Positions 1-64,000 of a stretch of DNA of 64,000 nt are shown here, one piece after another. The DNA comes from Heptranchias perlo (Eukaryota), in NCBI RefSeq assembly GCF_035084215.1, contig NC_090337.1:54498001-54562000 (forward strand), in the 5' to 3' direction. Positions within the stretch are counted from its first letter, which is position 1. Each line of letters starts with the position of its first letter. The translations under genes were made by a program, and so were the position numbers. Below the pieces are notes generated by a model that did no database searches, was not told the origin of the DNA, and saw nothing but the letters and a program-made list of their open reading frames with translations.

Positions 1-2952
1 CAGCCATCAAGGTGAGTCCAATCTCGTGCTCTTTCAACAGGACTCACAGTTTAATTATCAAGTGCTTGAACTCTGGATAATTTTTCCCCTGCCTAACTTA
101 GGGATGCCCAAGGCTGTCCCAGCTGAGATCAGCTCACTCAACTGAGCCAAGGGACAAAGCCTGAGACTCTTCTGGTCTGTATCACTCAACGTCACAATAT
201 GTTGCATTTGTCCATAAAACTAGCCAGGGCAAATATAAAGATTCAGCTGCAATGAAGTCCAAACAGATAAAAAAACAAGGTGCAAATTTAATAACTCATC
301 TTACATATTGACATTTAAGTAAATATCTAATATATTGGAGCACTATTTTCATTTTTATTTATTACCACAGAACATCTTATATATGGCCATGTTTAATTCC
401 TACAGTTTTGTGCATAATCCTCAGTCAGCTGAGGACCTATTAGTGCAAAGCACTGTTTTGCCATGCTAACTTTCTTAGCTAGCACTGCAGGTGTTCAAGA
501 GCGCTTGTATGGCTATCGTGAAAGGATGCGATGGAAACGCTACAAGGGACCAGAGTGGTTTTGAAAGTTAATCCTTTGAAGTACTAAACCATTAGAAAAC
601 TTCTCCCCAACTTCTCAAACAACAATCTATGTATGCTACTTTCACAGCAGTGAAAATAACATCACACACATGAGCCTATCAAATACTGTGCACACTGCTC
701 CAGTAATTTTACAATAACTTGCAAACCACAGAAACTGGTCTTTCGACAGGACATAAATCAAAGTCTGCAAAATACTAACTTCAGTGGAGTTCTTTTCTGT
801 ATCATTAATGTGAAGATGTAAAAAGACTGCTAGTTGATCTCCTGTGGCATTGCTCGCAATCAATAACAATAACATCATTAAGACCAGAAAGCAGATTCAG
901 GACTCCAAAATCTCAAAGTATCTTGATTTGCTCTGTAAGTGGGAAGCTTGGGCATGGGACACTTGAGCAATGAAGTGAGGAAAAACTGAGGCTGGTTTGA
1001 CAGGAAGACAAAGCCGGTGGGGGGGGGGGGGGGGGGCAGGGAGGCTGCAGCCTAGACCGGGGCTACGAGAAATTGGGCATCAAGGCCTAGAGATAGCAGG
1101 AGGCCGGAGTCTGCAGTCACCGCTCGAAAGGAGCAGGGAGGTTGGATCTTGGCTACACGATGAGTTGAGGCAGAAGTGGGGCAATGGGATTGTGGGGGAG
1201 GGGATTGTCTTTGGGAGTCACGTGAGTGATAATACATTAACAAGCATAAGTTAACATGGGCCAAACAGACCTATGGGACACCAAGGACAACCATGGATAA
1301 AATCTTTTTATTTATATAGATAGATACCAAACAATTGCAATCAGTTATAAATCGCTACATAAGCACCCAATAGATCAATAAATATTAAATATTGCAATAC
1401 CTCAAGGACCCAAGTAAACTGAGAGTCAGCATGAGTGTGACTATAACATGGAAAGGATTGAACAATGCAATCTTTTATAGCATTTAAATAATGACCAGTG
1501 TTTACTCTCCACCTGTCTTCAGAGTCAGGCGGGAGCTGAAGTTCTTGGGATGGGTCCTGGTGGATCCGAGCAGATGTGGACTACTCAGGGTGGGACTTCA
1601 GGGAAATTCCACACTCATGAAAAGCAGAAGCAGGTAGAGTGGGAAAAATGCCTAGGTGGGCGGATTAATTCGGAGGGCAGTGGGAAGGAAAAGAGTAACA
1701 ATTGCAGTGGCCGGAACTTGGATGAATTCCCCCAGCAAATGGGTTGCACCATGGTGATGTAGATAATATGGATCAATTGTGGAATCTATTTGGTGGATTC
1801 TAAGCACGTGAAACCATGGACCAATCAGCAACATTAGAGGCTCGCAACAATGTGACAGTCGTACAACGTGAATCACAGACACGAGATAGCTAGCAAGTGT
1901 TGGGAAGCACAAGTTTGATTTGAACTGTAAGAAACGCTTCTTAATTAACTCACTTCTGTGGAATTCATGAAACAAAACTCATTCGCATTCCTTAAATAAG
2001 CCCAATAAAATATGTCCACTGGTTAAATATCGTTCAGAAGTTAAGTTTGACAATTCCATCAACTTATCATGCTCTGCTTCGCAATATGGCACATCAGCAA
2101 TCCAGTTCTGTGCTAAAGGCCAAGCATATCAAGTTTAGCTTTAGACGAAATCAGATCATCCAAAGCAAAATTATAATCCAATTATTTGGGGTTCATCAAC
2201 TGGTTCAGCATTCAACAGCTGAAGCTCAAATCGTCAAAACCCAAAGTACACTGGAACATCCATTGGCCACCATAATAGAGGGGAACCCCTTGGTGGAAAT
2301 TACCAGATAAACAAGAGTCCTCATGGTATAATAATACCCTAAGCACGGGGATAAAGAGTATACAATACAAATAGCAAAAGGAATTTAATCTTTCTTGCGA
2401 TCTGACAGAAAAAGATTAATGTTAATAGGGTGTGCAATGAGTCTAAATTGCCCACAAGGCTTGGGTCATTAGTTGATAATCAGGAATGCAGATAACATAG
2501 GAGCACCAATAATGGAAATGTTTCCATCTGAAGCCCAAGTTCTGCAGTCCAGACAATGTGTACTATTATAACTCTAAACCCTATGAGCTCAAGTCCCATA
2601 CAGTACCCATTCCTCAAACCCGCTCGCGACAAAATTACAAATTTTCAAGTTAATAACGTTCTTTGAATTATACTACATTTTACAATTTCAGAAATGCTTC
2701 CCAACTTATAGTTTTGATACTCGCAGTGTATTTTTTTTTACCTCTCCAGAGCACTCTGAAGAAGCACCTCCAACCTGTCAGGACTGCAGGTTTTCTCCCC
2801 ATGCACATTTATAAAAGCAGCACAGTCTTCTGGAGGAGGCTCCTCTGCTGCAATCTATTAAAAGAGTTGGTATCATTCATATCATCAAAAATAAAAAGTT
2901 ACCAGCTTTCACTGGGACTGAACTCTGCAAAATACATATGCACTGAACTCAC

Positions 2953-3083
2953 CTGCTGAAACATTTGAACAGTGGCAGAGTACGCCCGCAGGGACAAGGC
3001 AAACTTCAGCAGGTTGGCCTGTACAGGGGTCAGTAACTCACCAGCTTGCCGCAGTATATAGTGGTAGTATGAAATATCAGTTT
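2953..3083 (-). CDS. UGGT1: UGGT1 coding exon 4
   Basis: 131-nt exon with acceptor GTGACAG| and donor |GTGAGT. Translates ETDISYYHYILRQAGELLTPVQANLLKFALSLRAYSATVQMFQQ (within ORF 2899..3126). Exon 5 was not found in 1-2950 and probably lies outside the window. Confidence 0.94.
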
Positions 3084-4683
3084 CTGTCACATAAAACAAA
3101 ATAATTACAATGTTGCATCCTTTCATTTCCCCCTCTAAATTTTCTCCCCTTCTTTTCCTGAAGGTATTTATACTTTGCTAGGTAGCATTTCATGGGTGTT
3201 GGTCACCCTCCTTGTCCAAGTGGCCGCTGTTAACGTGTTAGCCTCGTCAGTGAATGTCGAAATGCTATTTGACCATTGAGGATAGGCGAGCCTGGCAATG
3301 TCTTCACCCAAAATCCACACCTGCACTTTAGGATTCGCTGAAGAGCAATTGCGAATGGAAATCTTGGCTCATTTTTCCCTACTCTAAATCTAAGGACTCA
3401 AAACCCAACCAGAGTATCCTTATCACTGTGCCCCACGAATTCAACACAGACTGGCAGTCAAATCTGGGACAAGCCACTCAAGGAATTAACAAGCTGAGCC
3501 ACAAGAGTAGCTACTAGTTTATTATTAAATGGAAAATATGGCCAAAAATAACATATACATTACTCATACATTAGGCTGAACTTTCCTATTTTGTATTCTT
3601 TTGGTAAGAGTATTCTGAGTCTATGAACTATTTCTATTTGCTAAGAATTCTGGGTAAGTTATCTGAAACACAGAGGTGCTTGCACCAGAAGAGGCCCAAG
3701 TAAAAAGATTAAGTGCCCACTGAAGGAGGCAAATACTTTAACTGTCATCTCAGTCACTTACAACTATTTTCTCTTCACCAGTTGGGACTTTAGAATAGCC
3801 ATCAGCCATAGCGGTAAAGTACTGTTACTCTGCGATACTGATTTTTATAATTGTTTAAAGGGTTTGATGGCATATGGATAATTCAAATATTCTGTCCGTA
3901 CATACTAAGACCCATCCCCACGTTATCAGATCAGAGCCATTGCTCCTAAACAAATCCCTGTTGAATAACCTGTTGTTCTGTTCTGTGTCAGACCCTGGTA
4001 TCTTAGACACGTATCAGACATTGGCTGTATTGTTCCCGATCCACCGTTATGCTCCCTGCGGCGTTCTAATTATTTTTCCAGCAAATTGTGGTGTGACTTC
4101 GCCACTGGACGATCGGGAGGCACAATGGTCTAACTTATAGTGTTCGTCATCAATAATCGCTACTGCAGCAAATTCCGTATCTAGTCAGGTATAGGAATGT
4201 AACAACCAGTCGAGTCTTATGTTAACAATCTACAGTGAACCACAAGGCTGCCGGATAAACTACCTGAGCACTAGTCTTTGTTATTCTTTCTACGTGGTTC
4301 AACCTCCACAGACAAATAAACAGTGTAATTCAAACAGGAGAAAATCCTCTAGCACACTATGCCTTTAAGAGTCTAACGTCATTCTGAAGAAATGTAAATG
4401 ACGTCATCTTCCCCCATTCTTACCATATTTCAGGCCTCAATTTGGACAAGTACCACAAATTGTTACAGGAGCTTTGTGGTATCCTCTGCCCACAATGTCT
4501 GACAAGATAACAGAAGATATGGAGAAGGATGGAACACAAGACCAATTTAACATTGAATTCTTAACAGGGACAGTGTGTTTCTCCCCAACTCCACCCCACA
4601 TGTAAGGTTGTACGTGGAGGTTTAAATGAATGAGGAACGTGATCGTCAATCCTGCCACATGTCTGCAATGAAGTCATCTCTAC

Positions 4684-4766
4684 CTTCATGATCCTCCGGA
4701 TGGCTTTCTTGAGCGGCATCCACAAAATCCCAGAATTTAGCTTTGCTTTCTTCAGCCAAAAATTCA
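4684..4766 (-). CDS. UGGT1: UGGT1 coding exon 3
   Basis: 83-nt exon with acceptor CATTGCAG| and donor |GTAGAG. Translates EFLAEESKAKFWDFVDAAQESHPEDHE; phases fit exons 2 and 4. Confidence 0.93.
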
Positions 4767-5440
4767 CTGCAATGAGGAATGCAAAAAAGAAATTCTCTAA
4801 TTTACTTATTTCTGTAACAATGTATCAAATCATTATTTCACAGTTAACAGAAAGTTAAGTTGAAGTAATTAGAAATGACCTTGCTGATGTGTTTAACTGA
4901 CAAATGCTTCCATCAGTTATCCAGCAATCACATCTCACTACAAACTACAGCAACTTGCTTGGGCTAGAAGAACCCATTGGTGCTGCTTCCATTCCACTTG
5001 CTTGCGCAGACTTTGGTCTGTAATGGAGATGCTGCATTAATATAGCAACAATCCATTATCATTGACCTGTTTACATGGAAGATTCTGCACTTAATGACTT
5101 TATCCACAAGGGTACCCAACAATGTGATTAATTTACAATAGATACTTTAGGCGCAGAACACAAATTGCAACATAGAACTCCCAGAGTGGAGGAAAGAAAA
5201 AAGCAGCCGATTCTCCAATCTTGTGAAAGAAAACACAAGGTGAAAACCTTTTTTTCTTTTAGGACCTTAATTATACTGACCTCTGGTGCTCAGAATTCAA
5301 GACAAGTGTGACTCTGTCTCAGTGACTCAATGAGGAAAATTTCATTGAAAATAATCAGGCCAGTGCCACCGGCCCCATAAAAACCGTGTTGCTGCCTCAG
5401 AGCACACTGTGCAGCAACTCGACAAAGCCCTCCTCCCCCA

Positions 5441-5696
5441 TCAAATCCCACCATGGCAAGTTGTGAAACTGAACTCAAGTAATTTGTGGGCTATCACCAG
5501 AAAATTATCATGAAAGTTGCCAGATTGTCATACAAACCTAACCAGTTCACTAATGCTCTGCATGTAAAGGAACCTGCCACCCCTACATGTGACTCCAGTC
5601 CCACATTACATGGTTGACTCTTAAATGCCCTCGGGGCAACCAAGACTGGGCAATAAATACTGCCTTGCCAATGTCACCCAAATCCTAAGAATAAAT
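5441..5696 (+). mobile_element. Decayed SINE made of the 5' region and 3' tail of the 59-62 kb LINE, without the ORF
   Basis: TCAAATCCCACCATGGCA...GTTCACTAATG...ATGTGACTCCAGTCCCACA...TGGTTGACTCTTAAATGCCCTC matches the LINE 5' region. It runs directly into GGGGCAA...TGGGCAATAAATACTGCCTTGCCAATGTCACCCAAATCC, which matches the LINE 3' tail. Confidence 0.8.
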
Positions 5697-6189
5697 CAAC
5701 AGAAAATGAGTGTTAGGATGAAAAACTATAACCAAAGTTTATTAGATGACTTTGTATTTGCAGCAGGAGTAAAGGTCAAAACCATGGAACTCCTTTTTCC
5801 TACAATCTAAATGCGTCCAGATCCCAAGCTTGACATCACCTATCATTACAATCTACTCCTGATACTCTGAAGTTGCTTAATTCAAAAGGATCTTAAAAGG
5901 GCTATTGTGCCATTTTAATGCAATTGCTTAATTAGAGTTATTGGATAATTCAAACTTTGAGATCCAAAAATTACAGAATTATCAGGCACAGACTCGAAGT
6001 GCAGATTTATCTCTTCTCTTTACAAACACGGTGGTGTCCTGCATCACGAGCTTTGGATTCCCAGTTATTAAAAATTGATACACACAGTTCAACGTAGGGA
6101 ACAAGGAAATAAGGAAAGAGGTGAAGAAAAGGATGAGGAAAGCAAGGAGGGAATAGGAAGAGAGAATCTCAAAAAACTATTCAGAAGAG

Positions 6190-6500
6190 CAGTAACGAAT
6201 TCTACAAATTCATTGATATGAGATTAAATCAGAGATTTAGGACAGAGAACAGAATATTTTTTTTAAACACAAAGGGTTATGAGGCTGTGAAATAAACTAC
6301 CAGAGTTAGTGATTGAAGCAGAGACCATGTCAACATTTAAGAATAGGTTAGATAGGGGGGGTTGAAGGAAATTAAGTGACTTGGGAATGGGGATGGGGGG
6401 GTAGCAGATGGGATTAGGACCAGTAATAGTGCAGACAGTAAACATCAACATGAACTGGTAGGACTGAACAGCTGTTTTTTTGGTGTAATTTCTCTGCAAT
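6190..6500 (+). mobile_element. Old CR1 3' fragment in UGGT1 intron 2
   Basis: ACACAAAGGGTTATGAGGCTGTGAAATAAACTACCAGAGTTAGTGATTGAAGCAGAG is CR1 ORF2 C-terminal-like (QRV..LWN.LP..V.EA). Confidence 0.6.
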
Positions 6501-6663
6501 TCTTTGTAAAAACATCTTCCCCCTGTATCAGTGCCAAATACTCATTGATTGGGTACCACATGGCGTTCCCACTGTGCCTAGCAAAAGAACACCACTCTAC
6601 GTTTGGAAAGAAATGAATAAAATGGAAGTCAGTAATGGATGAACGGAAAAACAATAAGTTTAC

Positions 6664-6802
6664 CTTGCTTCCAATAACAATGGTGTAGATTGCCACTTGG
6701 TGGTAAGTGTTGTTGTCACCGCTTTTGAGTCTGCATTCACAACTGAGAAGGAGAGATACACCACAGCCAACGTTGCAAGAATCCCAGTGTTGTAGTTCTT
6801 AA
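6664..6802 (-). CDS. UGGT1: UGGT1 coding exon 2
   Basis: Acceptor TTCTTACAG| and donor |GTAAAC. Translates KNYNTGILATLAVVYLSFSVVNADSKAVTTTLTTKWQSTPLLLEAS, which matches the recalled UGGT1 motif DSKAITTSLTTKWFSTPLLLEAS better than UGGT2. Confidence 0.93.
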
Positions 6803-8265
6803 CTGTAAGAAGTACACTTGTTTAAAAGAAGTTACCAATAATAGTTCTATGTAAATTAATCCTTTCTTACTCAATCTCAACAAATAAGATGATTCACAAA
6901 CAAAATGAAAATTGACCACGGCATAAGAATGTTGAGGCTACAAAGTTTGCAAGCTCCAGCAGCAATCAAAGTGCTCAAAACATGAGCTGATACTATTTCG
7001 AGTACTATCTGTACTGCATCCAAGCAGCTTGTCAACGGTACAGTACCTTGAAAGGAACGTTAGGCACGTGGTTTGGCAGTACGGCAGAGCAAACTAGAAA
7101 GGGTCAAACAGGACATTGTTGCCTCTGACTGCTATATTTTTTTAAAAATCTGTTTGCACCACAATTTAACAGAGAAATAGCCTACGTATGACGCACTATT
7201 TACCAGAGGCTGCTTCCTTCCAAGATCCAAGATCCCAGAACTGTGGACCACTAACTGATGAAATACAGTGGACTGCACATTTCAAGAGAATAATTTGCAG
7301 TTAAGGGAAGTTTGGGCTTGAGCAATCAACAGTGAAATTGATTAAAACTAAGCATAATGAATAGAATTAAGAAACCAGGGCTAAGATATTTATAAGAAAC
7401 TTCAGCATCAATGTGAATCCAATTAAATCTAGCCCAAGTGTGCAGTGAGGTACAGCCAGTTCTGAGAAAATTATACATAACATTGATCACTGATCCCGTA
7501 AAGCATCCACAATGATATGTTTCTATTGCTAGTCACAGGCACAATTACCCATAGAGGAGATCACCACTTACAGATAGAACGTCAAACAGTACATCCAAAA
7601 ATAGAGGAATCCTGATTGACCCCTGATTATTGAAAGGCAAGGGCAATTTCCTTTCAGTTGAAGACACGTTGCTCTGTTTTCATAGAGATTCACTACAAGG
7701 GTATACAACAGTATATTGAGAATGTTTGCACAAGGATTTCTACTGAGTCCGTTAACCCTATCTCAGGTGATGTCTCTCACATTCTAGGAATCATGGGCAT
7801 TTATCTGAAATTAGTCTGAAGTCCAACAATATTCTAGTCTGTGTCATTTTGTACCATTCATTATCCTGTTGCATCTGATTCACGAGCAGATCATCCACTG
7901 ATACCCTATTTTATGCAGGCCATTTGGTGACTGGACCCAAGTAGACCTTTACCATATTAATTTAGTTACATTCGTTAATGGATGCACCTTTCAAACCCAT
8001 GCGAATGTGTGATCCATTTCACAGAACTCTGCACTGTAGATCGTATCAGTTTCAATCCTCAGAATTAGTGAATTGCAGGCCCTCATTATAGGCCAACCAT
8101 ATTTAGTCTGACATCGACTGGGATGGTTCCTTCAGAATTCCTACCTAGCGTAACTTCATTTTCTTTTGGGACCAGAGATTATCCTATTCTTTTACCCACT
8201 GTCCATTAGCCTGATTTAGAGAGTGAGGGTTTCATAATGTATGTGTTCACAGAGCTCCAAGATAT

Positions 8266-8438
8266 TGGGGGTGATTTTAAACCCAAGATCGGGTGGGTGG
8301 GAGTTGAAAATAGTTGTTTTTTTGGGTCGCAACCGCAAAATTTTCAGACTTTGCATTCCTAGTGGGAAGCCTATACTTTTACGCGCCGACGTTAAACCCG
8401 GAAATAAAGCCGGGCTGTTGTCGTGACCCAAAAAACAA
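8266..8438 (+). mobile_element. Harbinger-type MITE end fragment (same family as 21662-21807)
   Basis: Starts GGGGGTGATTTTAAACCCAAGA. Shares GGGTGGGAGT(T/C)GAAAATA.TTGTTTTTTTGGGTCGCAAC and GCATTCC.AGT.GGAAGCCT.TACTTTTAC with the reverse complement of 21662-21807. Confidence 0.7.
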
Positions 8439-9039
8439 AGTGCATTCTCCACACAACATGACCCCACCCATTCATCATCTCGTACACATCCCCCTCACAG
8501 AAGAGTTTGAACATCGCTGCTTCAGTGAACCAGAACAAGAAAAGCATCACTCATAACCCTTAAATCAGACTTCCAGACTTATGCAAGAACAGAAGAACTA
8601 TTGCAAATGCACCTCCGCATTTCAGTGTCAATCCAAAAACGTGAGATAGAATATGAATGCAGAACCTCCCACTTCGCTTCTACTACCTGTGCAACTCTCT
8701 CCCAGACACTTGCACTGCCTGGAGCTCTGTCCCTTTTAAAGATTATTAACCATCACCAGCTGAACCAGGGTTGTTGGGACCAGAACTAGACTGTGAGAAA
8801 TCTCTACCTTGCCCAATGGTATCCCAGTAAAATTTTATCCTATCCTTTGTGCTTCCAGCAATCATCAGGATCACATTTGAGAGATGAGACTGTCCCTAGC
8901 TGCCTCCAATTGATTTCCAATCTGATGTACAAAAAAAGAAAACTTATGGAACAAACAGCTAGTTAACACAGTGAATGCAAACTAAGTCAAAGCATTCAAA
9001 TGAAAGGGATAATTTGCCAATTAAAGAGGTGACACGTTT

Positions 9040-10726
9040 GTTGGTTTTTGTACTGGTGTTGTAATTTGCACTGTGTTTTGTAATTTGCACTATGTTTTGT
9101 AATTCACACTGTTTTGTACCGGTGCTGTAATTTGCACTGTGTTGTGTACCGGTGTTTTAATTTGCACTGTTGTTTTAATTCGCACTGTGTTGTAATGTGC
9201 ACTGTGTTTTGTACTGGTGTTTTAATGTGCACTGTGTTTGTACCTGTTTTGTAATTTGCACCATGTTTTGCACCTGTTTTCTAATTTGCACTGAGTTGTG
9301 TACTGGTGTCGTAATTTGCACTGTGTTTTGTACCTGTTTTGTAATTTGCAGTGTTGTGTACCGGTGTTGTAATGTGCACTGTGTTTTGTACCGGTTTTGT
9401 AATTTGCACTGTGTTTAGGACCGGTTTTGTAATTTGCACTGTGTTTAGGACCGGTTTTGTAATTTGCACTGTGTTTTGTACCAGTTTTGTAATTTGCACT
9501 GTGTTTTGTACCAGTTTTGTAATTTGCACTGTGTTTTGTACCAGTTTTGTCATTTGCACTGTGTTTTGTACCAGTGTTTTAATTTGCACGGTTTTGTGCT
9601 GGTGTTTTAATTTGCACTGTGTTCTGTAATTTGCACTGTGTTTTGTAACAATGTTTTAATCTGCCCTGTGTTCTGCACCGGTGCTGTAATTCGCACTGTG
9701 TTGTGTACCGGTGTTGTAATTCGCACTGTGTTTTGTAACTTGCACTGTGTTTTGTACCAGTGTTTTAATTTACACTGTGTTGTGTAATTTGCCCTGTGTT
9801 TTGTACCGATGTTTTAATCTGCCCTGTGTTTTGCACCGGTGTTGCAATTTGAACTGTGTTTAGTACCTGTGTTGTAATTTGCACTGTGTTGTGTACCGGT
9901 GTTTTGTAATTTGCACTGTGTGGTGTACCGGTGTTTTGTAATTTGCACTGTGTGGTGTACCGGTGTTTTGTAATTTGCACTGTGTTGTGTACCGATGTTT
10001 TGTAATTTGCACTATGTTGTGTACCAATGTTTTGTAATTTGCACTATGTTTTGTACTGGTGTTTTAATTTGCACGGTGTTGTGTAATTTGCACTGTGTCT
10101 TGTACCGATGTTTTAATCTGCCCTGTGTTTTGCACCGGTGCTGTAATTCGCACTGTGTTGTATAGTGGTGTTTTAATTTGCACTGTATTTTGTACTGGTG
10201 TTTTAATTTGCACCGTGTTGTGTAATGGTGTTGTAATTTGCACCATGTTTTGTACCTGTGTGGTGTAATGTGCACTGTGTTGTGTACCTGTGTGGTGTAA
10301 TGTGCACCGTGTTGTGTACCTGTGTGGTGTAATGTGTACCTGTGTGGTGTAATGTGCACCGTGTTGTGTACCTGTGTTGTGTACCTGTGTGGTGTAATGT
10401 GCACCGTGTTGTGTACCTGTGTGGTGTAATGTGCACCGTGTTGTGTACCTGTGTGGTGTAATGTGCACCGTGTTGTGTACCTGTGTGGTGTAATGTGCTG
10501 GTGTAATGTGCACCGTGTGGTGTAATGTGCACCGTGTTGTGTACCTGTGTGGTGTAATGTGCACCGTGTTGTGTACCTGTGTGGTGTAATGTGCACCGTG
10601 TTGTGTACCTGTGTGGTGTAATGTGCTGGTGTAATGTGTACCTGTGTGGTGTAATGTGCTGGTGTAATGTGTACCTGTGTGGTGTAATGTGCTGGTGTAA
10701 TGTGCACCGTGTGGTGTAATGTGCTG
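9040..10726. repeat. ~1.7-kb GT-rich minisatellite (30-33-bp unit) in UGGT1 intron 1
   Basis: Unit GTTTTGTAATTTGCACTGTGTTTTGTACCG grades into GTGTGGTGTAATGTGCACCGTGTTGTGTACCT. Confidence 0.97.
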
Positions 10727-11340
10727 GTCCGGGCGCGGGCCCGGGCTGGAGTGGGGAGCTCGAGCCCTCCAGCTTCCTCTCTCTCTCCTCCAATCACGGC
10801 CCTCGGCGTGTCTCCACCGCCGCGCAACCAACCCTGGAAAGCCCCGACCGCGGGGCCCGCCCTCGCCTCACGCTGATTGGTCAAATCCCACTGGCACACC
10901 ACCTGATTGGACAACCGCGCTGTCAATCATTGCTCCCAAGTTAGGTTGGCTCCCCTCAGTATTTCCCCCCCTTTTTAATAATTATTAATAACCGGGGGGG
11001 TCCGAGCTCGACAATAACCGGGAGCCGCCGCCACCGCCGCCGCCGCCGGTTTAACGGTGAACAACCGGCCCGTTTAACACAGGTCAGGAAACGATAGCGG
11101 AATCCAGTAACAGCGCGGCCAAAACCAGGCCGCCCCGCAACCTCCCGCTCCGCACAACAGAGCAGCGGGAAAGGCCCGCGTCACTGCGGGAAAGGCCGGG
11201 GCCGCCGCCGATGCCGATGCCGATGCCGCTCTCGGTTCGCTCCTCTCACTCACCAGAGCCGGCGAACCAGAGCGCTGCCATCTTGGGAGTCCAGAGCAAC
11301 CCCACGGACCCAGGGGCTGGCCCCGCTTATCCCCGAATAA
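10727..11340 (-). promoter_or_regulatory. CpG island around UGGT1 exon 1
   Basis: Abrupt GC- and CpG-rich block with (GCC)n tracts. CCAAT boxes at 10790-10794 (+), 10876-10880 (-) and 10906-10910 (-). CAAGATGGCAGC at the start codon resembles a YY1/TISU-type motif. Confidence 0.8.
11254..11281 (-). CDS. UGGT1: UGGT1 coding exon 1 (start codon; MAALWFAGS)
   Basis: Minus strand reads CCCAAG ATG GCA GCG CTC TGG TTC GCC GGC TCT G|GTGAGT inside a CpG island. The phase-1 donor joins exon 2 in frame to give a signal-peptide-like N-terminus, MAALWFAGSVKNYNTGILATLAVVYLSFSVVNA-DSK. Confidence 0.75.
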
Positions 11341-11800
11341 ATATAAGCAATTATGGGGGATTTTTTTTTTTAAAAAAAAGAAACACCGTCAGTTACAGCT
11401 GGAACTTGCACCTGATCAATTGATTATAAATTGTGATTTCTTTTTTTTAAAAAAAACACACAAGTTAAAAGGATTCAAATTTCAGGCAATTCAAACGGAC
11501 TACTGTCTGTCGCAGGGCCCGTTGTGAGCTCAGGCTCAGAGGCACGCCCCCTGCTGGGCTGTGGCCCGCACTGCAGCAGGGAGACAGACCTGTTCCTGTG
11601 ACTCACACATTGAGATTTCAAAATCAATCCATTCCAATCTATCTGACTGTTCTTAATTATAGATGTCACAGAAGAATTAAAGCACACAAGGAGGCCATTC
11701 TGCCCAGTGTCTGTGCTGGCTCTTTGCTAGAATAATCCAAAACTGATCTCAGTGCTCTACTCTCTCCCTATGTTCCTGTACCTAAGTATGCTTCAAATGT

Positions 11801-11899
11801 AAGGAATCGCACAACACCAGGTTATAGTCCAACAGCTTTATTTGAAATCACAAGCTTTCGGAGCTTTCCTCCTTCGTCATCACTGACATCTCCACATCA
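11801..11899 (-). mobile_element. Short Penelope-like element terminal fragment with a hammerhead-ribozyme-like core and 18-bp flanking direct repeat
   Basis: Direct repeat TAAGTATGCTTCAAATGT at 11783-11800 and 11900-11917. Minus strand reads TGACGA-A-GGAG-GAAAG-CTCC-GAAA-GC followed by AATAAA. Confidence 0.72.
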
Positions 11900-13684
11900 T
11901 AAGTATGCTTCAAATGTTTATCCAATTTTCCCTTAAAAACTTGATGGTCTCTACCTCAACCAATCCCTATGCCAAAACGTTCCATTCTCCCAAGAACTCT
12001 TTCCATAAAGAAATTTCTTCTAACTTCCCATTCACTTGGTGACATTTTAATGACTCCTTGTCATTAACTCCCCAATTGGAGAAAATAAAGACAAGAAAGA
12101 TGTGCATTTCTATAGCGCCTTTCACAACCTCAGGACATCCCAAAGTGCTTTACGGTCAAATAAAGTGCTTTTGAAGTGTAGTCATTGTTGTAACTACACA
12201 GCAGGCAATTGGCACACGGCAAGATCCCACAAACAGCAATATGATAATGACCAGATAATCTTTTTTCAGTGATGTTGGTTGAGGGATTCATACTGGCCAG
12301 GACACTGGGGAGGACTCCCCTGCTCTTTTTTGAGATAGTGCCATGGGATTTTTTACATCCACCGAAGAGGGCAGACTCAGTTTAACGTGCACCCATTGAA
12401 GGCATTCAGCACATCTAGGTGAGGTGGGCTCTCAGATTCCACCTTGAAGAGCTGCATTCAAAAAGTGTCCATCTTGTGAGCTCCTTCCTGCTGCAGACCG
12501 TACCACGCTGAATACCTTATTGCCTTGTGTCAAATGATCAATGGAGGATCAACAGCCTTACAAGACTATCTGAATACACTCGATCTCTGCCAACACACTA
12601 GAATTATACCAGTACTTTTAGTCCTTTCTGCCATCAATGCTATAGCTTTGTTCAATGAGATTTCATTACACCAAATGAAAGCAGTTCCCTTTGTGCTGTT
12701 TAATGGCCATTTTAATGTAAGCAGATGCAATTTATGTTTTTTTCCAGTAATCAGCAGAAAGTTATGAATCACATGTCTAGTAGAAGGGTTTTACAAGGCT
12801 CTGTCTGTTATACACTACTTGAGAAATATTCACTTTCAGCGAGTGATTTCAAGGATGTCGTGTAATAAAGGGGGTTCAAATGATTTAAACATAAGTGTGC
12901 AGTTTCAGTGATTTACATCCACCATTTAAACCCCTGACATTAGATAACAATCTTTGTTTCTCCATTCTTTTGTCCTTTCCTTTTTCTAAAGGTGCTGAAT
13001 CATGCCAGGGCACAGGATAACGGGCACCGGCATTCTTTTGGTACCTTGCTCAAATGGGCATTCTTCATGTGCGAGCCCAACAGCAGTGTTGCCAGGATAT
13101 AGAAAGAGCTATCTAATTAGTCCCACTCCTGCTCTTTCCCCACAGCCCTGCAAATTTTTAATTTTCAGGTATATATCTAATTTCAAGTATAACTTATTCC
13201 TTTTTGCAAGTTACTATTGAAATTGCTTCCACCACCCTTTCAGGCAGTGTATTCCAGATGAAAACAATTCGCTGCGTAAAAAAAAATTCTCCTCATCGCC
13301 CCACTCTTTCTTTTGCCAATTATCTTAAATCTGTGTCCTCTGGTTACTGACCATCCCGCCAGTGGAAACAGTCTCTCTTATTTACTCTATCAAAACCCCT
13401 CATAATTTTGAACACCTCCATTAAACCTCTGCTTTAACAAGAACAATCCCAGTCGAACCTGATGCTACCCTCACCTGTCATCCACACACCCTGATTTTCT
13501 TTTCCTTCTCCTCCCCTAACCAAGGGGCACTAAGCCCAACTGTAGCTTTGACACTGTGCATGGGGAAAGTCAGGCAGGGGGTGGAGGGAGGATCACAGCT
13601 GAGCCCACAAAAGCGCACTATCCTAGAATTGGTCAGAGATAGCAGCTGGCAATGGAAAACTTGGACTAATGGTTTCACCTTCTA

Positions 13685-14211
13685 TAGCATAAGAAATAGG
13701 AGCAGGAGTAGGCCAGATGGTCCTCCACCATTCAATAAGATCATGGCTGATCTTCTACCTCAACTCCATTTTCCCACTCTAACCCCATATCCCTTGATAT
13801 GCTCAGTGTCCAAAAATTTATCGATCTCAGTTTTGAATATTATCAATGACTGAGCATCCACAGCACTCTGGGGTAGAGAATTCCAAAGATTCACAACCCT
13901 CTGAGTGAAGAAATTCATCCTCATCTCAGTCCTAAATGGCTGATCCCTTATCTTGAGACTATGACCTGTAGTTCTAGACTCTCCAGTCAGGGGAGCATCT
14001 ACCCTGTCAAGCCCTCCAAGAATTTTTTACGTTTCAATGAGATCACCTCTCATTCTTCTAAATTCCAGAGAATGTAGGCCCATTCTACTCAATCTCTCCT
14101 CATAGGATAACCCTCTCATCCCAGGAATCAATCTAGTGAACCTTTGCTGCACCCCCTTTAACGCAAATATATCCTTCCTCAGGTAAGGAGACCAAAACTG
14201 TACACACTCCA
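13685..14211 (-). mobile_element. CR1 LINE 3' fragment
   Basis: VQFWSPYLRKDIFALKGVQQRFTRLIPGMRGLSYEERL...RRMRGDLIET plus CR1 tail. Confidence 0.9.
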
Positions 14212-14642
14212 TGAGGCTTACTATCTCATCACTGAGCCATCAAGGAAGGTGTTGTATCAGATTTAACTCCATTCTATCATCTTTTTCATCCATGTTCAGA
14301 TAACTACATATTTTAGTCTGACCATTTTTGGACACATTCCTATATCTGGAAGCTACAAACAAATTGGCATGTCAACTTTTTTTTCCAGTAGGTTTACTTT
14401 ATGGTGGCTGCCCACCAATCAAAGCCACCAATTGTGCTATTTCTAAAGCTGCTATTCCTGTTTTACCAGCCAGTTTAATACTTCTGGTATCCGTGGCTAT
14501 TCCACTTAAGGTAATGAAGGAATGGAAAGGTGCTTGTAGGAATTTTGTTTTACAGCTGCTTTTATCTACCCAAAAACAACTAGACATAATTCTTGCAGTG
14601 AGAATTGTTCATTTTTTAAAATCTGTGTTTCACAATCAAATA

Positions 14643-15340
14643 TGGAACATAGGAACAGGAGTAGGCTATTCATCCCCTCGAGCCTGTTCCGTTATTCAAT
14701 TAGATCATAGCTGATCCATATCTTAACTCCATTTATGCATCTTGGATCCGTAACCATTAAAAGCCTTGTCTAACAAAATCTATCAATCTCAGTTTTGAAA
14801 TTTTCAATTGATCCAGCCTCAACAGCTTTTTGGGGGGAGAGTTCCTGATTTCCACTACCCTTTGTGTGAAGAAATGCTTCCGGACATCACCTCTGAATGG
14901 CCTAGCTCTAATTTTAAGGTTATGCCCCCTTGTTCTGGATTCTCCTATCAGAGGAAATAGTTTCTCTCTAACTACCCTATCAAATCCTTAATCACCTTAA
15001 ATACCTCAAATAGATCACCCCATAATCTTCGAGACTCAATGGAATACAAGCCTAGTCCATGAAACCTAGAATCATAAAATGGAAGGAGGCCATTCGGCCC
15101 GACGAGTTCATGTCGGCTCTCTGCAAGAACAATCCAGTTAGTCCCACTCCCTAGCCCTTTCCCAGTAAACCTGTACTCATAATTTAACCCTTTTTGTCCC
15201 AGTATCATTCTGGTGAATCTGTGCTGCGCCCCCTCCAAGGCCAATATATCCTTCCTGAGGTGCAGTGCCCAGAACTAAATGCAGTATTCCAGATGCGGTG
15301 TAACCAGAGCTTTATACAACTGTAACATAACTTCCACCAC
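14643..15340 (-). mobile_element. CR1 LINE 3' fragment with a second CR1 tail nested at ~15062-15165
   Basis: ALEGAQHRFTRMILGQKGLNYEYR / GLYSIESRRLWGDLFEVFK, split by a short tail sequence. Confidence 0.8.
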
Positions 15341-17539
15341 CTGTAATGCCACATCTCAGTGCTCAACCTTGGAATTGGTGCAAAATGATACATTCAGTCA
15401 GGAGACTAACCATATCAAGGTAATTTTTAAAAGATTTACAGGTAAATAAGTGACAATCCCCTGATGACTCAAGATGGTAAGTGCATTGCCCATTGCGGAA
15501 TTGAGCTGTATAGGCCTGGAAGGTTCCCCAGTTAGCTGATCCCTGCCAGAGCAGTCATAAAGGCACTACAGTTGGTCTTGAGAAGGGAAGATCAGCCAGA
15601 ATTCTCATTCCTGGTTGCCATTTAGTCGTCCCTGTGGGTGTACCACTGTGAACAGTTTCATCCTTGGCTATTTCAACCATCATGAAGTATGTGCATCATT
15701 TATTTGGAATACGCGCATTATTTATTTTTCTTTTTATGCACAGCACTTTGCACTTGTCTGCATTCAATTTCATCTTTTGCTATTGCTGTGGCCATTTACA
15801 TATTTTCTCCAACTCAATTTTGTAATTTCTGAGCTGCCTCCTCTGATTCCACACCCCCTCCAAGTTTGGTGTCATCTGCAAATTTAATACTATGCATTGC
15901 GTCTCTAAACGTATGTCTTTATACAAACAGTAACACCAAGCCCCAGGGCACTCCACTCAGTACTTCCCCCTATCCTGACAGTAATCATTATTTTCTACCC
16001 TTCAGTCAATTTGTTATTCATTCCCAGGGATAACCCTGAACCTCGATAGCTCTGAGTTTAACTAATACTTTTCATGTGAAATTTGTCAGATGTCTTTTAG
16101 AAGTTCAGATACAGCATGTTGCAGGACTTCTCACTGTCCACTTGGATTGTCATTTTCTCGAAGGGTTTGAGTAGTTTGGTCACATAGGATATTCCTCTTC
16201 TGACTGCTTTTTACTAGGTTATATTACTGTACAGATAAATTCTTATGTTTAGTCCTGATAATTGATTGTATTATTTGTGTTTAAAAGGCTAAACCAGAAC
16301 AAAGGAATCAAGCGGTTTGTTGCAAAAGCATGAGAGATATGTATGAATTACATTCCTAATTGAAATTTACTTTGCAGAATTTATTGCTTCTATTCATGCA
16401 CAACTGATGATTTGCATTTAATTCTGATTTGCGCAATTAGATTTGTATGAAGCTAAGTGAAGATGGATGATTGAACAACACATACAGATAGATATCTGTT
16501 GAGTTTTGCATAGATACTTAAGCACAGTAAAAAAAACCTAACATTTCTGCCAGATTTTGGCAGCTTGTTTCATGGACTGATAAATCCTACTACTTAATTA
16601 TTGCCTTTGTTGTTTTTTTGGAGAGGAGGAGAATTTCTGCGCTGATCAAATGCTGCAGAATGTAACACTTTCTCACTATTGGCACCCATTGAAACTATCA
16701 ATTACTCCTGGGTCTGGTGCAGTATGTTCTAAACACAAGGCAATACTCCCTTAACACTACTTCCAATGGTATACCTTGAATCTAACCTCAGAGTATACCC
16801 CTGCAACGCCAAAGCGATTTTCCATTTCCCACTTTTTGTGGGCTACCTCCTTTTTGCAATGTCTACCCGATCTTTGGCCCAACAGCTGTCCATTTTTTTT
16901 TTCATTTTAAAAGAAACCAGGTAGCAATGTCCAGATTACTGGCTTTTCTCCAGTTTTTGTCTGATTTTTGGCAAATTCGTTTTCAATTGGTGTTTTTAGT
17001 AACTTATCGAAACTGGACTGATTGAAACTATTTCAGTGGCTGCAAAATGACCAGTGCCTTGAAACAGATTCGAGCACTGCCAGCAAGGAGAGGAACAGTC
17101 AGTCCTAGCTGCAAAAATTACAAAAGAAAATGTAAGCAGAGAAAAAAGAATCTAAATAAATGCCTTATAGTGTAACTGGAAACCAGGATATACAAAGGCT
17201 GAGTATAAATATTAATACAAAATACAATGCAAATGCTATACAATAATAAGGAGCCAGAGTTGCTGCATTTAAATCTGCAGCATCTAAATAAAGAGCTAGC
17301 AAACAGACATGAGCAAGGACATTCTGTAAAAGAGAGATTGCATTGAGGTAAACGTACCTCCTCATACCAATGGTGAGGCCTCACAATAGTTGCAATAATT
17401 TGCCCTAATAGAGTTTTTGGAAGCTTCTCTTTAAGCCATTCCCCCATCCATGTCCTCACCCTGCCTTCTGTCTGGTTTTGCACTTGGCAAAAAGTTACCA
17501 ACCCTACTTTGGAGCACCTGGGCACAGTCACCATTTATA

Positions 17540-18004
17540 TAGAAACATGGAAACATAGAAAAGAGGAGCAACAGTAGGTCATTCAGCCCAACGGGCCTGC
17601 TCCGCCATTCAAAATGATCATGGCTAATCATCTAACTCAGTACCCTGTCCTGCTTTTCCCCCATATCCCTTGATCCCTTTAGCATTAAGAAATGTATCTA
17701 TCTCCTTCTTGAATACATCTAATGACTTGGCCTCCACTGCCTTCTGTGGTAGAGAATTCCACAGGTTCACCACCCTCTGAGTGAAGAAATTTCTCCTCAT
17801 CTCGGTTCTAAATGGCATACCCCGTATCCTGAGACTGTGACCCCTGGTTCTGGACTCCCCAGCCATCAGGAACATCCTCCCTGCATCTAGTCTGTCTAGT
17901 CCTGTTAGAATTTTATATGTTTCAATTAGATCACCTCTCATTCTTCTAAACTCTAGTGAATATAGGCCTAGTCGACCCAATCTCTCCTCATACGTCAGTC
18001 CTGC
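17540..18004 (-). mobile_element. CR1 LINE 3' fragment
   Basis: GLTYEERLGRLGLYSLEFRRMRGDLIETYKIL...FFTQRVVNLWNSLPQKAVEAKSL plus tail. Confidence 0.92.
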
Positions 18005-18219
18005 CAATATGGCAATATACGCAATATGGCTTCCTTTATCTACTTCAGTCCCCTTCACCTTCCTCAGGGTTTCTCCCTTGAATAATTGCACATAATCATT
18101 ATAACCAATATTTCTATGCAGATTGATTTTGCAGAAGGAATTCACTTCTGCACTATATAATCCAGTGCAAGCAGAAACAAACAAAAGTTCCACAGGCACT
18201 GAAAGCTGCATGAGTCCTG

Positions 18220-18692
18220 AACAGCTCCACAGACAGTCAACAGCTCCATGGATATTCAACAGCTCGTCCTTCAGCTGCCTAGGACCTAAGCTCTAGAATT
18301 CCCTCCCTAAACCTTTCCGGCTCTCTACCTCCCTCTCATCCTTTAAGACACTTCTTAAAACCTACCTATTTGACCAAGCTTTTGGTCACCTGTCCTAATA
18401 TCTCATGTGGCTCAATGTTAAATTTTGTTTGATAACACTTCTGTGAAGCGCCTTGGGACACTTCACTATGTTAAAGGCCTTTCATAAATGTAAGTTGTAT
18501 TTGTTGGATACTCAACAGCTCCATGGATAGGCAGCAACTCCAGGGACATTGAACAGCTGTACAGACATTGAACACTCCACTCACACTGAGCACCTGCCCA
18601 GAAGTTCAACTGCTCCACTGACAGTCAATAGCTCCAGGGACTCAACAGCTCCATTGACACTCAACAGCTCCATTGATATTGAATAGCTCCAT
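18220..18692. repeat. Degenerate ~19-bp tandem repeat interrupted by an L2-type tail
   Basis: Recurring TCAACAGCTCCATGGATA(C/T) units on both sides of the ~18265-18505 insertion. Confidence 0.75.
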
Positions 18693-20440
18693 GTTGCTCT
18701 AGGTCTAGCTATAGACTAACTGGCTTCAAAACCTGGAAATCAAAAGCTAAAATTAATTATTCATTTGTGAAGAATCACACAAATTTTTGGTTCATTCTTT
18801 TTGGTTCATTTCTGTGTTTAGTGAGGCAAGTACACAATGTTAAATGCTGAATTTATGTGGGGGAAATTTTACTTGACGCGTCGGAGAAAGAATTGCTCTG
18901 GCTGCTGTGTGTAGTGATGTTGTAAGTGCATTCAAAAAGAACATCCTTATTAAGTTGCTACGCAGAATGAGCAGAGCAGTTCCTCCTCAGTGTTGCCATT
19001 GTAAGGGTAGAAAAGAATGTTTAATTTTTCTTCTTTTTGTTTTTTTTAGAAGAAAGCAGACACTCTTTTAGTGAATCTCTGACTATGAATTATGATAACA
19101 GACCTTATAAAACAAATGTCCCTGAAATTACACTGCCCGTATATTAGCGCTGAGAGTTTAACAGGTTTGTATGAAATTCTTTTACCTGCAATTTTAAAGA
19201 AGCTGCAAGCTGTTTAATATTCACACGAGTGGAAAATAATTTAAATAAAATCAAAACCTTTCATGTCCTGGGCTTTATGAAAGATTATTAACCTAGGATA
19301 ACAACGTCAACAATCATAGTTACAACAGACCCAGGAGTATGGATCTATCCCAGGGGAGTTATCTTTGATACCCCGGCCAACATTTATCCCTCAACCAATA
19401 CCACTAAAAACAGATTATCTGGTCATTATCACATTGCTATTTGTGGGAGCTTGCTGTACACAAATTGGCTGCCGTGTTTCCTACATTACAACAGTGACTA
19501 CACTTCAAAAATACTTCATTGGCTGTAAAGCGCTTTGGGGTGTCCTGAGGTCATGAAAGGCGCTATATAAATGCAAGTCTTTTTTTTATTGATCGTGTGG
19601 GGTTCAAAAACCCCTTTAATAAAAGATATTTGAAGGAAAGGGTTAACTGTACCCCTTGTAAACAAAGACATTTGAAAACCTGCAAACGCAGTAATGTGGT
19701 AAACTGTGTTCTCGCAAATCCTGCTTTTCCCTCACTGACGCTGATGGCATTGGAGAATAATGAGTTTCGGGATCGAAGACTTTGTACAGCAAATAGATAT
19801 CTAGATTATTAAATAAATAAACTAGATGGATAATATTGAGCTGAAAGCATTGTCAGGCTTTCAAAACACACTGGCGCTTGGAAGCACAAGCTTTTCAACA
19901 CAGCAGGGGGTAATGTAAGAAAAGGCAACAAGGACATACATCAAAGGCTTCAGATCAGGAAAGCAATGATCGGTATGAAAAAAGGCATGGGCCTCTCATT
20001 CCTATCTGGTAATCTGTTCAAAAGAACTGGGAATTGTCAAACATCAAACAGTGTTGCGTCCAGCATACGGTCAAATGATATAAGAAATGGATTTGACGCC
20101 ACAGAAGCAATCAAAATTGGAGATGCAAGGACCATTAGGAATGTCTGGGCATAGAAATGTAAGAGGCTATCTCTACATGAAAGAGCATAAACAGAGATAA
20201 TAAATACCTTTTACAACCCATTTTTTATTGGGCGTGGATAAACCGCTAAATTAAAAATGTCCGTTTTGCACGCGATCGCAAGTCAATCGGAGCCACTTAA
20301 CATGGCTTCCGGGTTTGCTGTCCAAAAGCTGCTCAGCGGGCGGACTGTGCACCCGCATCACAGGCTGTCAGCTGGAGGAGCTCTATTTAAAGGGGCAGTC
20401 CTCCAATGGCCGCTCCTGAAGCAAACACCCACACACCACA

Positions 20441-23000
20441 ATGGAGCATCCCAGGGGCAAGGCTGCTCCAAGATTCAACGATGCCTCACTCCAGGTGCGA
20501 CTCGATGGGTTGAGGAGGAGGAGGGATGTGTTATACCCAGCGGATGGGAGGAAGTGTCCTGCCTCTGCCATCAGGAAGGCCTGGCTCGAGGATGCAGAGG
20601 AGGTCACCAGCAGCAGCAACATCTCCCGCACCTGGGTCCAGTGCAGGAAGCGCTTCAGTGACCTAACAAGGTCAGCCGAAGTGAGTATACTTACTGATTC
20701 TCCTACATTCCGTCTTCCACATCACCGCCCCCACCCCCCAATTCATTCTGCACTGCCAACACTACTCTATCCCATTACTCCTCACACCCACTTAAGGCTC
20801 ATCCTCAACTTACCTGCACTTACTCAGCACATCCTCACCTCCCCATTTGTCACCCCACCACCAGCACTCAAACCAATCCTCACACAATGTCATGGCTCTG
20901 TCTCATGCTCACCCTCTGATGCATCTCTTTCATGGTCAGCCGCACCCAAACCAATGCATTCATTGGTTGGCCAGTCTCCATCACTCACTCACGCATCTGT
21001 TCTTTCTCCCCTTATAGGAGCAGAGAGCTCAGAATGCACAGAAGAGGGCGAGAACCAGAGCGGGGCCGCAACAAATCGTCATCCTCACAGACGCAGAGCA
21101 GGAGGCACTGGAGCTCAGCTGAACCCTCGAGTGCCTGTCCGTCGGGGACGCCGAGACTGGCACCCGACAAACGTCTGGTGACAGAACTTTAAAATTCGGC
21201 ATACAAAATATTGCCTTCCGTTCTTTTACAAGGCCTTCAGCGACCACTGTGACATACGAAAATACGAACGTACGAATTAAGAGCAGGAGTAGGCCATTCG
21301 GCCCCTCAAGCCTGCTCTGCCATTTGATAAGATCATGGCTGATCTGATTGTGACCTCAACCCTACTTTCCCGTCTACCTACTATAACCTTTGACTCCCTT
21401 GTTAATCAGGAATCTATCGAACTCAGCCTTAAAAATATTTAATGACCCTGCCTCCACCGCTCTCTGGGGAAGGGAGTTCCACAGACTCACGACCATCTGA
21501 GAGAAAAAATTTCTCTTCATCGCCGTCTTAAATAGGAGACCCCTTATTTTTAAACTGTGGCACCTAGTTCTAGTCTCTCCCACAAGGGGAAACATCCTCT
21601 CAGCATCTACCCCTCCTAGTCCCCTCAGGATCTTACATGTTTCAAAAGATCACCTCTCACTTGGTTTAACTTGGGAATGTAAAAGTACAGGCTTCCAACT
21701 GGGAATGCCAAGTCCAAAAATATTGCAGTTGCGACCCAAAAAAACAATTATTTTCGACTCCCACCCGCCCCCAACCCACCCGTTCTTGGGGGTTAAACTC
21801 ACCCCCCTTATGTCCTCTTCACAATTTACTTTCCTACCTACCTTTGTGTCATCAGCAAATTTAGCAACCACACATTCGGTCCCTTCATCCAAGTCATTGA
21901 TATAGATTGTAAATAGTTGAGGCCCAAGCACTGATCCCTGTGGCACTCCACTTGTTACATCTCGCCAAACTGAAAATGTGATGGCAGAGGGCGATTCCTC
22001 AGAGGACCTGCTGGTCTCTGAGGGGGCACCGTCACATCTGAGCGAGCCATCCACCAGCGCAGATACTCACACCTCGGTGGGTCCTAGTCCTCAGTTAGTT
22101 GGGTTGGCACCTGGTGAGTTACCACACACGTGAGCACGAGTTGACACTGGTGGCAGGGGCAGCTGCGGAGAGTCCGCATTGGTGGGAGCACTCCTCTCCA
22201 GGCTCTCCTCAGCTGGACGAAGATGCTGAACCCTAGGGGCCATCCTTTAAAAGGAGAATGATCGAGGGGCAGCAGCACATTTGCGAGGTGCTGGAACAGG
22301 TGCCACGCGCACTCTCCACAATAACGCAGAGGATGGAGGAGTCCAACTCCTGCATGAGTGGAATGGTGGCACAGGCACGGGAGGGAATCTCTGAGCTATG
22401 ATCACAGGGATGTGAGGGAATCTCTGAGATAGTGTCATAAGGACCTGAGCAACTTTCTGAGATACTGTAAGCATGGGAATGTCTGTGATGGAGAGAAGGC
22501 TAGCCTCCATTGAGCTTCAAGCATGGCTCACAAATGAGTCCATTCAGGCCCTGACAACAGCCGTTCGGACTCACAGTGAACAACATTCTGCCGCCTTAAA
22601 CAGGCAGACAGATACACTGGCACTGGCCTTACAAGGCTTCACACATGTTCTCCAAACTGTTGTCCAGCAGAGTGGTAGGAGTGATGTGGGCCTGGCTCAG
22701 GAGAAGGATGATGGCGAAAGGGGACATGGAAGTGGGGACGCCACTCAAAGTGCTCCCACGTCTCACCCGTTGCCCCCCTCTCAACCAGTACCCGCAATGC
22801 TGCCTCCTGTCCAGGTGGCCGAGTCTGCCCCGGCACAGGTGCAGGTGGAGCAGTCTTTGGAGGGGCCCTCACGGGCACGAAAACCCAAAGCATTTAATCG
22901 GTCAGGGCATGGACAAGAGCAACCTGCCACTACCTCTGCTGCAGCCACAGGGGAAGCACCACATAGAAGTAGTCAGAAGAGAAAAGCGAAGGTTTTGTAG
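20441..23000 (+). pseudogene. Harbinger Myb/SANT-like DNA-binding protein gene (spliced, disrupted)
   Basis: Exon 20441-20680 encodes MEHPRGKAAPRFNDASLQVRLDGLRRRRDVLYP...KAWLEDAEEV...RTWVQCRKRFSDL, with donor GTGAGT at 20681. The next exon starts at 21018 (EQRAQNAQKRART...) and has an in-frame stop. A CR1 sits at 21262-21977; the C-terminal part is ORF 22473..23000. Confidence 0.82.
21262..21977 (-). mobile_element. CR1 LINE 3' fragment containing a MITE end at ~21662-21807
   Basis: [41 protein letters not shown] and MFPLVGETRTRCHSLKIRG...WNSLPQRAVEA, plus a typical CR1 tail. CR1 sequence is deleted next to the MITE. Confidence 0.9.
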
Positions 23001-23310
23001 GCACGAAGGGTATACACAAAGATGTTTGACGGTTGGTCATTTTTAAAATTTATATTAGCTTTATGTTAAACTCATTAAATATTATCACCACTGCTGGCAC
23101 GTCTTGGCCATTCTTGACTGGCTTCTGTAATAGGGCCCTTTCATGAGGTTTACCATGAACGGCAACACTTGATGCCACCCATTAGGTCACCCTACCTGGG
23201 TGTATGTGTAGTTGCAGGCCTGTTTTGTGCAGGAAGGTGTTGTGGGCGGGGTGGGGGGGGTTTACTGGTGTAGGCGCTGCTCTATCCAGGTGATGTGAGA
23301 ACTGGACTCT

Positions 23311-23875
23311 TCACACTATCTGATGGTAGGGGAACTGTTCACATATCAGTGTCTCTGTGGCCTCACGAGCAGCCAGGTGAGCCGCTGCTCTGCTCATGGG
23401 TTGCTCCTGCTCCTCCTCCTCCTGCTCTGCCTCCTCCTCCTCAATGTGGGTGGCAGATGTGGATGGGACCTCCTCAAGCGGCACCCCTCTCTGTTGTGCC
23501 ATGTTGTACAGAGCACCACACACTAATGCATCCCTCTCTGTCTGGTGCGAATCGAAGCGCTCCCCCAGAATGATAAATTGCATCTTGAGCAGCCTTATAA
23601 CATGCTCAATTGTAGACCTGGTGGCAATGTGGCTGTCGTTATATCGACGCTGTTGCTTGGTGATGGGGTTCCTCAGAAGTGTCATGAGCCACGTGTGCAG
23701 GGGCTATCCCTTGTCCCCGAGGAGCCAGCCCTTAAGGGTGTTTGGTGCATGGAAGAAGGGAGGGATGTTGGATTCTCAGAGGATGAAGGAATCGTGGCAG
23801 CTGCCAAGGAATCTGGCGCACACGTGAAGGAATCTTTTGTGGTGGTCACAAACGAGCTGAGTGTTGATGGAGTGT
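23311..23875 (-). pseudogene. Harbinger (HARBI1-like) DDE transposase, C-terminal part
   Basis: HSINTQLVCDHHKRFLHVCARFLGSCHDSFIL*...WLLGDKG*PLHTWLMTLLRNP...RYNDSHIATRSTIEHVI...VCGALYNMA; contains in-frame stops. Confidence 0.88.
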
Positions 23876-23923
23876 TGATGATACAAAGATAGGTGGAAAA
23901 GCAAGTTGCGATGAGGACACAAA

Positions 23924-25944
23924 GGGCCCGATATTACCAGGGCGGCGGGGGGGCGGGGGGGGGGGGGCGATTGGTGAAATCAGTCTGCACTGCGTGCAAT
24001 CGCAGGCTGATTGGATCCACTTACCTCTTATTCCGGGTTCCCCGCTGCTGATCTGCGTGTCGGGCGGACTGCGCATGCGCAGTAAGGTCTGTCAGCTGGA
24101 GGAGCTCAATTTAAAGGGGCAGTCCTCCACTGACTGATGCTGCAAGAAATAGGAAAAATTACAGCATGGAGCAGCCCAGGGGAAGACTGCTCCCAGGTTT
24201 AATGATGCCTCACTCCAGCTCTTATTGGATGGGGTGAGGAGGAGGGGGAGAACAGAGATCTTCCCCCCGGCGGGCGGGAGGAAGTGGCCTGTCTCCGCCA
24301 CCAAGAAGGCCTGGCTCGAGGAGGCAGAGGAGGTCACCTGCACCACCAACATATCGCCCACCTGCATACAGTGCAGGAGGCGCTGCAATGACCTAAGTAG
24401 GTCAGCCAAAGTGAGTACACTTACTCATTCCCCTACACTCCGTCTGCCACATCACCGCCCCCACCCCACATCTCCTTCTGCACTGCCAACACTACTCTGT
24501 CACATCACCCCTCACACCCACTCAAAGCTCATCCTCATCTTACCTGCACTTACTCACCTCGCCAGTACTCATCCCGCCACTACCACTCAACCCAATCCTC
24601 ATACAATCTCATGGCTCTATCTCATACTCACCCTCTCGTGCATCTCTTTCACAGTCAGCCTCACTCAACCTGCCACTACCTGTGCTGCAGCCACAGGGCA
24701 TGCATCACATATGTGCAGCAGACAGCGTAAGGCAAACGTGTCGTGAGCATGAAGGGGATGCACAAGGGTGTTTGAGGGTTTGTCATGGTTTTTACTTATA
24801 TTTCATTTCTGATCAACTCACATTACATATTATATTGGCACCACTACTGCCATGTCTTTGCAAATCTTGTCTGGTTTGTGCAATAATGCCCTTTCCTGAG
24901 GATCATAATGAAGACCCACACCTGATGCCACCCATTGTGTCACTGCAGAGTGGTGTAGGTGTATTTGCAGGGCTCTTTTGTGCAGACGACTGAGAGACGT
25001 CAGCGATGTCCCCGGTGGCACCCTGGAAGGATGTGGAGGAGAAGTTGTTGAGGGCAATGGTGACTTTGACAGCGACAGGTAAGAAGATGGTGCTCGGGCC
25101 AACCGGGAGCAGCTCGGCATGAAGGAGGCTGCAGATGTCCACGACTACATGTCGAGTGACTCTGAGCCTCCGTGTGCACTGCTGCTCAGAGAGGTCCAGG
25201 AAGCTGAGCCTCGGTCTGTGGACCCTGTGGCGAGGGTAGTGCCCTCTGCGACGCATCTCTCTCTGCGGTTGCCCTCCCTCCTGCTGTGCAGGTGGATGTG
25301 TCACAACACTGTGTTGTGGAGCTCCACGTGTCAGCGGTGGACGGTGTGGCTGGCGAGGCTGTTCGCCCTCCGAGGAGGTCATGACTGCGGCTACGGCGAC
25401 CCCCATCTGGAAGATGTACATCTGAGGGGTCCGCAAGGTAGGTACATGTGTCTGGACACTGGGGTAAGTGTGCAAGTTGGTGAATTTAATTGTTAGGAGG
25501 AGGGTGGTGGAGGCCAAGCTTTGTCCAAAGTGACAGAGTGGCCTCCTGCAATGAGTGAAGGTCTCCCCGCCCCACCTGTCAAATGGACCTTTGCAGCTGC
25601 CACAGGCTGATGGCTGCAACACGACCATTTGAACTGGGAGTGTTTCCCCCAGTACCGGAAACAGTCCCAGTTGTTTGTAAAATACCAACCCTCCTAAAAT
25701 ATCTCATTAATCAGGTCTGTAAACGTCCTGAAATACCAAAATAAATACCTTAAGTGGCACCACGCCGGCTTGAATTGCCGGCGGGAGTCCCACATGCGGG
25801 GGCTGCGCACGCATTTCAGCGCGTCTGTGGGAAACCCGGAAGTGGGCGGGTCGGAGCCGGGCTCCTGACCCGCCCCGGGAATCCCCGATTTTCGTGGCCC
25901 CCCCATCAGGAACGCACCCGATCGCGGGTGCTAAAATCGACCCC
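23924..25944 (+). mobile_element. Non-autonomous Harbinger (internal-deletion derivative), copy 1
   Basis: Imperfect TIRs GGGCCCGATATTACCA / TGCTAAAATCGACCCC; 3-bp TSD AAA at 23921-23923 and 25945-25947. Retains Myb exon 1 and the 5' part of the transposase. Confidence 0.92.
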
Positions 25945-26591
25945 AAAGTGTCTGCAAAGAGATATTGAGAGGTTAAGTGAATGGGCAAAAATTTGGCAGA
26001 TGGAATATAATGTGGGAAAATGTGAAGTCATCCACTTTGCGAGGAAAAATAAAAAAGCAAAATATTATTTGAATGGAGAAATACTACAAAATGCTGTGGT
26101 ACAGAGGGATCTGGGTGTCCTCATACATGAAACACATAAAGTTAACACACAGGTGCAGCAGGTAATCCGGAAGGCAAACAGAATATTGGCCTTTATTTCT
26201 AGGGGGATGGAGTATAAAAGCAGGGAAGTCATGCTACAACTGTACAGGGTGCTGGTGAGACCACACTTGGAGTACAGCGTACAGTTCTGGTGCCCTTATT
26301 TAAGGAAGGACATACTTGCATTGGAGGCAGTTCAGAGAAGGTTCACTAGGTTGATTCCGGTATGGAAGGGTTGTCTTATGAGGAAAGATTGAACAGGTTG
26401 GGTCCATACTCATTGGAGTTTAGAAGAATGAGAGGATGTTATTCCCTCATGGGGGAATCTAAAACTAGGGGGCATAGTCTCAGAATAAGGGGTCGCCCGT
26501 TTAAGACGGAAATGAGGAGGAATTTCTTCTCCCAGAGGGTCGTGAATTTTTGGAATTCTTTACCCCAAACAGCTGTAGAGGCTGAGTCATT

Positions 26592-28642
26592 GGGCATCAT
26601 TTTAGCACCCGCTATCGAGTGCGTTCCTGGCGGGGGGGCTCCGAAAATCGGAGAATCCCGGAGTGGGTTGGGAGCCCGACTCCAACCCGCCCACTTCCGG
26701 ATTCCCCACTGACACGCCGGCGTGCGCGTGCAGCCCCCGCTGGTGGGAATCCCACGGGCAATTAAAGCCAGCGGGATGCCACTTGAAGCTATTTATTTTG
26801 CTTGTTCAGGTCATTAACTGACCTGATTAAGGGATTATGTGAGGAGGGGTGGGATTTTATAGCAAACTGGGACTGTTTCCCATACTGGGGGAAACACTCC
26901 CAGTTGAAATGGACGTGTTGCAGCTGTCAGCCTGTGGCAGTTGCAAAAGTCCATTTGACAGGTGGGTGGGGGGAGACCCTCACTCATTGCAGGAGGCCAC
27001 TCTGTCACTTGGGACAAAGTTTGGCCTCCACCACCCTCCTCCTGACAATCAAAGTCACCAACTTGCACACTTACCCCGGGATCCAGAGACATGTACCTAC
27101 CTTGCGGACTCCCTCAGATGTACATCTTCCAGATGGGGGCCGCCATAGCTGCAGTCATGACCTCCTCGGAGGGCGGAGGGCGAACAGCATCACCAGCCTC
27201 GCCATCCACGCCGTCCACCTCTGACACGTGGAGCTCCATAACACAGTGCTGTGACACATCCACCTGTACAGCAGGAGGGCTACCGCAGAGAGAGATGCAT
27301 CGCACAGGGCACTGCCCTCACCACAGGGTCCACAGACCGAGGCTTAGCTTCTTGGACCTCTCTGAGCAGCAGTGCACACGGAGGCTCAGAGTCACTCGAC
27401 ATGCAGTCGTGGACATCTGCAGCCTCCATCATGCCAAGCTGCTCCTGGCTGGCCCAAGAACCATCTTCTTACCTGTCGCTGTCAAAGTCACCACTGCCCT
27501 CAACAACTTCTCCTCCGTATCCTTCCAGGGTGCAACCGGGGACATCGCCGATGTCTCTCAGCCGTCTGCACATAAGAGCCCTGCAAATACACCTACACCC
27601 ACTCTGCAGTGACACAATGGGTGGCATCAGTTGTGGGTCTTCATAGTGATCCTCAGGAAAGGGCATTATTGCACAAACCAGACAAGATTCGCAAAGACAT
27701 GGCAGTAGTGGTGCCAATATAATATGTAATGTGAGTTGGTCAGAAATTAAATATAAGTAACAACCATGACAAACCCTCAAACACCTTTGTGCATCCCCTT
27801 CATGCTCACGACACGTTTGCCTTATGCTGCCTAATGCACATATGTGATGCATGACCTGTGGCTGCAGCACAGGTAGTGGCAGGTTGAGTGAGGCTGACTG
27901 TGAAAGAGATGCACGAGAGGGTGAGTATGAGATAGAGCCATGAGATTGTATGAGGATTGGGTTGAGTGGTAGTGGCGGGATGAGTACTGGCGAGGTGAGT
28001 AAGTGCAGGTAAGATGAGGATGAGCTTTGAGTGGGTGTGATGGGTGATGTGACAGAGTCGTGTTGGCGGTGCCGAAGGAGATGTGGGGTGGGGGTGGTGA
28101 TGTGGCAGATGGAGTGTAGGGGAATGAGTAAGTGTGCTCACTTTGGCTGACCTACTGAGGTCATAGGAGCGCCTCCTGCACTGTATGCAGGTGGGCGATA
28201 TGTTGGTGGTGCAGGTGACCTCCTCTGCCACCTCAAGCCAGGCCTTCTTGGTGGCAGAGGCAGGCCGCTTCCTCCCGCCCGCCGGGGGGAAGATCTCTGT
28301 CCTCCCCCTCCCCCCATGTATTGATACCTGGAGTGAGGCATCATTAAAATGGGAGCAGCCTTCCCCCTGGGCTGCTCAATGCTGTAATTTTTGCTATTTG
28401 TTGCAGCATCTGTCAGTGGAGGACTGCCCCTTTAAATAGAGCTCCTTCAGCTGACAGATCTTACTGCGCATGCGCAGCCCGCCCAACGCGCAGGTCAGCA
28501 GTGGGGAACCCGGAAGACCAGGTAAGTGGATCCAATTGGGCTGCGATCGCGCGGGTGGCTGACTAATTTCACCGGGCGCTTTACCCATGTGCCCGATAGC
28601 CCCCCCCCGCCGCGAACCCGCAGCCCTGGTAACATCGAGCAC
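26592..28642 (-). mobile_element. Non-autonomous Harbinger, copy 2 (inverted relative to copy 1)
   Basis: Termini GGGCATCATTTTAGCA / TGGTAACATCGAGCAC; 3-bp TSD ATT at 26589-26591 and 28643-28645. Its ORF-track peptides mirror those of copy 1 on the opposite strand. Confidence 0.92.
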
Positions 28643-28752
28643 ATTGAATACATTCAAGGCTGAGTTAGACAAATTTTCGATCAGCAAGGGAGTCAACGAA
28701 AATGGGGAAAAGGCGGGAAAGTGGAGTTGAGGTAAAAATCAGATCAGCCATG

Positions 28753-29318
28753 GAGTGGAATCCCACTGCCCTCTCCGTGTGGCTGAGGTTGTCAATGGGG
28801 AAGTTGACGTACTGTGAGGCCCTGTGAAACAAGCCGTCAGCGACCTGCCTTATCCACTTGTGTGCAGACCACTGAGACACCCCGGTGATGTTCCCGGTGG
28901 CACCCTGGAATGATCTGGAGACGAAGAAGTTGAGGGCAGTGCTGACTTTGACAGCGACAGGTAAGGAGATGCTGCTCGGCCCAGCCAGGAGCAGCTCGGC
29001 ATGAAGGAGGCTGCAGATGTCGGTGACTCGGTATGCATGCTCCTCAGAGAGGTCCAGGAAGCTGAGCCTCGGTCTGTAGACCCTGTTGCAAGGGTAGTGC
29101 CTCCTTCCACGTCGCTCTGTCTGCTGTTGCACTCCGTGCTCTTGTGCAGGTGCCTGTGGCACAGCACTGTGTTGTGGAGCTCCACGTGACGGAGGTGGAC
29201 GCCGTGCCTGGCGAGGCTGTTGATATTGCTCATCCTCGGATGTAGTGGTGAATGCAGCCACGGCGCCCCCCCCACCCCGCCCCCCAGCCTGACGGTGTGA
29301 GTTTGAGGGGGTCCGCAA
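28753..29318 (-). pseudogene. Harbinger (HARBI1-like) transposase, N-terminal part
   Basis: ORF 28665..29318: RVYRPRLSFLDLSEE...LPVAVKVSTALNFFVSRSFQGATGNITGVSQWSAHKWIRQVADGLF...YVNFP...GFHS, followed by the CR1 junction. Confidence 0.88.
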
Positions 29319-30902
29319 AGTAGTTAAATATATTTGAACAGCAGAATTTTGAGTGGAAAGTACGAATTTTCAGTGCAAGCACAAAGATCTTGCATCCAAA
29401 ACTTTGTCTGAAAGAACAGAGTGCCCTGCTGCAATAAGTGACCTTTTCTCCCCATCTGTCAATTAAGCATTTGAATCTCCCCCCAGCTGCTGGCTGAAAC
29501 ACATCTGTGGTAACATGGAGCATTTCCCACAGCACGGGAAACACGCTGAGGATGCTTCAAAATCACACCCCTGACAAAATGTGGAGAAAATGAAGTACTT
29601 CAAGCACTTAAACTACCTCAACAACTATGTAAATGATCATCCTGTCGGCTTTAATTGCCGGTGGGACTTCCACATTCAGGAGGCGTGCCCGCACCCAGAC
29701 GGGTCAATGGGGAACCTGGAAGTCTGCAGGTTGGTGCCGGGCTTCGAACGCGAACGGGATTTCCCCGATTTTCGGAGCCCCCGCCCCCATCGCACCCACA
29801 ATTTCCCGGGAAAATCGAGCGCATGGTCTTTTCTACATCAAAGGGTCTTCAGTCACATGATCAAAGCCTAAACTGTCAATCATTGAAGTACGTTAATGAT
29901 TGAGGCATAGCAACAGGGAGCGATTGGACAAAAAGAATGACCCGCCCCAATGCTACATCCTGTTGGTAAAAAAACAATTAAAAAAGACTTTGAGAGAAGA
30001 CCAGTTTCTTCTCTTCACCACCTGACAGTCACAAGGAATGCACACTGCAGTTGCACATCACGCAAGAAGAAAAGGACATCGAGTACTGAAGAGCTAATCG
30101 ACCTTCAGGCCCGACAAGCAAAATCCTTGATTTAAAGGTTGTATACATATTAATGATTTGCCTGATGTGTGTATGAATTGTTAAGTCATTACACAATAAT
30201 GGTGTGAATCATTAAGTGTACAACGGGATTTTATGGAGGAAAGTCATATGTATGGTTTGATTTTGCTTCATGAATGCTCGTATGAATGTTAACATCATTG
30301 AATAATTACTTTTGATTGACGAAACTACCGTGAGTGAGGGTGACTTTCTTTGCTTGACTATTCATCCAGTGTCCAAGAATCACACAAAATAAGGAATTCC
30401 CTACAATTGAGTTTAATGAATAATGCTGACTCATCTCAAAGGTTGCCAAAAGGTAACTGTGGCTCTTTCATGGTGCTCATTGTAGAATGTGACTATATGA
30501 CTTTGTTAATGAGTAAAATCTTCAACAAAATGCAATAAAACTACTAGGGTAAACATCTGCACGTTGAACGAGTCATGTTATAATGATGTTGGGACACGAC
30601 AAAGATATTGGACAGGAGACTGTTGATGCATGGTCTGGCCACACAGGTGGCCCTGGTATTCTAAACAAAGGTATCATTTGTTTGCAATTGCATCCACCTA
30701 AACTTAAAAAGCAATAATCACTTACTAATATAAAAGAGTCATTTCAATGTCTTGGCTCAGCGTTATAATGGAACGTCCATTCTCCAACTGTTTTTAAAGT
30801 CATAACTCTAAGTTACCTTCTTGAATACACTCAAATATTCTTTATTAATTTGAGTAAATTTTCTACCCATTGAGTATGAATGAGTGGCTACAGGCCCCTT
30901 GG

Positions 30903-31450
30903 TTTCAGTCTTCTCCTATTACAGTTTCAGTCTAGTTCTATTACAGTTTCAGTCTAGTTCTATTATAGTTTGAGTTTTCTCCTATTACAGTTTCAGTCTA
31001 GTTCTATTATAGTTTCAGTCTAGTTCTATTATAGTTTCAGTGTTCTCCTATTATAGTTTCAATCTAGTTCTATTGCAGTTTCAGTCTAGTCCTATTATAG
31101 TTTTGATCTAGCTTTGTTAGAGATTCAGTGTAACTCTTTCATAGGTTCAACCTAGCCCTGTTACAGGTTAAAAATAACTCTTCTAGTTTTAATTTAGTCC
31201 TATTATAGTTTCAATCTCGACGTTTATTTCAAACTAACTCGAATACAAGTTCAATCTAACCCTTTTATATTCTCAATTTAGCTCCTTTATAGTTTAAATG
31301 CAGCTCTGTTATAGCTTCAATCTAGCCCCATTATAGTTACAATTTCATTCTTTATATTTTCAATCTGGACCCATTATAGTTTTAATCCTGTTCTATGGTA
31401 GTTTTAATCCAGTTCTATTGTAGTTTTAATCCAGTTCTATTGTAGTTTCA
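30903..31450. repeat. 22-23-bp AT-rich tandem repeat
   Basis: Unit TCTAGTTCTATTATAGTTTCAG, increasingly degenerate towards 31450. Confidence 0.88.
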
Positions 31451-33389
31451 TCAGATGAATTTGTGCTTCCACCCAGGAGACCATTTTTCATGAGCCTTGA
31501 CAGTTAGTATGTATAATTATTCGACTTTGGAAGGAATTGCAACTGAGTCTGATCCTGTCCTCATTGGAGATAAGCACATGTGCACTACAAGGAAGGATCT
31601 CTTGATAGCAATCAGGAGAAAATCCCTCCCCTTAATCCAGGGTGCTCAGGGCAATCATGCTTGTAGCATTGCCCGGCGGAGGTCAAGTAACTCCGCACCA
31701 ATCTAGGGGTTGAACCTGGGACCTTTCTGGTCCATTTGAGGGTCAGAGATGATGTTTTTATCTCTACGCCATCAGAGAGCCATCTTATTTTGTTCTGAAA
31801 CAAAACCGTTTTGAAGTAACCTGTTGGAGCTCACATTCTGAGTTACTGCTAACCCCTGGTGGGTTTCTTTGTTGTGTGGGCCATTGTTATGTGACACTCC
31901 TGTACACAGTACAGATTAGTAATACTGCAAGTAAACAAGGTCTATTTACTCTCAACGCTGTTAATTGAAAAGTGAACACATCACAGTCGAGCAATTTAAA
32001 TGGTGCATAGGTTAAGCCAAATGTGTATAAACTAATGGTTTCCCCTGCAGATCTGTGTCAGTACTGTGCTAAATATCACCAAAGTGATCATTATACAAAA
32101 AAAAGTGATGGTTGAGCACTGTATTTGTTTTAGGAAGTGATATGGATTGAAATATCTAAAAATGATTTTACAACAGAGTAAGCAAATCAGCTCCATTTCA
32201 CAAGATGATAAATTCATCATGTTTTAATGGTGTTGGATGTTTGGAGATTGAGAGAGGGGATATGGCTTGAAAAATCAATGGAAAAACAACAACTTGCATT
32301 TATATAGCATCCTTAACATAGTAAAACATCCCAAGGTGCTTCACTGGAGCGTTATCAAACAAAATTTGAAACCGAGCCAAAGAAGTAGACAGGTGACCAA
32401 AAGCTTGGTCAAAGGGGTAGGTTTTAAGGAGCATCTTAAAGGAGGAGAGAGAGGTAGAGAGGCAGAGGTGGATTAGGGAGAGAATTCCAGAGTTTAGGGC
32501 CTAGAATTTAGCCCTTCAGAGCTTAGGAAAAAGTGTCTTTTTGGTAAGTGCATGCGTAAGTGGGTGGAAACTGGGCAAGAATGAGATAGGATTTGGCTAT
32601 GATGCACCTCATGGAAGTCAACCATCTCTGCATAGGCTCACACATGAGGTATGGCCACATGGGTCAGGAACTTTACGTACCTCAGCATGCATCTGGGTAT
32701 TCAGAAGAGAAGGGGAGAAATTAGAGGGAGTTTAAAAAGTACCTTAAGAATAGGTTACATTGGTGGTTGAAGGAAAGGAGGATACGGGAACAGTGCAGGC
32801 ACATGGAATTAGGACCACTGCTTGTGTGGTGGATAAACACCAACACAGACTGGTTGGGCTGAACGGTGTGTTTCTGTGTTGTAATTTGTATCTAATTAAT
32901 GTTTCACATTCACAGAGCTTTCCTCAAATTTGATTTCAAAATAGAAAAATAACACCTTTTTGATTTTATTTTTAGAACTTCTGTTTTTGCCCAATTCCTT
33001 TCATACACCATAGCTCACTCGCAAAAGTGTAGCAGCCACTTGATATGATGAGTGAACAGTATAAAAACAGACGTTTTCACACTCTGGGAATGAGCAACTT
33101 CAGCAAGTTATCCTGGAATATCAATATTTTTACTTATAAAATTCTTATCTGAAGGATTCCAGTTTCTTACTATCTTAAAAAGACAATTACCTTTGATATT
33201 AACGATTCGAAACTCAGATACCAAAACCATAAAGACAAGGTAAGAATGAATTTGTTTTGAACTACTTAAAGATAATCTAGCAGATTAATTTCATGGCAGT
33301 ATTTTGGGATCAAATTCACATGAGTAGAAGGCCCAGGCTGCTTAGATATAAGTCTAATTTGACTATTAAATGTGAAGTGTTGGAGGCCA

Positions 33390-33424
33390 ATTGCTTCTCA
33401 GACTTTTGACCAAGATCAAGTGTA
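33390..33424 (+). pseudogene. U2 snRNA 5' fragment (nt 1-35)
   Basis: ATTGCTTCTCAGACTTTTGACCAAGATCAAGTGTA versus U2 ATCGCTTCTCGGCCTTTTGGCTAAGATCAAGTGTA: 30/35 identical, with two mismatches explained by CpG decay. Confidence 0.8.
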
Positions 33425-35144
33425 TTTCTACTTCGTTTTGGCTCCATAGGGAGTTCAATCTTCTGCACTCAGCACTGAGTGAGTCAGGGCTTGTGGAGGC
33501 CAAGTGTTTCCCTGCAGAGTGTGGGGAAAGGAAAACAGGCAAAAATGAAAATAGATGAACTAGGTATCAGTTTTTGGACTAGATGGTCTTGTTTTTAAAT
33601 GACATGTGCAGAAATTTCCAAAATGAAACCCAGTCACTAAAAAAAAGAACATTTTCTACTTGTTTCTGTGTCTTACAAAGTGCTAATTGGTTCTTCATGT
33701 TCAGAAAGTCTTCAATTAATTCTCATCAGCAGTAAACATCAGAACTTGAACCTTGAGTCTACCCTTTGCTTGACCCCTATTCTGTGCCTCTCCAGTTTGG
33801 AACTTGACAAAATGTGGTAACAATCAACTGGTGCAGCAGGCACCGTCACAAAACATATGATGTTTTTACAAATTGAAAGTAGGTTAGTGTTAATGCCTCT
33901 CCTCCAGGACCATCGTTTTCAATATGAGAAGCTGAAGCTGTGTCACTCTCACCTTTACCCTGACTTTATTTAGTAGTTCTACACAGTACAAGGGGCTGAT
34001 GTGACCAGGCTGCTTATTGTATCTTTCACTGTACCTGATCTAAAAACAGGGAGGTTTGGCCGATTACTCGGAGCAGCGAACCAACAGTACACTTCCTCGA
34101 ATAGGAAGCGGCAAAGAACCCAGTGTTAGCTCCAGCAAAACTAGGAACTGTGGAAGAAGAGAGAGGAGCAGATTGCAGCATTTTTGACAAGCTGCGAAAC
34201 TGTCTCTGTAGGCTTTCAACATTAAATCCAGGAAGTGAAAGGTACATTAAAATCATTGTGAAAACAGTTATAGACAGCAAAAATAAGTATAAGAACGAAT
34301 CGAATTAAATAAAAGAAACGGAAGGGAAAATTTTTTAAAAATTTTAACTTTAAAAAAAGTTTTAATGACCAAAACCTATTAAAATCAGGAGTAATGAGAC
34401 TCCACGTTTTTAAAAGTTAATTTTTAGTTGTTTGGCAGTCATTAAAACTTAGTTTAGACCTGGTATTTTTAAACATACCTGTCTTGTGGCGATATTAATT
34501 ACTTTATAGCTGGCCAGATGAGCAAGTTGGTGCTGGTCCATTGTTTCCACTGATTCCAGCCCACGATATCCCTTTAATTTGAAGCTGTCATATCGCCGGC
34601 GGATCAGGAGGAGCAATTTCCGGATGTCCATGTTTCACTGCGCATGTGAGAGCGCTGGAACTTGCTCCACGATTTCACCAGTAACAACGGTGAGCGCTGT
34701 TGAGCTCACTGTTCTTTCCTAGGCAGTTTCTGGGCCAATATCTTAAAACCCCAAAAAAGGTTTGGAATTTTAAAAAATGTAAACAGTACCATTTTCAGGG
34801 ATGATCGTAAAGAAATCATTAACTTTTATTTTTAATCCTTTCAAGTATTCCACTTCAACAGCCAAAGAAAGTTTTATGTTTTGTAATATAATGTTTAATA
34901 CGATATTAAACTTTATTGCCCCCGAAATGGTGAGACTTCACTCCCAGCAGACAGTCTCACAATTTCAAGGCTTATAAATCAGCCTCAAGTTTGATTTATC
35001 ACTACTAGGAGGACAAATCAGTAAAATGCTGAAACCCTGTAAACCGGGAATTCAGAATTCGTAAACATTTAACTCTTGTCTTTTTCCAGGGTTATACAGC
35101 TGTGAGCATTCTATAGAGCTGAAACTCAAATAAGGAACACTTTA

Positions 35145-35608
35145 AAAGACAGAAAGAGCTTGCATTTATATAGCGCCTTTCATGACCTCAGGATGCCCCA
35201 AGTGCTTTACAGCCAATGAAATACTTTTAAAGTGTAGTCACTGTTGTAATGTCGGGAAATACGGCAGCCAATTTGCACATAGCAAGGTCCCACAAGCAGC
35301 AATGAGTAAATGACCAGATAATCTGTTTGTGATGTTGATTGAAGGATAAATATTGGCCAGGACTTCGGGAGAACTCCCCTGCTCTTCTTCGAAATAGTGC
35401 CATCCACTTTATATCCATCTGAGAGGGCAAACAGGGCCTCGGTTTAACGTCTCATCTGAAAGATGGCACCTCTGACAGTGCAGCACTCCTTCAGTAATGC
35501 ACGAGAGTGTCAGCCCAGATTATGTGCTCAAGTCTTTGGAGTGGGACTTGAGCCCACAACCTTCTGATTCAGAGGCGAAAGGACTACCACTGAGCCACGG
35601 CTGACGCT
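35145..35608 (-). mobile_element. Full-length tRNA-derived SINE (Deu-domain/SacSINE1-like)
   Basis: Head GTGGCTCAGTGG...GGGCTCAAGTCCC; body GAGACGTTAAACCGAGGCCC; tail GAAAGGCGCTATATAAATGCAAG. Partial copies at ~12090-12390, 19350-19590, 52125-52570, 55845-55935 and 56010-56410. Confidence 0.85.
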
Positions 35609-38147
35609 TGGAGATGAATTACAATTCTTAAAGTACGAGACCTCTTTCAGTGAAAATTATCATCCCAAATTTCTCTCCTCCTCTCCTGGTAATGTATTTT
35701 CTTACTGGGGAACAGCTCCACAGGTGCCCTCCGCTACACAAGACAATTGGCCATTATTCCTGTCTAAGCCCAGACAGTGATTGGCAGCAGTCTAATTGAT
35801 CGCAGTGGGCATCACAGCCAAGCCCAAGTCTTCCTCCGTCCGACAGCCATACGTGCACTTCCAGCAGGGGTTGCGGGATAGTGATCAGGAGTGGCAAACC
35901 TGCCCACTTTTCCCCTCCCGCACCCTAGGGCGTTGAGGACAATTGTCCCACTCTCACAACCACCGTGGCTGTGATCAGCTAACTCAGTACAGCCCAGGGA
36001 TCAAACCTGGGACCCTCCTGATCTATATATTGAATAAACTATGTGAGTCAGGGAGAAGGGGGAAGGGTTTGAAACCTGAAATCTTTGCTTAATAACTTGA
36101 TTTAACTGGCACAAATATAGTTACAAAAATCGCACCCACCATCAGCAAAGTTTGAAAAACATTTTCAAAGTCAATCATGTTTCCACTGAGAAACTAAGGA
36201 CCCAACATTTGTTTCAAATGTTTCTATTTCCCTTGCTTTCCCCTCACCTTCTGGAGGCTGTTACTCATAATGGGATGCAGTTCCACGGGCACCAGCAGTA
36301 CCTCGTTCAAGTGGCCGTTCTTCATGTGTGAACCCAGAATATGGATGTCAGCAGACTATTCAACCACTAGTGGCATTGCAGACAACCCTGATCCGGGCAT
36401 CACTAGCCATTCACACGTGCATTCTTTCCATCAACATCACTTGGTCGCATCATGAGCAAGAACCTTGGCCTGATTTTCCATCCCCTGGCCTGGGGTCACT
36501 GATCCACCATTTCCTAGTTGAGATCAGCTAACTCAGCACTGTGACTTTCCTGTTCCGTATGGATCAGTAGCACAATGTGTTGTGTATTTACATATTGAGC
36601 CACCGAAAGAGCAGACACGATTGTCAACAACAAAATTTCCCCAATGCTATTAATGCATTTCCATAGTATTTGTGAATCATGATGGATTTGCATCTTATCT
36701 GTACAGAGACTGATTCAGCTCTCTGCCAATAAAGAGTAAAAATATTTTCAGATTTCGAGGAGAATGACACATTACCTCACAAATCTAGTACATTTCTTCT
36801 TCCCTTTGGGTTCTTTTTGAAAACATCTTGCCCTTGTAACGTGCAGAGGTGGGATTGACATATCCTGACGTCGTCACAATGCAAAAGTGAAGAAGGGAAC
36901 TTAACGGAGCAGCACTGTTCTCGGGTTATCACGAGCCCCCATCTGTAGCGAAGATCACACTGCGGTATTAAAGGCATACAATTTACACGGTTTCTGCTGT
37001 TCTGAGAGACTGTTGACGAGTAACAGCAGCAAAACTTGGAGCAAAGTACCAGCACTGATGAAACTGAAGAATCTACCCCCCACCCTCCAAACAAACAATG
37101 TCAAGCAGTAATATTAATCAGACACTGAAGGTGGCATTGTGTTACCAGAGATTGGCATTTGGATTCAACTGTAACCACAGTGAGCTTCATGCTACTGCAG
37201 AGAATCAAATCGGAAATTGTGATTGGTAGGATAACCAGGGGTTTGTAATCTTCAAATACCTGTCTCCACAAACAATTTTATCACTTTGAGAAGCCAATAC
37301 GAGTGAGCACTTCTATTAACTTTTGAGTCCATCGCTCTTCACGATGTTGGCCGTGTGTTTGTGTCCATCCAACATGAGTTACACAGGGGTATGACAGCCA
37401 CTATGCACTTGAAATGATGCTCATCAGAAAAATACTTCTCATGATGGAAGCTGGCTGATTGTTATCTTTCGTGGTTGTGTTGCAGTTATTGTTCTGGTTT
37501 ATGGCTGATTAAAACAGCAGCCTTCTCTGGGAAAGCAAAGTTTTTTTAAAAAAAAGTGTTACATGTTCTCATTTTCTCCTGAATTGTACAAATCTGTTGA
37601 ATTTTACCTGAAAATACCACTGGAAATTTTTTGTACCTTTTGAAGGCTCTGACCTTTCTTTTTGGTTTGCAGCAAGATCTGAGGATGCAGCAACCTTCAC
37701 CCAGTTGTCCTCCTCTTCCCACTTTGTTTTGGCCAGTCCTATAAAGGGCATTTCCTTTCCCGTTCTGATCAAGGATCCATACCCTAAACACCAACATTCT
37801 TCTCAAAGGCTGATGGAGCTGCTAATCATTGCTACCATTTTCTGTTTAAGATCTAAAGACCATTTATTTGATCTGCCTGATAATTCAGAGCTAATTCAAT
37901 CCTTGACACTGGAGTAAATTCACCCACTACACCAAATCCAGTAAGCTTAGCACATCATCTGTGATGGCAGGAGAAGCTTTCTTGGAACCTAATTTACTTT
38001 ATTATAATGTTAGCAGTGAAGTGACTTTTGAGAAAGGCAGTGACTTCTCTTGCCTGTTACTCCCATGGTCCTGTTCTCATCCACCTCAGTTTGAAGCACT
38101 TGTTGCTGGAGGTTGAGAATTGTGCCTGTACAACAACAACAACTTGC

Positions 38148-38590
38148 ATATAGACTTTAACATAGCAAAACATTCCAAGGCACTTCACAGGAGTGTTATC
38201 AGACAAAAATTTGACACCGAGCCACATAAGGAGATATTAGGACAGGTGACCAAAAGCTTGATCAAAGAGGTAGGTTTTAAGGATCGTCTTAAAGGAGGAG
38301 AGAGAGTTACAGAGACGGATAGGTTTCGAGAGGGAATTCCAGAGCTTAGGGCCCAGATGGCTGGAGGCTCCGGCTGTCAATGGTGGAGCGATGCAAATCG
38401 GCAATGCGCAAGAGGCCAGAATTGGAGGAGTGCAGAGATCTCGGAGGGTTGCAGGACTAGAAGAGGTCACAGAGATAGAGAGGGGTGAGACCATGGAGGG
38501 ATTTGAAAACAAGGACGCAAATTTTAAAATCGAGGCATTGCTCGACCTGGAGCCAATGCAGGTCAGCGAGCATAGGGATGATGGGTGATC
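38148..38590 (-). mobile_element. L2 LINE 3' fragment
   Basis: SPIIPMLADLHWLQVEQCLDFKICVLVFKSLHGLTPLYLCDL and LGPKLWNSLSKPIRLCNSLSSFKTILKTYLFDQAF. Related tails at ~18265-18505 (+) and 32285-32505 (-). Confidence 0.85.
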
Positions 38591-39054
38591 GGGATGGGAA
38601 CAGATCTGTGTACTGCAATCCAAATTTCAGGGAGCCCTGCAAAGTATGATGCTGTCTCTCAACAGGGGATATCATGCTAGATGATTGCAGAGCTGCCAAC
38701 ATGCAGAATTTAATGTGAAAGTTCTTGAGTTTTTCAGTAAAATCTGGCTGTGCAAATCTTCTGACAGTTGCCCTGGGTTTGCAGAACTCATGGGAACTAT
38801 TTGTAACATATTGGTTAATGCATTAGGGTGAAATTCTTCCGCACGATATTTTAAACAAAGTTAATGCAGACTTTAGAATAGCACACAGGAATTTCACTGA
38901 ACAAGTTAATTAAGAACATAAGAAATAGGAGCAGGAGTAGGTCATACAGCCCCTCGAGCTCCGCCATTCAATAAGATCATGGCTGATCTTCGACCTCAAC
39001 TCCACTTTCCTGCCCGATCCCCATGTCCCATGATTCCCTTAATTAACTTGTTAC

Positions 39055-50939: not shown

Positions 50940-53429
50940 TAGTGACAGTGGATGCCAGGACTTGCATTTTGTTCTGATCTCGGGCAAGCTGAGATCCCCG
51001 TCTCACAATCCGCCTTTTTAAACTGCTGCCTACACAAAGCTCCCCCAACACAGCCGACCAGGTAAAGTCACTAAAGCAGTTTTCTGAGCAGCTCTCCCAG
51101 CTTTGAATCTGCCCCGCTGTACAAAGGTGGGGAATTGAGGTTACCAGTAGCCTCACAGTGACTAGGTACTGGCAGGGGAGCCAAGGCAACTGGCCCAATC
51201 CAAACACCAGTTGGCTGAGCCCAGCAGACTCAGCACAGACCGTGGATTGAACCCGGGACGCTGTCGTCTGTATAACTCACTTCTACACTGGCTGTAGCTC
51301 ATGGTGACAGAGGATCGTAGTTAATGAAAAAAAAGAAATCTAAGCCTTAGGTCTCGAGGCTTGACACCTCTGAAAAAAATATAGCAAGCCACTTCAAAAA
51401 TAAAAATCTGAAATCAATTTTTTTTTGTTTAATAAAAAAAACTAAATGTTGGCAAACCTGACAAAATTGGCATGATACAAAGTGGATTCTCATTTAAAAA
51501 AAAACAATTGCAAGGGCTTCCAGGGGTTTAAAAGGAAACATAAAAACATTCTTTTAATAAAATGTGCCCTCATTCCTCCATTCAATCGAGTCACTGGGCA
51601 CTAACTAAGCAGTAGTCTGCCACCGAGTCTAACCCGCTGCCCACAGGCATTGTGGAGGCTTGCAGACTTGGCAAAGGAAGCAGAACTCGCTTATTCTTCC
51701 TCCAAAATAAACAACTTGTGATGATTTTTAAGTAGTTGGATGCCACTGCAGTTCTGAGGGAGCGTTCAGTGTCTGATGTACTATCCTTTGATTGGGATGT
51801 TAATTAGAGGTCTTGTCTGTCCATTCCCCTGGTTCAGGTGCATGTTGGAGTGTTTGGGGCTGCATTCACTGGCATTTTTATAATCTTGGTTGAGAGTTTA
51901 GAAATTTAGTAGGAAAACAAACGTTCAAGAACCACATCTGTGTATACTGCCCATTTGGACCAAACTTTCCACACTACTCTGTTGAATTGTTCAGAGAAGG
52001 TTAAACAAACTAAATTGAACACTGGCGCCTCAAACGATTACTGCTGTACATTACCGAAGGTTGTATATTCCACTTTACTCTGCAAAATCATCTAAAGTGT
52101 GCAAAAAGAAAATCTATTCCAAGAGTTAGGGGTTCTCCCCGTGTCCTGGCTGTTCCTTCCTCAACCAGCACCACAAATTAACCGATCGTTCACCTCATTG
52201 GTGTTTGTGGGATCTTGCCATGGACAAAATGGCTGCTGTCTTTGCCTGCGTACGAGCAGTCACTGCACTTTGTAGGAAATGATGTTAAACCAAGGCCTTA
52301 TCTGTCCATTCAGGTGGATGTCAAAGATCCTGTAGGACTGTTCGAAGAAGGGCAGAAAGTTCTTCCGTTGTCCTAACGAACATTCCTCTCCCAACCAATG
52401 CCATCAAAACAGATCAATGGGTCATTCAGCTCACTGCTGTTTGTGGGATCTTGTTGTGCCCACATTGGCTGCTGTATCTGCATACTTAACAATAACTGCA
52501 CTTCAAAGGTAAATCATGTGGTGTTTTTTGATGTTCTTTAGCGATGTGATAAAATACTATTTAAGTAATCCTTTCTTTTAACTTTTTGATCACATCAAAC
52601 CAACTTGAAAACAAAGCCATGTCCAACTCAGTAAATGTGTGGAATTGCTCGTCATCTGTTTAATAATTTTGGTAGGTCATGGGCAAATCAAATTGCCTGA
52701 CTGGATGCTTCAACCCAGAAAAGGAAGCTCTTCACTATCAGGTTCACATGTATTACATTATTGTAAAACTCTTGAGGACAAAAAGAGTAACCATTATCTC
52801 TCAGCAAACTGCTCCAGTACCTTTTATCATAGTCATTCTTTCTTAAACACTACGCAGCAGACTGCAACTGGCTGATATGAAGATGGACGAGACATTCCTA
52901 CTTAACCCTTTCTTTACTTTCCAAGTCAATCTTCGACAAAGAGTCTTTCAAATCACAGAACAGCCTGATGCCCATTGCAAGCATTAGTTTTAAGGGTTAC
53001 ACCTGCACAAAGCAGGGCACACAATCATTTTCTACTCCAGAGAAAGCTGCTCTGAGGGTCAAAGCATTGACTGAGCAAGGTCAAAACAAGGCCATACCCA
53101 TCTCATCAGAAGACAATAAAAGCACCACCTCCAGAGAAATATGAAAGGCTGAGCACAATGTTAAAGTCATTGCAACACAATCTCAAGGCTGACTATAGGA
53201 ATATCACAAAGTATATCGGTGGAAAGACATGAACATCACACACTCTATAAATCAGGCAGCCTCTGTGAGCCATCTAAAAACAGCACCTTTGTGTCTACAA
53301 AGGGGCAAGTCTTCCCCATCCTTTCCTGAAGGTGTTGATTCTTGCTAGGGTGCAGATCCAATGGTTGCAGCAGCCATCTTGTACCTTGTCGTAAAGGTTA
53401 ATCTTCATGTGTGAACCCGGACACTGATG

Positions 53430-53966
53430 GAGGGGATTTGAACTCCTGGTCAGGATGCCAGCTAAGCAAGCGGTGGGGGAGGCAGGGAACACTCACCATT
53501 TAGCGGTAGCAGGAGGTTCGGCCAACTTTAATGGCCGGGCCTCATTTACATTTTGCTGGTCAGCTGCCCGCCCGGAAGGAAGAGAAAGAGGAGGTTGAAG
53601 ATTGGGCCGCCCAGAAGCCGCCCACGGGCACTCGGGTAAGTTGCGGGGAGCGGTGGGGGGTGCTTCGGCAGCATCTCACAGGTGGGAAGGGTGGGAGCCC
53701 AGGGCAGCAGTGGCCCAGACTTTCCTGGTGGGGCCTGGATGTGCACTCCTGTTCCTCCTACCTTACAGACCCTCATCTTCCTGCAGAACAGGTTTCACTG
53801 AGCTAGGTAGCCTAAGCGGGGCCCATCGGGATCCCATGATTCAGGCGGGAGCCCAAAATAGCGGCCTTGAAATCACCATGGGGCAAAAATGGAGCGGAAA
53901 ATCGAACTGCTCTATTATAACCCTCGCTCGGTGCGGTTTCCATAGGTGGGGGCAGTTAAACTTTCC
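53430..53966. mobile_element. GC-rich MITE-like insertion splitting a SINE
   Basis: Host SINE reads GGACACTGA|...|GAGTGTCAGCAG. The insert has weak inverted ends (GGGGATTTGAACT / AGTTAAACTTTCC) and a possible TGA duplication. Confidence 0.45.
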
Positions 53967-56009
53967 TGAGAGTGTCAGCAGCCTATTTGACTGTGATGGG
54001 CATAAGAGCCTAACTTCATTCATGACAGGTTCATGCGCACAGTTTTCAGGAGGGGTCACTGGATAGGAATCAAGGGCTGGAAGCCTGGCTACCCTTGGGA
54101 GCAGCTGAGGTGAACTGTTGCACCCTAACTGCTGCCCTGGATGAGATCTGTCAACTCAACACATGTTGGGAATAGAACCTGGGACTTTTTGGTCTCTATT
54201 ACTTTGTGCTACACCAAGCTGGACAGTGTCTTTGTCGACTGGGCCATTGAGTGAACTGGTGGTGTTACAACGAGGATAATATATGCTGATTTTATTAAGA
54301 GAGGAAACTATAAGCAATATAAATTGTACCCGCTGTCATATTGCACAGGAAGTTACACCTCAGGAGTGATATAATAAAGAAAGTAACGGATGCTGTATCT
54401 ATGTACATTAGAAAAGAGGCAATTTCTCACTGATATTTGTAGATCCTAAAATTCATGCTCACAAGCGAATGGCAAGATAACCATGCTTGCTATACCAGAG
54501 ATAACCACTAGATGGCCCTACATCCACGCTGCTGATTACACTTTACTGTTCGGTTTGGTCATCTCAAAAATCCAGGAGAAAACCAACAACAGCATAACTC
54601 AAGGAAAATCTGCAGAGCTCGCTGCTGGGTCGGCAGGTTCATCCAGCGAGCCACGGAGACCAGGAAGGTCCCAAGTTCGATCTGCGGTCTGCACGGTGTC
54701 AGCTGATCTCAGCTGGGGTGATGGTAGTAGGGATGGTAGTAGGGATGGTAGGGGAGGGGCAAATCAGTGCCTACTTCTGATCATAATCCGGCCACCTCAA
54801 CTGAGGAGACAGGATCAGCCTTGGCCATGGTGCCTCTCCTGCCCCCTCCCCCAACCTCAACTGTGTTCAAAGAGCCTGCTGACATTTACCATCGAGAGTT
54901 ATGCGAATATAGGAGCGGGAGTTGGCCATTCAGCCCCTCGAGCCTGTTCTGCCATTCAATGAGATCATGGCTGATCTGTATCTTGGCTCTATATCCCTTA
55001 ATACCCTTGACTAGAAAAAATCTATCGATCTCAGATTTAAAATTATTAATTGAATTCGCATCTACTGCTTTTTATACATGAAGAATGGCCCAGTGTCAAT
55101 GGAACAATACCCAATAGAATCCACAAAGGATTAATGTTGCTGGAGAAAAATAGTTCACAGAGAGCACTTGTAGATTGTGACGCACCAAATGGTTATGGCC
55201 TTACAAATCTGAGTGCAAATGCACGGGCCAAAACCTTTTCTCTTTTAAGGAATTCAAAGGAGTTGGGCCATTTGGCCTACTGAAACTGATCCTTCCATCA
55301 CAGCATCCAACTGTACTTTTGATAACCCTGGTGTTTCTGTCTCCCTGCCTGGCAGATTATTCCAAATATTTACCACTCTTTAAATAAAGGAGCTCTGCTT
55401 GATGCCGGTTTTAAATTTACTTTTTACTCATTTCTATTTGCGTCCTCTCGTTCTGCTTTCCTTACTTTGAAGTAACATTCTGGGTTGACTTTGTCTATCT
55501 AAAGCATTTAATATTTCAGGTACCTTGGTAAGATTCTTTCCCCTCCCCTATAAACACCTTCTTTCTGGTCTGTAAAGGTGAGGCACCTCAGGCCTTTCTG
55601 TGTCGCTCATGCCCTTTGCACTTGGCATCAGTCTTGTTGCTCTTCTCTGGACCTTTTCCAATTTGCACATATGTTTTCTGTGGCACGGTGATCAAGACTG
55701 AACACAGTACTCGGAATATATTATAAAGCCTTAGGAGGACTTGTAAAAGAACATATGGGATGGGACCATCATTATGTCCCAGATTCTACTCCAGCTCTTT
55801 TCCCACCAAAATAGGAATTGGGAGCGGGAGGGGTGGAGAAATAAAGAAAGACTTGCATTTATATAGCACCTTTCATGACCTCAGGACGTCCTTTGACGTA
55901 TAGTCACTGTTGTAATGTAGGGAAACACGGCTAATGGCCTTGGGGTTAGGTCAATACTTTCTCTGCCACAGCATAGGTTTGAGACGTGATCAGGATGTTT
56001 GCCTTTCTT

Positions 56010-56410
56010 CCCCACTCCAGCACAAAAATCTAGGCTGACACTCCAGTGCAGTACCAAGGGAGCGCTGCAATACCAGAGGTGTCGTCTTTTGGATAAGACG
56101 TTAAACCGAGGCTCCATCTAGCCTCTCAAAGTGGACGTAAAAGATCCCATGGCTCTATTTCGAAGAAGACTAGGGAAGTTCTCCTGGTATCCTAGTCAAT
56201 ATTTATCCCTCAACCAACATCAATAAAACACAGTTTTTCTGGTCATTATCACATTGTTGTTTGTGGGACCTTATTGTACACACATTGGCTGCCATGTTTC
56301 CTAGAGTACTACAATGACTACACTTCAAAAGTATTTAATTGGCTGTAAAGCACTTTGGGACATTGTGAGGTCATGAAAGGCGCTATATAAATGCAAGTTC
56401 TTTCTTCCTT
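56010..56410 (+). mobile_element. Deu-type SINE copy
   Basis: Same body and tail as 35145-35608 in the opposite orientation. Confidence 0.8.
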
Positions 56411-56786
56411 TTTTTTCCTAGTCTTTGAATTGTTTCAAAGGTATGACTTAGGCCACGTGAAAAGATTCTCAATTTATTCAACAGGTACTCAATTTCAGAT
56501 TAAAAAGTGGACAACAAAACACTTTCAACTGATTGTTAACTGTCCAGTTGGGATGAGGGTTGAGTCCAGATCGTTCAGAGCTGTCATTCTCTGCCAACTG
56601 CTCTTCACACTGAACTTCAGTTTGCTGAGACACAATTGGCAACCAACAGGGTTGGAATTCCTACTAATGAGATCATTTGAGATTATTCTCCTTCAACCAA
56701 CCCTCCCCCACCACCCATGAAAGGAATCAAAGTGGATCAATTTTTAAACACAAAGCAGAAAACATGATTTATATTAATGCACATTT

Positions 56787-56990
56787 CTGGGGGACTGGTT
56801 GGTACTGTGGATTCGATGAAGAGGCTTAGGTTTGAATCTGTGATAGCCTTCTCTATCTGGTGGTTGCAAGGGTCCTATGTGAAATGAGCATGGGCAGTAT
56901 CAACCCAGTTCCCAGTCGTCATGGGCTCACAGCACAAAGCAGTCCCCAGTTTAGCACTAGATTGGCAATCTCTCACTCAGAGAGGCTACA
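56787..56990 (+). mobile_element. LF-SINE-like element
   Basis: CCTATGTGAAATGAGCATGGGCAGTATCAACCCAGTTCCCAGT...CACAGCACAAA...GCACTAGATTGGCAATCTC resembles the LF-SINE body as I recall it (not aligned). Confidence 0.55.
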
Positions 56991-57924
56991 GAATGGCTGC
57001 TTTGGGAAACTTACGAACATGGGTATCTAGGCAGCTATGGGATGCTTTTCCACCACTCCCTCTCCCAAAGGCATCACCTCAAGTTGCATTGTGCATCCCT
57101 GGGGTCTCCCCTTCACGATCCCAGGGGCTTTGAGGCCCTTGACTACTGCCCAGGATGAGTTAAGACATGCACAAAGAATTACTTAGAATGTACAGCACAG
57201 AAACAGGCCATTCGGACCAACAGGTCCATGCCGGTGTTTATGCTCCTCATGAGCCTCCTCCCACCCCTCTTCATCTCATCCTATCAGCATATCCTTCTAT
57301 TCCTTTCTCCCTCATGCTTTTATCTAGCTTTCTCTTAAATGCATCTATGCTATTCACCTCAACTACTCCTTGTGGTTGCGAATTCCACATTCTTGCCACT
57401 CTCTAGGTAAAGAAGTTTCTCCTGAATTCCCTATTGGATTTACTAGTGACTAACTTACATTTATGGCCCCTTCACATTTACTTCGCAACAGTAATAGGTT
57501 CTTAGAACCAAAACAGTGCTGACTTGTAACTTTCAACATCTTGAACATCTTTCTCACATGGCCACTGCGATCCTGATTAACCTTCAGGGTAGACAATCAG
57601 CTTTCGCTGATGTGGCCACTTACTGCCTTGGAGCAGGAGTACCTTGAAAGTATGTTGGCACCGTGCCTTGGTTCTGAGCTGTGAAGCACTTCTGAATTTT
57701 TACGCAACTCAAATCATAAAATACCCAACGTCATCAACACCGCCACCCTGCGACTCAGCAAGAAGCACATTGCAGGGCCACGAGTCTAAAGAGAGCACAG
57801 GATAATTGATTTAAAAGTTTGCCAATGGAATATATTCTTATTTTGAAGCTCAAATGCACTGTAGCGGGTCATGCTTTGCCCTCAGGTTTTCCGGAATGGA
57901 AATTCCTCTGCAGGAGAAACAACA

Positions 57925-58875
57925 TTTACCAGAAAGATACCAGGGATGAGAGACTTCAGTTATGTGGAGAGACTGGAGAAGCTGGGATTGTTCTCCCTAG
58001 AACAGAGAAGCTTAAGGGGAGATTTAATAGGTGTTCAAAATTATGAGGGGTTTTGATAAAGTAAATAAGGAGAAACTGTTTCCACTGGCAGGAGAGTCAG
58101 TAACCAAAGGACACAGATTTGAGGTAATTGGCTAAAGAACCGGAGGGAAGATGAGGAGACATTTTTTTACGCAGTGAGTTGTTATGATCTGGAATGCACT
58201 GCCTGAAAGGGTGGTGGAAGCAGATTCAATGTAACTTTCAAAAGGGAATTGGATATAAAATTGAAAAGAAACAATTTGCAGAGTTATGGGGAAAGAGCAG
58301 GGGAGTGGAACTAATTCGAGAGCTCTTTCAAAGAGCTGACATAAGCAAGACGGGCTTGAATGGCCTCCTTCTGTGCTGTATGATTTTATGAACTAGGTGA
58401 AGGAGTCTCAGTATTGACTATGAAATGTGTTTCTCACTACATGCATTCTCTCTATTAAAACTGAAGTCTATTAAAAGTAAGAGATCACATCAGCTCTCCA
58501 TTATAGTGTATTTAATGTTAAAAGGATTTGATAAGGTAGATACGGAGAAACTATTTCTTCTGGTGGGGGAAATCAAGATCAAAGGGACATAAATTTAAAA
58601 TCGGAGATAGGCCAGTCACGAGTGAAATCTTGAAGTACCTTTTCCACACAAAGGGGAGTAGAAATCTCAAACTCTCTTCTCTCCCCATCCGCCCCTCCCC
58701 TGCCCCCGCAAAAGGCTGTGAATGCTGGGACAATTGGAGCTTTCACAACTGAGATCTATAGATTTTTGTTAGGTAAGGTTATCAAGGGATGTGGAGCAAA
58801 GGTAGGTAAATGAGTTGAGGTGCTAATTGAATGGCGGAACAGGCTCGAGGGGCTGAACGGCCTATTCCTGTTTCT
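57925..58875 (+). mobile_element. Two adjacent CR1 3' fragments (57925-58390, 58515-58875)
   Basis: FTRKIPGMRDFSYVERLEKLGLFSLEQRSLRGDL and CR1-type tails. Confidence 0.82.
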
Positions 58876-59302
58876 AATGTAGAATTACCAATACTGTGTA
58901 GAAAAATTAACATAGAAAAATTCAATATCATGAGTTGCCATGTGAAAGACCCAGCTAAAGTACGGTCCTCAGTCATCAAGGTTGTGTTGCAGGCTTTAAG
59001 TGAGCCACTTTAGTGGTACACACACAGTTATGTGCCCTGACACCAACTTTCGTGCCAATATCTCGATTTTTTTATCCATCCATGGCATGGAGCAAGGGTG
59101 AAAAAGCTTTGTGATTGCCATCATGATCAAATGTCTACATGTACTAAGAGCAAAAAATATAGGGAGTCCACGTAATGCTGAATAATATTTTAGTGTCGAG
59201 TGTCGGTGTGCAAGTGCACGCCTAGGATTTAAAAAAATTTTTTTTATTATTCGTTCACGGGATGTGGGCGTCGCTGGCAATGCCGGCATTTATTGCCCAT
59301 CC

Positions 59303-62209
59303 CTAATTGCCCTCGAGAAGGTGGTGGTGAGCCGCCTTCTTGAACCGCTGCAGTCCGTGTGGTGACGGTTCTCCCACAGTGCTGTTAGGAAGGGAGTTCC
59401 AGGATTTTGACCCAGCGACAATGAAGGAACGGCGATATATTTCCAAGTCGAGATGGTGTGTGACTTGGAGGGGAACGTGCAGGTGGTGTCGTTCCCATGC
59501 GCCTGCTGCCCTTGTCCTTCTAGGTGGTAGAGGTCGCGGGTTTGGGAGGTGCTGTTGAAGAAGCCTTGGCGAGTTGCTGCAGTGCATCCTGTGGATGGTG
59601 CACACTGCAGCCACAGTGCGCCGGTGGTGAAGGGAGTGAATGTTTAGGGTGGTGGATGGGGTGCCAATCAAGCGGGCTGCTTTATCTTGGATGGTGTCAA
59701 GCTTCTTGAGTGTTGTTGGAGCTGCACTCATCCAGGCAAGTGGAGAGTATTCCATCACACTCCTGACTTGTGCCTTGTAGATGGTGGAAAGGCTTTGGGG
59801 AGTCAGGAGGTGAGTCACTCACCGCAGAATACCCAGCCTCTGACCTGCTCTTGTAGCCACAGTATTTATATGGCTGGTCCAGTTAAGTTTCTGGTCAATG
59901 GTGACCCCCAGGATGTTGATGGTGGGGGATTCGGCGATGGTAATGCCGTTGAATGTCAAGGGGAGGTGGTTAGACTCTCTCTTGTTGGAGATGGTCATTG
60001 CCTGGCACTTATCTGGCGCGAATGTTACTTGCCACTTATCAGCCCAAGCCTGGATGTTGTCCAGGTCTTGCTGCATGCAGGCTCGGACTGCTTCATTATT
60101 TGAGGGGTTGCGAATGGAACTGAACACTGTGCAGTCATCAGCGAACATCCCCATTTCTGACCTTATGATGGAGGGAAGGTCATTGATGAAGCAGCTGAAG
60201 ATGGTTGGGCCAAGGACACTGCCCTGAGGAACTCCTGCAGCAATGCCCTGGGGCTGAGATGATTGGCCTCCAACAACCACTACCATCTTCCTTTGTGCTA
60301 GGTATGACTCCAGCCACTGGAGAGTTTTCCCCCTGATTCCCATTGACTTCAATTTTACTAGGGCTCCTTGGTGCCACACTCGGTCAAATGCTGCCTTGAT
60401 GTCAAGGGCAGTCACTCTCACCTCACCTCTGGAATTCAGCTCTTTTGTCCATGTTTGGACCAAGGCTGTAATGAGGTCTGGAGCCGAGTGGTCCTGGCGG
60501 AACCCAAACTGAGCATCGGTGAGCAGGTTATTGGTGAGTCAGTGCCGCTTGATAGCACTGTCGACGACACCTTCCATCACTTTGCTGATGATTGAGAGTA
60601 GACTGATGGGGCGGTAATTGGCCGGATTGGATTTGTCCTGCTTTTTGTGGACAGGACATACCTGGGCAATTTTCCACATTGTCGGGTGGATGCCAATGTT
60701 GTAGCTGTACTGGAACAGCTTGGCTAGAGGCGCAGCTAGTTCTGGAGCACAAGTCTTCAGCACTACAGCTGGGATGTTGTCAGGGCCCATAGCCTTTGCT
60801 GTATCCAGTGCACTCAGCCGTTTCTTGATATCACGTGGAGTGAATCGAATTGGCCGAAGACTGGCTTCCGTGATGGTGGGGATATCGGGAGGAGGCTGAG
60901 ATGGATTATCCACTCGGCACTTCTGGCTGAAGATGGTTGCAAACGCTTCAGCCTTGTCTTTTGCACTCACGTGCTGGACTCCGCCATCATTGAGGATGGG
61001 GATGTTTGCAGAGCCTCCTCCTCCCGTTAGTTGTTTAATTGTCCACCACCATTCACGACTGGATGTGGCAGGACTGCAGAGCTTTGATCTGATCCGTTGG
61101 TTGTGGAATCGCTTAGCTCTGTCTATAGCATGTTGCTTCCGCTGTTTAGCATGCATGTAGTCCTGAGTTGTAGCTTCACCAGGTTGGCACCTCATTTTTA
61201 GGTACGCCTGGTGCTGCTCCTGGCATGCTCTTCTACACTCCTCATTGAACCAGGGTTGATCCCCTGGCTTGTTGGTAATGGTAGAGTGAGGAATATGCCG
61301 GGCCATGAGGTTACAGATTGTGCTGCAATACAATTCTGCTGCTGCTGATGGCCCACAGCGCCTCATGGATGCCCAGTTTTGAGCTGCTAGATCTGTTCTG
61401 AATCTATCCCATTTAGCACGGTGGTAGTGCCACACAACACGTTGGATGGTGTCCTCAGTGCGAAGACGGGATTTCATCTCCACGAGGACTGTGCGGTGGT
61501 CACTCCTACCAATACTGTCATGGACAGATGCATTTGCGACAGGTAGATTGGTGAGGACGAGGTCAAGTAAGTTTTTCCCTCGTGTTGGTTCGCTCACCAC
61601 CTGCCGCAGGCCCAGTCTAGCAGCTATGTCCTTCAGGACTCGGCCAGCTCGGTCAGTGGTGGTGCTACCGAGCCACTCTTGGTGATGGACATTGAAGTCC
61701 CCCACCCAGAGTACATTTTGTGCCCTTGCTACCCTCAGTGCTTCCTCCAAGTGGTGTTCAACATGGAGGAGGACTGATTCATCAGCTGAGGGAGGACGGT
61801 AGGTGGTAATCAGCAGGAGGTTTCCTTGCCCATGTTTGATCTGATGCCATGAGATTTCATGGGGTCCAGAGTCAATGTTGAGGACTCCCAGGGCCACTCC
61901 CTCCTGACTGTATATCACTGTACCGCCACCTCTGGTGGGTCTGTCCTGCCGGTGGGACAGGACATACCCAGGGATGGTGATGGAAGAGCCTGGGACGTTG
62001 GCTGAAAGATATGATTCTGTGAGTATGGCTATGTCAGGCTGTTGCTTGACTAGTCTGTGGGACAGCTCTCCCAATTTTGGCACAAGTCCCCAGATGTTGG
62101 TAAGGAGGACCTTGCAGGGTCGACTGGGCTTGGTGTTTTGCCGTTGTCGTGTCCGATGCCGGGTGGTCCGTCCGGTTTTGTTCTTATTATGACTTTTCGT
62201 AGCGAGATT
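59303..62209 (-). pseudogene. APE-RT ORF (~968 codons) of the above element; two in-frame TGA stops, no frameshift
   Basis: ORF-track pieces 60539..62083, 59819..60463 and 59303..59818 are all in the same frame. They are separated by TGA at 60539-60541 (KRH*LTNN) and TGA at 59819-59821 (ILR*VTH, likely CGA>TGA). Confidence 0.9.
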
Positions 62210-62495
62210 TTACAACTGAGTGGCTTGCTCGGCCATTTCAGAGGGCAATTAAGAATCAACCACATTGCTGTGGGTCTGGAGTCACATATGGGCCAGACCG
62301 GGTAAGGGCGGCAGGCTTCCTACCCTAAAGGACATGAGTGAACCAGATGGGTTTTTACGACAATCCGGTAGTTTCATGGCCATCATTACTGATACTAGTA
62401 TTTTAATTCCAGATTTTTATTTAATGAATTGAATTTTAATTAATTAATTGAATTTTAATTAATTAATTGAATTTAAATTCGCCAGCTGCCGTGGC

Positions 62496-62579
62496 GGGAT
62501 TTGAACTCATGACTCTGGATTTTAGTCTAGGCCTCTGGATTACTAGTCCAGTAACATAACCACTATGCTACCATTCCCA
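62496..62579 (-). promoter_or_regulatory. tRNA-derived internal Pol III (type 2) promoter at the 5' end of the LINE
   Basis: A box TAGCATAGTGG; anticodon-arm-like CTGGA-CTAGTAA-TCCAG followed by a partial duplicate CTAGACTAAAATCCAG; B box GAGTTCAAATCCC. Confidence 0.8.
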
Positions 62580-64000
62580 GTACCAATGGTTGACGCTTAT
62601 AGAGCAGGCTACTGGGTATGTACAGAAGCTAATGCTGCTATATCTGCATTTAGTGATTACATTATCTGAGACAATTGAACATCTTCCTATAATTTTCAAG
62701 ACTGAGATTTTTGTTACATTAGGATATCAAGGGATATGGAGCAAAGGCGGGAAAATGGAGTTGAGGTACAGATCAACCATGATCTGACTGAATGGCGAAA
62801 CAGGTTCATGAGGCTGAATGGCCTACTCCTGGTTCCTAAACAATTTCTCACTTCCAAGCCAAAAAATCACAGATACAAAAATGCTCTGAGTGCGTGGGGT
62901 TAATCTCTGAATGCTGCTGAGAACACTAAGAATTGCCTCAATTTCATTAAGAAATATGACACAGTCGTGACATTTTATAAAAAATATAAAGCTGGTAATG
63001 CCAACAGAGACAGGTTACTGGCATATGGTGCACAGTTTGATTTACGCTAGTGAAAGGTTATAAGTGTCAAACTAATTCTACAAGGGTTGCTATTGGCGTC
63101 ATTCCCCATCTCCTTGCAAGCACCCCTCTCCCCCCACCCCACCACCCAAATACTTAGTAAATTTAAAGATTGGTGATTGACAGATTATTGGTGCTCACGT
63201 CATTCCCCCCTTCCACCCTGAAGACAACAACTGCTGATGGGGGACACAGTTCCACATCCATTGGCAGTCACCCAATAAATTGGTCAAGTGGTCATTCTTC
63301 AATCCTGAGCCTGGACAATGAGCACTGGGAGCCTGTTTGACAGTTGGGGGGGGTATCACAATCAAACTTGATCCTGTTCCCACCTGACATCCAAACACAC
63401 ACACTTTCCAGTGGAGGTTGCCAAGTTGTTATCAGAAGCAGGAACCCTGGCTGGTTTCCCACCTCTCCAGACTTGGGAGCACGATGCGAAATGTAGCACC
63501 CTGTTATGGTCAGTTAACTCAGACCAGGGATAAAACCTGCAATCCTCCTAAACTCCATGGCTTTGCATGACACCAGTTGGCACACCTACCCTCTTGAGCC
63601 ATAAAGCAACGACAATGGCAGGTTCGAAGAACAGTCATGTGTTTTGTTACTCAGGATTATCTCTTCCAGCAGCAATGGCTGAGGTGGAATGTACTGGTTT
63701 TCATCCAAAGCCACCTAACCAGAAAATATCACTGACGCATTAAATTAAACTATTTTTAAAAAGTGCTCGAAGGCCTGAGCCAACGCTGCTCTGTAACTGC
63801 CCACAGGAAATATTGAAGTGCAGCCTGAGCATCCCCTAATACTTCAGCTGCATACATCGAGTCGTACAGACCAAAAGGCATCAGGTTGCATTGCTGAGTT
63901 GGTGCACCCCAGTTGGATACAGCAGGGGGTGGGTCAGTTGACTTGGGCATTGCTGGGGAAGGAGAAAACAAATATCAGCCAGGGTCCCTGCTCCTTTCAG

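Follow-up and report, generated by a model that had tools for sequence, protein, structure and literature searches.

Organization of the element

The window (i.e. the whole 64,000-nt stretch of Heptranchias perlo DNA analysed) contains on its minus strand a full-length, 3.3-kb copy of an elasmobranch Zenon LINE (59238..62578), without a target-site duplication, as delimited by colinearity with other copies and, by eye, by published 5′ ends. The original prediction had put the 5′ end at 62579, whereas that of the family is 62578, one base further in. All features described here lie on the same strand. The copy opens with a tRNA-derived head (62485..62578), identified by alignment to the genome's own tRNA gene as kin to tRNA-Thr(AGT) and carrying an insertion in the variable region. 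The head contains a Pol III A box (62560..62570) that fits the consensus TRGCNNARYGG and shows no variant common to at least three of 64 copies, an anticodon-like arm (stem 62551-62547/62539-62535, loop 62546-62540) and a B box (62496..62508) with the core GWTCRANNC, where the sole shared variant is the last base, outside the core. An A/T-rich tract follows (62400..62480), free of T4 and containing a short inverted repeat whose copy number varies, and then a conserved body (62241..62394) common to an old non-coding SINE of the same genome. The 5′ arm of a 10–11 bp stem (62241..62251) is complementary to 59314-59304, and pairing would enclose the entire ORF. Folding and loop variants in 109 distinct copies point to a hairpin (62216..62241) with a 7-nt anticodon-like loop (central AGC, 62229-62227). 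An AUG inside this hairpin (62236-62234) is closed by stops, UAG in most copies and UAA at 62212-62210, and a conserved in-frame GCT codon (62201..62203) is a candidate frame-setting point for non-AUG initiation.

The whole coding capacity of the element is a single APE-RT frame of 968 codons (59303..62209; codons 62209-59306), ORF1 being absent by frame scan and Pfam. The frame encodes an apurinic-type endonuclease domain (61487..62098; PF03372, PF14529) and a reverse transcriptase domain (59897..60680, start approximate; PF00078). The original prediction was right about this frame and the absence of ORF1, but overlooked two internal TGA stops in the window copy (60541-60539 and 59821-59819) and the lack of an AUG; the frame is open in other copies, and its first in-frame Met, near residue 247, lies beyond the endonuclease. 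A weak non-canonical Pol III terminator, TCTTT (62005..62009), is present in ~42 of 64 copies, the window copy included. The 3′ end consists of a predicted stem-loop (59259..59303), likely the RT recognition site, which holds an AATAAA (59294-59289), followed by a second AATAAA with an A8 tail (59238..59248). Both boxes, the anticodon-like arm, the AATAAA and the T7 behind the tail (59237-59231) all lie where first predicted. The T7 is copy-specific, not a family trait: TTTT was found in or at the tail in 4 of 38 full-length copies and nowhere in the examined flank of 2 of the 38, and the first TTTT downstream of the tail is a few to several hundred bases off. The suggested likeness to T+ SINEs, with AAUAAA polyadenylation coupled to a terminator, was not borne out as a family feature, no terminator lying between AATAAA and A-tail in most copies.

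The tRNA-derived head is the 5′ end of an autonomous LINE family

The element's own genome, searched at the DNA level, yielded 2115–4028 first-look candidates, which are not copy numbers, and 40 were scored in each search. The 38 stretches around head-plus-ORF matches followed the window copy colinearly as far as the A-tail, had unrelated flanks and were 95–98% alike. Across 64 aligned copies the mean distance from the column majority was 1.1%; 5 of 68 copies were left out of the alignment for large gaps. Target-site duplications were at chance level in 36 of the 38 copies, the outliers being two copies with 16 and 20 nt. Many copies have open 973-codon frames, and 37 of the 49 top matches to a foreign-protein query contain no internal stop. 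Non-CpG pN/pS in the 64 copies was 0.64 for singletons and 0.20–0.26 for variants in at least three copies, and the four indels that copies share in the frame past the GCT (−15, +3, −9 and −3) each change the length by a multiple of three. Purifying selection acts on the protein, as seen in the shared variants, and the family is autonomous and young. A 72%-identical fragment, used as a probe for older LINE subfamilies, returned mostly the young family.

The 5′ end was mapped in 57 distinct copies selected blind to the head, by ORF DNA and by a 36%-identical foreign protein. These start at head positions 1–3 in 26 cases and within 15 nt in 34, as predicted for full-length copies; the other 23 are shorter, with starts scattered over points 58–476 (i.e. 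5′ truncations). Conversely, 26 of 29 copies picked by head alone run on into the endonuclease. In the ORF-chosen copies, the sequences upstream of the element were unrelated to one another and revealed neither another 5′ end nor an ORF1. A pattern search located tRNA-Thr(AGT) genes in the genome; the head of copy L209 can be aligned to one of them, starting at base 1 and extending across both boxes (z 5.5, 300 shuffles), and four heads of the old SINE gave z 3.8–5.4. The proposed tRNA derivation of the head is upheld by this alignment, although ARAGORN and Rfam (E ≤ 1) called no tRNA, ribozyme or IRES over 58000–64000. A chance juxtaposition of SINE and LINE, or passive amplification of a dead chimera, would fit the two stops of the window copy and the related SINE in this genome. 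The copy survey refutes this explanation and leaves it with virtually no probability: the copies are colinear, most top matches are free of stops, selection is purifying, head-blind starts fall on the head and published consensuses are headed. Rather than lying next to a LINE by chance, the head forms a conserved, integral part of an autonomous element, namely its 5′ end.

Identity as an elasmobranch Zenon element

By sequence comparison the element belongs to the elasmobranch Zenon LINEs surveyed by Stuart et al. 2026 (PMC13343379), who describe Zenon elements of five elasmobranchs, with no ORF1 and a poly-A tail, that are not yet deposited. Like the window element, these Zenons (CarCar, HypSab, RhiTyp, ScyCan and SquAca) are ~3.3 kb long, lack ORF1, encode APE and RT and have a poly-A tail; by eye, body and ORF start were near-identical in the first 400 nt, with no difference in kind. 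Over these 400 nt, again by eye, all seven elasmobranch consensuses from the five species start with the head and contain no T4, and the A and B boxes are retained, at the same spacing, in the sharks as well as in a ray. In contrast, the hagfish (two) and coelacanth (one) Zenon consensuses have no tRNA head and carry T4 or longer runs near the 5′ end. Other Zenons (hagfish, coelacanth CR1-5_LCh, Lepidoptera and bivalves) have, as here, a single ORF and a poly-A tail. As the head is present in the Zenons of all five elasmobranch species, it would be at least as old as the shark–ray ancestor if vertically inherited. That ancestor is roughly 250–300 My old. The main text of PMC13343379 has no matches for tRNA, polymerase III or promoter, and seems to leave the tRNA head, the scarcity of T-runs and the lack of an AUG unmentioned.

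The traits of Zenon, i.e. no ORF1, a single APE-RT frame and a poly-A tail, are all present, and those of canonical CR1 are not, as the element does not cluster with the CR1 of the genome and has no esterase ORF1. An RT tree of 38 rows groups the family with 12 unnamed single-ORF relatives (98/90), separate from the CR1 of the genome, to which RT identity is 28–35%. The closest full-length proteins are unnamed and 39–40% identical; fragments 74–82% identical occur in gene models of three sharks. An initial assignment to the Daphne clade was dropped when Zenon consensuses matched instead. Pattern searches for headed relatives beyond sharks and rays found no A/B-box pair with 64 ORFs from metagenomes or 77 from genome contigs, many of them without upstream DNA; no tRNA was found in the loci of 40 relatives and no headed relative among viral contigs. 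A literature search, with subscription journals and Repbase Reports mostly outside its scope, found no report of headed or Pol III-made coding LINEs.

Scarcity of T-runs on the sense strand

The sense strand of the 3342-nt element has no T4 or longer run, seven T3 and 23 runs of A4 or longer, matching the zero, about seven and about twenty of the original prediction, and the element sits in the longest T4-free stretch of the window on either strand (3514 bp). The absence of T4 had a P of 0.01 against base shuffles, and was not significant against synonymous-codon shuffles (0 versus ~2 expected, P 0.08–0.10). TTT in the ORF was reduced to 5–6 versus ~12 expected from synonymous-codon shuffles (P 0.001–0.01 in four of four open copies), whereas A3, C3 and G3 were at expectation. 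The predicted depletion beyond synonymous shuffles thus holds for TTT and fails for T4 alone (P ~0.09). Pooled windows with four T in five numbered 3 versus 10 expected (P ~0.035); single non-canonical terminator motifs, taken one by one, were not significantly depleted.

As a control, 57 ORF pieces of CR1 type from this genome, 39.5 kb in total, were analysed, 19 of 76 pieces having been left out as own-family, antisense or low-complexity. The predicted difference from CR1 was confirmed, as these pieces had 2.66 T4/kb and no TTT depletion (541 runs versus 552 expected), although T4 was under-represented there too (105 versus 145 expected). TTT occurred at 13.7/kb in the control versus 2.1/kb in the element, and the TTT:TTC codon ratios were 310:209 and 3:16, respectively. 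Among distant relatives, 64 ORFs contained 2–54 T4 each, with TTT observed/expected of at least 0.77, and 77 further ORFs contained 1–41 T4 each; none was T4-free or below ~0.77 of expected TTT. Loci with short ORFs were dropped from these sets (16 of 80 and 3 of 80), and L342 was excluded as having no RT frame. T4 was low in some relatives (L345, 1 versus 8.8 expected; L280, 1 versus 3.9); L280 is headless-looking (~40 nt of upstream DNA), has 20% T and is low in TT dinucleotides as well. T-runs are depleted beyond the controls, mainly as TTT; much of the scarcity is accounted for by the low T content (19%), and part of the T4 depletion is generic.

Within the family, 4 of 64 copies form a true sub-lineage, marked by a synonymous T4 (window-equivalent 60126) and by shared private variants, and T5 inside the element, tail apart, was seen once, in one of 64 copies. 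Two observations that the original prediction had named as counting against it were not made: most copies do not lack the head, and T4 is not a feature of the majority. B2 transcripts in human cells were ended by TTTT in 65% of cases, by TCTTT in 50% and, with one more T, in nearly 100% (PMC8466645), and on these figures TTTT and TCTTT would be leaky but costly stops. Leaky terminators are tolerated in the family, the T4 sub-lineage having spread and TCTTT being present in about two thirds of copies.

A possible, though less probable, explanation is that the coding RNA, with the same 5′ end, is a Pol II transcript, the head having been captured from a SINE and kept for open chromatin or for start setting (i.e. 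TFIIIC-aided Pol II initiation). The T-run scarcity would then reflect low U content and the avoidance of U-rich signals, pyrimidine tracts among them. Pol II generally transcribes LINEs (PMC5786205), and PMC8223928 cites the use of Pol III promoters by Pol II; the poly(A) tail and AATAAA suit an mRNA, and both the tolerated terminators and the solitary T4 of headless-looking L280 are in keeping with this explanation. It does not account for a depletion specific to TTT that spares A3, C3 and G3, nor for the much higher TTT density of the same-genome CR1, presumed to be transcribed by Pol II. Boxes and spacing, moreover, persist across sharks and a ray, and a cap would be no help with a usable AUG absent.

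Translation without an AUG

The first 355 nt contain nine AUGs, none in frame ahead of the endonuclease. The last of them upstream of the frame meets a UAG stop in 71 of 109 copies (68 with the commonest loop) and, in all copies, the UAA preceding the frame. With these nine AUGs and the first in-frame Met at residue 247, cap-scanning cannot yield the endonuclease, and as it is of no use, one objection to an uncapped Pol III RNA is removed. The Arg/Lys-rich leader stays in frame through the shared −15 and +3 indels. By eye, GCT and the endonuclease frame are separated by whole codons (18, 18, 18 and 15 nt) in four of the five published species; in the Squalus consensus one nucleotide is missing, which is either counterevidence or a consensus error. 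The whale-shark consensus has a broken AUG frame and an intact GCT frame. Since the frame is kept from GCT across species, the likely start of translation is a non-AUG codon close to 62203. The missing AUG, together with the frame kept from a GCU behind a hairpin, suggests cap-independent initiation.

The hairpin-loop AGC is kept in 104 of 109 copies, whereas the base preceding it varies freely. This AGC could pair with the GCU in the manner of PKI of the dicistrovirus IGR IRES (PMC3517527), with which the Zenon leader shares an anticodon-like loop hairpin 11–12 nt before a complementary in-frame codon. As in the IGR IRES, the hairpin stands at the end of a conserved region (~190 nt), ahead of an AUG-less frame. 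The Zenon arrangement differs in having 3–4 possible pairs versus five and a linker of 11–12 nt versus 6–10 nt (PMC3517527), no match to Rfam (E ≤ 1) and no identified counterpart of PKII/III. The AGC–GCU complementarity is conserved in the five species and this genome and, being invariant without covariation, is uninformative about pairing; with no covariation and no Rfam IRES match, the likeness to PKI is a lead only. Its main rival is stop–restart after the short upstream frame. A read-through start at AUG-GCC-UAG was rejected, as the window copy and Squalus have a second in-frame stop and the frame is broken in the whale-shark consensus. No HDV-like ribozyme was found in the body by eye. 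Pol III RNA from reporters can be translated (PMC8223928), and a 2013 review noted that IGR-type IRESs in non-LTR elements would force a rethink of the point at which ORF2 starts (PMC3894237).

Relation to headed SINEs

The 11-nt 5′-UTR stretch 62251–62241 is the perfect complement of 59314–59304, no other 10-mer of the first 400 nt having a match in the last 110 nt, and both arms are present, in one of two main forms, in 52 of 64 copies. An old SINE family (~330 bp, 75–80% alike; one copy at window 5440–5700) has the same head, body and tail without hairpin or ORF, and its body–tail joint lies exactly at the stem. Contigs of runs X1, X6 and X12 contain other body-to-tail joints near the stem. 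On the simplest reading of these joints, the headed SINEs are likely internal deletions of the headed LINE; in the opposite direction, a SINE may have captured an ORF, giving the headed LINE.

SINE2 and bipartite SINEs resemble the elasmobranch Zenon in having an A/B-box head at the exact 5′ end, a conserved body and a LINE-type tail, but SINE2 elements are short and non-coding whereas the elasmobranch Zenon is 3.3 kb long with a protein under purifying selection. In the published bipartite-SINE model (Kojima 2018, PMC5786205) the head is joined to a LINE already deleted; in the elasmobranch Zenon the coding LINE itself bears the head. Bivalve Zenons donate tails to tRNA-SINEs (PMC11481361), and the butterfly Persaeus is a Zenon-derived deletion element that keeps the Zenon 5′ UTR, described as having no tRNA homology or Pol III promoter (PMC6740152).

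Transcription of the element

On balance, these features make it rather likely that the coding RNA of the element is made by Pol III. The family would then probably represent an autonomous, single-ORF Zenon with the tRNA head as its Pol III promoter, an uncapped 3.3-kb RNA and internal non-AUG initiation. TFIIIC would bind the A and B boxes, and Pol III would start at the GGG, cross the ORF with only leaky stops in its path and end at the first genomic T-run behind the tail. Body and hairpin may recruit ribosomes, and the protein would bind the 3′ stem-loop and prime reverse transcription on the A-tail. Products of Pol III are generally far shorter than 3.3 kb.

A dual use, in which Pol III makes the copied template RNA and protein is supplied in trans from capped host read-through transcripts splicing or scanning into the frame, is distinctly improbable. 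Host-driven transcripts could be many, given thousands of candidate genome places (again not copy numbers) and the fragments in shark gene models, and the non-autonomous headed SINEs show that trans-mobilisation works; but purifying selection on shared variants requires a protein acting mostly on its own RNA, and the frame is maintained upstream of the endonuclease. More ambitious than Pol III transcription by itself is the joint proposal of a coding SINE that since the shark–ray common ancestor has combined a Pol III transcript with a non-AUG start by an IGR-IRES-like pseudoknot mimicking tRNA and mRNA; it would be unlikely to hold in full.

Implications

The elasmobranch Zenon is a known family with an apparently unremarked architecture, i.e. 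a tRNA head, scarce T-runs and no AUG. The division between LINEs as Pol II-made and coding and SINEs as Pol III-made and non-coding is broken by a long-lived, recently active, SINE-headed LINE, and such a LINE offers a direct route to SINEs through simple deletion. According to PMC8223928, coding RNA is not among the products of Pol III in normal biology. As open copies exist, the family provides a test case for a natural Pol III mRNA and for the translation of AUG-less non-LTR frames. If Pol III transcription and a PKI-like start were both true, one element would combine a natural Pol III messenger RNA with a non-viral, factorless-type IRES.

Distant relatives and neighbouring repeats

Depletion of TTTT runs on the sense strand was also observed among distant LINE relatives from genome-collection contigs. 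Three of these loci were markedly depleted relative to expectation, namely L345 (positions 4001-6034; 1 versus 8.8), L325 (4 versus 11.9) and L296 (6 versus 13.9). No tRNA head was found in these three relatives. The contigs bearing them carry prokaryote labels and are likely host contamination. Eukaryotic APE-RT retrotransposons were present in many genome-collection bins (L279-L358). In several cases the contigs that carry them are very long, and these elements indicate that the bins include host DNA.

Within the window, the second-longest TTTT-free stretch is due to a long degenerate tandem array (8990-10720; units ACAC/AAAC-rich on the minus strand), which adjoins a GC-rich, promoter-like stretch (10700-11300). 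Two related, oppositely oriented repeats of ~2 kb each (24000-25790 and 26590-28560) enclose a CR1 3' fragment (25945-26590). As similar sequence occurs in the flanks of two Zenon LINE copies (L080 and L092), this ~2-kb repeat is a dispersed one. Close upstream of the tRNA-derived head lies an abundant repeat distinct from the LINE (62690-62860), which has a high depth of sequencing-run contigs and looks like a CR1-type 3' end.

Related SINE and insertion of LINE copies

An old copy of a tRNA-headed SINE (family ~330 bp; 5440-5700, plus strand) has its head, body and tail in common with the Zenon LINE. A DNA search of the shark's own genome returned 4703 first-look candidates for this SINE.

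In eight LINE copies (L073, L076, L082, L092, L096, L098, L213 and L224), 5' truncation points were grouped ~210-230 nt into the element, equivalent to ~62325-62350 of the window, perhaps reflecting pausing of the RT where the body is structured. In L034, L057 and L064, the DNA directly 5' of the head consists of part of the LINE's own 5' region in inverted orientation, an arrangement that suggests fold-back or template switching during insertion.

Follow-up and report, generated by a model that had tools for sequence, protein, structure and literature searches.

The window analysed here, a 64,000-nt stretch of the genome of the shark Heptranchias perlo, contains on its minus strand a full-length copy of a Zenon-type LINE (59238..62578), in which an 11-nt segment of the leader is exactly complementary to the ORF's end, and the deletion junctions of the short derivatives of this LINE are concentrated at or just inside these two segments. 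Probably, the RNA of the element folds end to end through the helix formed by the two arms, and the reverse transcriptase (RT) jumps across the fold, hence the pile-up of junctions. A sequence-only reading of the window had proposed that the ORF was looped out at the two motifs; this idea finds good support, the looping-out being recurrent and control joins being rare.

The Zenon element and the complementarity of its ends

The element comprises a tRNA-like head, a leader, a single APE-RT ORF, a short 3' UTR and a poly(A) tail. Among 20 fetched copies, 19 align to the window copy over more than 3.2 kb at 95-98%, and most share the start of the head; the remaining copy is devoid of the 3' end. 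No fewer than 5,942 copies extend from the leader into the ORF, and the depth drops only about tenfold across 3.3 kb of the element. The ORF (59303..62209, minus strand) contains the Pfam domains Exo_endo_phos and RVT_1 and has no ATG ahead of the endonuclease domain, the earliest in-frame ATG being located ~207 codons into the endonuclease region; in the window copy it is disrupted by two premature stops (60541-60539 and 59821-59819). The element thus exhibits the features of Zenon (CR1 group), namely a single APE-RT ORF without ORF1, according to the definition in the available text of PMC13343379, and a poly(A) tail, and its head and leader resemble by eye the elasmobranch Zenon consensi published there, over their first 400 nt. 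Identity with SacSINE1/Deu-SINE was rejected, as visual comparison with the Deu alignment of the PMC7245038 supplement, in its available part, showed no likeness.

The tRNA-like head (62496..62578, minus strand) has an A box (62570-62560) and a B box (62508-62497), both read from the sequence. Its match to the Rfam tRNA family (62577-62496) reaches 17.5 bits, which is under the gathering score (E 0.72), and ARAGORN found no tRNA gene in the head. No Rfam ribozyme matched the region 62100-62620 at E up to 10, a search that divergent ribozymes could escape, and an HDV-like or other known ribozyme leader was rejected for want of Rfam support. The B box is followed by an AT-rich palindromic repeat spacer (62500-62410, minus strand), in which the number of units differs between copies. 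With both an A and a B box in its 5' head, and a sense strand free of runs of four or more T, the element has the sequence features of a Pol III unit. TTTT is absent from the sense strand in 20 of the 21 copies, and its density is 0.02 per kb, as against 2.9 per kb across 42 CR1-type fragments from this genome, a scarcity that reaches only P=0.10 under a shuffle of synonymous codons alone. Together with the absence of an early ATG, it fits putative Pol III transcription and putative non-AUG initiation. Runs of five or more T occur in the spacer of some old short copies, where they either speak against strict Pol III read-through of such copies or stem from later decay. Canonical CR1-type LINE fragments are present in the window at 17624-18292, 21650-22066 and 25754-26712, and two of them served as the T-run control. 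Several GC-rich repeats that are related to each other lie at 20200-29400 of the window; their frames are Myb/SANT-like and transposase-like, and we take them to be probably decayed PIF/Harbinger-type DNA transposons. The window also has a minus-strand open frame (46254-47027) that presumably resembles the terminal exon of a gene for heparan-sulfate 6-O-sulfotransferase.

The conserved leader block (62212..62345, minus strand) holds both complements of the ORF end; it is near-invariant by eye in the available Zenon consensus leaders of five species, and column tallies of copies from the same genome also support it. An Arg-rich frame lies upstream of the endonuclease (62209-62100, minus strand). 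The spacing between the leader anchor and the endonuclease anchor keeps one frame in 73 of the 99 listed copies (main classes 220, 217, 205 and 202), which hints at translation of the Arg-rich frame; a repeat unit of 15 nt could also account for this pattern. Published consensi of other species, as far as available, possess an ATG in the Arg-rich region that appears by eye to be out of frame with the ORF; at this site the young family has ATA or ACA.

Reverse complementation verified the exact match, reported in the sequence-only reading, between TAATTGCCCTC (62251-62241) in the leader and GAGGGCAATTA (59314-59304) at the end of the ORF, both on the minus strand; the 3' arm reaches into the TAG stop codon (59305-59303) and takes in its first two bases. 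Two G-U pairs lengthen the 11-mer helix to 16 bp (62256-62241 with 59299-59314). The 5' arm, termed here site B (62241..62256, core 62251-62241), is supported by complementarity and by minimum free energy (MFE) folds, while the 3' arm (59299..59314) is made of the last codons of the ORF and the stop, and adjoins a predicted 3' UTR stem-loop (59258..59303, minus strand). From what is known of the CR1 group, we take this stem-loop to be the likely RT recognition element. Structure prediction relied on MFE folds of the full element and cofolds of its end segments. The 16-bp helix is present in the whole-element MFE fold of the window copy, with a duplex energy of -22.8 kcal/mol, and a long-range 16-mer duplex stronger than this helix also exists within the element. 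The ORF end (59321-59304) has a second, imperfect complement in the leader, site A (62319..62337, minus strand), a predicted alternative partner that bears private changes in the window copy; its duplex is at about -19 kcal/mol vs -23.7 to -25.5 kcal/mol for site B in young copies. Among full-length MFE folds, those of young copies use site B in 5 of 8 cases and site A in 3, and those of older copies use site A, wholly or partly, in 4 of 6 and site B in none.

Deletion junctions of the derivatives

An old, decayed short derivative lies in the same window on the plus strand (5442..5697); its segment 5509-5632 matches 62378-62241 at 68%, and its leader is joined to the tail at 5632|5633 (TGCCCTC|GGGGCAA), i.e. 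arm to arm, as had been read from the sequence. Searches of the genome with a leader and a tail anchor separated by a gap of 5-120 yielded at least 1,390 exact matches, and B box and tail anchors within 500 nt of each other yielded 2,228, counts that are inflated by amplified short families. Since the derivatives consist only of the 5' and 3' ends of the LINE and occur in multiple dispersed copies, they belong to the short internally deleted elements, or bipartite SINEs. The 3' UTR stem-loop is kept in all of them because it was the search anchor. Gaps between anchors were searched up to 500 nt, and deletions that keep more than 500 nt between the anchors were met by chance only.

Junctions were sampled from 70 copies among the first 100 listed of the 2,228 (the leading 30 and, after these, 40 from the remaining 70), omitting some copies already fetched and obvious members of a 250-nt family; 64 of the 70 could be mapped, and six with more than 30 unaligned letters were dropped. 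The 5' breakpoints of the 64 lie upstream of the 5' arm in three cases, at the arm in 10, within 50 nt past it in 43 and 51-100 nt past it in eight, with none beyond, and many of them accumulate at 62215-62198, where the conserved leader block ends. Of the 3' breakpoints, 15 are inside the arm, 39 within 50 nt, seven at 51-100 nt and three beyond. The arm zone holds 31 of the 35 distinct junction clusters vs 9.9% expected (p 2e-27), and a tight zone holds 21 of 32 junctions vs 11% expected, with the reservation that seeming singletons may be small families, as the sample covers ~3% of the genome. Such junctions are found in young and old subfamilies, and similar joints occur in three runs of other species. 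Over the whole element, five of the 15 best-supported joints connect the arm zones (another 6,680 joints lie beyond those 15). In many cases the sequence kept at the junction is longer than in any abundant family, and it bears young diagnostic letters. Among young junctions 8 of 14 share at least two letters, vs 17% for random pairs, and this excess of microhomology is what template switching would give. Richness in microhomology was ruled out as the cause of the hotspot, which is no richer in it than the control area.

Control joins are few. The ORF start joined to the tail, with a gap up to 500, gave 73 matches. The leader joined to the inner ORF gave 17, which scale to ~70-80 because the inner anchor is rare, being exact in only 4 of 21 copies; the leader joined to 59790 gave none. 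The strongest predicted internal duplex, whose 3' arm is at 59800-59810, gave two matches, which rules out the idea that any strong predicted duplex yields deletions. The fold through site A gave two as well, with no junction cluster, so that site A with the helix 62316-62304:59501-59513 is unsupported as the jump-generating fold; two of the three junctions that break upstream of the 5' arm lie near this fold. In one run (X1), joints that start at 59802-59803 reach scattered inner positions, and as their matched sides have only 22-24 letters they may be artefacts.

Of 73 longer deletions, 56 were fetched and 17 probable segmental duplicates left out; 52 were mapped, giving 49 distinct junctions. 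One longer derivative, in which 12 letters are inserted between the joined ends, has about a dozen copies on a single contig (G000:C23), likely spread by segmental duplication. Most of the longer deletions are singletons, and as a set they follow a nested diagonal (rho 0.57, n=38, 0 of 5,000 null draws), their 5' and 3' breakpoints shifting inward together. Junction ends fall closer to each other on the predicted structures than null pairs do (median 35 vs 96 steps); permutation of partners had a modest effect in the longer class (7/579) and none in the B-box set (268/579). A predicted nested helix, H3, pairs a 5' arm at 62061..62074 with a 3' arm at 59542..59556 (both minus strand; partner given by the cofolds and MFE folds as 59556-59542); it is found in all eight full-length MFE folds of young copies and has a pair probability of 0.8-0.97 in four cofolds. 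Twelve of the 49 distinct junctions adjoin H3, and 17 occupy another box, immediately inward of a duplex predicted locally (~62045-62024:59598-59613), each box covering 3% of the area and both having been drawn post hoc. Substitutions in the young lineage that improve pairing are partly circular evidence, because the helices were predicted on young copies.

The mechanism that we favor would operate as follows. Reverse transcription would begin at the poly(A) tail, and the RT would encounter the helix within ~60 nt, where it would either stall or displace the 5' arm and then switch template to the neighboring leader strand. The product of such a jump would be a ready-made SINE, because both the tRNA-type promoter and the tail are kept. 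Jumps at nested helices (H3 and H4, both predicted) would explain the rarer longer derivatives. The putative purpose of this clasp would be to place the leader beside the tail and stop codon of the RNA, which would probably be made by Pol III, uncapped and AUG-less, and the birth of SINEs would be a by-product. What the LINE would gain may be translation of such an uncapped RNA, its hand-over to the RT, or 5' completion. The helix is unneeded for mobilization in trans, because an abundant short family without most of the 3' arm was still amplified.

Conservation of the helix and rival explanations

The perfect form of the helix is confined to part of the young copies: among the 19 with both ends, the 11-mer is perfect in nine and 10 bp are kept in 17. 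The outer base at 59314 is G in 12 copies and A in eight, vs a mean decay of 3%, and is a subfamily state rather than a product of CpG decay. In older subfamilies and in other species the helix carries a central mismatch; the 5' arm reads TAATTG here and TAAATG, TAACTG or CAACTG in the available consensi of the five published species. The base opposite an invariant A of the 3' arm (locus position 410) is T here and C or A in four runs of other species, where its partner mostly stays A, with G at only ~1-22% of the depth, and in 10 short copies whose arm reads TAATCG or TAATCA, the 3' arm has not changed to compensate. Covariation, which the sequence-only reading had suggested as a check, was thus not found across subfamilies and species, and the perfect complementarity is not conserved, an outcome that the same reading had named as refuting its proposal. 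The conserved form is a helix of 9-10 bp with a mismatch. The 6-bp core TGCCCT/AGGGCA has no listed majority variant in the four other runs, but the leader block in its entirety is conserved as well, and so is the ORF end. The oldest short copies keep the same hotspot despite a weak site-B duplex (-13 kcal/mol in the old copy L313). The earlier proposal of a long-range helix therefore stands in part: the ends are likely juxtaposed, as junctions pile up at the arms, but the perfect match is not a conserved property.

A general leader-tail duplex was not seen in 19 distant CR1-group-like elements, each compared with 40 shuffles: three had one shuffle as good as the real sequence and none had zero, and the two most Zenon-like gave z of -1.4 and -1.7. 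One of them (L139:421-3460) is a full invertebrate-type Zenon-like element with a poly(A) tail and a 3' hairpin loop that resembles the shark tail; it has an ATG and many T-runs, and its leader-tail duplex of 12-13 bp is insignificant (z -1.4). Many bacterial and archaeal MAG contigs in GTDB (L209-L288) contain animal LINE RTs, which is likely host contamination.

A stronger version of the clasp mechanism, in which the deletion junctions of the genome, thousands in number, preserve a fossil proximity map of the RNA and the helix directly causes recurrent, one-step birth of SINEs, is put forward here only tentatively. The absence of covariation and the persistence of the hotspot in old subfamilies and other species with a weaker match would also be expected if a protein (ORF2p or a host factor) bound the leader block and the 3' hairpin and held the ends together, with the complementarity as a secondary helper, and so would the peak of 5' breakpoints at the end of the conserved block. 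Such a bridge is rather unlikely in our judgment: the junctions fall in site B and not in site A, and the longer deletions track predicted nested helices, which is unexpected from a two-point bridge.

We find it less probable still that deletions occur anywhere, by DNA repair or random jumps, and that the pattern is made by selection alone, the amplified SINEs being only those short products in which the entire leader block and the tail are retained, with later small deletions within the SINEs diversifying the junctions. A few families do dominate (14 of the 64 mapped copies fall in one junction cluster), deletions or interruptions in the middle of the element are frequent in a set of 20 variant copies, and the leader block is conserved across species. 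From the control background, however, no more than a handful of distinct origins would be expected in the arm zone, and a small sample showed 31; the junctions that exceed any abundant family in retained sequence, with their young diagnostic letters, do not agree with this explanation, nor does the clustering of the unamplified longer class, and the fall in depth along the element is too gentle for length alone. That the perfect 11-mer is chance drift in two conserved blocks, with no pairing of the RNA in vivo, is very improbable: 11-bp inverted repeats are ordinary at this length (one anywhere in the ~3.4-kb element in 70% of 200 dinucleotide shuffles) and the perfect form is lineage-specific, but a repeat linking the first 450 nt to the last 150 nt arose in only 1 of the 200, none of 40 leader shuffles was as good as the real end-to-end placement, the leader contains two complements of the same arm, and the junctions coincide with the arms.

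Relation to known elements and implications

The closest known relatives are the elasmobranch Zenon elements (CarCar, HypSab, RhiTyp, ScyCan and SquAca), which according to the available text of PMC13343379 have the same tRNA-like head and leader block, a length of ~3.3 kb, an APE-RT ORF, no ORF1 and a poly(A) tail. In the main text of that paper, as available, the terms polymerase, promoter, secondary structure, internal deletion and non-autonomous each have zero occurrences. The available part of PMC6740152 describes Persaeus, a set of short elements that are internally deleted forms of lepidopteran Zenon, in which the Zenon 5' and 3' ends are joined, with several independent origins and template jumping proposed. 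Persaeus differs in having about four origins, no Pol III head and a 5-bp direct repeat as the explanation, whereas the shark element has dozens of junctions in one genome, clustered at an inverted repeat in a zone that is not rich in microhomology. The derivatives of R2 (SIDEs; PMC3414825) and the bipartite derivatives of RTE, Ingi and Vingi (PMC5786205) form, as far as those texts were available, the wider class to which the shark derivatives belong. Kojima's model, as given in the available text of PMC5786205, requires a second event to add the small-RNA head, and the same source notes that internal deletion occurs in only a few clades, for unknown reasons; the shark LINE itself carries the head, and the cause proposed for its deletions is structural.

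A literature search with incomplete coverage (most subscription journals and Repbase Reports were outside it) returned no leader-tail helix in a LINE, no Pol III LINE and no description of this leader. Short long-range helices that join the ends of an RNA are exemplified by the 5'-3' cyclization sequences of flaviviruses, and deletion hotspots in defective-interfering RNAs arise where the polymerase jumps between juxtaposed regions; both cases rest on covariation and mutagenesis. The comparison with the shark helix, for which covariation was sought and not found, is an analogy only and implies no homology.

An end-to-end RNA helix at a deletion hotspot offers a concrete and testable cause for internal deletion. 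As this LINE already carries a SINE-type head, each jump would yield a complete SINE, and a head-to-tail fold that lets the RT skip the gene would explain the continued production of new short repeats. Our results also suggest that the deletion junctions of a high-copy LINE may serve as a natural map of contacts within its RNA.
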